Source: Octopus bimaculoides (lineage: Eukaryota). Taken from it: a DNA stretch of 64,000 bases. Below are positions 1 to 64,000 of the stretch, one piece after another. Below the pieces are notes generated by a model that worked only from the letters and a program-made list of their open reading frames with translations, was not told where the DNA came from and did no database searches. Where the stretch lies: positions 8,400,621 to 8,464,620 of the forward strand of contig NC_069001.1 of assembly GCF_001194135.2 (NCBI RefSeq), read 5' to 3'. Position 1 is the first letter of the stretch. The number at the start of each line of letters is the position of its first letter. The position numbers were made by a program, and so were the translations under genes.

Positions 1-654
1 ATGTGTGTGTGTGTGAGGGATTGTTGTGTGTATGTGCTTGTTTTATTTTAACCATGATATATTTGAACCCACACTTGTGTAATCGAAAAATGTTGAACAG
101 ATACATAAGTTGATGTGACCCTATGGTGGACGTGCAGTAGATAGTGATAGCAGGACGTTTGTAGTGTGGCTTTACCAACAAGATGTTTGTGCCACTTGAT
201 ATCAAAAGACTATATTATCTCAGAATAATGTTTTGAGACAGAAAGAATGGAAACTTTTTTTTAATTGCTTGTTGGAAATCTGAGATATGTCTAGGAGTCA
301 AGACGGAATGGTTAGAAAAGAATGAACTAAGAACAGTTACAGTGGATTGTAATCATATCTCGATCCAGGAATCAAACTCATTACCTCATGATTGTGAGCC
401 CGACGCTCTAACCACCGAGCCACGTGCCTTCACAAATATACAATATTAGTATTGTGATTATAGTGTATTGTAAAATATACAGCCAAAAGATTGGGTGTAT
501 ATATAATACTGTAAATACACACTTTGAATATATATTTAGTAATCTCATTACCAACAGCATATTTCAGGCATTTAAATTTAGACATTTTCCATTTTTTCAC
601 TGACAATAATTTTGTTCTATGCTTAAATATATCCATTCTTTTATTTCCTTTCAG

Positions 655-678
655 TGCCTCCAATACCTCCAAGAACTA
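655..678 (+). CDS. vav: vav microexon (24 nt), xPPIPPRT
   Basis: ttatttcctttcag|TGCCTCCAATACCTCCAAGAACTA|gtaagt; phase 1-1, in frame with the next exon. Confidence 0.75.
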
Positions 679-701
679 GTAAGTATCTTGTTTTGCCTTC
701 C

Positions 702-734
<33 letters not shown>

Positions 735-3700
735 ATACATATATATATATAATGTAATGTCCATGTGTATGTTTATGTCTATATACATGTATGTTGTTTG
801 TGTATACATGTTTGTATGCATATGTATACATGTATATATATATCTGCACATGTGTGTATTGTTGGTACTACACATTGCTATGGTTTCACTTGTACCAGAT
901 TCTTGGCAATATCATTTGTTAATTATTTTTGTTTTTGGCATCTTTAAATTTCATTTATAGCAGTGTGGGTTGAAAGCATGGTATTGATTATTTATTTGCT
1001 CTGTTAGAATGTCTAAGAGACTTTTGTAGACAAGTATCAGTTGTCTAAAAATGACCGATTCTATTACTGTGTACTCAATTTGCTGAACTGTTTTGCCTTT
1101 TACAGGTCATGTTCGCTCATTAGAAGAATATTTAGGAATCCCTGCACCTCCAAATGAACGGACCGCTTTAAAATTCCAAAGTGACACAGTTATTGAGCTT
1201 CTACAGAAATCAGATGAATGGTGTCGGGTAAGTATATTTGTTCATACCTGTGTCTGAGTGAGTAGAAATAACAGTGACAGTACCAATGTGTGAGTAGCTA
1301 TAGCATTGCTGATGTTACTGTTACATTAGCTGGTGTGGTTGTATCATGGCAGATGTGACTGAAAATGCACTCCTGGTGTGACTTCAACATTGCAGGTGGG
1401 AATGTAACATTGATAGGTCCATAATCACAGATGTATAGGGATTTATTCATTTTGACAGTTACGTTTTGAAGACAACCCACCTCTCTAGATGGTGTATACC
1501 TGCATCTGTGTGTTTGTGTATGTGTTTGAATATATGTATATGTGTGATTGTGTGTGTGTGTGTTGTCATTAATGAAATATTTATTCCATTCCAGGGTCGG
1601 TTACGTGGAGATGAAGGATGGTTTCCAGCTCGGTCAGTTTCAGATGTTTCAAGTCGGGTACGTATGTCTGTCTGTCTGTCTATATGTCTCTACATAATAC
1701 TGCAGGACGGTGGTTGTGATGGTGTAAATAGTTGCTGTTCTGTACTGGGTAAGAGTTGGACAGTATAGTTCACATTACTATATTCCTATGACCACAAGCA
1801 TGGCTGGATTGTTAAAAAGCTTGCCTTGCAATCGTGAAGAATGGGATTCAATTCCACTGTGTGGTGTCTTGAATAAATGTCTTCTACCATAACCTTGGAT
1901 TGAGTCCAGTCTTGTGGGTAAAATTAAGTAGATAGAAACCTTGTGGATGAACTGTATCTGATATTAAAATAATCCATCCTTGTTATTCTTAGTGACATAT
2001 TGGTTCTCTCTGAAAATTAAGTTAAAGGTGTGTATGTATGTGTGTGTGGATAACTTAACTCCTTTCATTAAAATACAAAGTGGATTGTACTTGTCTTCAA
2101 GAGCCAGCCTTGTCACTTTCTCAGTTATGCCACCTCCCCCAAGGGCAGCTTGGGGGAGGTGGGAATGAGTCGATTACATCGATCCCAGTGTTCAACTGGT
2201 ACTTATTTTATCGACCCCAAAAGGATGAAAGGCAGAATTTAAACTCAGAATGCAAAGACAGACAAAATGCCGCTAAGCATTTTGCCTGGTGTTCTAACAA
2301 TTCTGCCTGCTCGCCACCTTTAAATAATAATAATAATAGTTTCAAATGTGGGCACAAATCCAGCCATTTTAAGGAAGGGAGACATTGACCCCAGTGCTTG
2401 CCTGGTACTTACTTTATTGGTTGTGGAAAAGTTGACCTCAGTAGAATAAGCTAGGAAAAAAATACCATTAAGCATTTTGTCTAATGCTCAAATGGTTCTG
2501 CCAGTTCACTACCTCTGTAGTAGTTGTAGTCATAGTAGTGGCAGTAGTAGTAGTGAGGATGATAATAATGGTAATTTAAGATACATTTAATATCTTCAGA
2601 CTAAATTTTTCGGTGGAATGTAAACATGTAACTTCATTCTTCTGCTCACAGGGACGTATAGTAATCATTATATTTAAATGGAATAGCAATTGCTATTTAA
2701 GCCATGTAGCCTGACTACATTAAATTTATCTTACATTTTCTAATACATGTTGTTTGTACATGAATATTTGATAATAATGATAATGTGTTAATATTTATGA
2801 TCAACTTCTGCAACTAAATGACTCAGTTTCTCTAAGTGCAACTACTGTCGTATGCTGATGTTTTTCACAAGGGAAAGCTTTGGTAATGTTTCTGTTTCCA
2901 GTCTAGAACAGCATGTTATGAGAAAGCATTTCCACAGAAAGCAACAGAGAAAGCTCATCCTACAAAATTTCTCAATGGAATTAATCCCTCATCACAAGTG
3001 AAGAACTTAGCATCCTATCCTTGGTATGTATAACACACATGCATATGTGTGTGTGTGTGTTTGCCTCTAAACCTCTTGTATAAACCTTGTCTATCAATTC
3101 CTTTTTCAGGACCATCATCGAAAGACTTCATACACTGAACATAAGCTGAATGGCCACCATCATGCTATTACTAATACTACAGAGCATGGCAACAATCTAC
3201 CTAAGTTTGACACCTCTATGTTAACAAAATACCCTTGGTATGTACTCTCACTCCTCACACAATCACTGCAGGCTCACTAGAATATTTCAGTATTCCCATG
3301 AGAACATTTCGAACATACAGGCTAAAACTAGAATATTCTAACATTCCCCACTAGAATAGTTAAATATTTCCCAGTGCAGTATTCCATAATTTGTTATTAG
3401 GATATTTCAGCATTTTCCATGAGAATTTCCAATATTGCCCACTGGAAGATTACATTTCAACATTCTCCAATAAAATATTCCAACATAACATCTAGAATAT
3501 CTCAGTATTACAACAGTCCTATATTCCCTATTAGAATATTCCAATATTCTCACAAGCAGTATTCAACACTGCCCTCATCTTTAGAAACTCTTTAGATTTT
3601 ATTTTTAAAATGTTCAATTCAATTCAATTTGATCATAATTACAAAAATACAATTAATCAACTGGTGAGACTGTAACATCTGACATCTTGACTGTCTTTCC

Positions 3701-5863
3701 AAGAATTTCCATAGATATCTAAGCTATTTCTATTAACTAATTCCTTTAATAATATTCAAAGTCTCATAAACTCACCCAGCACAGCACTTTGTCACAATTC
3801 TTCTCTTTCTTCTTTACTTAGTACTTATTTTCTTGATTTCATAGCGGGTGGAAGACAAAATCAATGTGAACTCGAAAGGATGTGATGAAGATGGAATAAA
3901 ATAACACAGGTTATTTTTGTTTGGCAGATCTGTTCTTCTACATCTCACACCCCTGCACACACACTCGTATAGTGGACTTATGGTAGAAGACACTGACCCA
4001 GTGCCGTAGTTTTATATTTAGAGCAAAAGTTTGCTTTTGACTCAACTCATTTACAAAATATCTGTGTGGTGGTTCATATTCATCCATCTATATTTCACAA
4101 ATGACATCATGTTTTCTGTTATCTAACTGCAACAAAATGGCTTGTAATTTTAAAATAAATTTCTCCAGTGACATATTCACACTTCCATCAATCACTGTAG
4201 AGTTATTTTGGGGAATTGTAAATGTCTGTACACTGTTATCATATTTACATTTTGTAAGTATATTTTTCTCAATAAAATGAGATATATTGAACACTTTCAC
4301 TATACATCTCTGTAGGACTAGATTTTTTTATACAGTAAGATAGAAAAGCGGAGGTTTTGATTTACTACATTGGACAAATCCAGTGCTATGTTGAGGCCCT
4401 CATTCCTCTTTTGATAAAGCTGATACCTCAGAATTACTCTTTTCAAAAGCGGAATATATTGGTTTGCTGAAAGGAAGACAAAAAACTTCATTAGAGATGT
4501 TTAGTAATGACACCTGATAAATCGGTAGGGAGAGAGAGAAGGGAAAATGGGTGGTGGGTGGGCAGAATAGTGAAGAACAAAGGTACAAAGGTGGGGCATA
4601 TTGTAGTACATTAATCTTATTCATGACCATGATTGTTGTTGCAATAAATTGTTTTGTAACTGGGATTATCACTACACAAATATTTTCTATAAACATGGCT
4701 CTCATCACAGTAATTGCTTCCATAACCTCTTCTATTACTATAACTATCACAAGTGTATCCTCTTCTATAACCATTGCTATCACTACATTAATCACTAAAA
4801 TAACTTATAACAGTTACTATCACTGCAACAACCTCTTCTGTAGCCCTGGTCTATCTTTACAATATCTTCTTTAACCATAACTATCCACTTCATTAACCTC
4901 TTTGGTAATGATGGTTTTCACTTCAGTAACATGTTCTGTAACCTGGGCTATTAACTATATTAACTTCTTTAACCATGATTATCACTAAATTAACATCTAT
5001 AATCATGGCTATTGCTATTTTAAATTCTTCTATAACAAAGCTATCACTACATCAGCCTTGTCTATAACTGTGCTTATCATTTTCTAACTTCTTCAGTAAC
5101 CATGACTATCATTGCAGTTAAATCTTCTATAACCATCACTATCGCTAAAGTAACCTTTTCAACATCAATTGCTATTAATATATTAACACTTCTCTGATAG
5201 TGACTATCCATATATCCATCCGTAACTGTGCGTATCAGTTCAACTTCCCTCACCTTCAGAAACCATAGCTACCAGTTCCTCAAACTTCACTTCAATCAAC
5301 TTTATTCAGACGTATAACCTTCCTACTAGTTGTTACCTTCCAGTGACCCTGCAACCCTTGTGTTCCTTTCTATTTCACTTCTGATTCTCACTTAACCTCC
5401 AACTTCATCTTCTTTTTCCTGTTACACCGTACTATTGTTGTTTTTGATGTTGTTGTTGTTGTTGTTATTAAGTACCATCAATTAGCAGAATCAGTGGAGC
5501 GATAGACAAAATGCTTTTGTGTTAGATCTCTTTACATTTATTTTGAGTTTAAATCCCATTGAGATCAGCTTGCCCATGATTGGAAATTTATCTACTGATT
5601 GGAAATGTATCATTCCAGTGATAATATAATTTCTAACATGGACACAGAGTTAGAAATTTGGAGGTGAGGTGGTCTTGTCAATTTTATCAACTATGCTACT
5701 TTTGTTTTAGCTACCCTAGAGGAATGAGATGCGAAGTTGACTCTGGTTGGATTTGAACCAAGAATCTAAAGAGCCATAACCAATATATCACAAGACATTT
5801 TGTCAATGATCTAACAATACTACCAATCCACTACTATAGTAATGGTGATAATAATAATTGCTG

Positions 5864-5900
<37 letters not shown>

Positions 5901-5910
5901 NNNNNNNNNN

Positions 5911-5947
<37 letters not shown>

Positions 5948-8250
5948 GTGTGTGTGTATCATTATTATTATTATTATTATTATTAAGGCAGTTAACTGGC
6001 AGAATCGTTAGCATGCTGGCCGAAATACTTAGCGGCATTTTGTCTGTTGCTATGTTCTGGGTTTAAATTCCACTGAGGTCGACTTTGCCTTTCATCTTTT
6101 CAGGGTCGATAAAGTAAGTACCAGTTGAACACTGGGGTTGATGAAACTGACTCATCCTCTCCTCCGAAATTGCTGCCCTTGTGGCAAAATTTGGAACCAT
6201 TATTATTATTGTTATTATTGAGTTGTAGTAGTAGTATGTGAATGGCATGGCAGAAACTGTAACGAAGTTTGTACTAATGGCTCATTTTACAGAATTTAGT
6301 GATGTTCCTTTTTCATTTGGAGATCCAAGCCACCAAAATCACCTTTTTATTCTTCTGGGTTCGATAAAAATACCAATCAAGTGTTAGTGTTTGGTGCTAA
6401 TTTAATTGACTAATCCAGCTGTAAATTTGTTAACTTGTGCCTATGTTATGAATTTATTATTATATGTAGTATAGTAGTAGTAGTATTTGTATAAGTAGTA
6501 AAATGGCATGGCAGATGTTTAGTACTAATGCATATTTGCAAATGATTCTGTTCAAATGAAGCTAAACTCCATGCTGCTGCTCCTGCTACTGTAGAACTGA
6601 ACTAATAATACTAGCAAAGGACTTCTCTTCAGTCCGTGCTAGTGTCTTCCCATCTTTGATGATCATTACCATCACCCTTGTTGACATAGCCATCATCATC
6701 ATTGTCATCGCCATCATTTGTCATCATCAAGTTTATTGTTTGTTGCTTACTATAAACAGCTGCTGGAAATCACAGTTGTGCGCAGCTGGTAGACTTTGTC
6801 TAGCATCCAAAATGGCTGATGTTCCGAGGAAGAAGATTTGGGGCAAAGTGGGTAATTTCAAGTAAAAGAGGTTGGATACAACGAGGTGGTAAAAGGTAGA
6901 GGTGAGTGAGTTGGGAGGATGTGCCAGTGTGGAAGAGGTATGAGATCAGCCAGTTTTGTGAAGTAGAAGCCACTATAGCAGTGATAGAAAAGATGGAGAA
7001 GAGACAGTCTGCCCGTAGATCAGAGGTTAGAGTGTGTCCATTGCTGATGGAATGCCAAACAGCTGCATAGCCCTTCTCTCGATGTAGTCTGGGATGTGTG
7101 TAGCAGCTGCACTATCCCACATTTGTAGCAGCTGCTCTATTCCATTATAGGCCTCACTTGAGCCCCGTAGAAGTTCAGCTGTTGTTTGGGGCTGAAATAC
7201 CTTCTGATCCTGAAGAGAAGTGCTAGTCTTTGAGATGTGATCTTGGCTATGTTAGGGATGTGTTTTTGCCAGGAGAGATCCTTGGTGATAGTGGGGACCA
7301 TCATCTGGAGTAACTGTCAGGGTTCCAACCGAGAGCCACTCTTATTTAGTGGGATAGGGGTGCAGTGGTGTTTGAGATGAGGTTGGCATAGCCTCACTGG
7401 AGGATGCTCTCATGGTCTCTGCTTATGGAATCAGTGCAGTCTGGCAATTGAAGTCTAGGCTGTGTATAGATGATACTTGGTTAGGGAAAGATAAGGAGGA
7501 ATGAAGGGTGATGTATTTTGTACATATATACTTACATACATGAATGTGCTTTTTGTATATATATGTATGTGTATACATATGTGTGTATATGTGTGTTATA
7601 TAGACACACACACACATCAGAAAAAGGGATGATAAAGGAATAAATGATTATCTTAATGAACTTCATTAGCTTACAGCCGTTTCTGTTATGAGATGTAGGG
7701 GACTCATAGCTGAGTACTTGAATAACATCCTATAGCTTCATCAGAGCCTCAAATATGAAGTGCAATCTATATTGGAAAAACGAATTACATTTATCCTCAA
7801 ATAAACTGCCTTTCATATATGAGGCTCTGATGAAACTATAAGATGTTATTCAGGAAGGGTTGTGGGGGTAGAGTCCTCAGGTACCTCTTTCCAGAAGCAA
7901 CTGTCATTAGACTTTCCAGTTGGATTCCCAAGTGTGACTGACTGAGACTATGGCTATTATCGAACCACCTCATTCTCGGGCTACCCCTTACGTCTCCCGC
8001 TGGTTTGGCTTGGCTTGAAGAATCCATTTTGCAATTCTTTCCTGCTACAGCTGCAGGCCGACCTATTCTTTATGTGTGAATTTGATGGATGGAAACTGCA
8101 AGAAGCCTGTTGAGTGTGTGCATGCATGAATATTGATATTCCATGCTTGTTGCCATGTGAGTGAAACGACAAAGATTTTGACAGTTTTTGTTGATATTAT
8201 GACTGGTTGTTTTGTGTTTCCAAAGACCTGAAATAGAAAATCATATACTC

Positions 8251-8288
<38 letters not shown>

Positions 8289-8711
8289 GACAGGTAAATG
8301 TTGGTAACAGGAAGAATGACTTGCTGTAAAAATTCTGCTTCAAATAAGTACCCCTCTAACCCATGCTGGCATGAAAAATATAGACTTTAAGCAAATGAAT
8401 GATTAGAGTCATGTTTTTCTAGCAGGTGACTACCTCTGAGACCATGCTTTGAAACTGAAGTAATTACATTATGAAAAACTAGTCTAGTCATAGAATCTTA
8501 ATTCATTTCATGGGGTGCAGGAATTTTCTTCATACAGCTGCAACCTGGTTCTTGAGTTGCCATGGAAGTCTGTCAGTGGCTATGTCTTTTACATGTGTGT
8601 GTATGCATTTATATATACACACACAGAGATTGCACATACTTACATACATACATAAATATATATATATATCTATATATGTGTGAGTGTATGTTTAAGTACA
8701 TATAAATACGA

Positions 8712-8752
<41 letters not shown>

Positions 8753-10825
8753 TTGTTTAATCCCTTGCCACTCTGATACCACAGACTTGTGAATAAAGGT
8801 GATTGGTTTGTGACCATGTTGTCTCTTATTGGAAGGGAATTTGGCTGCTATTTCTGTTTGTTCAAGCACCACATTGAGGCTTTCTAGTTGTCTCAGGGTC
8901 AATGTTTATGTTACTATGTTAACTGAAATTGTAACTGTTTACTCACTTTAGTCTCCCCTAACTCCTCCTTCATCCAGGTATGTAGGACCAATGGAACGTG
9001 ACTGTGCCACCAAGAAGCTAGAAGGTCATGCCAGTGGCACATACATGATTAGAGAGAGTCAGAACCCAACACGAGCAGGAGAGTTATCTCTTAGTATATG
9101 GTAAGTACTGAAGTTGTTGTTAAGCTGTGGTTTAGTCATATGTGTGTGTGTGTACGTGTGTGTATTTTGTGACTCTCACTTTATAAGTAAATACTGTCCC
9201 GAGTCCTAGGACTCGTAGGGATGGTTACTGAGTTTCCTTGATGTATAAGTGATCGAGAGCCCTGCATTACTCCTGAACAGGAAGGATGGTAGGCAGTTTC
9301 AGAATTACCAATTTACAGTGTGTGAACTGGAGCAACATGAAATGAAGTGTTTTGCTCAAGAATACAATGTATTACTCAGTTTGGGAACCAAAACTGTGAG
9401 CTTGCTATCATGCATGCAACGTCCTAATGTGTAGGCCGTGTTCTTTCACATCCTCACTATATGGTGTATGTGTCATTCTTGTTAGGCTATGGGCTGATGT
9501 TATGTATCATCATGTTACTCAGAACAGCGTGCATTGTTGTTGACTAATGGGGGATGTTTATGTAGTAACCTCCCTCAGAATGCTGTTTTGTTGTTGTTGG
9601 CTATCAATTGATGATGTGCTTATGTGATGGTGTCACTCTGTATACACAGTTTATTGTTGTTTTTTTGTTAGGCTATAGGTTGGTGATGGGTATGTGTGAT
9701 GTTGTCACTTACTGTATATTTCGATAGTATGTATTATTGCTGTTGTTGTTGCTGCACCATGACCTGATCATGTGTATAAGGCTATCATTCAATGCATAGT
9801 ATTGTATTGTCATTGCTGTTAAATTATAGGGGTTGTATCTGTATATTTGTGTATGTTTTACTTATGAAGCTATAAGTTGGAGGAAATGTTTGTGTGTGTG
9901 CGCGAGAAAGGAAGTGTGTGTGGATGTGTGTTACATATCTGTTACATGTTAATGTGTGTAAAAAAATGCATGAGTTAATTTGTAATTGGAGATTGAGCTT
10001 GTGCCTATGTGAGTGTATTGCCATGGCAATACACATCCATTTGGTGTGTTGACAAGAACAGCATGCCATGTGATAATGATGTCACAGTTACACAGCACTC
10101 GTGTATATTTTGTTCTGACAACATCATACACATGTTGTGTGTTAGGGCAACACAGCTATGCAATGTGCTGTTCTAACAACACCTAGTCATTTGATGTGCT
10201 GTCATCACTACAGCCACAACTGCTATGTCCTGGCAATACAGTCATGTATGTTATCAGGAGAACACAGATGTGTGGTCACTTCCTTTTAACAACAGTGCAT
10301 GCCTGTTCTGATGACAATACAATGTGTGTTTGTACGTGAGTGTTATCATGCTAACACTTTAATATTCATCTTTTTTTGTCCTTATAGTTTTGACAGTACA
10401 GTTCGTCATATAAAAGTGAATAAAACGTCAGATGGAGATTTTTTCTTGGCCGACATCAAATTTTTCCACTCACTCCCAGTAAGTATGGCCATTTGCTCCT
10501 CTCTTTATTTTTCTCAATTTTTTTCTTTTCANNNNNNNNNNNNNNNNNNNNNNNNNNNNNNNNNNNNNNNNNNNNNNNNNNNNNNNNNNNNNNNNNNNNN
10601 NNNNNNNNNNNNNNNNNNNNNNNNNNNNNNNNNNNNNNNNNNNNNNNNNNNNNNNNNNNNNNNNNNNNNNNNNNNNNNNNNNNNNNNNNNNNNNNNNNNN
10701 NNNNNNNNNNNNNNNNNNNNNNNNNNNNNNNNNNNNNNNNNNNNNNNNNNNNNNNNNNNNNNNNNNNNNNNNNNNNNNNNNNNNNNNNNNNNNNNNNNNN
10801 NNNNNNNNNNNNNNNNNNNNNNNNN

Positions 10826-10858
<33 letters not shown>

Positions 10859-13131
10859 GTATGTGTGTGTGTTTGTGTGTCTGTGTTTGTCCCCTTAGCA
10901 TTGCTTGACAACCGATGCTGGTGTGCTTATGTCCCTGTCACTTAGCGGTTTGGCAAAAGATACTGACAGAATAAGTACTAGGCTTACAAAGAATAAGTCC
11001 TGGAGGACAAACACATATGCATATATACATAAACACACACACACAGTCTCCCCTTTTCTCTATTTCTTTCTCTCTCTCTCTCTCACACACATCTTCTGTT
11101 TCGGTGTGCCAAATTCACTCACAAGGCATTGGTTGGCCCAGGGCTATTGATGTCACTTGTCCAAGGTGCCATGCATGGGGACTGAACCCTGCTTTACCTT
11201 CCTGACTGCAAGTGTCATCATCATCAGTAATTTTATTAATATAGGCCATGGCTAATGGGAAATATTGTTTTGTATATACTAATTTGATCATCAGAAGTAA
11301 TAAAGGACAGAGAGTTGTGGGAGACCTGTGAAGATGAGTTACCAGAGCTAAGTTATTGTAGGCCCTGGGCCAGTTGATGTAAGGAGACACTAAAAGGTGA
11401 GATATTGTTTTACTGAGGGTGAGGAATTAGTAGTGGTAATTCTTTGTTTCTGTATTATGATTAATATATTATTATTGCTGAATCAGATTATGCTTAACCA
11501 GTTGTACATGTGCCAGGGTTTATAATCCGGATTAAATGTTTCTGTTCATTTAGGAACTTGTTGAGTGGTATCAAGAAAATTCCTTGGTTCACAGTTTTCC
11601 TGAGTTGAAGACACAACTAAAGATCCCCTTCAAAGAAAGCACAACAGGTTGGTAGTGACGAGACTTGTTACATGAAGTGGTGGTGTTTATCTCATTGTCA
11701 GCCCCAATTGAGCAGATCTATATGGTGAAAGGCATTCCAACCTTGACCATCCCATCTTTTTGTATATTTCTGATTAAATTTTTCCAGTGTGTTTTTTCCT
11801 CACTAAAGAAAATAGAAGAGTAGAGTGTGATGTGAGGAAGATCTGGGTGTTATATCTAATCACTCACATGACCATGTAGAGCAGTCATGGGCAAATCTGC
11901 AGGACTTTCTGAATGGCATACCCAACGAAAAAATGGTTTCATATTTTAGCACAAGGCCAGCAATTTTGGGGAGGGGGTGAGTCAATTGCATCGACCCCAG
12001 TGTTAAACTGGTACTTATTTTATCTACCTCCAAAAGTATAAAAGACAAAGTTGACCTTGGTGCAATTTGAATTCAGAATATAAGAATGGATGAAATGCCA
12101 CTAACCATTTTGCTTGGCATGCTAAAGGTTCTGCCAGCTCACCACCTCACATCTAACAAAAAATTACTTTGAGTATTTTTAGTATTGCAGCCTGTCTGAT
12201 GATGAGCCGGCTCTCTCATGCTGCCTGCTTCTCAAAAAGGTTTGCCCATGCCTTGATTTAGAGGTAGCCTTGTTGGTTCAAAGTTACTAGGAGTCATTAT
12301 GTGTGACAGTCTGATGCAGCTGTAGTGCACCACCCCATTGCTACATGTAAAGTTCTGTAGAAGAATGCAGTGGGCACATAGTGTACTCAGTGCACTGCGT
12401 GTTGACTCATGCAGACGCCTCATTACTGCATGTAACTTTTGTAATTTACAGTGCTATATGCAGTACAATTTGGTGTCTATAAACATCTGGATATAATGTC
12501 ATGTAAATACTACTGAGTAACTAATATGCATACATTGTCTGTGTACTTGTAGCTCTATGCTGATCTACATTTATCAACATTATCATGTATAATGTCTAGA
12601 TGGTGTTTACATAATGTGGTCGACATTGTAGAAAGAATCAACAAGGAGAATCTTTTCATAGAGAAATTCCAACCATTTCTTAACACACATACCCCTCAGT
12701 GACCTTATTTCTCTAGGAACAGACATAAACTTCTTGTTGAAAAAGAGTTCATAACTCCAACTAAAAATATTTGTCTCCCCTTACACACACTTCCTGTTTT
12801 GACACCACACTTCCTGCTTAACACAAACTTTTAACCCTTTCTTTAAACCTAACACAACTCTCAATTCTCATGCATCCTTATTTTTCCAACCATTATATAC
12901 ATGAACTACCATTGAACTTCAAAAGCTCAAAGACAATATAATGTATTGGTATAGTTATTTTTTTATATATTATTTTCTTCATTTTGTACTTCTTTGTAAA
13001 AATCATTTTCATTCTCCTTCTTGAAAATTTGCTTCGCAATGAAAGCCGGTTAGAAATCTTTATTAAAATATGCTTCCAATTTAGCATTCTGCCTTATTCT
13101 TCATTTTCCTATATATATATATATCTATCTA

Positions 13132-13211
<80 letters not shown>

Positions 13212-16200
13212 TGATGTAAGTGACCATATATTATTACATGTATATAACTACCACTTTGATATGATATGCATGGTATCATTTTCATGATATTTTTCTCAAC
13301 ATGGTGTTGATGTTTACATGTATTTATATTTTTGTTTACTTAATGTCACCTATATAACTTCCACCGCTTAAAACCACTTTCTTTTCATTGTAGTCCATGC
13401 AGTACTGTCTATATACATAGTGTTCTCTGTATTGTGTTGTTTATGCCATACTCTCTACGTAATGTTCTCTGCACAACTTCCCTCTACCTAACTATCCCTG
13501 CACAATCTTCTCTATTTTTATGTCCCCTACATAATGTCTTCACACTTTTCTCCACATAAAGTTTCCTATATATCTTATATGCTATTTTCTCTAGTAGAAT
13601 ATTCTTTGTATAATGTCCTCAACACAATATCCTGTATATCATGTTCTCTACATATCACCCTTCATTAGTCTTCTATACAATACACTCTACATAATCTTCT
13701 CTATATAGTATCCTCTACATAATGCTCTATACCTGTTGTGTGCAATATTCCATAATTATTGCCCTTTACAGAATCTCCTCTACATAATATGGTCTGCGTA
13801 ATGTACTCTACTTGATGCTTCTGTATGGTGCCCCCTGCATGATATACATATATTGTGTGTGTATTTGTAGCTCTATGCTTATCTATATTTATCTACATGA
13901 TACTGACTAGATGGTGTTTACATAATGTAGTTGACATTGTGTCATGTTATATGGTCTCTGTATTATCTTCTGCATGATGTCCCCTCCATACTGTCCCTTG
14001 CATGATGTCCTCTCCATATTGTCCCTTGCATGATGTCTTCTGCATACTCTCTCCTACATGATGTCCTCTCCATATTGTCCCCTGCATGATGTCCTCTCCA
14101 TGCTGTCCCTTGCATGATGTCCTCTACATATTGCTCCTTGCATGATGTCCTCTGTATACTGTCCCCTGCTTGATGCCCTCTACATATTGTCCCCATGCAT
14201 GATGTCTTCTACATAGTGTTCCCGCTACCATGTAGTCTTCATATTCTGGTCTACACAGTGTTAAGTGTCATCTCTAATTGATTGTTTCCCTTATTTTGCC
14301 CCTCTTTCTCTCTTTCCAGCAGGGTTTTCATGGAATCTGAATATAGTGAGTTATGCTGTTGCCATTTATGATTATTCAGCAACGGCCACCAACCAGCTTT
14401 CATTGCGGGTGGGTGACCGGGTGGCAATATTGAGCAAAGCTGGAGGTGACAAGGGCTGGTGGAAAGGAAAGATTCTACATTATGGAAAGGTATGCTTCTG
14501 CTTCATTTAGCAACATAACCTTCAACTCATTAACTCTACTAAAACAACAAAACAACCCTTCTTTCTCTAGTTTTTATTTTTCTGGTGTTTTATATGATTA
14601 CCTAGGAGTTATCCAACAATTACCACAACATTCCTTCATTTGATTGAGCCTTTTAAATTATTCTTTACTCAAGAAGTATTTCATGACCAACATTGATTGA
14701 TTAAAAATCAATTTTAAGTGTTTTGCTTGATTACTCAGGTTATACAACAACATAACAACTACAATAATGTTGTTTTTTTTTTTTGATCCAGACTCATCTA
14801 TACGGTTTGGCTTCAAAGCCCATTGTGTTTATGTACGTGTGTGTGTGTTGGTGCCACATAAAAAGCACTCGTGCTGGTGCTACGTTCAAAGCACTCAATA
14901 CACTCTATAAAGTGAAGGGCATCCAGCAATGGAAACCATGCTAGAGCAGACGGTGGAGCCTGGTGCAACCCTCTGGCCTTACTAGCTTCGATAAAACTGT
15001 TCAACCCATGCCAGCATGGAAAATGGATGTTAATAATGATGATGATAATGTATGTCTATATGTATGTGTTTGTCTCCTGTTTGACAACCAAAGTTAGTTT
15101 GTTTACATTCTTGTAACATTAGTGGTTCAGCAAAGGAGAGCAATGGAATAAGTATCAGACCTCAAAGATAAGTATTGAGGTAGTTAGTAGAAAGAAGCAT
15201 CTGGTTATTAAGGACAGTTACTTCCTAGAACCTCCCTACTTACCAACCTTCTATGCAGTCAGGTTGAAATTACTACGGAAGTAAATTTACCTACCTCCCT
15301 ATCCATCCATCCACCTGATTATCTCCCTTCCCACCCACCCATCTCCGTACCTACCTACCTACCTACCTACCTACCTATCTGCCTACCCACACACCCATAT
15401 AAATGTTGCTTAGAGCAAGGCCAGTCTTGGTTCTACAGATTTCTGATATGTGGATAGCTAGTTGAATGACTTGTTGCAAATCATTGTTTCTCTGGTGAAT
15501 TTTAGATAATTCTTTGGGTATTCCACTTATAATTTTCTGCTCATAACCCTTTAGCATTTAAACTGGCCATATTCAGCCTAAATATGCCCTCTAAATATTA
15601 TGATCAAACTGGCTAGATTCAGCCTCTCACATCTGGTTGACTTTGTCATTTCTAAAAATAAACAATCACATTGTAGAAATCAAAGCTATGAGATAATGTA
15701 TGATGTCTTTAAAAGAACCAAAATAAATAAACATTACATTTGACAGAATAATCCGAATGCTAAAGGGTTAATAGACAAGGGTGTGGTTGAAGGAAACCCC
15801 TTTGTTTTTTCTGACAAATCATGTAATCATATAGGAACACTCTCATTGGCTTGTCCACACATACACATACATAGAGAGAGCATTGTGTGCGTGTGTGTTT
15901 GTGTGTATGGGGAATGTATACTCTCTTTACTCTTTTACTTGTTTCAGTCAGTTGACTGTGGCCATGCTGGAGCTCTGCCTTTTAGTCGAGCAAATCAACC
16001 CCAGGGCTTATTCTTTGTAAGCCTAGTACTTATTCTATCGGACTCTTTTTGCCGAACCACTAAGTTACGGGGACGTAAACACACCAGCATCGGTTGTCGA
16101 GCGATGTTGGGGGGACAAACACAGACACACAAACATATATACACACACACACATATATACGATGGGCTTCTTTCAGTTTCCGTCTACCAAATCCACTCAC

Positions 16201-17004
16201 AAGGCTTTGGTCGGCCCGAGGCTATAGTAGAAGACACTCGCCCAAGGTGCCACGCAGTGGGATTGAACCCGGAACCATGTGGTTCGTAAGCAAGCTACTT
16301 ACCACATAGCCACTCCTACGTCTATAATGTGTAGTATCTTTGGTTTTGGGTTTTTTTTAAAGTTCAGCCCAACCCTGATGTAGAAGAGCAGAGATGTTCC
16401 AGCCATGAACATCCCACCTATTGTCCACACACAATATATATCTAGGATACATTATTATCTAATATGTCCTTCATTTCTGTTTTCAAAGACTAGTGTGATT
16501 TAAGAAAGATCTGGTGCTGATTCTAGGTGATTAAGCAACCACCTCATGCCTCCCTCCTTGGCTTGTCCACTAATTAATAATATCAGATTTAGGCTCAAGG
16601 CCAAGAATTTCGACCTGGATTACTTGATTAACCTAGTGTTTCACTGGTACTTTATTCTATTAATCCCATAAAAATGAACGACAATGTTTTCCTTGGCAGA
16701 ATTTGAACCTAAAAAGTAGAGAACCTGAACAAATACTGCAAATTATTTAGTATAATACTCTACCTAATTATTTTGTATAATACTCTACCTAATTATTTTG
16801 TATAATACTCTATCAAACACTGCACTACATAAATAAGCATTTCCTGATGTTTGTTGTTCTTACAGTTTCTTTTTTGCACTTCGTCTCCTTTTGGAACCCA
16901 TTTTTGACTCCTTTACCGAATGTCACGTTTACCTTTCTTTTTCTCTGCCTCATCTGCAGGTCGGCTACTTTCCACTAACATACGTACGAGAAGAAGAAGA
17001 CTAA
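655..17004 (+). CDS. vav: Vav-family guanine nucleotide exchange factor, 3' part (nSH3-SH2-cSH3); spliced CDS, 5' end lies upstream of the window
   Basis: Exons 655-678, 1106-1227, 1595-1657, [2902-3023 or 3110-3237], 8978-9100, 10388-10478, 11554-11647, 14320-14489, 16960-17004, all AG/GT and phase-compatible (1,1,0,0,2,2,0,1,0). The translation has the Vav-type nSH3 (EYLGIPAPP...EWCRGRLRGDEGWFP), SH2 (YPWYVGPMER...GHASGTYMIRES...VRHIKV...ELVEWYQENSL...LKIPFK) and cSH3 (AVAIYDY...LSLRVGDRV...GGDKGWWKG...VGYFPLTYVREEED*). These match Vav2/Vav3 motifs as I recall them (HASGTYLIRE, GGDQGWWKG). Confidence 0.95.
1106..1227 (+). CDS. vav: vav exon, N-terminal SH3 first part (SHVRSLEEYLGIPAPPNERTALKFQSDTVIELLQKSDEWCR)
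   Basis: ttttacag| ... |gtaagt; 122 nt, phase 1-0; G-x-P-x-P-P RT-loop typical of Vav nSH3. Confidence 0.9.
1595..1657 (+). CDS. vav: vav exon, nSH3 second part (GRLRGDEGWFPARSVSDVSSR)
   Basis: ccattccag| ... |gtacgt; 63 nt, phase 0-0; GWFP SH3 motif. Confidence 0.92.
2902..3023 (+). CDS. vav: vav alternative linker exon A (SRTACYEKAFPQKATEKAHPTKFLNGINPSSQVKNLASYP-W)
   Basis: tctgtttccag| ... TATCCTTG|gtatgt; 122 nt open, phase 0-2, ends in YPW exactly as exon B does. Confidence 0.75.
3110..3237 (+). CDS. vav: vav alternative linker exon B (DHHRKTSYTEHKLNGHHHAITNTTEHGNNLPKFDTSMLTKYP-W)
   Basis: cctttttcag| ... TACCCTTG|gtatgt; 128 nt open, phase 0-2, supplies the SH2-initial Trp. Confidence 0.8.
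3275..3570. repeat. Degenerate ~22-bp tandem repeat (CTAGAATATTCCAACATTCCCA)
   Basis: Recurrent AGAATATT(T/C)CA.CATT motif. Confidence 0.65.
4620..5290. repeat. Degenerate ~33-bp minisatellite (AACCTCTTCTATAACCATGACTATCACTACATT)
   Basis: Recurrent TCTTCTATAACC and ACTATCACTA at about 33-bp spacing. Confidence 0.75.
5986..6215 (+). mobile_element. tRNA-related SINE family B
   Basis: CTGGCAGAATCGTTAGC...AAATTCCACTGAGGTCGACTTTGCCTTTCATC...GGTCGATAAA...CCTTGTG...(ATT)n; flanked by (ATT)n. Confidence 0.85.
6715..7410 (-). mobile_element. Decayed CR1-group LINE 3' fragment
   Basis: Minus-strand translation gives YNGIEQ / AQVRPIME-type post-RT motif and downstream SLLHLFYHCYSG, with frameshifts; higher GC than the flanks. 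Confidence 0.55.
7719..7852. repeat. 41-bp inverted repeat with 52-bp spacer
   Basis: TGAATAACATCCTATAGCTTCATCAGAGCCTCAAATATGAA vs reverse complement of 7812-7852, 3 mismatches. Confidence 0.9.
8978..9100 (+). CDS. vav: vav exon, SH2 first part (YVGPMERDCATKKLEGHASGTYMIRESQNPTRAGELSLSI-C)
   Basis: ccttcatccag| ... |gtaagt; 123 nt, phase 2-2; SH2 FLVRES-like YMIRES. Confidence 0.95.
10388..10478 (+). CDS. vav: vav exon, SH2 middle (FDSTVRHIKVNKTSDGDFFLADIKFFHSLP)
   Basis: tttgtccttatag| ... |gtaagt; 91 nt, phase 2-0; V-x-H-I-K-V motif. Confidence 0.95.
11554..11647 (+). CDS. vav: vav exon, SH2 end (ELVEWYQENSLVHSFPELKTQLKIPFKESTT)
   Basis: ttcatttag| ... |gttggt; 94 nt, phase 0-1. Confidence 0.95.
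13971..14223. repeat. 28-bp minisatellite, 9 copies (TGCATGATGTCCTCTCCATATTGTCCCT)
   Basis: Units start at 13971, 13999, 14027, 14055, 14083, 14111, 14139, 14167, 14196. Confidence 0.92.
14320..14489 (+). CDS. vav: vav exon, C-terminal SH3 (AGFSWNLNIVSYAVAIYDYSATATNQLSLRVGDRVAILSKAGGDKGWWKGKILHYGK); alternative start 14323
   Basis: tctctttccag|cag| tandem acceptor ... |gtatgc; phase 1-0; canonical SH3 motifs. Confidence 0.95.
14840..15048 (+). mobile_element. SINE family E (GGAAGGGCATCCAGC motif, (GAT)n tail)
   Basis: AAGGGCATCCAGC...CAACCCATGCCAGCATGGAAA...(GAT)n; copies at 20020-20250, 56450-56640, 63830-63972 (+) and 34404-34560, 50340-50560 (-). Confidence 0.75.
15544..15771. mobile_element. 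piggyBac-type MITE family 1
   Basis: TAACCCTTTAGCATTTAAA...GAATGCTAAAGGGTTAA; further copies at 21265-21465, 38970-39195, 50731-50930. Confidence 0.8.
15921..16317 (-). mobile_element. tRNA-derived SINE family A (internal (TA)n/(TG)n microsatellite)
   Basis: Head GGCTATGTGGTAAG...GGGTTCAATCCC, TTGGGC.AGTGTCTTCTACTATAGCC, body GACAACCGATGCTGGTG...CGTAACTTAG, tail GAAACAAGTAAAAGAG. Confidence 0.9.
16960..17004 (+). CDS. vav: vav terminal coding exon (VGYFPLTYVREEED*)
   Basis: ctcatctgcag|GTCGGCTACTTTCCA...GACTAA; completes the cSH3 GxFPxxYV; TAA at 17002-17004. Confidence 0.93.
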   Translation, partial: VGYFPLTYVREEED

Positions 17005-17727
17005 AACGAGGAAACCAGCATGCTCCGTCGCGAACTCCATCTGGTCTTTGTATTCCAAGGAACAACAAAAACACCATTACCGCAACAACATCAACAAAAA
17101 AAACTACTACAACAATATCGACAACAATCACTACCACCAGCACCACCACCACCACCACCGCNNNNNNNNNNNNNNNNNNNNNNNNNNNNNNNNNNNNNNN
17201 NNNNNNNNNNNNNNNNNNNNNNNNNNNNNNNNNNNNNNNNNNNNNNNNNNNNNNNNNNNNNNNNNNNNNNNNNNNNNNNNNNNNNNNNNNNNNNNNNNNN
17301 NNNNNNNNNNNNNNNNNNNNNNNNNNNNNNNNNNNNNNNNNNNNNNNNNNNNNNNNNNNNNNNNNNNNNNNNNNNNNNNNNNNNNNNNNNNNNNNNNNNN
17401 NNNNNNNNNNNNNNNNNNNNNNNNNNNNNNNNNNNNNNNNNNNNNNNNNNNNNNNNNNNNNNNNNNNNNNNNNNNNNNNNNNNNNNNNNNNNNNNNNNNN
17501 NNNNNNNNNNNNNNNNNNNNNNNNNNNNNNNNNNNNNNNNNNNNNNNNNNNNNNNNNNNNNNNNNNNNNNNNNNNNNNGAAAAAAAGAAGAACGCCCTAA
17601 CTTCACATTTTCCAGGGATCACCCACTTACTGGGTTCTGTCAGTTTTTAAAAAATGTGAGAACTATATATATGTATATGTGTGTGTGTGTGTGTATATAA
17701 ATACAAGTGTGTGTGTATGTGTGTGTG

Positions 17728-17763
<36 letters not shown>

Positions 17764-18017
17764 GTCCCATTTGTTCACTCAATCCAGCATCCCCCCACTT
17801 AAAAAACAACCTTTAATACAGAGAAGAAGAAGAAACAAAATCTTTGGATATGGTTTTAATATTATTGCCATAACATCTGTACATTGTGTGGAATTATTTG
17901 ACTAAACATGCAACCTACATTTCACCAATTTCATTATTTCTATCTACTTACCTATATATATATACATATATATATACATACATATATATATATATAAACA
18001 CTCACATATGCACATAC

Positions 18018-18055
<38 letters not shown>

Positions 18056-18327
18056 GTGTGTGTGTCAATCTATCTTGCTCTGTCTGTCTACTTCTTTCTA
18101 TCTGTGTATCTATCTATTTCTCTGTCTCTTTCTGTGATGTCTTTTACTGTCTGCCTGTCTCCCTTTCTTGAGATTATTTTGATTATCTTTGAACAAACTT
18201 TCTCATTGAGTGTTGCATCTCTTACAACACACACGCACATACACACATACACACACTGCTACTACTTCTCTCAGATTGACTGTGGAGTTGTTGCAGCCCC
18301 AAACGTTACATGAGGACAGAAGCTACC

Positions 18328-18490
18328 CTCACATGTTGACAAAACTGCTTTCACATGTGGGCAAGAATGCTGCCTTCACATGTCGACAAAACTGCTTTCA
18401 CATGTAGGTAAATAAAAAGAAACTGCCCCATGTGTTGATAAAACTGCTTTGACATATAGGTAAAAAGGCTGCCTTCACAATGTGGACAAA
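18328..18490. repeat. ~47-bp dimeric tandem repeat (22+25 bp subunits), about 3.5 copies
   Basis: TTCACATGTCGACAAAACTGCT / TTCACATGTGGGCAAGAATGCTGCC. Confidence 0.75.
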
Positions 18491-18848
18491 ATCAAATTGA
18501 TTCTAAGAAAACAATGAACACTAAAAAAAAAAGAAAGATTGTTTTTTTGGAACTTGGATATTATTAGTGTAAAATGATTTCTGCTGACTACAGGAAAATA
18601 ACTGCCATGTATGTATATGTTTGTAAGCGTGTGTGTGTGTGTGTACACACACACATATATATATATAAACATATATACAAAAATATGTACATATATAAAC
18701 ATATATACATATATGTAAACAAATATAAGCACACACACACACACACACACACATATATGTATATATATAACAGTCATTTACACACATGCACACATATTGA
18801 CACACACATATGCGCATTATATACATACACACACTCATACACCTATAT

Positions 18849-18888
<40 letters not shown>

Positions 18889-19155
18889 GTATGTATGTAT
18901 GTATGTTCGCATATGTGTAGTATGTGTGTGTGTGTGCGTATATATATATACACACACACGTGTACGTGTGTGTGTTTTCTTTTGATTTCTGTTGTTTTTT
19001 TGTTTACTTCTAAATTTAAATATTTTGTTTATTGTACCACCTCCATTTTAGTTCTTTTTATTATTTCTATCATTTATGATTATTATTTTTATTATCAGCT
19101 TATCAAGTTTGAGTTACTCCATTTTACATACACCACATAGGCACACAGGTTTTAT

Positions 19156-19546
19156 TGTTGTTGTTGGCACTCCGTCGCTTACGACGTCGAGGGTTCCAGT
19201 TGATCCGATCAACAGAACAGCCTGCTCGTGAAATCAACATGCATGTGGCTGAGCACTCCACAGACACGTGTACCCTTAACGTAGTTCTCGGGGATATTCA
19301 GCGTGACACAGAGTGTGACAAGGCTGACCCTTTGAATTACAGGCACAACAGAAACAGGGAGTAAGAGTGAGAGAAAGTTGTGGTAAAAGAGTACAGCAGG
19401 GTTCGCCACCATCCCCTGCCGGAGCCTCGTGGAGCTTTAGGTGTTTTCGCTCAATAAACACTCACAACGCCCGGTCTGGGAATCGAAACCGCGATCCTAT
19501 GACTGCGAGTCCGCTGCCCTAACCACTGGGCCATTGCACCTCCACT
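19156..19546 (-). mobile_element. Full-length tRNA(Arg-like)-derived SINE, family C, with 13-bp TSD
   Basis: Head GGTGCAATGGCCCAGTGGTTAGGG...GGTTTCGATTCCC (A/B boxes), (AAC)n tail, TSD ACACAGGTTTTAT at 19143-19155 and 19547-19559. Confidence 0.92.
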
Positions 19547-21467
19547 ACACAGGTTTTATAGATGCACCTATATATGCAAGGTTTTTACATGGTTAGTTCA
19601 CACAATGACAATATAGATAGATATTCAGGGCTGTTACATGCGAGACACATTGGCTTACACATCATAGCAGCCCTCATCTACCCTTCCCCTCCTCTTCCTA
19701 ATAAGTTATCTAAATCTCAAAGACTCCACACTGATCTCTTAATTTCTCATTACCTTATAGAAGTTATCTCAGCAAGCCTGGACTTTCTCCAGATGAGTAC
19801 AATAAAAGAGAGACGTGAATGAGTAGGTGGTGTTGTGTTGTGTGGAAGAATTGCTACACCTTCTGTTCAACCTGTCATTAATCTACTCTTCTAGTATGTG
19901 ATTAACCCTGTAGCTCTTCTACTGTGAGAAGCCTGTAGTTGTGCTCAGGCCCATTTTCTTTCATACTTTATCCTTCTCTATTTCTTCATCTTGTATCATA
20001 AAGTTACCCCTCGGTCAGGGTTTGTAGTCTTGCTAGCAACATGGTGACCTAACTCAGGGCTGGTGTCATGAGAAAAAGTACCCAGTACTTGCTGTAGAGT
20101 GGTTGGCATTAGGAAGGGCATCCCAACTGTATAAACCATGCCAAGTGGACTCTGGAGCATGATGCAGTTCTTTTTATTCACCAGACCCTGTTGAACTATT
20201 GAATCCATGCCAGCATGAAACATGGATGCTAAATGTTGATAGTGATGAAGAAGAGGAGGTAATTATGAATTACAAAAGAAAAGAAGAAAAAAAAAATGCT
20301 GATTTTGTTCCCCCCTAAATCTGCTGTATCACACCTGGTCAGCCAGTGAACACTACCACTTCCCCTTGCTCCCACCGCAGCCACTCTTTATACAGCTTCT
20401 CTGTCCCTATCTCTGTCGTTTCACTATCCTCCCCCATCTACCTGGTGGTATTGCCCCCTCCAACTCCTTTCCTACCCCACCATGCTCATTGTCACCATGC
20501 CATTTACCAAACTAATTAAAAAAAAAAAAATTTTTTATCAAGAATTGGTTCAAACAGTATTTCTTGGTTGGTAGAATGGCAGGAGAGGAAAATAATTTCA
20601 AAGAAATCTTTTAAAATTTTATTTGCNNNNNNNNNNNNNNNNNNNNNNNNNNNNNNNNNNNNNNNNNNNNNNNNNNNNNNNNNNNNNNNNNNNNNNNNNN
20701 NNNNNNNNNNNNNNNNNNNNNNNNNNNNNNNNNNNNNNNNNNNNNNNNNNNNNNNNNNNNNNNNNNNNNNNNNNNNNNNNNNNNNNNNNNNNNNNNNNNN
20801 NNNNNNNNNNNNNNNNNNNNNNNNNNNNNNNNNNNNNNNNNNNNNNNNNNNNNNNNNNNNNNNNNNNNNNNNNNNNNNNNNNNNNNNNNNNNNNNNNNNN
20901 NNNNNNNNNNNNNNNNNNNNNNNNNNNTATTATTTTGTTGGTGCAACAGCTGGTAAAATCAATTCAACGGAGCCAAAATGCCAAAAATTTGTTATTTAGT
21001 TAGTCATGTCCTTTCTTTGAATTGCTGATTCAAAAATCTTTGCTTCCAGTTGCTGACAAAATAAAGTAACAGTCAAGTACTTGGGTAGCAGGTGTAAGTG
21101 CCCTCCCCACACCATCCAAAAATTGCTGTACCATGGGGATGTGGTGGGTGGGTTTATAAAATAAAGTACCAAATACTAGGTTAATATGATCAATTATGTC
21201 CATCTCTTTAATTTTAAGCTGTGTACCTACATGAGAAGTCATGGATAGTGAGTTTGCAAAATTTTTAACCCTTTAGTGTTCAGATTGCTCTGCCAAATAG
21301 AATGCTTATTTATTCACATTGTATTGACTTAGTCATGCATTATCTCTTAAATTCAAGATTTCGATGATGTGAATGTGTAATTTTTAGATTGACATTGTAC
21401 GGTAGGTGTGAGAAACCAGATCTGGCCAGTTTGAACATAAAACAAGTAACATATATGGGCCGGACTA

Positions 21468-21851
21468 GTTAGTTGGCACTGCGTCGCTTACAACGTTGAG
21501 GGTTCCAGTTGATCTGATCAACGGAACAGCCTGCTCATGAAATTAACATGCAAGTGGCTGTGCACTCCATAGACACGTGTACCCTTAATGTAGTTCTCGG
21601 GGATATTCAGCGTGACACAGTGTAACAAGGCTGACCCTTTGAATTACAGGCACAACAGAAACAGGAAGTAAGAGTAAGAGAAAGTTGTGTTGAAAGAGTA
21701 CAGCAGGGTTCGCCACCATCTCCTGCCGGAGCCTTGTGGAGCTTTAGCTGTTTTCTCTCAATTAACACTCACAATGCCTGGTCTGGGAATCGAAACCGCG
21801 ATCGTATAACCGCGAGTCTGCTGCCCTAACCACTGGGCCATTGCGCCTCCA
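21468..21851 (-). mobile_element. SINE family C copy
   Basis: Colinear with 19156-19546 over its whole length. Confidence 0.9.
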
Positions 21852-23571
21852 GTAGAAAGGATTATTATTATTATTAAAACCACTGCCAACTCCCTTCTGT
21901 TCCCCCTCCCCCTTTAAAATTCTTTTTTTCTTTTCACTCACTTTCATATTTTATTTTGGTTTGCTTTGCAAAAATCTAGAAAACCATAGAAAGCTTGAAT
22001 TAGGAACAAGATGAGAATAGATATTAGTAAAAGAAAATTCCATTGATATTTCTAAATTGGGAAAGGATCCTAGAGGAACTCTGAGCATTTCTTGTTGGAA
22101 AACCTGTTTAGAAGAAAATCTCATATCCCATCTTTAAGTCATCTAAATTAAAACTGTCTATCAGATTTTCATATAAATTTATGTTCCAAACACTAGTTAG
22201 ATAACAACAAAGTTATTTTACTAAATTTTTTATTATTTCCAAAAATAATTTAAACGCTAGCGATGTATATCAATAGGAACATGGTAACAAAAGGGTTAAA
22301 AGTTGATAAAAACTGCTGATACATATGAAGATAAAGATTATTTTAATACCAGGAGCATTTAATGATCTAATATAGTATACAAATAGTATAAGATGGAGAA
22401 AATACGCAAGAAGTGAAGATTCAGACCATATTTATTTATGACTCTCTTTACATCGTAAGTTTAACCCCTGACAAAGTCGGCTTTGTCTTTCATCCTATTG
22501 GGTTGATAAAATAGTGTACTAGTCAAGTACTGACTGCTCCCACTTCCTCTCAAAACTGCTGTGCCTAAATTAGAAACGATTATTATTATTATTATTATTT
22601 TCGTTTTTATTTTAGTTTTTCTTATTTGTGTCATTATTTTTGGGTGGCTAGTGGCAAAAATGATGCAGTGTTTGGACAAAAATGCATTTAGTTTCATCAC
22701 TTCATAATTTGAGTTCAAATCTTACCAAAGTTGACGACTTTAACTTTTGTCCTTCTGGGGTATTAATGAAATATAATAAGTAGTAATCATGTATTGGCGG
22801 CCATTTAAGGTGGGGGTGTCAATCTCACAGACTAAATCTTCCTTCCTTGCTTCCCACCAAAACATTTATCTGGCCAACTGCCTATGTAAGAAAACATTAT
22901 TATTATTATTATTATTATTTTGAATATTCTTTCTGACCAATTATTTTTATCAGCTGTTGCCAGCCATAATGGAAACCTTTTGTTTCCTACATCAGTTTCC
23001 ATGGAGATAGCATCAGCTATTCCAACCACACCACAAGCACCACAAACAACAATAACAACAACAAAACTTCTTGAGGGAACCTCTATGAGGTCACTTGTCC
23101 TGCTAGAAATAGCAACTCAATTTGTCAAAATCATACCCTACAAATTTTCAAAAAAAAAAAAATATAGAGGTGAAAAAGACAGAATGGAGAATGTAGTTGT
23201 GAATTTACAAAAAAAAAAAAAAAAGAAAAAGACAGGATAGTCACAACTGGATTGTCTTTGGGCATATATCTGCTGAACCAGGGCTAACCAGCAGTTAAAC
23301 ATCTCTACCAACAACCGCAACAACAGCACTCGACTGAACACTAATAATCTATGCAGTCCCTCCTAATTTCCTCCCAAGATCTGTCACACACACATATTTG
23401 CGCATGTGCGCACACACATGTACACACACACACAGTGGATCTGGAACTTGTATCTTGTTGTATAAAGTGATCTGTTCTCCGTTAGGGATTAAATTGCAGC
23501 TGTTTTCTTCTTCTCATTCACGTTTCTTTCTTTAATCATCTTGGACAGTATTTTATTTTTGCAGGTAAAGG

Positions 23572-23604
<33 letters not shown>

Positions 23605-23925
23605 CTCTTCGGTCATCTTGAGTATGGAGGAAGTTGCAGTGTCTGATGTTTTTAGCTTTTTCTGTCTCTGTCACACTCTGCCACTCTCAATTTCTTTCTC
23701 TCTGCATCGTATCAGCTTCATATCAAGATGGCAGATAACTACAAGGTGTTGTTGAGATGTTCATTGACTGCATGCAGATTTGAACCAGTGCTTTATTTTT
23801 TAGAGAGAGGGACACAGGAAGTGGGAGGGTGATATAAAGGGCAAGAGAGAGAAATGGAGACTATATGAAGTGGGAGATAGGGCTGGATTGACCCTGGAGA
23901 AATGCAGTCAATATATTTAGAATTG

Positions 23926-25210
23926 TACGAGATTTGACTGAAAAGTTCATAGGCTGATCAAGATACTCTCATGGAATGTGACCAATTGAGGTTTATTTTT
24001 CAACATAGTCCCTTTTGTGATCCACACACTTCTTCCATTGGTGTTGCAGTACTTGGATCCCATTGGTGAAGAAGCTTTCATCCTATTGGTCAAAAAAAAT
24101 AGTCATCAACAGTAGAAATGATATCATCACTGCAATACTGGTTCACAACCAAATGGTTTTCTTTACGTCGGGAAAACAGGTGATAGTCAGATGGGGCCAA
24201 ATTAGGAGAATAGAGAGGGTGATCAACCTGTTCAAAGCTACAATCAAAAAGCCATTGAAATGAAGGACTTATGAGCTGGAGCATTGTTCTGATAAAGTAA
24301 GGTTCCTTTTGTCAGTTTTCCTGGGCATTTGGTCTTGATAGCCTTTCATATCTGCCTCAGCAATTTGGCATAGTACTCTCTATTGATGGCGTGGCACTTT
24401 TGAAGATAGTCAATAAACACAACGCCTTTTGCATCCCAAAAAACTGAGGCCATCACCTTCCCTGCAGATGAAATGACCTGAGCTTTCTTTGGTGGAAGTG
24501 AGGAGGTTTATTTCCACTGCATGTATTGTCTTTTTGCCTTTGGTTCAATGTGATGAAACTAACACTCATCCTGCATCAGGAAACATTCAAAGAAGCCAGC
24601 TGGATCTGTCTCAAAAAATATCAGATTTTCCTGTGTTGTGATCAGCCTACTGCACTTTTGATCAGGTGTCAGAAAACATGGCCCCCACTAAGTAGAAACC
24701 TTTATCATACAGAGTTCATTGTGCAGAATATTCTCAACTCTCTCATGGGATATGCTAATAACATTGGCTATTTAATTTCTAGTCAATCTCCTGTCATCTA
24801 TCACCATATAGTGAACACAATTTTTTCCTCAGTGGTGGAAGCTTCAGGATGTTCAGACCTTGGGTCGTCTTCAAAACGCTCCCTTCTCCTCCTAAATTCA
24901 GCTTCTCGCTTTTGCACTGTTGATAAAGCTGGAGCGTCATCCCCTAATGTAGCAATCATGTTAGCATGAATGTCCTATGGGGTTAAGCCCTATTTCTGCA
25001 GGTACTTGATAAGACCATGAAACCAAATTTTGTCCATTTTCAAGAGAAGTTGCTACTAGTTACTTTTGAAGTCTTCTTTGAACAGTCAGATGTCAGTTTC
25101 CTTGAAACGAACCAGTACAGTTATAAGAAGAGTTGAAATGAATGCATGCAGAATTTCACAGGTCTAGCCTACTTCGTAGTCAACCTATGAACTTCTAATC
25201 CCCACTCCTA
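23926..25210 (-). mobile_element. Full-length decayed mariner (DD34D) element, about 1285 bp, transposase pseudogene
   Basis: TA-flanked degenerate TIRs (TACGAG...AAAAGTTCATAGGCTGA / TCAACCTATGAACTT...CTCCTA). Minus-strand motifs include EDDPRSEHP, a decayed WVPxxLT (WGPCFLTPDQK), QDEC and HPLYSPNLAPSDYHLF, with multiple stops/frameshifts. Confidence 0.9.
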
Positions 25211-25220
25211 TGTCTCTTAA

Positions 25221-25500
25221 CCAATGAAAATGGATTGGTTAAGTCAACAGAATGACAACAGGATTCCAAAAGTCCTAATGCAAAGCCAGCTCCATGATGG
25301 AAGGAGAAGCATAGGAAGATCATGGCTAAGATATAAAGACAAGGTCAGAGCTAACCTGAGAGTGACAAAGATTCTGCCAGAAACATTTGAAAAAACTGCA
25401 TTGAACTGTAAGGAATGTAGGTTAACTTACTATAAAGCCATAAAAAACCATGAATAAAGCCTCCTAGAACATCTCATAGAACTGAGAGCAAAGACAAAGT
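25221..25500 (+). mobile_element. RTE-clade LINE fragment (ORF C-terminal region)
   Basis: NDNRIPKVLMQSQLHDGRRSIGRSWLRYKDKVRANL, matching the RTE/BovB motif RIPKxxLYGEL..G.R..GR...RYKD. Confidence 0.75.
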
Positions 25501-25885
25501 CTCAAACTAACATACCACCTGTTTTGTTTAATAATGCTTTATGTCTAGCCTGTGGACTATATATATATTTCTGTGGGATATATATATTCATTCCAGTTTA
25601 TGAATTATACATGCATACACTGTATGTGTGTATGTGTGGTGTATGAGAGAAAGTGTGTTTTTGTAGCAATTACACCATTAATTCCCTACTGTATTGTTAT
25701 AACTGTTTCCAAGCTGAATTTCGTTTACAGTTGCAAAAATAGGGGTAGCTTATCCTGTTCAGGCTATATTATTAGCATTATCCTGCGTTTGAGAATTTAA
25801 AATCACTTCTTTAACTTTCTAAGACATCTCAACGCTTCTAAAAGCAAACTTCGTTTGTTTGTTTACGTTTATCGTAATTTGAATT

Positions 25886-25987
<102 letters not shown>

Positions 25988-26659
25988 GGAGAATGTACGA
26001 AAAAACAACAACAGACGAGGACTTAAAAATATATAAATAGATAGAAGTATTTCTAAATTTCATTGTTACAATGATCAGTGATAGTCCCAAAGTTTCCAGT
26101 GTTTGTTGCAAGTTTGTATCTAAGATGTTCTGCATCTTGCTAGAAAGCAAAAGTTTATGTTGGTTATAAAAAAACTGTGTTCAGCATATTTCCTTAAAAG
26201 GAGTCGGTTGCCATTACAAGAATCCATCCTACACAAGCTTTCACCCTTGAAAACAAATCATCTTTGTGGTTAGTCTAATGACCATTTGAATCTATGTTGA
26301 AGTTGACAGGAGAATCCACTATATTTGATAATGAATAGGAAAAAAAAAGTACTCAGTAACTGCAATGAAGTATAAATGATATAATTAAATCAGCTGAAAC
26401 GACAAGATTCAAGAAACCATACTTTATCTGTATCGGCAGTTAACCACTTTGATTAGAAAACGTATACACTAAATCGTATAACGAGACGGCGGGCTTATCC
26501 ATATAAATAGAATGGGAGGAAGAGAGCCTGCCATATGTCGACCCAATAGAGGGACCAGCNNNNNNNNNNNNNNNNNNNNNNNNNNNNNNNNNNNNNNNNN
26601 NNNNNNNNNNNNNNNNNNNNNNNNNNNNNNNNNNNNNNNNNNNNNNNNNNNNNNNNNNN

Positions 26660-26696
<37 letters not shown>

Positions 26697-27016
26697 CACA
26701 CACGCACAAGCGCGTGTTTCTGTATACAAACATGCATATACATATAAGTATATGTGTGCATGTATACACACGCACTTAAATGTGCATCTTTATGACTGTA
26801 AGACTGCGTTGGGGGTGTGTCTGTTTATAGTTTTGAAATGTTACGCGAGTTGAGAGGTGGTGGATATATTATAAAAGAATATTTGCCTTGCTTGGAAACT
26901 GATGAGGGTCGGTGACATTGGGTCGTAAAAGTCATGGATCAGCCGGAATTTATACATTTGCCACTGACCTATACCAGCATGGAAAAGTAAACGTTAAAAC
27001 GGTGTTGACGATGATG

Positions 27017-27558
27017 AGGAGTGGCTGTGTGGTAAGTAGCTAGCTTACCAACCACATGGTCCCGGGTTCAGTCCCACTGCGCGGCATCTTGGGCAAGTGT
27101 CTTCTACTATAGCCTCGGGCCGACCAAAGCCTTGTGAGTGGATTTTGGTAGACGGAAACTAAAAGAAGCCCGTCGTATATATGTATATATATATATATGT
27201 ATGTGTGTGTGTATGTTTGTNNNNNNNNNNNNNNNNNNNNNNNNNNNNNNNNNNNNNNNNNNNNNNNNNNNNNNNNNNNNNNNNNNNNNNNNNNNNNNNN
27301 NNNNNNNNNNNNNNNNNNNNNNNNNNNNNNNNNNNNNNNNNNNNNNNNNNNNNNNNNNNNNNNNNNNNCCCCCAACATCGCTTGACAACCGATGCTGGTG
27401 TGTTTATGTCCCCGTAACTTAGCGGTTCGGCAAAGAGATCGATAGAGTAAGTACTAGGCTTCTAAAGAATAAGTCCTGGGGTCGATTTGCTCGACTAAAA
27501 GGCGGTGCTCCAGCATGGCCACAGTCAAAAGACTGAAACAAGTAAAAGAGTAAAAGAG
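27017..27558 (+). mobile_element. SINE family A copy (spans the 27221-27368 gap)
   Basis: Near-identical to the reverse complement of 15921-16317. Confidence 0.9.
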
Positions 27559-27561
27559 TAT

Positions 27562-27604
<43 letters not shown>

Positions 27605-27859
27605 TGTATATATATATGTATGTACATATATATATATATGTGCATGTATATAGATATATATATATATATAAATGTGAATGTGGGTGAAGTATGAATTTCG
27701 CTCCATAACCGTGCGGTTCAGGGTTCGATCCCTCTCTGTGTGACATTCTGAACGAATGCCATTTAGCAAATGTCATTTTCTATGTCTGCTTCGTCAGAAA
27801 AAAAGTCTGGATGGTTTGGGCTGGAAACAGAACTGACTATGTGCTTAGACAGCAACAGT

Positions 27860-28266
27860 AGGCGCTGGGGTGAGTGTGTGATAAGAAGCTTGCTTCCCAA
27901 CCACATGGTTCCGGGTTCAATCCCACTGCGTGGCACCTCGGGCAAGTGTCTTCTACTATAGCCCCGGGCCGACGAATGCCTTGTGGGTGGATTGGGTAAA
28001 CAGAAACTGAAAGAAGCCCGTCGTATATCTGTGTGTGTGTGTGTGTGTGTGTGTGTCTTTGTGTCTGTGTTTGTCGCCCCATCACCGCTTGAGAATTGGT
28101 GTCGGTTTGTTTACGTTCCCGTTACATAGCGGTTCGGCAAAAAGTAACCGATAGAATAAGTACCTGGCTTTACACAATAAAATAAGTACTGGGATCGATG
28201 CATTCGACTAAAACTTTCTCAAGACGGTGCCCCAGCATGGCCGCAGTCTTACGACTGAAACGAGTA
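27860..28266 (+). mobile_element. SINE family A copy
   Basis: Colinear with the other family A copies. Confidence 0.85.
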
Positions 28267-28279
28267 ATGGGGAAAAAAT

Positions 28280-28867
28280 GGCGCTACCACCAGCATCACC
28301 ACCGCTGTCACCGTCCCACAAACACCATGACCAAGACCACTATTACCACCACCACCTCTACCACTATATCACAACCACCACTTTACTACTGTTGGTCCAC
28401 CAGCACCACAACTACAAACGTCAAAGATATCAGCATCAACGCTGTCGCCAACACCGCCACCATTACTGCTGGCATTAATACTGCGTCGCCACCAACTACA
28501 ACAACAACAACACCAGCATCACCAACAGACCATGGCCAACACCACCAACACAGTCCCCAAAAGTACTATCAATCACCAACACCAACATCACCGCTAACAG
28601 CACAAACCAGTGCTATAACACCAGCACCGTCACAGGTACATCAATACCACCAACAACAACAACAACAACACCAACAATAACGACAGCAACATCACCAACA
28701 CCCCCACCCCCCACCGCCACCAGCAACATCATCATCAACGCCAACAACATCATCATCACCAACACCGACACCAGGAACAACAATAGCAACAGCAACGTCA
28801 GAAACACATCTACACCACCAACACCACCACCCCCACCACTAATACCACCCCCAACACCAATACAACC
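28280..28867. repeat. Degenerate (CAC/CAA)n low-complexity tract
   Basis: Trinucleotide-rich; similar tracts at 17070-17161, 53385-53660 and (GGT)n at 55320-55620. Confidence 0.85.
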
Positions 28868-29444
28868 NNNNNNNNNNNNNNNNNNNNNNNNNNNNNNNNN
28901 NNNNNNNNNNNNNNNNNNNNNNNNNNNNNNNNNNNNNNNNNNNNNNNNNNNNNNNNNNNNNNNNNNNNNNNNNNNNNNNNNNNNNNNNNNNNNNNNNNNN
29001 NNNNNNNNNNNNNNNNNNNNNNNNNNNNNNNNNNNNNNNNNNNNNNNNNNNNNNNNNNNNNNNNNNNNNNNNNNNNNNNNNNNNNNNNNNNNNNNNNNNN
29101 NNNNNNNNNNNNNNNNNNNNNNNNNNNNNNNNNNNNNNNNNNNNNNNNNNNNNNNNNNNNNNNNNNNNNNNNNNNNNNNNNNNNNNNNNNNNNNNNNNNN
29201 NNNNNNNNNNNNNNNNNNNNNNNNNNNNNNNNNNNNNNNNNNNNNNNNNNNNNNNNNNNNNNNNNNNNNNNNNNNNNNNNNNNNNNNNNNNNNNNNNNNN
29301 NNNNNNNNNNNNNNNNNNNNNNNNNNNNNNNNNNNNNNNNNNNNNNNNNNNNNNNNNNNNNNNNNNNNNNNNNNNNNNNNNNNNNNNNNNNNNNNNNNNN
29401 NNNNNNNNNNNNNNNNNNNNNNNNNNNNNNNNNNNNNNNNNNNN

Positions 29445-29489
<45 letters not shown>

Positions 29490-29512
29490 ATATATGTATG
29501 TGTGTATGAATG

Positions 29513-29548
<36 letters not shown>

Positions 29549-29653
29549 TATATATATAATTTTATATATGTATATTATATACATGTATATGTGTGTCTGT
29601 GTGTGTTTGTATGTATGGATATAATATATATATATGAAATATATATATACTTT

Positions 29654-29698
<45 letters not shown>

Positions 29699-29791
29699 GA
29701 ATGTATGTATGGACATATAGTTATCTATTTATAATATTTTATATATATATTATATAAGAATGTATGTATGTATGCATATATAGTTATCTAT

Positions 29792-30541
29792 NNNNNNNNN
29801 NNNNNNNNNNNNNNNNNNNNNNNNNNNNNNNNNNNNNNNNNNNNNNNNNNNNNNNNNNNNNNNNNNNNNNNNNNNNNNNNNNNNNNNNNNNNNNNNNNNN
29901 NNNNNNNNNNNNNNNNNNNNNNNNNNNNNNNNNNNNNNNNNNNNNNNNNNNNNNNNNNNNNNNNNNNNNNNNNNNNNNNNNNNNNNNNNNNNNNNNNNNN
30001 NNNNNNNNNNNNNNNNNNNNNNNNNNNNNNNNNNNNNNNNNNNNNNNNNNNNNNNNNNNNNNNNNNNNNNNNNNNNNNNNNNNNNNNNNNNNNNNNNNNN
30101 NNNNNNNNNNNNNNNNNNNNNNNNNNNNNNNNNNNNNNNNNNNNNNNNNNNNNNNNNNNNNNNNNNNNNNNNNNNNNNNNNNNNNNNNNNNNNNNNNNNN
30201 NNNNNNNNNNNNNNNNNNNNNNNNNNNNNNNNNNNNNNNNNNNNNNNNNNNNNNNNNNNNNNNNNNNNNNNNNNNNNNNNNNNNNNNNNNNNNNNNNNNN
30301 NNNNNNNNNNNNNNNNNNNNNNNNNNNNNNNNNNNNNNNNNNNNNNNNNNNNNNNNNNNNNNNNNNNNNNNNNNNNNNNNNNNNNNNNNNNNNNNNNNNN
30401 NNNNNNNNNNNNNNNNNNNNNNNNNNNNNNNNNNNNNNNNNNNNNNNNNNNNNNNNNNNNNNNNNNNNNNNNNNNNNNNNNNNNNNNNNNNNNNNNNNNN
30501 NNNNNNNNNNNNNNNNNNNNNNNNNNNNNNNNNNNNNNNNN
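29792..30541. other. Assembly gap (largest N run); others at 5901-5910, 10532-10825, 17162-17578, 20627-20927, 26560-26659, 27221-27368, 28868-29444, 42117-42499, 55817-56100
   Basis: N runs, mostly bordered by (TA)n/(CA)n microsatellites. Confidence 0.99.
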
Positions 30542-30669
30542 TATATATATAGTGTTTTGGAAACTCCTTGATACAGTTATAATATTTGGAGAGAAGACTT
30601 TTTCTCAGAGAATTAAGATTGAGAAAAGAACCTTTTCAGAAAGTCGAAAGACACTAACGTTTGGGAAGA

Positions 30670-30882
30670 GATTTCACAATTTACATTTGACGGATATTTG
30701 TCCTCATCTTGTTTGTTGTTAACACAACGTTTCGGCTGATATACCCTCCAGCCTTCTTCAGGTGTCTTGGAGAAATTTTAAACCTGGGTTCTCGTTCCTA
30801 AGGTATTTTTCGATGTTATTATTATTATTATTCAAGTCACTGCCTGGAATCGAACTCGGAATCTTGGGCTTAATAGCCCGTG
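30670..30882 (-). mobile_element. tRNA-headed SINE-like element with (AAT)n spacer and Penelope-like hammerhead tail
   Basis: Minus strand: ...GGGCTATTAAGCCCAAGATTCCGAGTTCGATTCCAGG (B box; A box lost) - (AAT)n - tail containing the hammerhead. Confidence 0.6.
30721..30766 (-). ncRNA. Minimal type I hammerhead ribozyme motif (Penelope-like-element type)
   Basis: Minus strand reads GACAC CUGAAGA A GGCUG gaggguauau CAGCC GAAA C GUU GUGUU. Stem I is GACAC/GUGUU, the core is CUGANGA and GAAA, stem II is GGCUG/CAGCC, stem III is the palindrome ACGU, and the cleavage triplet is GUU. Confidence 0.7.
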
Positions 30883-31109
30883 TATTTTCATAGTTGGATA
30901 GGTTTTCGCCAATAGTTTCTCACCATGTATTGGCATCCCATCAGCCTTCACCCCTTTTTTCTCACATCTTCCTTCCACATTGGTTTCCTCTTATTAGATC
31001 ACTTGTCACCTCTTTAGCCAACTGTCATCATCCATACTCACAGACTCTTCATATTAATGCAGTCTTTTCTCTTATGCACCAGAGTTAATCACTCTTACAC
31101 CCATTGTTT

Positions 31110-31440
31110 TTCTCTCATTGGTTAGAGCATTGGGCTTACAATCATGAGATTGTGAGTTTGATTCCTGAACTGGACTGGGCTGTGTGCTGTGTTCTTGAGC
31201 AAGACACTTTATTTCATGTTGCTCCAATTCACTCAGCTGTAGAAATGAGTTGACATCAGTGGTGCCAAGTTGTATCAACCTTTGCCTTTACCTTGGGCAA
31301 CAGCAGTGGCATGAAGAGGGGAAACTGGTATGCATAACAACTGCTGGTCTTCCACAAACAACCTTGCCCAGACTTATGCCTCGGAAAGGAAATTTTTACA
31401 TACAATCCCATGGTCATACATGGCTGAAGGGATCTTTACC

Positions 31441-31445
<5 letters not shown>
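31110..31445 (+). mobile_element. SINE family D copy
   Basis: Colinear with 63471-63815. Confidence 0.8.
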
Positions 31446-31496
<51 letters not shown>

Positions 31497-32500
31497 AAGG
31501 AATCTTTCAGTCTTCTACCAAATCCATACACGATGATTTGGTTGGCCTGGGGCTATAGTAGGAGACACTTATCCAAGGTGCCACATAGTGGGACTGAACC
31601 CAAAACTGTGTAGTTGGGAAACCAACTTCTCAACCACACATCTATTTATTTATTATTTTTAATCATACATGGCACTGAACACAATATCATGCACTATCAA
31701 AATATGTACATATATTCATGCGCTGAGTTCTATTAATCTTGTTTGTTCTACCAAATCTGTGTGTGTGTGCATGCTTGCATGCGTGTGTGTGTCTGTCTGT
31801 CTGTCTCCTCTTGTCAAGACATTATGCACTGATTAACAAATGTTGTTCTTTTGCAATCTTCTGTAAAGATATGCCTAACTACTGTTGTTCCTGTTCAATT
31901 GAATGCAAAAGGATACAGGTGAGTGACTTCTTTGGGGATAGGTAATGAGAAGAGTAGCTGATCATAGAATAATCTTCCTTAATGAATTTCGTATGACTCA
32001 TGTAAGCACGGAACCATTAAATTGATTATGATGCAATGAAGATGATGTCATTTTATCAAAATACTCATGTAGACATACACACACAATCATACCATCACAG
32101 ACATACAGAGGTAGTACTGGAAAATAACAGTCACACATACAAAAAAACACATAATTTCCCAGCAGATACATACATGTAAGAACATGCATAAGTCAGTTTA
32201 TTATTGGTAGTAAGTTTACAAGGTGGCAAGCTGGTGGAATCATTAGCACGTCAGGCAAAATGCTTTTCAGTATTTTGCTTGTCTTTACATTCCGAGTTCA
32301 AATTCCTCCAAGGTTGACTTAGCTTTTCATTTTTTCAGGGTCGATAAAATATGTACCAGGTGAGCACTGGGGGTTGATGTAATCAACTAGCCCCCTCCCC
32401 GCAAAACTGCAGGACTTGTGTCTACAGCAGAGAGTATTATTAGCAGTGAGTTTGAGGGGAATCATTCAGTGTTGGACAAAATGGCTGACTTTGCCTTTTG

Positions 32501-32644
32501 TTATTTTCTACAGGTATTCTACAGATATTATAGCCAGCACTAATTTTTGCTACAATGTTTTGTTTCATATCAAGATGTCCTCAATATGAAATGTAGCAAA
32601 AGTCAGTGCTGGCTATAATTTATATAGAATACCTGTAGAAATAA
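32501..32644. repeat. Long inverted repeat / foldback hairpin
   Basis: Arms 32501-32554 and 32592-32644 (5 mismatches, 1 indel) plus inner stem TTTCATAT/ATATGAAA. Confidence 0.9.
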
Positions 32645-34022
32645 CCTTAATAAGCGATGTAAATCGCACTGCTAACACAGTAGGACACAGTATTGCGTTA
32701 TAAAAACATTTAATATACTTCAGTTCTATATTTAAGAGATGAGGAATTATTTACATTATTTACAAATATTCATCAAATGTAAATAATGTATTTAATATAC
32801 TTTATAATATGTTATGGTTGCATAATGAAATACCACATAACTACAAATCGTTAATGTTTTCCTTTTGTCTTTCTGGCAGGTGTGGGCATCAATAAAATAA
32901 GTACCAATCAAGTACTGGGGTCAAATGGAGATCATAGAAAGGCCATGATTACTACTGTTCCTTACCCTGCTTTAGCCATTACAGAAGAGGAAGAATGTAA
33001 CACCCAACCCCACCAAAACATAATAATATTAACTAGATCGTCTTTCTCATCATTGGTCAACAGTATTGCAGAAACAGTAACATAACCACCTCTGCTATGA
33101 ATAGACTGTTCCCAGGGACGTGTGCCTCACACCAAGTATACTTACCACCTCTCCACTCATGGCTACACCACAAAGAAAAGACAAGTAATATGTTTGCAAC
33201 ATCATTGGAGCCACAGAGGACGTCAGGTATTGATTAAGCCTAACCACACGTGTCTGCTTTATGATCCTTCACTCCAGATTTCAACAAATTATCCCCCAAG
33301 ACAAATAGGGATTTATTATTCTTTTCTATTCTAGACACGCGGTCCGAAATTTTTAGTGGGGTGGGGAGGCCAGTCGATTAGATCAACCCCAGTACGCAGC
33401 TTGTACTTAATTTATCGACCCCAAAAGGATGAAAGGCAAAGTCGACCTCAGCGGAATTTGAACTCAGAACATAAAGACAGACAAAATACTGCTAAGTATT
33501 TCGCCCAGCATGCTAACATTTCTGCCAGCTCACTGCCCTTAATAGGGATTTATTAATATCGCGGGCATGGTATGTGCAGAGCCAAACCTATTCTCTTGTC
33601 CTTTAAACTTGTATTGGGCTGGTGCAACAAGTGCCACAAGCCCAGTAGCTATCAGGATGCAGGAAGTGCATGGAGTTATTTTCTCTTAGATGAACACCTA
33701 TAAAGCTGAAGGGCTTCATCTGTCCTAATGATAATAATATTCTCTAACATAAATACAAAGCCAAAATATGAAGGGAAGGTTTAATCGATTGAATCAACCC
33801 CAGTACTTGAATGGTATTCATTTAAGAAACAAAAATAATGAATAATTAAAAAAAGAAACCAAACAAACTAAATACAAAGAGATTTTTACTACAGGAGAGA
33901 AACAAAACAAAAAAGCCTATGAAAGTTACACAATAATGTTAATGTTCATGGTTAATAGAATGATCATAAGTAATGTGGTGATCAGATGTTGAACATGATT
34001 GTTGGTCAACAATTTAGCAGTT

Positions 34023-34138
34023 CTACACACAGTCTAACATTTCAGTCTCCATCTCATTAATGGGGTCTTCCTCTGGAGCGTCTGAGTCACTGTCATCTGA
34101 ACTGGCAAGAGAAGTGAATATCTGTTTCACAGGTTTCT
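34023..34138 (-). CDS. Terminal coding exon of the minus-strand gene ([38 protein letters not shown])
   Basis: ccttttctttccactttcag| acceptor, phase 1, 116 nt ending in TAG; unique non-repeat sequence. Confidence 0.72.
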
Positions 34139-37100
34139 CTGAAAGTGGAAAGAAAGGCTAACAGTCAGTATAGTAATGAGCAAATACAAAGGGATTGAAC
34201 AAATATATGAACAGCTGTGTGGTAAGTAGCTTGCTTACCAACCACATGGTTCCAGGTTCAGTCCCACTGTGGTGGCATCTTGGGCAAGTGTCTTCTACTA
34301 TAGCCTCGGGCCGACCAAAGCCTTGTGAGTGGATTTGGTAGACGGAAACTGGAAGAAGCCCGTCGTGTATGTATGTATGTATATAGATATATATATATAT
34401 ATATCATCATCATCATCATCGTCGTCGTTTAACGTCCGCTTTCCATGCTAGCATGGGTTGGACGATTCGACTGAGGACTGGTGAAACTGGATGGCAACAC
34501 CAGGCTCCAATCTAATTTGGCAGAGTTTCTACAGCTGGATGCCCTTCCTAACACCAACCATTATGTGTCTGTTTGTCCCTCCCAGCATTGCTTGACAACC
34601 GATGCTGGTGTGTTTACGTCCCTGTAACTTAGCAGTTCAGCAAAAGAGACCGATAGAATAAGTACTAGGCTTACAAAGAATAAGCTCTGGGGTCGATTTG
34701 CTCGACTATAAAGGCGGTGCTCCAGCATGGCCACAGTCAAACGACTGAAAAGAGTAAGAGAGAGTAAGACCATATAGGCACAGGCTGTATGGTTAAGAAG
34801 CATACTCTGTAACCAGGTGGTTTGGGGTTCAGTCCTATAGTGCAGTACCTTGTGAGTGAATTTAGAAGACAAACTGTCGGGAATCACATGTGTGTGTGTG
34901 CCTTTGTGTTTGACCCCCATACTGCTTAACAACTAGTGTTGGTTTGTTTGTGTCCTTGTAACTTAGCAGTTCAGCAAAAGTCAGTTCAGTCAGAGGTGAC
35001 CAGGCTTATGAACAACAACAACAATCACAAGAACAGCAACTTACTTTTCGGAACTTTCTTCCCAGTATTATCACCGACCGGAGAATAAGTATTGAGTTTA
35101 TGGTACATAATCTCACGGCATTTGTCATTCATATCTTTGGTGCACCAACCATCCTTTTCATCACAGACCGTTTCCTAAAACAGACATATAGAAATAAAGA
35201 AAAAAATAAATGAAAAGCAAAAGATAAAAGTCAGATAGCACAAACATTTTCAGAAATACAGATTCTGTTCACGTGCATGCATGTGTGCGCAATGTTGTCC
35301 AAGAAATAGGCAAGCGCCACTGCTGTTTGGTACTACTACCAACACCAACCATAATGCTATTACTCTCACAACACAAACAGAATACTTACAAGGCACCTCA
35401 CCTCCTCACTCCCTACTCTAACAACCAACCTACCACCCTCATTTGGTATCATTTATTTATCAACCCAAAAGAACACGCTGTATTTTCCAGTAGACAAGTC
35501 AAATCTTTCAGACTAAAATCTACAGCCAAAACAAGGTAAATTGATTTATACACTAAGATGACTTTAAAGGGCCAAAAATTCCGTTTGAAATGCATCAGGA
35601 TTGGAAAGATAGTGACAATGTTTGACTGGTTTACATTACGGGCTTACGTTATATACTATGTTGGCTTGTATGCAGTACAAAAATATGGTATTTGATCAAA
35701 GCAGGATTTGAACTCAAAGTGCAGAGATTCAGAACAAATACCAGCAAATTTCTAACAACCCATCTGATTCAATGGTTGTTTGGACACAGGTGATTTGGCA
35801 CGACTGACAGGACATTCATCCTGCATTGGTGACAGTACTTTTTAGTGCTGGAAGCAACCAACCACACATGCACATGAATATGCACATACAGAAAGAAGTA
35901 GTGAGAAAAGAGAGCTGGAGAGATAGAGAGAGAGATTACAGTTTATTAATTGAACACAATTGACATAAATACTTTCTCTCTCTACATATGCATAGAGAAA
36001 TTATGCTCACACACAAACAAAATTCCAGCAAAGAAATTGAACTAATGACCTTTGAGCAAGTAGTTCAATTAATACTGTGTCCACTGGACCACTTCACTCT
36101 CTGCTGTTTAGACTGATGGTGACGATGATGAGAAAGAAAAAGAATGCACTTTGTCTGCAGTGGTTACAGGGCGGATATTCACAAATCGCAAGACTTTTTG
36201 CACCACTTCCCACTCTTTTTCATTCACACACACACACACAAACACAAAACTATACGCATACTCCATCTCTCTCGCACAGACACACACACACTTTACCATT
36301 CGGATATCCTGTGGTGGTTCTTTTGTAATTTTGCTTTAGTATCCTCCCCAAATATTAAATAGTCTGGGGAAGAGAGGGGAGGGGGCTGCTTAATGTTTAA
36401 TTATATGGGAGATACAAGGGCGGTTGAAGGGATGTTGGTGGGAGTGGTTGAGGGCGGTAGGTGGTTGGGAGAAGGGGCACATAAGTAGTGCAAGGGCAGT
36501 GAGAAAGGGGTCGAGAGAGATAGAAGGAAGAGTGAGGTGAGGAGTGTGGAACGGGGGGTGATGGTGGACATGTGATGGAAGGGTTGTGGCATAGGGTGGA
36601 CAAGTAGTGAGGAAGAGTGGTGATGGAAAGATGGACAATCCGGTGGAAAAATAGTGGTGAAAGTGGACAAATGGTAGGAGTATAATGGTGACAAGAGGGG
36701 CTAACTTATCAATCATTCATGGGTTCAAAGCGTGAACAACACCTATTCAAGTTCAAATTAAAATAATCTCAAAGCAAATTAAAATGTAATTTGTTTATGA
36801 AATATAATTGATGCAAATTAAATCTCTTTTTGTAAGTAAATAACGCCATAAAACTATGACCAGATTTATCATCAATGCCTTCATCTAACAAGAAATGATA
36901 ATTTGGCTTTTAACAACAACAGCCATTCGGTTTGCCAGTCTTCAGTCAATATTTAATCTGAAATCTGTTTTGCACAATTCCTTAAAATATTTAATTATAA
37001 AAATAAGACATTTTTTGAGAGTAAAATAGGAATCAAAAATTGATTGAGAACCTCTGCTTTAGACAATGCACACATAGATAGCCTACGTCTGAAAACAAGG

Positions 37101-40100
37101 CTGGTAGGGCACCACTGGAATGTCTCTGATTATAATATTGAATGTTTCCTAAATAGCATGATTAAATAATGAATGTACAGCATACAAATTAGACCAGCTA
37201 TTACAGCTAAATTCTGGTTCTTGTTTAATTTAAATAGCATTTACTATAAAGTTCCTTTCATGAGCAGAAAGCTGAAGGTATACCTGTCTTTTGGTAAGTG
37301 GTCCATAAATCAAATGACATGTCAGGACAATCTCTTTACTTAAATATGTGTGAAGAAGATAACAAGTTGTATTTATATCTGTCTTAAGATTCACAGTGAA
37401 GGCTTTAAAAACTGTAGTTTGACCATTTTTAACTAATCTTAGGTTTCTAATATAAGCAGTACTGTGCATAAAACTATAAATATACTTAAATGTGTGTGTG
37501 TACATGCATACATGCATGCATGTGTATATCTATATATGGGTATAAAACACATGCACAGTACAGGTGTTTGTAAAGTATTCAATGCGGAGGTGGTCATGCT
37601 GATTGAATATCTGAGAAACTTATCCATCCTGTCAACAAAGGAATGTTTCCTAAATAGTGTAGGTGCTATGTGCAATAAATTATCTGACCAAAAATTCAAA
37701 CGGAAACTAGCACAGATACAAAAGATCAACAAAAAAAGAATTAGGGGAGGGGTCTTTATATGGTTGTTCAGTCTGCTCAAAAATGCAGTCAAATTTCCCT
37801 GATACCACACCCTATTATCTTAAATAGGGAAGAACCCTTTAGACCAGTGGTTCTCAACCAGAGTCCATAAGTTCAAAATATCTTTTGTCTTTTACTTGTT
37901 TCAGTCATTAGTCTGTGGCCATACTGGTGCACCACCTTGAAGAATTTTTATTTGATTGAATTGATCTCAGTACTCATTTTTTTTTTAAAGCCAGATATTT
38001 ATTCTATCAGTCTCTTTTGCCAAACTGTTATGTTACAGGGATGTAAACAAACCAACACTGATTGTAAAAGCAGTGCTCAGAGACATACACAGACACAAAA
38101 AAAACACACATATATATGACAGTCTTCTTTAAATCTCCATCTACCAAATTCATTCACAAGGCTTTGGACACCCCAAGGTTATAGTAAAAGGCACTCACCC
38201 AAGGTGCCACAGAGGGGGACTGAACCCAGGACCATGTGATTGGGAAGCAAGCTTCTTACCACATGGCCACATCTTACACTTATTTGTAGAAAATTTGAGT
38301 ATTATTTCTAGGAGGGTGTTTTATTAGCTCCTGTATAAACCTTGTTGAATTAATTAATAGAATTGCAAAATAAATAGACTTGAAACAGACTGAAGGTTGA
38401 TCCCCAGTATTTGACTAGTACAATATTCTATCAACCCCAAAAGGGTGAATCCAGCAGAATTAGAATTCAGAATGTAAAGAGCAAGAAGAAATACCACACA
38501 GCATTTTCTCCAATGCTCAAATGATTTTGTCAATCCACTCCACTCATTAGCATATTAGTAATAATAGTAGAAAAGCAAAGAGCAAATTCAAAGAGTATAA
38601 TCCAATAAACTAATCCAAAACAAATTTAATCTGAGATTTTCTTTCTTTTTTTTTTTTTTAAATAAAAAAAAATACCTTTATGATGGCTGACTGAACACTT
38701 GTTCGTGTGTTGGCAAACTGACAAAATAATTGAAAACCGGATCAAAAACACCTGGTTGAGTTACAGCATGTAGAACCTCATATAGTTTTATTGATTAGCG
38801 ACAGCAATGATAAATTATATACAAAGCCAATGAGGGGGACAAAGGTAATACATGATAAATGAATCTGCTAAAAATAATGTCCGGATTTCCCTCAACTGTC
38901 TTACAAAAGCAGGACACATTAGATAATGTAATGTCTAAAAAGACAGTATGATCATGACTGGAATGCCTTTAATCCTTTAGCATTTACATGAGCCATATCC
39001 AGCCCAAATATTCAACCTGCTTTTGGTTCAGACCAACCAGATGATCTGGCATGTCACACATAGCCTACAATATCATCATACGAATGAGCAATCACATCAT
39101 CGAAATCTCAAAAGTATAAGATGATACATAATTAATTCAAAATAACATGAATAAATAGGCGTTGCATTTGAAAGGGTAATATGACTGCTAAATGAGTAAT
39201 CATAAACCTTCTTCATCAATGCTGACCCAAGACGAAACAACAACAATGCAGTGAAGCTAAAGAATGCCTCAGAAGTTATTTACCCAGAGAAAAGACCTTA
39301 TAGATATATGTATTAAGATATCACCTATTCACAGAAAATATGTATATCTATGTAGGATAGGTTACATTTAGATGTCTCAGTTTACAAGTACACATGTTAG
39401 AGCTAAGTTTTAATATAGGTATTATAAAAGTATGGATTAGCAGAACCTGTTGATGTTGGACAAAATATCTTGTAGTATTTTGGTCATGCATTTTTATACT
39501 TTGTGTTTGTGTTCAAATCTTACTGCAGTTCACTTTTATTGACCCCCAAAGGCTGAAAGACACAGTCGACCATGGAAGAATTTGAACTCAGAACATGAAG
39601 ACAGATAAAATGCTGCTAAGCATTTCACCCAGCATGTTAACATTTCTGCCAGCAAAAAAGGTATTAAGAAATAAATGCAACAGTTTGCAGATCTGTCACA
39701 CCCACATAAATATATGAATGTCTGATCATGAAATAGAGTGAAAGCAAAACTTTTTCTTGAAAAAAATTTTTTAATTTTAAAACACGGATTACAAAACTAG
39801 ACAGATACTCAGAGAAAGAGCGAGAGACAGAGACACGCAACCATAGAAAGATAGTCAGGTAAATAAATAGAAAGATGGTTGATAATTAGATAAATACACA
39901 AGTAGGTAGATATATAAGAAAGATAGCCAGGTAGAGAGAGAGAGACATAGAAATACAGACAGACAGGTAGGTAGGTAGGTAGATAGATAGATAGATAGAT
40001 GTAGGGCAGAAAATTGGGAACTCTGTTGATGTAGCAGCCTGGCTGTAGGTCACCACCATATATGGTATTACTGAGCAAGGATAGTTACATTTGTCACAGT

Positions 40101-42070
40101 ATAGAGTGGGAGGGGGGAGTGGAAGTGTGATGGGAGGAGTGAGAGAAAAGAAGGAGAAAGAGGGAGAAAAAGAAACACTGTCACAGAGGAACATGCAAAC
40201 ATAAAACGAGAGAGAGAGAGAGAGAGAGAGAGAGGGGGAACCAATACAAAAGAGAAGAAAGAGAGAGAGATAAAATAGGTGTTTATATGACATGGCTATA
40301 CAGGAGGGTCATGGTATCCTACACACACATCATACAAAGATATACACACACATACATTATACAGAGACTACACATACATTATACAGAGACTACACACACA
40401 CACACACACACCACCACCACCACCATGTACTTTTGCATAACAAATATACAGGCACAAAAGTCAACAAGGGAGCCTCTATTGGTCTGCTAGAAATAGCAGC
40501 CAAATAATCCTTGAATTGCACCTTAGCATCTGAAATAAAGGAGTCTCTGGACAATGCAGTCCCTTAATATGCAAGAAGATGAGATGCTCAGTGGTTGGAA
40601 TACCACTGATCATTGAGTTTGTGGATCAGTGCTGACCTGGGGCTAAAGCATCAACCACTCCAGCCCACATGGAAGCTTCCAACTGACTACTCCACTTGCT
40701 AGAAATAGCAGCTACATTCCCTACAGATCATACCCTGGAATATATGGTCCTGGATACCTGAAAATTAGATAGAATGGTCATGCTTGAAAAGTTTTGATTA
40801 TAAATATTGTAAATAGCACCGCCAAACACTAAGTGACCCATACAGGTATGTGTGGGGAGGGAGAGGTCAAGCAAGGAATGGTGGTCAAGATGCAATGGTA
40901 ATGGTGGTAGCAGTGATAGTAATCATGCCGGTGGTGGTGGTCATTAACCCTTTCGATACCAACCTGGCTGAAACTGCCTCTGGCTCTGTAATACCAATAT
41001 TTTGTTTTCACAAGTTTTGAATTAAAATCTTCCCCTCAAACCTTAGTCACAATTTATGTTCCTAACACCAGCTTAACTAAGTTATTTTACTAAATTCTTT
41101 GTTACATTTAAAATTAATTGAAAGAAACACAGAGCATCTCAAAATAAATACGGTAACAAAAGGGTTAAGGAATAGCTGAAGAAAGGTGAGAACATAAGAA
41201 AAATATCTTGCTATATTTCTTCTGATTCTAAGACAGTAAGCCGGTAGAATCGCTAACACACTGGGGAAAATGCTTTGCAGCATTTCATTCATTCATTCTT
41301 ATGTTTTTAAAGCAGCAAGCTGGCAGAATCATTAGCATGCCGAGCAAAAAGCTTAGCAGTATTTCATCTATCTGCACATTCTGGGTTCAAATTCTGCTGA
41401 AGTTGGCTTTGCCTTTCATCCTTTCGCGGGTCGATATATGAAGTACCAGTTGAACACTGGGGTTGATATAATCGCCTAGAACCCTTTCCCAAAATTCTTG
41501 GCCTTGTACCAAAATTTGAAAATAATATTTCTTCTGATTTAAAGGTGGTGAGCTGGCAGAATTATTAGCACACCAGGTAAAATACTCAGCAGTATTTCTT
41601 GTCTTCATGTTCTGAGTTCAAATTCAGCCAAGTTTTTATGGGGTTGATAAAATACGTACCAGTTGCACACTGTGGTCGATGTAATCGACTTTCCCCTCTC
41701 CCAAAATTGCTGGCCTTGTGCCAAAAGCTGAAATCAATATTTCTTCTGATTAAAGCAGCACACTGGCAGAGTCATTAGCATGCAGAGTAAAATGCTCAGC
41801 AGCATTTTGTCAGTCAATACATTCCAAGTTCAAATTCTGCCGAGGTCAACTTTTGACTTTCATCCTTCTGGGGGTCAATAAAGTTCTGGGGTTGATATAT
41901 AAAAATATACATACATACATACATACATACATACACATAAGACTATATTTCATTTTTGATTTGGTCAACGATTATTGAAATGGTTGCAAGATGCAATGGA
42001 AATCTTAGAAAAAATAATTATTTGTTGAATAAAATTTGTTGAAAAAAAACTGCAATAATTATGCACCAAC

Positions 42071-42116
<46 letters not shown>

Positions 42117-42586
42117 NNNNNNNNNNNNNNNNNNNNNNNNNNNNNNNNNNNNNNNNNNNNNNNNNNNNNNNNNNNNNNNNNNNNNNNNNNNNNNNNNNNN
42201 NNNNNNNNNNNNNNNNNNNNNNNNNNNNNNNNNNNNNNNNNNNNNNNNNNNNNNNNNNNNNNNNNNNNNNNNNNNNNNNNNNNNNNNNNNNNNNNNNNNN
42301 NNNNNNNNNNNNNNNNNNNNNNNNNNNNNNNNNNNNNNNNNNNNNNNNNNNNNNNNNNNNNNNNNNNNNNNNNNNNNNNNNNNNNNNNNNNNNNNNNNNN
42401 NNNNNNNNNNNNNNNNNNNNNNNNNNNNNNNNNNNNNNNNNNNNNNNNNNNNNNNNNNNNNNNNNNNNNNNNNNNNNNNNNNNNNNNNNNNNNNNNNNNG
42501 TGTGTGTGTGTGTGTGTGTAGAACAAATACATAATTTTACTCTGTATATATGTGCACAAGTATTTATAGATTTACAATACACACAT

Positions 42587-42621
<35 letters not shown>

Positions 42622-45119
42622 GTTGCAAATGAGTATATACTCATATACATTATTTTTTACATAATATGCACACATATTCAGTGTGTGTATGTGTGTGTGT
42701 GTGTAATATATTAATTTTGTTTTACATATAAGTACACGCCCGTATTTTGTATAGTTACATATGCACATATATTCCATGTGTGTGTGTGTGTGTGTGCACT
42801 AAGATGTATCTATGTGTCTATGTACGTGTATATGTAAAGATATGTGTGTGTGTGCATGCATATGTATATGTGTGTGCATATATGTACACACACACACACA
42901 CATTCAAAGTGTGGGAGAGTCAAGTGCATATCTTTTGTAATGAAAATCCACTACTTGTAGGTGACCACGACTACAAATGGTGGGGGTGTGGGAACTGGAT
43001 TATCTAAAACTTTCATATTTTTACGCTAAGCCAAAATAACTAAAACTGGAAATTCGAATTTTTGTCGAAACTTAATTATAAATTTTATCAAGTCCATAGA
43101 TAACTTTCAGCTCTATGAGATCTGGGGCTCAATTGCATTGTGTTGCACCTTTCTGTCACAGGTTCCAGCCTCTTCTGCAGTGTGATGGCTTTCATGCCTT
43201 CACCCTTTGGCATTCAGATTATTCTATTAAATGTAATGCTTATTTATTAACATAGTTTTGAATTAATCATGAATTATCTTGTAGCTTCAGGAGGTTGACG
43301 ATGTGGTAGTTTACTTTTAAAATGGCATTGTAGAGTAGGTGTGAGATGCCAGATTTAGCCATTTGAACATCAAGTAGGTAGAATATTTTGGCTGGATATG
43401 GTCAGTTTAACCCTTTTGTTATCATATTTTTGTTGAGATGCTCTGTGTTTCTTTCAATTAATTTTAAATATAACAAAGAATTTAGTAAAATAACTTAGTT
43501 ATCATTAAGCTAGCGTTAGGAACATAAATTGTGATTAAGGTTTGGTGGAAGATTTTAATTCAGAACTTTTGAAAACAAGACATTTGTACTAAAGAGCCAG
43601 AAGCGGTTTCAGGCGGGTTGATATCAGAAGGGTTAAATGCTAAGGGTTAATGACCTGGAAAGCCATATCAACAAAATGCAAGTTCTTCGTAGGGCCTCTC
43701 ATGCTAGACAGGTCAAAAGGATAGAAGCCAGACTAATATGGATCACCTCTTCCCAGAGGTAAAAATGGGTTTATATAGGGCTAATACTCCACTTTGAAAT
43801 GATTGCAATTCAAAGCTAACAAGCCTTGGGAGAGGAAGTCCTTCCCTCAAGGAGGCAGGATACTGAGGCAGAGCTGAAAATGCAGGGGTCCAACTGGATG
43901 GAAGCAGAAAAGATAGCAGAGTTGAGAACAGTGGAGAAAAGTTGTCAATAGCCTACGCTCTATAGGGAACAAAGGGTTTAAAGCAAAAACAAGGGCCTTC
44001 CTCTGCCAGATCTTGCTGATTTTGAATTGCCATCAGTGCTTCTCTAACTTCACTGTTTTTCTAAATAGGTATGTTGGCCCTATGCAAACCCCTGGGAAGA
44101 AGTGGTCCACATTAGTATGGCTGCTCTAAGGTGGTGAGCTGGTAGAACAGTTAGCGTGCGGAGCAAAATGGTTAGTGGCATTTCATTAATCCTTATGTTC
44201 TGAGCTCAAATTCCACAAAGAACAACTTTGCCTTTCATCCTTTTGGGGTTGATAAAATAAGTACCAGCTGAGCACTGGGGTCAAGGTAACTGACCTACTC
44301 CTCCCCCAAAATTGCTGGCCTTGTGCCAAAATTTGAAGCCAATATTAGTCTGGCTGCTATTCTTTGACCTGTCCAGCATGGGAGGCCCTGCCAGAAGCTT
44401 GCACTCCACTAAAATTGCTCTCGGGGTCATTGAGACATACAAGGCAACACACCACAAGAACTGAACCTTGTGGTAGCCTGACTTAGCTGACCTAAGACCA
44501 AAAACATTCTGGCAGTTGCCATCCTATCTTTATTAATCTGATCTAGTGTATGCAAGACTACGTTACTCAAGGTGCATTTCCACTTTAAGAGAGTAGGATC
44601 TAATAAGGTTGCTATTTGAAGAAGGACAAGTAATTGTCATAGTAGTAGATGTGGTTGATGATGATGATGATGATGTTTAGCTCAAGATCTGCCCTTATCT
44701 GAAAAGACTTATGCTCAAAGGTACCCCAGTAGTAACCATCCCACTTTTTAAAACTTTTTATTCAGACATAGTATAACACTACATTCTTGAATGTGTCCTT
44801 TCTTTTGTTAAGACAGCAGGGAGTGATTTTCAGGTTAAGCAACCTTATGGGGGTTCCCCTTGAATGGGCCTTTATTGAATTGTAGCTAATGTATTGGCAA
44901 ACAAAGAGAAAATCCACGCCTTTAAACATTCAGACATTAGATAATGTAGGCCTAAATACACTATGCCATTTCACTTTTTCTTTTAAAACAGCATGGCATG
45001 ATTTGGTTTCTGTTTCTGTTAGGTCAAGCAATTACAGAGACAGTTTCTTTTCTCTCCTTCTCTTTCTCTCTTTATCTATCTATCTACCTATCTATCTAGC
45101 TAGCTAGCTAGCTATCTAC

Positions 45120-45158
<39 letters not shown>

Positions 45159-48100
45159 CCTATCTATCTATCTAGCTAGCTAGCTAGCTAGCTCATAGCT
45201 CCCTGTTGTACAGTAGGTAGACAAGGGAGAGACGCACACCTTTAATCAAATAATGTATCTTAATAGCAATATTTTGTGAGGTTTCCTCTAAATATTACAA
45301 AATATGTCAAAAACCACTCCTGAAAATAAATACTGAAAGAGAAAAACCCTGTCGTATTTAATATGGCCTACGAACTCAACTCACCTCCCCACCCAGTTTT
45401 GGCCCTCTCAATTTTCTTTCACACTGACACGCACACACATATACATGTGCACTGACAATAACAGAAACACTGACTTTAATAATGTACACACGCACACACA
45501 CACACAGAGTAAAAACTAGCACTCACATATGTACAAGTACACTATCTGTTTACAAGTTAATACGAAACATGAGTTTTCAATAGACTTGATAGGACCTCGC
45601 ATGTAATACAATAAGTTGAAAAACTTCTGCTTAGTCAAGATTATCAGTGCATTAAGTAAACAAAACCCCTTCAAGAGTTATTTATATCTAAATCTAAAAA
45701 CAACAAGCAAAGATCACTCTAATGATATCAAACAAACACATAACAATGCAACTAGGGGTGAATCTTATCTTTAAAGTCAATGATTATGGTAGTTGTTGTA
45801 TGGGCCCAGGTCAGTTCTGATCCAACAGAACTATAACCAAAGGCATTCCAGCCGTGACCATCATGTATTTTGGTACATGAGGGGTTGCTGAAAAGATCTT
45901 GGCTTTAAGGGTATCGCAAAAGGCCTGGTTGGAGTCCAAACCCTCTGAGTTCTTTCACAAGGCTCAGAAAAATGGAAAGACCACTGCAATAAGTGTGTGA
46001 ATCTGAGAAGGGAATATGTTGAATAAAATCATAATTAACTGATCCTTCTGTATTTTCTTCTACCCAAAGCCAGGAACTTTTCATCACCCCCTCATGTATA
46101 GAGCAATATTATGCAATGTGTTCTTCCTTTTTTATTTTAAGTAGGCACTATTTAAGTGATATTTGACAGTTATTTCTAGCATGTCATGTGACCACATAGA
46201 AGGCCCCCATATTAGTTCCATCATTAGGTGACGAGCTGGCAGAATCGTTAGCATGCCGGGTGAAATGCTTAGCAGTATTTCGTCTGCCGTTAGGTTTTGA
46301 GTTCAAATTCCACCGAGGTCGACTTTGCCTTTCATCATTTCAGAGTCGATAAAATTAGTACCAGTTACGTACTGGGTCGATGAAATTGACTTAATCCCTT
46401 CCCCCAAAATTTGAGGCTTTGTGCTTCCAGTAGAAAGGATTATTATTATCATTAGTTACTTCATTAGGCGGCGAGCTGGCAGAATCATTAGCATGCTGGA
46501 CGAAATGCTTAGCAGTATTTCACCTGTTGCTACGTTCTGAGTTCAAATTCCACTGAGGTCAACTTTGCCTTTCATCCTTTCAGGCTTGATAAACTAAATA
46601 CCAGTTGCAGACTGGGGACGATCTAATCGACCGGCCCCCTCCCCCCAAATTTCAGGCCTTGTGCCTATTACAGAAAGGATTATTATTAGTTAGCTCACTA
46701 TATAAACTCTATCTCTTTATTAGGTTAAATACTAAATTATTTAATTACAACCTGCCATAAAAGGAGATATATAGCTGTAGGTTTGAAAGTGAGAGCGAGA
46801 GAGAAAACAAGGTTCACAAGACAAATAGAATCAAAGATAATCTTTTTAATTCGTTAAAAATGTGGAAGAGAAAGAACTGAGACAACCTTTCTGAATTGTA
46901 GTTGTTGTTGTGTTGGTAGCGGTAGTGCTGGTGATGCTGGTGCTGATAGTGCTGGTGGTGGTACTGGTGTCAGCAAAGTATTAGTAGCGCTGGTTCAATG
47001 TTGTTGTTTAGCCTTGAGTTGGCTCTGAGAAGAGTTACGATCAAAGGCATTCCACCCATGACCATCCCGTTGATTTTTATTGTCTTTTGTTTTCAAAACA
47101 GTGTGCCAATGGAGCAGATTTAGTACAAGCTCCATCCATAACTCAAAAGCCCTCAAAAACCTTCCAACTATGACCCTCCAACAATATTACACTGACCAAT
47201 GCGTCGTTTCATTTTGTTAGACAGTATACTATGATTTGGGGGATTTGGCTATTATTTCTATTGAGTAAAAGCTCCTTCTTTGGTTCTAAATCTACAGGTT
47301 ATTGTTGCTGTTTAACTCCCAGGTCAGTCCTCAAAAATGTTCCCACTATGACCATTCCATTTATGACATAGTTCAATACTGTAGATGATAGTGAATGATT
47401 TGAGGAAGATTTAGCTGCTATTTCAATATGACAGGTCAAGTAACTAATACAATAAGTCGCATTGGTTCATAAGAAATCGCAGTAATTCGATAAAATGATA
47501 TTTTTTTCTGAGAGCAGGCATGGCCATGTGGTTAAGAAGTTTGGCTTCCCGTCCACATGGTTTCAAGTTCATACCCAGTGTGTGACATCTTTGGCAAGTG
47601 TCTTCTAAGACTATAGCATTGAACCAACCAAAGCCATGTGAGTGAATTTCGTAGATGGAAACTGAAAGAAGTTCATCATTTTGCGTGTGTGTGTGTATGT
47701 GTGTGTGTGTGTGTGTGTTTATATGTGCATCTAGGACTACATTGTCCAGTGTTTTCTTCTATTTTTAACAGAATAGGGTATGATTCAAGGATAGATATCA
47801 CTGCTATTTTTAGGAAGCCAAGCAACCTATGTAGAGGCTCCTCCATTGGCTTGTGGTTCTCATACGATGATGATGATGATATAGTTATTGTTTAACCCCG
47901 GTTCAACTCGAAATCAAGTAAGTACAGTTATGATTCAAAAGTGACTCAGCTGTCACTATCCAGTTTTTGTGTTTATTTAGGACTACACAGTCCAATCATG
48001 CCCTTCTTTTTGAAAGACAGCAAGGTGCGATACAAAGGGAGATTTAGCTACTATTCCTTGCAGGACAGGCACAGACATAGACGTTTAGACGTTGCACTTA

Positions 48101-51100
48101 CTCCTACAAAAGAAGTTTACACTAATGACGATGAAAAACTCTAGTTTACAGCCACCAGATCACACCACCTTTTGAAGTGGTGGTGGTGGTGGCGCGGGTG
48201 CAACAGAATTAAACAATGCATATTTCAAAGGGTGTGTCAACTTGTGCAAAGTTCACACGTACAACTGAAATGATAGATAGCCAGGGGAAGAAGAGAGGGT
48301 TTTAGTAGAAGGGACGTTTTTCTTTCTTCCTTTTTTTCCTTTTGCTTTTTTTTTTTGTTTTGTTTTGTTTTTTTGTATTTTGTATAAATTTATGCAACAT
48401 AACGTGCCGAAATAGCTGTAGTGAAAATAAACAAACTACTTATAGACTTCAAATATCAAAACATTAAAAATGTTTAAACCACTGAGAGTTTTTACCAAAG
48501 AATTTGAAGCATTTAGAAGTTGTTATCGTTGTTGTTGTTGTTGTTATGACTTTTATTTTATTTTATATCTTGCAATTTGTGAACACTAATAACGTTGGTT
48601 ATAGGTTTTCAAAAGGCTAATTATCGGTTCACTGCATTTTCCAATGGGAAAATGACAAGAGGGTGCTGTCAGTGCAACTCGGTGAGCAGAATAAATACCT
48701 AAAAGAATTTTCCCAGGTCAGCCCTGATTCAACAGACCTATGACTAAAGGCATTCCAAACCATGACCATGTTATCCTTTATTTTATTTTATTTTATTTCA
48801 TTTTAAGGTACAGTGTACTCCTAAATGTATTATTGAATATGTCTGGCCTTTTTTTTTTTTTTTTCTTGAATGGTAGAAAGTACGAGGGTGAGTCAAAAAG
48901 TAATGCCATTTTGTTCAGGACAGGTATAATTACCAACACAGGGACATGTATCATACATCAAAATGAAGCTGGTCCTCTGTGGATCACATCCTTACTTCTC
49001 AACATAGTTACTGTTTCTCTCAATAGCAATGTTCCACCTTCAAATGAGAGCATGTATCCCTGCCCCGTAAAATTCTGTTGACTGTTGTTCTTTGAGCCAC
49101 TTCTTCAATACAGTTTTCTCTTCTTCGTCACTGGAATAATGTTTGCCTCTCAAACCCTCTTTCATGGGGCCAAAGAGATGATAGTCTGACAGCTAGTGCT
49201 GCTGCTGCTGGGTTAGCATCAGAGCAGCTGTGAAGGCTTGGTGGCTAGGGTATTCGGTTCACGATTGTAAATCTAATATTCAGCGTTGTGTTGTGTTCTG
49301 GAGCAAGGTGTTTTATTCCACATAGCTCTCTAGTCCACTCAGCTGGCAAAAATGAATAGTACTTGCATTTCAAAGGGGCCAGCCTTGTCACATTCTGTGT
49401 CACGCTGAATCTCCCTGAGAACTACATTAAGGGTACATGTATCTGAGGAGTGCTCAGCCACTTCAAGTGCAGTCTGTTCCACTGATCAAATCACCTGAAA
49501 CCCTCATCATCATAACTAATGGAATGCCAGTTTAGCAATGATTGAGCAAACACAGAATGATAAATATTCCAATGATGATTATCCTACTCTTTCCCTAGGC
49601 ACAGTACAACTATGACCCCATTAGCCAATGAATCCTTCATCTTTTTTTTTACAAACAAAAGGTGGTAAGTTGTGGTTTGAAGGAGATTTTACTTGGGGAC
49701 TTAGTTGCTATTTATAGATAGTAAAGCTAATTTCAGGAAAATTTCACTGCTATTTCTAAAATGTATAATGTGATTTAAGAGAGATTTGGTTGCTATTTCT
49801 AGAATATTAGGGGTGATTTGAAAGAGCTTTAGTTGTTATTCTTTAATGGTAAGATGTAATTTAAGAGAGATTTGGCTGCAATATCTAACCATTAAAGAGA
49901 AATTTAAAGAAAATTTGGCTGCCATTTCCAGCAAGATGAGTGACCATGCAGGAAAATGTGGGCAAACATTATGTAAATAAGAAAGTATATTATATTCAAA
50001 GGGATTGGTTCTAGAACAGAAGTGACAAGGTGAGCCGAAATGTTTTATCAGCTGAAGTCTTAAATTTGACACCAACAAAAACATCAATAGCAGTTATGAG
50101 AGATTCAAGTTGCGGTTATTAATGACACATGAAAGATTAAAGGAATTTATGCCCCAAACATTCATTTCTTAGCAACAATTTTTGAATGATTGAATCACAA
50201 AAACACATGAATAATTTCCCACTTATTTATTCCACTAGAACAGTAGTTCCCAACCTGGTGTCCACTGACCCCTGGTGCACCGCAAAGGTAGTACTGGGGG
50301 TCTTTAAACTAAATTCAAAATTCCATATATATATATAATCATCATCATAATCGTTTAACGTTCGCTTTCCATGCTAGCATGGGTTGGACGATTTGACTGA
50401 GGGCTTGCAAGCCAGGCTCCACCAGGCTCCAATCTAATCTGGCAGAGTTTCTACAGTTGGATGCCCTTCCTAACGCCAACCACTCCGAGAGTGTAGTGGG
50501 TGCTTTTACGTGCCACCGGCACAAGGGCCAGTCACACAGTACTGGCAATGGCCACGCTAAGCATATTGAAAGGGATCTGTGGGAAAACTCGTTTAAATAA
50601 AGGGGTTGGGAACCACTGCACTAAAATGATTTTTTTATTAGTTGCCCCTCCCCACTCTCCAGAGAAGGGGTAGGGCCTATGCCGTTTAATTTTTAGGGCC
50701 ACCAAGAAGGAAGAAGGGAGAAAGTTATCCTTAACCCTTCAGCATTTAAACCAGCCATATCCAGCCCAAAATATTCTACCTGTTTTATGTTCAAACAAGC
50801 TAGATTTGGCCTCTCATACCTATCCTACAATGTCGTTGTAAAAGTTAACAGTAACCTCATCAAAATCTCAAAGCTACAAGATAATATATGGTTAATTCAA
50901 AACAACATGAATAAAAAAGCATACACTATAAATGATCACTGCATTAGGGACAATAAAAATTTGCAAGACCTTCAGATTTAAAGACGGATGAACAAACAAG
51001 ATGCTTTCCTTCACAAACTTGCTATTTTAGCCAGTTTGGCCAGTGAAAATTAATAAGGAAAAATTAAACAAGAAAATAAGAAAACACATGCACACACACA

Positions 51101-51538
51101 CACATAAACATCAATGCACACCCATCAAGGAAACCATTGTTTCAATGGAGATTGTTAACTTTTCTACCTCTATTTTCTGAGAAGCCAGTTAAAGTGGCTT
51201 TCCATCAAATGTAGACATTTGCCCATTGTTGCTTGGTGTTTTTTGTTGGATCTTTTTTTTCCATTTTTTATGCAACCAAATTGATGAATTTTTCGCTGCT
51301 AATTATTATTAATACAAATATTATATTTTATATATTTTGTGTGTGTGTATGTGTGTAATTAGACATTTGCATTTTGTTGTGAGGTAATTGTATGGCATAC
51401 TGAACTAAACAATGGAATAGGAGTGGAGCCTGTTGTTAACCAGACTGAAGCCAGGTATGTGTGTATGGTACATATACACATGTACATGTATGCATGTATA
51501 TTTATGAATAATATGTATATATATGTGTGTGTGTGAGA

Positions 51539-51569
<31 letters not shown>

Positions 51570-53303
51570 CACTGGCATGGCTGTGTAGTTAAGAAACTTG
51601 CTTTGTAACCACATGGTTTCAGGTTCAGTTCCACTGTATGACACCTTGGTCAAGTGTTTTCTACTATAGCCCCAAGGTGACCAATGCCTTGTGAACAAAT
51701 TAGGTAGACAGAAACTCTGTGTATGTGTGTCCTACCACTGCCTGACAACCAATGTTGGTGTGCTTAGGTCCCTGTAACTTAGCAGTTCGACAAAAGGAAC
51801 TGATAGAATAAGTACCAGGCTTTAAAAAAATAAATCCTGGGGTCATGCTGTTCAACTGAAAGCATCTAAATATGAAACATCATGAAAATTGTTCAAACTG
51901 AAGTCCTTCTTGAGCGACACCATTTTTCCAAACAAATAAATAAAATTGAATATTAAGCATTTATGGAATTTTGATGTACTGTCGAATGACTTATGGCCAA
52001 CACTGTATATGTATGTATGTATGCTACTGAAGAGGTGTGAGCATCAACTGAAGAGGAACGAACCAGCAAGTGTGTTGGAATGCAGTACAAAGGTAAACTG
52101 GCTAAGATGAGGCCAAATGGAGACACACAGAGTCTCATGGCCCAAGTTTTGGAGAGTGGAGTCCTACAATTTAAGAATTCCTGGTACAGGTAGATTACAA
52201 CAGCCTACTGAACACATCTACCTTGTTTTGCTGATGAAAGACAGCAATGAGGGAGCATCTACATGGTCATTTTGATTCACTAGAAATAGTACCCAACTAC
52301 CCACTCAAATTACACAATACCTGAAATATAAACGAAGGGGCGTTTGTTTATTTGTCGTAAACGAACGAAAATGAGACAGGTCACGGATGTACTGCCATTG
52401 ATTATAGTTCCAGTCAATCAGGGATGACCTGAGGGTAAACAACAATAACAAGAACAACAGAGAGAGAGGATTACTAGTCAGAATATACATTTTATGTAAG
52501 GTAAGGAGGTGGGGCTGGGACACTTCGCTAAACTGAATACATGAATCACATAATCTAACTATACATTAGAAATAGACAAACACAATAGACGCACACTATT
52601 TTGCACCTTAGGCAAAAAAAGATAGAGAGTGGGGGAGGAGGGAGAGAGAAAGAGAGAAACTAAGTGAGGGATCTGAGCACAATGCTGCAGCGGGGACGAA
52701 TATCCTTGAAAAATACAGAGGTGCATATCATGGTGCAGTATAGGTGTTTGCACGAAACTGTTGTAAATAACAACAACAACAATGATGGTGATGATGATGA
52801 TGATGATTGTGACTGATGGATGAAGGGGACAGTTTATGGGCAAAAACTTAAAGAAAAGGGTGTGGTGGGGTGACTTACGCAAGATCTGCTATGATTGGTT
52901 GCATATTAATGAGGTTAGTCTTAAAAAAAAAAACCTGTATACACAATGTATATATACACACACAAACACATACATATATATATACATACACACATGCAAA
53001 CAGAAACACATATAAGCACACAGACACCTACAAACACTCATGTGAACACACACATGAAGACAGACTTACACAAACACATACAAAGAGACAAATACACATG
53101 CATACACATATAAAAGTAATTACTTTTTTATTTTATTTTATTTTTTTTTTAAATGGAAAAAAAAAACAGAAATTTGCCAAAATAATGGATATAAGAACAA
53201 TAACAAGATAGGAACCGGTGAATACACAGCAGAGTGTGCAAGACCAGAAGAGAAATTGGACAACAGCAACAACAACAAAGCAACAATAAATAGCACAACA
53301 TAG

Positions 53304-53347
<44 letters not shown>

Positions 53348-53482
53348 CCTAAAAGAAGAAATAAAATTTAGCATTCTTTTCTCACACTGCTACCACCAAC
53401 CTTACCTCCCAAATAACCACCACTACTGCAACTACAACTTTCAACATCACCATCATTGACTACTACTGCCACTACTACTACA

Positions 53483-53515
<33 letters not shown>

Positions 53516-53864
53516 GCTACCACCACCACCACTATCATCATCACTATAACAGCTACCACCATCATCATCATCATCATCATCATTACTTTCATTGGCATCG
53601 GCATTGTTGTTGTTGTTGTTGTTGCCACTACCACTACCACCACCACCACCACCTTTACCTCCAACCAGTCTTCACCATAAATTCAAACAGGTGATATCAC
53701 TGAGCAGAAATGTAGGCCAGACAAGTATATATAATTGACTGCAATGAAGGTGAGTAGTAGTAGTAGTAGTAGTGTGTATGTGTGTGTGCGTGGAGGTAGA
53801 GTAGAAGCAATGGTATGGTATTCAAAATAATAGTATAAATATTAATAATAAAAATAATAATAAG

Positions 53865-53895
<31 letters not shown>

Positions 53896-54387
53896 TAAGT
53901 AGTTGTGGACGCTGTAAAAGGTGGTGGTAGAACCAATAATTGTCGGAGCCCCGGGAACAGTAAGTAAAAATCTTGAGAAGTACATGGAACAAATAGGGGC
54001 TGCAATAAGGGTGGAGCACTTGCAGAAAATAGCACTGCTTGGAACCGCTCGAATACTCCGGAAGGTGCTCGAAAAATAAGGGGTGTTGCCTTAGTTGACT
54101 GGTAGTGAACAGCTGACACCGTAGTACATCTCCAGTGTTAGAAGCTGTGCAAAGGCAATATAATAATAATAATAAACTTCTTCACTAAAGGTATAAGGCC
54201 TGAAATCTTGGAGGGAGGTGACTAGTCGATTACATCGACCCCAATGTTTCACTGGTACTTAATTTATCGACCCCAAGAGGATGAAAGCAAAGTCAACCTT
54301 GGTGGAATTTGAACTCAGAATGTAAAGACAGATGAAATGCTGTTAAGCATTTCGCCTGGCATGCTAATGGTTCTGCCAGCTCGCACC

Positions 54388-54430
<43 letters not shown>

Positions 54431-55760
54431 CCCTTTCTCCTACAGGCTCAAGGACTGAAATCTTTTAAGGGAGAGGTACTGATCAATTACATCAAGCCCA
54501 GTGCTAAACTGATACTTATTTCATTGACACCAGAATGATGAAAGGCAAACTTGATCTCAGCAGCATTTGAACTCAGAATATAAAAAGCCAGAAGAAATGC
54601 TGATAAACACTTTATGCAATGTGCTAACAATGCTGCAAGCTTGCCACTAGAAAAATTATGCTTATATTTGCCAACTGCAAATACAGCAGTTAAGGTCCAA
54701 CCAAGACAGGGAGACACACACCACACATTAGTTTCCGTCTACTAAATCCACTCACAAGACTTTGGTCAGCCTGGAGCTATAGTAGAAGACATTTGCCCAA
54801 GGTGCCACATCGTGGCATTGATCATGAAGCCACATGATTTGGAAGCAAACTTCATAACAACACAGCCACACTAAGTAGTAATAATAATAATAACGATTAT
54901 TTCTAATATAGGCACAATGCCAGAAATTTTGAGGAAGAAGGAGGGAAAACAGTGGATTAAACTGATCCCAGTACTTAACCGGTACTTTATTTCACTGCCC
55001 ACTCCCATGGAAGTATGACAAGCAAAGTAGACCTTGGCAGGATTTGAACTCAGTACTTAAAAAGTCATAACTAAATAGCAGAAGATATTTCTGTTTGACA
55101 CAGGCTAACAATTCTGCCTATCCACTTCCCAGCCAGGGTTGTGTAACGGAGGTAAGGTAAGTACATTTGAAAGGCAAGTTACAAAACAGAAGAGGGAGAG
55201 GATTACATAAAAACAATGGAGAGGGGGTCGGACACAGCCACTGAGGGACCAAAAAAAAAAAACTTTCCCCAGCAAGACTTCACACACACACACACACACA
55301 CACCGGTGTGTAATGCATGGTAGCTATGACACATAGTAGTGGTGAGGACAATGGTGGCAGTGGGTTTAGTATAAGTGGTGGCAGTGGTGATGGTTCTGCA
55401 ACAATGATGGTGGCAGTGGTGATGGTAGTGATGGTGGTAGTAGTGGTAGTGGTTGTGGTGGTGGTGGTAGTAATAGCATGGTGGTGGTGGCAGTGATGAT
55501 AACCATACTGGTCCCTGTTGTTGCTGTTTTGGTGGTGGTAGTGGTGGTGGTGGTGGCGGCAGAGGTGCCATTGCTGATGGCAGTGGGGGCAGGTATAACA
55601 GTGGCAATGCCTGGTTGCTAATAGAAACAGTTTCAAAAAAAAAGGTAGGTGTGTATGTGTGCGTGCATGAATGTGTATGTGTATGTATGTATATGTGTGT
55701 GCATATATGTGTGTGTGAGTGAGCGTATGCATATACACTCACATACACACACAAATATAT

Positions 55761-55815
<55 letters not shown>

Positions 55816-56223
55816 NNNNNNNNNNNNNNNNNNNNNNNNNNNNNNNNNNNNNNNNNNNNNNNNNNNNNNNNNNNNNNNNNNNNNNNNNNNNNNNNNNNNN
55901 NNNNNNNNNNNNNNNNNNNNNNNNNNNNNNNNNNNNNNNNNNNNNNNNNNNNNNNNNNNNNNNNNNNNNNNNNNNNNNNNNNNNNNNNNNNNNNNNNNNN
56001 NNNNNNNNNNNNNNNNNNNNNNNNNNNNNNNNNNNNNNNNNNNNNNNNNNNNNNNNNNNNNNNNNNNNNNNNNNNNNNNNNNNNNNNNNNNNNNNNNNNN
56101 TCCTCAGCCCCTGGGCCAATGAAACACTCACACATGTAGACTCATGCACACATAGCTGCACCTCTGCAACAGGTGAGAATTTATGTGAGAATCCATTGCT
56201 GCAAGTGGGGAGTGGGGAGGACC

Positions 56224-56267
<44 letters not shown>

Positions 56268-56640
56268 TAATGTTTGTTTTATGTTAAGTTACACTAAAAA
56301 CAATTTTACATCAATCTGATGGATTACTTTATACTTTTGTAGAATCCTAATTTATTATTCTTATACAAGAATGTTGTTGACAGTGACTTCAAAGTTTCAG
56401 CCATATACATACACACACGTGTGTATGAGTGTGTATGTGTAAATAGTAGTGGTACTGGTGCCACATAAAAAGCTCCCAGCACAGTCTGTAAAGTGGTTCG
56501 TATTAGGAAGAGCATCCAGCTGTAGAAACCAAACCAAAACAGGTCATGGAACCTGGTGTGGCTCCGGACTTTGCCAGCTCCTGTCAAACCAACCAACCCA
56601 TGCCAGCATGGAAAACAGATGTTAAATGATGATGACAATG

Positions 56641-56680
<40 letters not shown>

Positions 56681-59600
56681 CACTGACTGAAACAAGTAAT
56701 AAAAAAGATATTCTTTTACTTATTTCAGTCATTTGACTGCGGCCATGCTGGTGCATCACCTTTAGTCAAACAAATCAACTCCAGGACTTATTCTTTTTTT
56801 AAGCCCAATACTTATTCTATCAGTCTCTTTTGTCAAACCGCTAAGTTATGGGGGAGACAAACACAGACACACAAACATATACATACACACACACACACAC
56901 ATATATATATGATGGGCCTCTATCAGTTTCTGTCTACCAAATCCGCTCACAAGGCTTTGATCAGCCTGAGGCTATGGTAGATGATACTTGCCCAAGGTGT
57001 CACAGTGAGACTGAACCCAGAACCATGTGTTTGGGAAGCAAGCTTCTTACCACACAGCCACACTGCATTGATGGATATATAATTTCTTTATTTAAAGTAT
57101 ATATATATATATATATATATACATCCTTTTCATATTACTTGTTTCAGCCAGTGGACTGTAGCCATGCTGAACCGTGAAGGGTTTATTCAAACAAATCAGC
57201 TCCAGTACTTCTTTTTTTTAAAACTCTGGTGTTTATTCTATTGGCCTCTTTTGCCAAACTGCTAAGTAACAAGAATATAAACAAACACCACTTATCAAGC
57301 AGTGCTGAGGCACAGATACACACACACATATATGATGGGCTTCTCCATTAACAAGGCTTTGGTTGGCCAAAGAGTGTTGTAAAAGACACTTACCTAAAGT
57401 GCCAAGCAATTAGACAGAACCCAAAACCATGTCATTGAGGAGCAAACTTCTTACTCACATAGCCATGGCTGCATACAAAAGGATTATCATTGAAGATAAT
57501 CTGGACTGAAAAGTGGAGTTTTGCAAGTAGTACTTGTCAAAATGCATAGATGCACACTTTCAAACAAAGATTGTTTGGAGTGATGAGGCTACATTTAAAT
57601 CAAAAGGCTCAACTAACTTCCACAATTACACCTATTGAGGATCTGAGAATCCATATGTTACAGCAGAACATCATGCTAATTTACCAGGAGTTACTTATAC
57701 AGCACTGGCAGCTTATCATCAAAAGGATTTACTGAACCCATTTACTTGAACTTGCTGCAACAATCTGTCGTGTCAGCGTTCAAGAGGACTTTGAAGATGT
57801 GGAGTTTTATTTCCAGCAAGATGGAGCACCACTACACTATCATAGTAATGCAAGGGGCCACCTTGATTTTCCCAAGCATGTGGACTGGACAAAAAAGTCC
57901 AGTAGAATACCCTCCACATTCATCAGATCTCACACCACTAGATATTTTTATGGAGATGTTTAAAAGATAAAGTTTATGTTATAAAACTGTCAATGGTCAA
58001 TGAATTGAGGGTAGACATTAAAAGCAAGTGAGTCCAAGTACTGAACAAAACGTTTCTTGATGTCTGCAATTCCATTGCTTCACATTCTTAGCAGTGCCTG
58101 GACCGGAACAGTCATAAGTTTGAAAACAAGCATTCATAAAAAAAATTAAACTTTGAAAGTAAAATGCATTTTAATAAACACTGACTTTATAATCATTCAA
58201 TGTGTGTATACACTTTTTGGGACGCCCTGTGTCCCATATGAGCATGTGTATGTACACACACACATATACAGACAGAGAGATAAGCATTGAGTAATTATAA
58301 TGACAATGGAAACAGAAGAAAGAAATGAAAAAAAAAATGCAATGAATCAGCTGAAATATAATTTTAAAAGAACTCAGGCTGTCTGTAGTTTCTGGTTGGA
58401 TGAACAGTGAAAGAGCAACAGCAGTATAATGAATTCATTATCTTACCTGGCTCATTAGATGGCTCACCTGACAAGCTTAACTGGGTCACCACTAACTACA
58501 CCATGAGTGGAATAACAGAGGATCAACATGGACATTTGATTTGCTAGAAATAGCAGTGAAATTTATTCCGTAAATCACACACCACCATAGGGCCTTATTA
58601 AAAGGGAAGACATATTGGATAGTGGTGTTCTAGATACAAAGTGAAGTTGTGTGGCATAGGTGGTTTACTTGGGACTCACAATCAGGGAGTCAAGGGTTTG
58701 ATTCCTTGACAAAGTGGTACTTCACAGATAATTAGTCCACAATCTTGCAAATGGCTACGACATACTGGATAATGATGAGCCTCACTATATGCATACATAC
58801 ATATGTATGCATATATAGATATATATACATATATAACTATACACATATATATATATATACATATAAGTACATACATACACATATTTATCTATATATATAC
58901 ATATAAGTACATACATACACATATTTATCTATATATATACATACACACACATATGCATATATTAATACATATATATATATACATATATAAACACAGACAT
59001 AGGTAGAGCATTTTGCTTAACATGATATTCTCTAGCCATTCTGCCAATCCATAAAAATAACTAAATGTCAGATGGAGTGGACAGGATGAGAGAATCATGT
59101 CATCTGGATAAAGAGGGGCAACAATGAAGAGGAGGAGGGTGTGTTAGTAGGTATGTGTGTGTGTGTGTGTGTCAGTGTGTAGTAGTAATAGTAATAGTAG
59201 ATAATGGTAGAGTGGTAGAGAAGAGAAGATGAAGGAGTATGGAAGTGAAGAGAAGAGTAATCATAGCGGTGATGGCTAGGAGATTGCGGTGATGGCTAGG
59301 AGATTATGGTGATGCTGAAGATTATCATGATGGTGGTGGTAGTAGTAATAGTGGTAGTGGTGTTGGTGGTGGTGGTGATACAGAGGGTCGTGGTGGCGGT
59401 AGCAGCTATGATAGCAGTTCCTAGTCATTTAATGAAGTAAACAAGTGATTGAATGGGGTGATAGAATGGAAAGGAGGTTGTGAGGTAAGGGTATGGCATT
59501 AGCCAATGTGGAAATCTCAGATCATTATTTCATTTTTCTCCCCTTTTTTTAAAAAGGTCATAAGACTTGAGCAAAACAAAAAAAACAAAAAAAGAAAAGA

Positions 59601-60943
59601 AAAAAGGGGTTCATCTAAATTGATACAGGCAATAAACACTGTTAGTATACTGACAGCAGTTAACCCTCTCAAAAGCAGTAAAGCTAACAGAAAACAGAAC
59701 CACCAGGATTAAACAGCTGTACAATATAGCCACAACGAGCCACCTGCTAGAAATAGAAGCAAAATCTCTCTCAAACCCATATCATTCCAACTTTCAGAAA
59801 ATGGATAAGGGTTTGTAGATATTCTGGTGGATTCTCTGTCATTTTTGATAATGACCATTCTGTTATTTAATCAACTGAGTTCCTAATCAGATCATGTCTC
59901 ACTTGTAACGTTCCATTTTTGGCATAGTTTCTATGGTTAGATGCCATTCCTAACACCAATCACTTCACAAGGATACATTTCACTGGATACATTTTTCCAT
60001 GACACCATCACTAGTGATATTGCCTTGTCCCCTGCAAGTAGGGTCCTCTCTACCCAACACTGTCTTTTCAAGGTAAACGTGACCAAGAGTGATGTCCCTG
60101 AAAGGTGAAAGGCAAAGTTGACCTCAATGGGATTTGAACTCAGAGTGCAGAATGCCGAAACAACTACTGCTAGATATTTTATTCCACATTATAACAGCTC
60201 TGCCAATTCAATGCCTCGACCCTTTGGATACCAACCTGCATAAAACAACCCCTAGTTCTATGGTACAAACTTGATATTTTAAAGTGGCTGCGTGATAAGA
60301 AGCTTGCTACTCAATCACAGGGTTTCAGGAGAATGCCCCCTTCATGATTGCTTGACCTACAAGAAATAACAGCTAAATCTCTCCCAAATCATACCACAGC
60401 TTCATAATAAAATGGAAGGACACATCAGAAAGTGCACTTCTTTATACGTTATGCCTAGGTCAATACAGGATGGCCATAGTTGGAACACCAATAACCAATT
60501 TGGGATTGATTACCACCACCACCACCACCAACAACAACATGGCACTATATTACATTCTTAAAACAATGATATATTGCCATCAGTCTGTATATACTGCCCT
60601 CTAGTGGAGAAAGGTTTAGGGAGTCATAAAAATGTTTGCATAAATACTTAATATTTTATGAGTATTTCAGAAGATTTCATTGCAGAGCAGAAACCTGGAT
60701 GACAAAATAATTGGATTAGGTGTCAGACTAGTATTTCAGATATCTACCATCAATCAGCTACAAAAGACACAGTAAGACAATATTTTCTTTGATCATATAA
60801 ACCCCAGTGCTCTGAGGTGAGTTGTGTCAAAGATCAAGGACTAAATTGCACAATAAATTATTTCCAGTAGACACTTCCATACCTTTGAAAGGTTAAACAC
60901 TTGAAAAAGTTCAAATATTTCTTCTATTTCTCTTACCATACAA
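34023..60943 (-). CDS. Unidentified multi-exon protein-coding gene, 3' part, convergent with vav; 5' end probably beyond the window
   Basis: Two phase-consistent exon chains: 60943-60883 > 52919-52879 > 52428-52321 and 38717-38676 > 35174-35045 > 34138-34023(stop). A phase 2-to-0 link between the chains was not found (it may lie in the 42117-42499 gap). No family recognised. Confidence 0.6.
34213..34768 (+). mobile_element. SINE family A copy interrupted by an antisense family-E SINE (34404-34560)
   Basis: A head to (TA)n, then (CAT)n-GTTTAACGTCCGCTTTCCATGC...GGATGCCCTTCC, then the A body resumes. Confidence 0.85.
35045..35174 (-). CDS. Exon of the minus-strand gene ([43 protein letters not shown])
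   Basis: tatgtctgttttag| ... |gtaagt; 130 nt, phase 0-1, joins the terminal exon in frame. Confidence 0.78.
37880..38275 (-). mobile_element. SINE family A, diverged copy
   Basis: Colinear with family A; other diverged copies at 47515-47700 (+), 51575-51860 (+), 56690-57062 (-), 57130-57470 (-), 54730-54870 (-), 61480-61650 (-). Confidence 0.8.
38676..38717 (-). CDS. Probable exon of the minus-strand gene ([14 protein letters not shown])
   Basis: aattattttgtcag| ... AAG|gtattt; 42 nt, phase 0-0. Confidence 0.5.
40450..40660 (+). mobile_element. SINE-like family F (GCTAGAAATAGCAGCCAAAT...GGAATGCC...GCTGACCTGGGGCTAAA-(CAA)n)
   Basis: More than 12 diverged copies, e.g. 16340-16560, 44660-44830, 47000-48060, 48715-48850, 58530-58640, 60340-60540. 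Confidence 0.65.
40944..41168. mobile_element. piggyBac-type MITE family 2
   Basis: TTAA-CCCTTTCG...CAAAAGGG-TTAA; partial copy at about 22170-22279. Confidence 0.85.
41314..41895 (+). mobile_element. Head-to-tail trimer of family B SINEs
   Basis: Three consecutive copies starting at about 41314, 41541 and 41755. Confidence 0.85.
42005..42076. mobile_element. Mariner (mellifera-like) terminal remnant
   Basis: GCAATAATTATGCACCAACCCAATA resembles the TTAGGTTGGTGCA-type TIR. Confidence 0.5.
43199..43650. mobile_element. piggyBac-type MITE family 1, interrupted by a family 2 MITE
   Basis: CCCTTT...AAGGG ends with TTAA (left copy TTCA); the same element occurs at 15544-15771. Confidence 0.8.
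43407..43636. mobile_element. piggyBac-type MITE family 2 (222 bp plus TTAA TSDs)
   Basis: TTAA-CCCTTTTG...GAAGGG-TTAA; reverse-oriented copy at 40944-41168. Confidence 0.85.
43690..43980 (+). mobile_element. Possible bipartite non-autonomous RTE-derived element
   Basis: RTE 5'UTR-like CAGGTCAAAAGGATAGAAGCCAGACTAA joined to the RTE C-terminal relic [15 protein letters not shown]. Confidence 0.4.
45874..46098 (+). mobile_element. Mariner-derived MITE (225 bp incl. TA), inserted into a family-F SINE
   Basis: 33-bp TIRs with 4 mismatches (TACATGAGGGG.TG.TGAAAAG.TC.TGGCTTT); internal relic of a transposase C-terminus ([12 protein letters not shown]). Confidence 0.85.
46226..46688 (+). mobile_element. 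Head-to-tail dimer of family B SINEs
   Basis: Two complete copies (46226-46447, 46466-46688), each ending AGAAAGGATTATTATTA. Confidence 0.9.
48881..49192 (-). mobile_element. Mariner fragment (transposase C-terminus + one TIR)
   Basis: TACGAGGGTGAGTCAAAAAGTAATGC TIR; minus strand [18 protein letters not shown]...[15 protein letters not shown]. Confidence 0.85.
49230..49530 (+). mobile_element. Old SINE with CORE-like middle and family-C tail
   Basis: GAGCAAGGTGTTTTATTCCAC...CACTCAGCTGGCAAAAATGAA followed by CCAGCCTTGTCAC...GTCACGCTGAAT...GAGTGCTCAGCCAC. Confidence 0.75.
50241..50618. mobile_element. hAT (Charlie-like) MITE interrupted by a family-E SINE (50340-50560)
   Basis: TIRs CAGTAGTTCCCAACC / GGTTGGGAACCACTG; 8-bp TSD CACTAGAA / CACTAAAA. 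Confidence 0.8.
52321..52428 (-). CDS. Exon of the minus-strand gene ([35 protein letters not shown])
   Basis: ttgtttaccctcag| ... CAG|gtattg; 108 nt, only one frame open, phase 2-2. Confidence 0.68.
52879..52919 (-). CDS. Exon of the minus-strand gene ([14 protein letters not shown])
   Basis: ttttttttttaag| ... |gtaagt; 41 nt, phase 0-2, bridges the 60883 and 52428 exons in frame. Confidence 0.7.
53895..54175 (+). mobile_element. 5'-truncated R4-clade (Dong-like) LINE 3' end within (AAT)n
   Basis: [52 protein letters not shown] (stop 54077-54079), short 3' UTR, (AAT)n on both sides. Confidence 0.8.
57552..58231 (+). mobile_element. Tc1/mariner-superfamily (Tc3/maT-like) transposase pseudogene, 3' half + TIR
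   Basis: [11 protein letters not shown]...[31 protein letters not shown] (WPPRSPDLTPLDFF-like); right TIR ACTTTTTGGGACGCCCTGT. Confidence 0.85.
60883..60943 (-). CDS. Exon of the minus-strand gene ([20 protein letters not shown])
   Basis: cctccactatctag| ... AAG|gtatgg; 61 nt, phase 2-0. Confidence 0.62.
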
Positions 60944-61114
60944 CTAGATAGTGGAGGAGGAGGGATGTGTGAGAAAATGAAATATACATGGTTACTGAAG
61001 CGAGAGAGACCCACCCACAACTGTGTCAATGAGGAGTGAGTGTCAAGGTATGTATATACACATACAAATGTGTATAAGTCTGTCTCCGTATGTATTTATA
61101 TTAATGTGTGTATG

Positions 61115-61166
<52 letters not shown>

Positions 61167-61678
61167 CTATGTATATTCATAATGTGGTCGAGGGTAAGCA
61201 ATAAACTACAACTACATCAATGTAGCCATGAAGGCGAGACAATAATATAAATAATTAGCAACTTCTTATTTATTGACAATAACTTAAGACTGTAAGGGAG
61301 TGGAATGGGATTGTGCAACACTGAGGGCTTTTCTCAAGCGTAACAGTATCATGGGTACTGAAATAAATTGGCCACAACAAGCTGGGTTGGTTGAGAGAAC
61401 TGGCAATGGAGACATCACATACTTGGGTGGTACCATGAGTGGAAGATGAAAATAAAATAATCACTTTATTCCTATTTTTTACTTGTTCTTCAGCCATTGC
61501 ACTGTGGCCATTCTGGGGCACCATCTTGAAGTGTTTAGTCAAACAAATCATCTCCAGTACTATTTCTTAAGTCTAGTACTTATTCTATCAGCCTCTTTCA
61601 CCAAACTGCTAAGTTATAGGGACATAAGCAAACCAACACTGGTTGTTGAACAATGAGAGGAGGAGAACTAACATAAAG

Positions 61679-61712
<34 letters not shown>

Positions 61713-61744
61713 TTGCTGCCTTTCTTGGTCCTTTAATAACAATA

Positions 61745-62163
61745 ACTGTTTCAAATTTTGGAACAAGGCCAGCAATTTCAGGAAAGAGGCTAAGTCATTT
61801 ACAATGTCCCCACCCAGTGCTCAACTGGTACTTATTTTATTGACTCCGTAAAGGATGAAAATCAAAGTTGACCTCAGCGACATTTGAACTCAGAACGTAA
61901 AAACGGACGAAATGCCACTAAGCATTTTGCCCAGCAAGCTAAAAATTCTTTTCTACTCTAAGCACAAGGCCCAAAATTTGAGGGGGGGGGGGTAGTCAAT
62001 TAGATCAACCCCAGTATGCAACTGGGACTTAATTTACCGACCCCTAAAAGGATGAAAAGCAAAGTCAACCTTGGCGGAATTTGAACTCAGAACATAAAAA
62101 CAGACGAAATACCACTAAGCATTTTGCCCGGCATGCTAACGTTCCTGCCAGCTCGTCGCCTTA
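61745..62163 (-). mobile_element. Head-to-tail family B SINEs
   Basis: Two copies; other minus copies at 2148-2320, 11940-12148, 33340-33541, 54178-54390, 54428-54645; plus copies at 32220-32440, 44130-44345. Confidence 0.85.
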
Positions 62164-62908
62164 ACAATAACAAATAGCAACTGCAATCTTCCCTAGGCAC
62201 ATAGCCTTTCGTTAAATAGGTGCAATACATAAAAGGTTTAGCCTTAATGTATATTTTCTCTTTTGTTTCCATTTCACCTGTCAAGATCACAATGAGCCCT
62301 TCACTCCATGCAAGGTCTAATAAATATTACTGGTGCACTTTCTATCAACCTGTGAAGGGTGAAAGGCACAGTCAATTCCATGAGGAATTGAACATGTAAA
62401 CCCAGAGTAACAAAACTAAATAAGCTAAAAAGGTGATCGTCAGAGACCTAATGGATAAGAAGCTACATGATTAAGGGGTCATATTACTGAGCAGATGCTG
62501 TTGACTGGCATCTGCTTTTAAGCCACAAGTTAACCAGTACTTTATGAGTGAAATTTAGTTGATAGAAACTGAAAGAAGCCTGTCATATATCTATGTGTAT
62601 GTGTGAGTGCATGACTGAGTGTGTTTTCCCCTTATGTGCAAGTTGATTTGTAACCAAAACCCCACCATTCATACAAATGTTGTCACATGTTTGCAATCTT
62701 CTGTGAAAGCATGTCAGGGCTATCCATTGTACAACAGACTGGGGAGATGGAGGGGAGGGTATTTTTACCTTGCATGGAAATGGGTAAACGGCATCATCAA
62801 GGAGGGCATCTGACCATAGAATATTCTGCCGCAATGAAGTCTAGCTTGAGCCATGAAAGCATGGAAAAATAGATGTTATGACAATGATGACATATAATAC
62901 ATGTATGT

Positions 62909-62948
<40 letters not shown>

Positions 62949-63228
62949 ACTCACGATGGAATAGAGAAACAGACTTTAAAGATGAGTAAATGAATGAATA
63001 TTATATATTGTATATCAACCCATACCAGCATAAAACATGGGTGTTAAATGATGATGATGATTGTTAATGATGATGATATTCTGATATATATATTTTGGAG
63101 TAGTACTTGTTTGACAAGTAACTAGATTTTTGACTGTCTTAAATATGTGGCAATTTACACAGTAAAAAAAAAAAAAACACAGTCATTTTACCCATTTAAT
63201 ATATAACACAAAAACATTCTACACTCAC

Positions 63229-63256
63229 TTTTATAGCTATTTCTTAATAGTACAGT
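63229..63256 (-). CDS. Possible short exon of the minus-strand gene (TVLLRNSYK)
   Basis: tttttattctag| ... |gtgagt; 28 nt, phase 0-1; strong sites but no in-frame link to 60943 found. Confidence 0.3.
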
Positions 63257-63428
63257 CTAGAATAAAAAGTCCAAAAAGTTTTGACGTACTTCTATGATTT
63301 GATTATTAATGTAAAACCAGTGTACTTCAAAATCAATCTCATGAATCTCATGGTTGTACTTATCACTGACTCAGCTACTTTACACAAACGTGTCATTTCT
63401 CATTGAATACACACACACACACATACAC

Positions 63429-63468
<40 letters not shown>

Positions 63469-63470
63469 TA

Positions 63471-63815
63471 GTGAAGGTGCATGGCTCAGTGGTTAGAGCA
63501 TTGGGCTCACAATCATGAGGTAGTGAGTTCAATTCCTGGAATAGGTTATGTATTGTGTTCTTGAGCAAGACACTTTATTTCATGTTGCTCCAGTTCACTC
63601 AGCTGTAGAAATGAGTTGTGACATCATTAGTGCCAAGCTGTATTGGGCCCTTTGCCTTTCACTTGGACAACATCGGTGACGTGGAGAGGGGAGGCTGGTA
63701 TGCATGGGCGATTGCTGGTCTTCCATAAACAACTTTGCCCAGACTTGTGCCTCGGAAGGAAACTTTCTAGGCGCAATCTCATGGTCATTCATGACCGAAG
63801 GGGGCCTTTACCCTT
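63471..63815 (+). mobile_element. tRNA-derived CORE-type SINE, family D
   Basis: A box TGGCTCAGTGG, B box GAGTTCAATTCC, CORE-like TTGAGCAAGACACTTTATTTC...CAGCTGTAGAAATGAG; other copies at 31110-31445 (+), 362-433 (-, head) and 9255-9440 (-). Confidence 0.85.
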
Positions 63816-64000
63816 TTATATATCATCATCATTTAGCTTTCGGGAAATATTACCTTGCTCAGAAAAAGGTGAGGGTTGGCAACAGGAAGAAGGGCATCTA
63901 GCTGTAGACTATCTACCTCAACAAATATCTGTCTATCCCAAGCAAGGAAAAGTGGAAGCTAAATGATGATAATATATAAAAGGGTAAAGGCCCACTTCGG

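What the first reader, a model, noticed from the sequence alone, without database searches (positions are those of the whole stretch)
2902..3237. Tandem mutually exclusive exons swap the nSH3-SH2 linker of octopus Vav
Seen: two open exons, both phase 0 to 2 and both ending TAY-CCT-TG|gtatgt (Tyr-Pro-Trp), separated by an 86-nt intron. Including both gives W-TIIERLHTLNIS-stop, and skipping both shifts the frame, so exactly one can be used. Residual similarity (RTACYE / RKTSYTE, FLNG / KLNG, L..YPW) suggests an old exon duplication. Linker B carries 7 His and an R-K-x-S (PKA-type) site; linker A is Lys/Ala-rich with 1 His. Both linkers (about 40 aa) are longer than the vertebrate Vav linkers I recall. 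Inference: two Vav isoforms with different SH3-SH2 spacing or regulation. The short intron has an 8-bp hairpin (ACACACAT/ATGTGTGT, 3033-3052) and a candidate branch A about 46 nt from the donor, so exclusivity could be steric as in alpha-tropomyosin. I know of no description of such exons in Vav, but cannot search.
Basis: partly seen in the sequence, partly recalled or inferred. Interest (0 to 1): 0.8.

Follow-up and report, generated by a model that had tools for sequence, protein, structure and literature searches.

The report
Alternative linker exons in octopus Vav
The octopus Vav signalling gene has two adjacent exons, only one of which can be used per mRNA, that swap the flexible tether between its first SH3 domain and its SH2 domain; the same two-exon layout is present in cuttlefish, oyster, snail, brachiopod and amphioxus Vav genes, so it is real and probably old, but it is an ordinary kind of alternative splicing already captured in database gene models.

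Summary
Window 2902-3023 (exon A, 122 nt) and 3110-3237 (exon B, 128 nt) are open, both 3n+2, both end TAY-CCT-TG|gtatgt, and lie 86 nt apart between the last nSH3 exon (1595-1657) and the first SH2 exon (8978-9100) of Octopus bimaculoides Vav. Using both or neither gives an early stop.

GenBank/RefSeq models already hold A-only and B-only isoforms in three Octopus species and in a cuttlefish; none holds both or neither. Each exon is about 65% identical between octopus and cuttlefish.

B carries the R-K-x-S-Y motif found in most invertebrate Vav linkers; A lacks it. AlphaFold2 predicts both as disordered tethers ending in a short helix at the SH2 start.

Oyster, Biomphalaria, Lingula and amphioxus Vav loci also have two tandem 3n+2 linker exons ending in the same split Trp codon.

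Exclusivity is guaranteed by reading frame, with nonsense-mediated decay (NMD) inferred. A steric block is possible but not forced in octopus: branch candidates lie at +47 and +61. In amphioxus the 52-nt intron has no A beyond +17, so the block looks forced there.

A-B sequence similarity is not significant on its own. I found no paper describing this. Verdict: new member of a known kind, moderate interest.

The parts
1108..1227 (+). Vav exon encoding the first part of the N-terminal SH3 domain (HVRSLEEYLG...DEWCR)
   Evidence: Exact peptide match with ag| and |gtaagt boundaries; tblastn of O. sinensis and O. vulgaris Vav
1595..1657 (+). Last nSH3 exon, 63 nt, phase 0 to 0 (GRLRGDEGWFPARSVSDVSSR), common to all isoforms
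2902..3023 (+). Alternative linker exon A, 122 nt (3n+2): SRTACYEKAFPQKATEKAHPTKFLNGINPSSQVKNLASYP + TG of Trp. Present in a minority of annotated isoforms.
   Evidence: Identical to the linker of XP_052831470.1. 27/41 identical to the cuttlefish A linker.
3024..3109 (+). 86-nt intron between A and B, GT-AG with a U2-type GTATGT donor. It is the shortest intron of the gene.
   Evidence: Other introns run from about 105 nt to 18 kb.
3028..3064 (+). Predicted 16-bp hairpin made of (CA)n/(TG)n. It starts at donor positions +5 to +7 of exon A's 5' splice site.
   Evidence: -17 kcal/mol, z = -2.9. A (TG)5+ run occurs in about 3.8% of 86-nt windows here. No cross-species data.
3066..3072 (+). Branch-site candidate CTCTAAA, with the A at intron position +47 (39 nt from the acceptor of B)
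3079..3085 (+). Branch-site candidate TATAAAC, with the A at intron position +61 (25 nt from the acceptor of B)
   Evidence: 5/7 match to TACTAAC
3110..3237 (+). Alternative linker exon B, 128 nt (3n+2): DHHRKTSYTEHKLNGHHHAITNTTEHGNNLPKFDTSMLTKYP + TG of Trp. Present in most annotated isoforms and carries the conserved R-K-x-S-Y motif.
8978..9100 (+). First SH2 exon, 123 nt. Its first base completes the Trp codon that is position 1 of the Pfam SH2 profile (WYVGPMER...SLSI).

Best explanation
Exons A and B are genuine, mutually exclusive coding exons of the single Vav gene of Octopus bimaculoides.

What each exon encodes:
- Each encodes a tether of about 41-43 residues between the N-terminal SH3 and the SH2 domain.
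- The first ~32 residues are predicted disordered.
- The last ~10 residues (L-x-x-Y-P-W) form a short helix that leads into the SH2 domain.

How A and B differ:
- B appears in most annotated isoforms. It keeps the basophilic-kinase-type Ser followed by Tyr (R-K-T-S-Y) that most invertebrate Vav linkers share, plus a His-rich stretch.
- A replaces that motif with R-T-A-C-Y-E and is Lys/Ala-rich.
- The switch therefore most likely exchanges a phospho-regulatable tether for one that lacks the site. This functional step is inferred.

How exclusivity is secured:
- Both exons are 3n+2, so only single inclusion keeps the SH2 and C-terminal SH3 in frame.
- A+B stops 13 codons into B. Skipping both stops 8 codons into the SH2 exon.
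- Both products have several downstream exon junctions, so they should be removed by nonsense-mediated decay. The frameshifts are shown; the decay is inferred.
- The 86-nt intron, with a hairpin next to A's donor, may further disfavour A-to-B splicing, but the sequence does not require this.

The same two-exon, 3n+2, split-Trp layout is present in other phyla, so the arrangement is old or recurrently evolved.
For: - Exon anatomy and frame consequences.
- A-only and B-only protein models in O. bimaculoides, O. sinensis, O. vulgaris and Acanthosepion (Sepia) pharaonis, with none holding both or neither.
- B-type linker on two Logan-assembled contigs (L003, L004).
- Conservation from octopus to cuttlefish: A 27/41 and B 28/43 identical, against 68% for the adjacent nSH3 stretch and 91% for SH2.
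- [RK]xx[ST]Y is present in 50 of 85 distinct Vav linkers, and R-x-x-S-Y appears in the 56-sequence consensus.
- AlphaFold2: pLDDT below 50 for residues 680-712 in both isoforms, then a helix at 711-717 (A isoform) or 716-721 (B isoform) before the invariant Trp.
- The Pfam SH2 profile starts at that Trp.
- Same layout in Magallana gigas (32 and 167 nt), Biomphalaria glabrata (155 and 134 nt), Lingula anatina (164 and 173 nt) and Branchiostoma floridae (128 and 155 nt). All are 3n+2, all end TG|gt, and all give stops on double inclusion or double skipping.
- In C. elegans, mutually exclusive clusters with non-3n exons rely on NMD in 14 of 19 cases: PMC4165533.
Against: - I could not examine any RNA-seq junction reads. 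The isoform evidence is annotated models, whose read support is not visible here.
- A search for short transcript-derived protein fragments found nothing.
- Model counts do not measure expression, so calling B the default is provisional.
- NMD in cephalopods was not tested.
- Exon A took 3 of the 7 amino-acid differences between the O. bimaculoides and O. sinensis proteins, so it is less constrained than B in the short term.
- The phospho-switch idea rests on motif conservation only.
Confidence: 0.8

Rival explanations
1. Steric hindrance is the main cause of exclusivity, as in alpha-tropomyosin exons 2/3. On this view the branch point used for exon B lies too close to exon A's donor for a spliceosome to assemble on the 86-nt intron, so A can never be joined to B.
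For: - The intron is the shortest in the gene.
- The CTCTAAA candidate puts the branch A 47 nt from the donor, just under the ~50-nt threshold quoted for vertebrates (PMC7969005).
- The hairpin at 3028-3064 would bring donor and branch still closer.
- In amphioxus the equivalent intron is 52 nt with no adenine beyond +17, so a steric block looks forced there.
Against: - A second candidate, TATAAAC, places a branch A at +61, 25 nt from the acceptor. That spacing is ordinary and lies above the threshold.
- The same gene splices a constitutive intron of about 105 nt.
- In oyster, Biomphalaria and Lingula the intervening intron is 1.0-1.3 kb, so a steric block is not what maintains the system in general.
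- In C. elegans, steric clusters are those with introns below the species minimum and 3n exons, unlike here.
- The minimum intron size for octopus is unknown to me.
Confidence: 0.3
2. Exon choice is set by RNA structure or by UG-repeat-binding proteins acting on the 86-nt intron. The hairpin would mask A's donor, or CELF/TDP-43-type proteins on (UG)7 would switch A and B between tissues.
For: - Stable hairpin overlapping donor positions +5 to +7.
- A (TG)5+ run occurs in only about 3.8% of 86-nt windows.
- CELF proteins regulate mutually exclusive exons in C. elegans (PMC3585155, abstract listed).
Against: - The element is a simple (CA)n/(TG)n microsatellite. There are 34 TG runs and 27 CA runs in this window, several of them next to other exons.
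- No orthologous intron could be fetched, so conservation is untested.
- No docking/selector-type complementarity was found, only dispersed and AT-rich repeats.
- There is no Rfam match in the window.
Confidence: 0.15
3. Exon A is not a functional coding exon. It would be a chance open frame that annotation pipelines picked up, or a decoy whose use is noise.
For: - A is in a minority of models.
- It shows 3 of the 7 O. bimaculoides / O. sinensis amino-acid differences.
- No read-level evidence was available.
Against: - The frame, length (41 aa in both species), both splice phases and 66% of residues are kept between octopus and cuttlefish, as well as the neighbouring nSH3 domain is kept.
- It was annotated independently in four species.
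- Other phyla keep a second linker exon at the same place.
Confidence: 0.03

Closest known systems
Mutually exclusive exon pairs whose fidelity rests on reading frame plus NMD (the non-3n clusters of C. elegans in PMC4165533; FGFR2 IIIb/IIIc from general knowledge)
   Same: Two adjacent alternative exons of similar length and the same phase, neither a multiple of three. Double inclusion and double skipping both create premature stops.
   Different: NMD dependence was not measured here. The exons encode a disordered inter-domain tether rather than part of a folded domain or channel segment. The sequence similarity between the two exons is not significant.
Sterically enforced pairs: alpha-tropomyosin exons 2/3 and OGDH exons 4a/4b with distant branch points (PMC7969005)
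   Same: Very short intervening intron. One branch candidate lies under ~50 nt from the upstream donor. The amphioxus Vav pair, with a 52-nt intron and no A after +17, fits this class well.
   Different: In octopus a second, normally placed branch candidate exists at +61, with no long pyrimidine tract separating branch and acceptor. The oyster, snail and Lingula Vav pairs are 1.0-1.3 kb apart.
Ancient substitutions derived from tandem exon duplication, catalogued for human genes (PMC8373072: 21 events traced to Bilateria)
   Same: Tandem alternative exons at the same position are kept in distant phyla (mollusc, brachiopod, cephalochordate). One member, the R-K-x-S-Y type, is recognisably orthologous across oyster, Lingula, Owenia and Lottia (z = 5-6).
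   Different: VAV does not occur in the main text of that paper (its supplements were not searched). None of the few vertebrate Vav2/3 models in my hit list showed a second linker. Orthology of the second member (octopus A) outside cephalopods is not demonstrable (z up to about 3).
Vav family isoforms as described in reviews (Bustelo 2014, PMC4601183)
   Same: The review states that alternative splicing yields isoforms in all species and that their signalling specificity is unknown.
   Different: No mutually exclusive linker exons are described there. The review also dates the N-terminal SH3 to tunicates, whereas these invertebrate Vavs have it.

Membership tests
Vav guanine-nucleotide exchange factor | Domain order CH - acidic - DH - PH - C1 - SH3 - SH2 - SH3 | tested here: met
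   Precomputed Pfam domains of the full-length octopus models. hmmscan of the 718-aa O. bimaculoides model, which starts in the acidic region and lacks CH, finds RhoGEF 59-232, PH 262-374, C1 389-431, SH2 545-622 and SH3 in two stretches. Exons map to the window and its upstream 100 kb.
Mutually exclusive exon pair | Two adjacent internal exons with canonical splice sites, the same entry and exit phase and similar length | tested here: met
   122 and 128 nt, both phase 0 to 2, both with ag| acceptors and TG|gtatgt donors
Mutually exclusive exon pair | Mature mRNAs contain exactly one of the two | tested here: inconclusive
   All 40-odd annotated cephalopod isoform models have A or B, never both or neither. 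Two Logan contigs carry B. No junction-read counts could be obtained (one search found nothing).
Mutually exclusive exon pair derived from tandem exon duplication | Significant sequence homology between the two exons | tested here: inconclusive
   The global alignment score is exceeded by 118 of 5000 shuffles with the shared YPW and by 4432 of 5000 without it. The shared skeleton [SC]-Y-x-E ... L-N-G ... L-x-x-Y-P-W and the comparative layout suggest common descent but do not prove it.
Frame/NMD-enforced exclusivity | Exon lengths not multiples of three, with premature stops upstream of further exon junctions in both the double-inclusion and double-skip products | tested here: met
   A+B stops at codon 54 of the joined exons. 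The skip product stops after 7 residues of the SH2 exon. At least four exon junctions follow.
Frame/NMD-enforced exclusivity | Aberrant products accumulate when NMD is blocked | not testable with these tools
   Needs an experiment
Steric-hindrance exclusivity (alpha-tropomyosin type) | The branch point of the downstream exon lies closer than about 50 nt to the upstream exon's donor | tested here: inconclusive
   Candidates lie at +47 and at +61. The threshold is taken from PMC7969005. The feature is met in the amphioxus locus, where there is no A beyond +17 of 52 nt.
U2/U12 spliceosome incompatibility | One flanking intron is of U12 type (/ATATCC or /GTATCC donor) | tested here: not met
   The donors are GTACGT, GTATGT and GTATGT, and all acceptors are Y-rich ...cag|
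Docking-site/selector RNA pairing (Dscam type) | Conserved complementary intronic elements, one per alternative exon | tested here: inconclusive
   The inverted-repeat scan of 1600-9100 found only copies of a dispersed ~200-nt repeat and AT/TG microsatellites. Conservation could not be tested because no other cephalopod intron was obtainable.

The most novel reading that the evidence does not exclude
The two-exon linker switch of Vav may be a single ancient invention, dating at least to the lophotrochozoan ancestor and possibly to the bilaterian ancestor more than 550 My ago.

- It would have been kept in cephalopods, bivalves, gastropods, brachiopods, annelids and amphioxus.
- It would have been lost in ecdysozoans and in vertebrates, where three paralogues may have taken over the roles.
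- It would toggle the presence of a conserved basophilic Ser-Tyr phosphorylation motif in the tether between nSH3 and SH2.
- That would make it one of the oldest known splice switches in a signalling protein, and one absent from the human-centred catalogues.
Probability: 0.35. Interest if true: 0.6.

Novelty: new member of a known kind. Interest (0 to 1): 0.4.

Why it matters
Vav proteins couple tyrosine-kinase signalling to Rho GTPases. Their C-terminal SH3-SH2-SH3 cassette both recruits partners and takes part in autoinhibition.

A review of the family states that nothing is known about what Vav splice isoforms do (PMC4601183). This finding offers a clean, binary, frame-locked switch in the nSH3-SH2 tether:

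- it is conserved across coleoid cephalopods;
- it is mirrored in at least three other phyla;
- one arm keeps a widely conserved R-K-x-S-Y motif and the other lacks it.

That gives a concrete hypothesis to test: phospho-regulated against constitutive tether.

It also offers a natural series for studying how exclusivity is enforced, because the intervening introns are 52, 86 and about 1000-1300 nt in different species.

It does not change how mutually exclusive splicing is understood.

Tried and rejected
1. Transcript fragments spanning the junctions. A 160-aa query restricted to the linker region found no candidate of 88-280 aa, so I have no read-level support.

2. Exhaustive search of 1.84 billion representatives with nSH3 end + A + SH2 start. 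It gave only 18 weak hits, driven by the SH2 part, and no further A-type linkers.

3. Genomic DNA of other cephalopods, to test conservation of the intron, hairpin and branch sites. Gene ranges were too long in Argonauta (175 kb) and Sepia (165 kb). Owenia was also too long, and several isoforms were not indexed.

4. A third linker exon in the flanking introns. None was found by tblastn with 14 linker peptides or by the donor motif.

5. Docking/selector complementarity. Only dispersed repeats and microsatellites turned up.

6. Known RNA families in the window. There were none.

7. Assigning octopus A to an orthologous type in other phyla.
   - A first impression (the 'Y-E' exon comes first and the 'R-K-x-S-Y-[LIV]' exon second in oyster and Lingula, as in octopus) is not backed by alignment statistics for A.
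   - Its z-scores are at most about 3, with the best partners inconsistent.
   - Amphioxus and Biomphalaria do not fit the order. I therefore dropped the claim.

8. U2/U12 incompatibility. Rejected from the donor sequences.

9. Literature. Six searches found no description of mutually exclusive exons in any Vav gene (text checks).
Full report
**What is in the sequence**

The window is G000:C21:8400621-8464620 of a 2.34-Gb assembly. One of those proteins has a linker identical to the translation of exon A. The gene is therefore O. bimaculoides Vav.

- The upstream exon is 1595-1657 (GRLRGDEGWFPARSVSDVSSR, the end of the N-terminal SH3).
- Exon A is 2902-3023 (122 nt).
- An 86-nt GT-AG intron follows.
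- Exon B is 3110-3237 (128 nt).
- The first SH2 exon is 8978-9100 (WYVGPMER...).
- Both alternative exons are 3n+2, and both end TAY CCT TG|gtatgt.
- U+A+D and U+B+D are open.
- A+B reads YPW-TIIERLHTLNIS-stop.
- Skipping both reads SSR-VCRTNGT-stop.

The Trp that each exon shares with the SH2 exon is position 1 of the Pfam SH2 profile.

**Is exon use really alternative?**

A length-padded search restricted to the linker, cluster listings and inspection of the linkers show that public gene models already contain both forms.

- Linker A is in XP_052831470.1 (O. bimaculoides isoform X2), XP_036367910.1 (O. sinensis X3), CAI9738615.1 (O. vulgaris) and CAE1281630.1 (the cuttlefish Acanthosepion pharaonis).
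- Linker B is in all other listed isoforms of these species and in Argonauta hians. There it carries a long Thr-rich insertion.
- Linker B is also on two Logan-assembled contigs of about 2.9 kb with a continuous 866-aa reading frame (L003, L004).
- No model has both or neither.

I could not reach junction reads. A search for short transcript-derived fragments found nothing.

Independent of annotation, exon A keeps its length, both phases and 27 of 41 residues between octopus and cuttlefish. Exon B keeps 28 of 43, with an indel. That matches the 68% identity of the adjacent 60 residues of nSH3; the SH2 domain is 91% identical. An unconstrained intronic stretch would not do this, so both are functional coding exons.

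In the short term A is looser. Three of the seven amino-acid differences between the O. bimaculoides and O. sinensis proteins fall in A, and none in B.

**What the two linkers are**

In an alignment of about 130 Vav proteins, and in a 56-sequence alignment, the nSH3-SH2 linker of invertebrates has three recurring features:

- a basic-x-x-Ser-Tyr motif near its start, present as [RK]xx[ST]Y in 50 of 85 distinct linkers;
- often a Y-[VIM]-N motif near its end, in 43 of 85;
- a terminal ...Y-x-W.

Octopus B (HRKTSYTEHKLNG...) keeps the first motif. Octopus A (SRTACYEKAF...) has Cys in place of Ser and no basic residue at positions -3 or -2. Cuttlefish A has K-Y-V-N-G where octopus A has K-F-L-N-G.

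AlphaFold2 was run with the 56-sequence alignment on the O. sinensis proteins, whose B linker is identical to the window's and whose A linker differs at three residues. For both isoforms it gives pLDDT of about 30 for residues 680-712 with no secondary structure. A short helix follows, at 711-717 in the A isoform and 716-721 in the B isoform, with better confidence just before the invariant Trp.

So each exon encodes a disordered tether plus a short structured lead-in to SH2. This explains why both keep L-x-x-Y-P-W. The likely functional difference is presence or absence of the Ser-Tyr phospho-motif and of the His-rich stretch. That step is inferred, not shown.

**Are A and B duplicates?**

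The A-B score is reached by 118 of 5000 shuffles with YPW and by 4432 of 5000 without it. The case for common descent rests on position, phase, length, identical 12-nt donor regions and comparison with other species.

**The same layout elsewhere**

I fetched Vav loci of Magallana gigas, Lingula anatina, Branchiostoma floridae and Biomphalaria glabrata and placed the alternative linkers of their annotated isoforms on the DNA. In every case two tandem exons lie between the last nSH3 exon and the first SH2 exon. Both are 3n+2, both end ...TG|gt in the SH2 Trp codon, and double inclusion or double skipping gives stops.

| Species | First linker exon (nt) | Second linker exon (nt) | Intron between them (nt) |
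|---|---|---|---|
| Octopus bimaculoides | 122 | 128 | 86 |
| Branchiostoma floridae | 128 | 155 | 52 |
| Magallana gigas | 32 | 167 | 1011 |
| Biomphalaria glabrata | 155 | 134 | 1255 |
| Lingula anatina | 164 | 173 | 1305 |

Owenia (an annelid), Ostrea and two further Branchiostoma annotations also show two linkers among isoforms of one gene.

A shuffle-normalised similarity matrix gives three results:

- The R-K-x-S-Y-[LIV]-D type exon of oyster, Lingula, Owenia and Lottia is clearly one orthologous group (z = 5-6).
- Octopus B joins that group only weakly (z = 2.8-4.2).
- Octopus and cuttlefish A has no significant partner outside cephalopods.

So the arrangement is at least as old as coleoid cephalopods. 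It is either much older or has evolved repeatedly. The data do not decide between those.

**How exclusivity is enforced**

What is shown is the frame rule. Only single inclusion keeps SH2 and the C-terminal SH3 in frame, in all five loci. Removal of the aberrant products by NMD is inferred. In C. elegans, 14 of 19 clusters with non-3n exons depend on NMD (PMC4165533).

The steric idea is possible for octopus but not forced:

- The best YTRA match puts a branch A at +47. That is just under the ~50-nt threshold quoted for simultaneous U1/U2 assembly (PMC7969005).
- TATAAAC puts another at +61, 25 nt from the acceptor.
- The same gene has a constitutive intron of about 105 nt.
- In amphioxus the 52-nt intron has no adenine beyond +17, so there a steric block looks unavoidable.
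- In oyster, snail and Lingula a steric block is impossible.

The hairpin at 3028-3064 is real in silico (-17 kcal/mol, z = -2.9) and touches donor positions +5 to +7. It is built from a (CA)n/(TG)n microsatellite of a kind common in this window, and its conservation could not be tested.

U12-type donors are absent. No docking/selector pairing was found. There is no third linker exon and no Rfam family in the window.

**Known or new**

Six full-text searches found no description of mutually exclusive exons in any Vav gene. VAV does not occur in the main text of the catalogue of ancient tandem-duplicated exon substitutions, PMC8373072 (its supplements were not searched). The Vav family review says only that splicing yields isoforms in all species and that nothing is known of their specificity (PMC4601183).

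The isoforms themselves are already in RefSeq and GenBank. This is a new, well-supported member of a well-known kind of splicing. The added observation is that the layout recurs in several phyla.

**Verdict**

- Observation: confirmed.
- Interpretation: partly supported. The alternative, mutually exclusive use is supported, the steric mechanism is unproven, and sequence similarity does not demonstrate duplication.
- Interest: 0.4.

Noticed in passing
Upstream of the window on the same contig: window coordinates -45055..-44936 and -38860..-38696 (G000:C21, about 8,355,566-8,361,925): A second mutually-exclusive-looking pair lies in the acidic region. The exons encode ...DDNQQIYEDLCSLKRKSTSQ and ...EEDEQIYEHLCIRHQRFST, and every full-length octopus and cuttlefish model has exactly one of them. 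From general knowledge, this segment corresponds to the inhibitory Tyr174 helix of mammalian Vav1. Two further optional acidic exons (-66786..-66664 and -55783..-55703) and an optional LLSAYLQ extension (-32244) combine with it.
   Followed up: partly
window 2155-2369 and 5985-6213: Two copies of a dispersed ~200-nt repeat sit in inverted orientation and bracket exons A and B. They are 74-85% complementary. Genome-wide the repeat has at least 45 scored copies and 6177 first-look candidates. Pairing between them could loop out both exons; no evidence that it does.
   Followed up: partly
window 8978-8984, with 3024-3030 and 3238-3244: The SH2 exon begins GTATGTA, the same seven bases that begin the introns after A and after B. 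The spliced junction therefore regenerates TTG|GTATGT, a donor-like site directly behind an acceptor. Lingula and Biomphalaria SH2 exons also start GTATGTG. This may simply reflect the Trp-Tyr-Val codons.
   Followed up: no
window about 14268-14492 and 16923-17072: Many O. sinensis and O. vulgaris models skip the large C-terminal SH3 exon and read the last exon in another frame. This gives a basic, then Thr-rich tail (GRLLSANIRSRRRR...TTTT...ATLV) in place of the C-terminal SH3. AlphaFold2 gives this tail low confidence. It could be a real isoform without the C-terminal SH3, or an NMD-type product that was annotated as coding.
   Followed up: partly
Proteins P0004 (Argonauta hians) and P0020/P0137 (cuttlefish), at the position equivalent to window about 3160: Linker B has a Thr-rich insertion after LNGHH: about 45 residues in Argonauta and a T7 run in cuttlefish. 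The middle of the tether is therefore free to expand.
   Followed up: no
Vav proteins of octopus, oyster, Lingula, Owenia, ticks and spiders: All have an N-terminal SH3 before the SH2 (two SH3 stretches in Pfam, with a ...GWFP... motif). A 2014 review dates this domain to tunicates (PMC4601183). The domain is evidently older and was lost in flies and nematodes.
   Followed up: partly
L007 26706-26720 (Branchiostoma floridae): A 15-nt optional micro-exon (DIQDL) lies just upstream of the two alternative linker exons of amphioxus Vav and combines with either of them.
   Followed up: no
window, whole: There are 3265 N bases, for example an assembly gap around 5901-5910 inside an AT microsatellite in the intron after exon B.
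   Followed up: no
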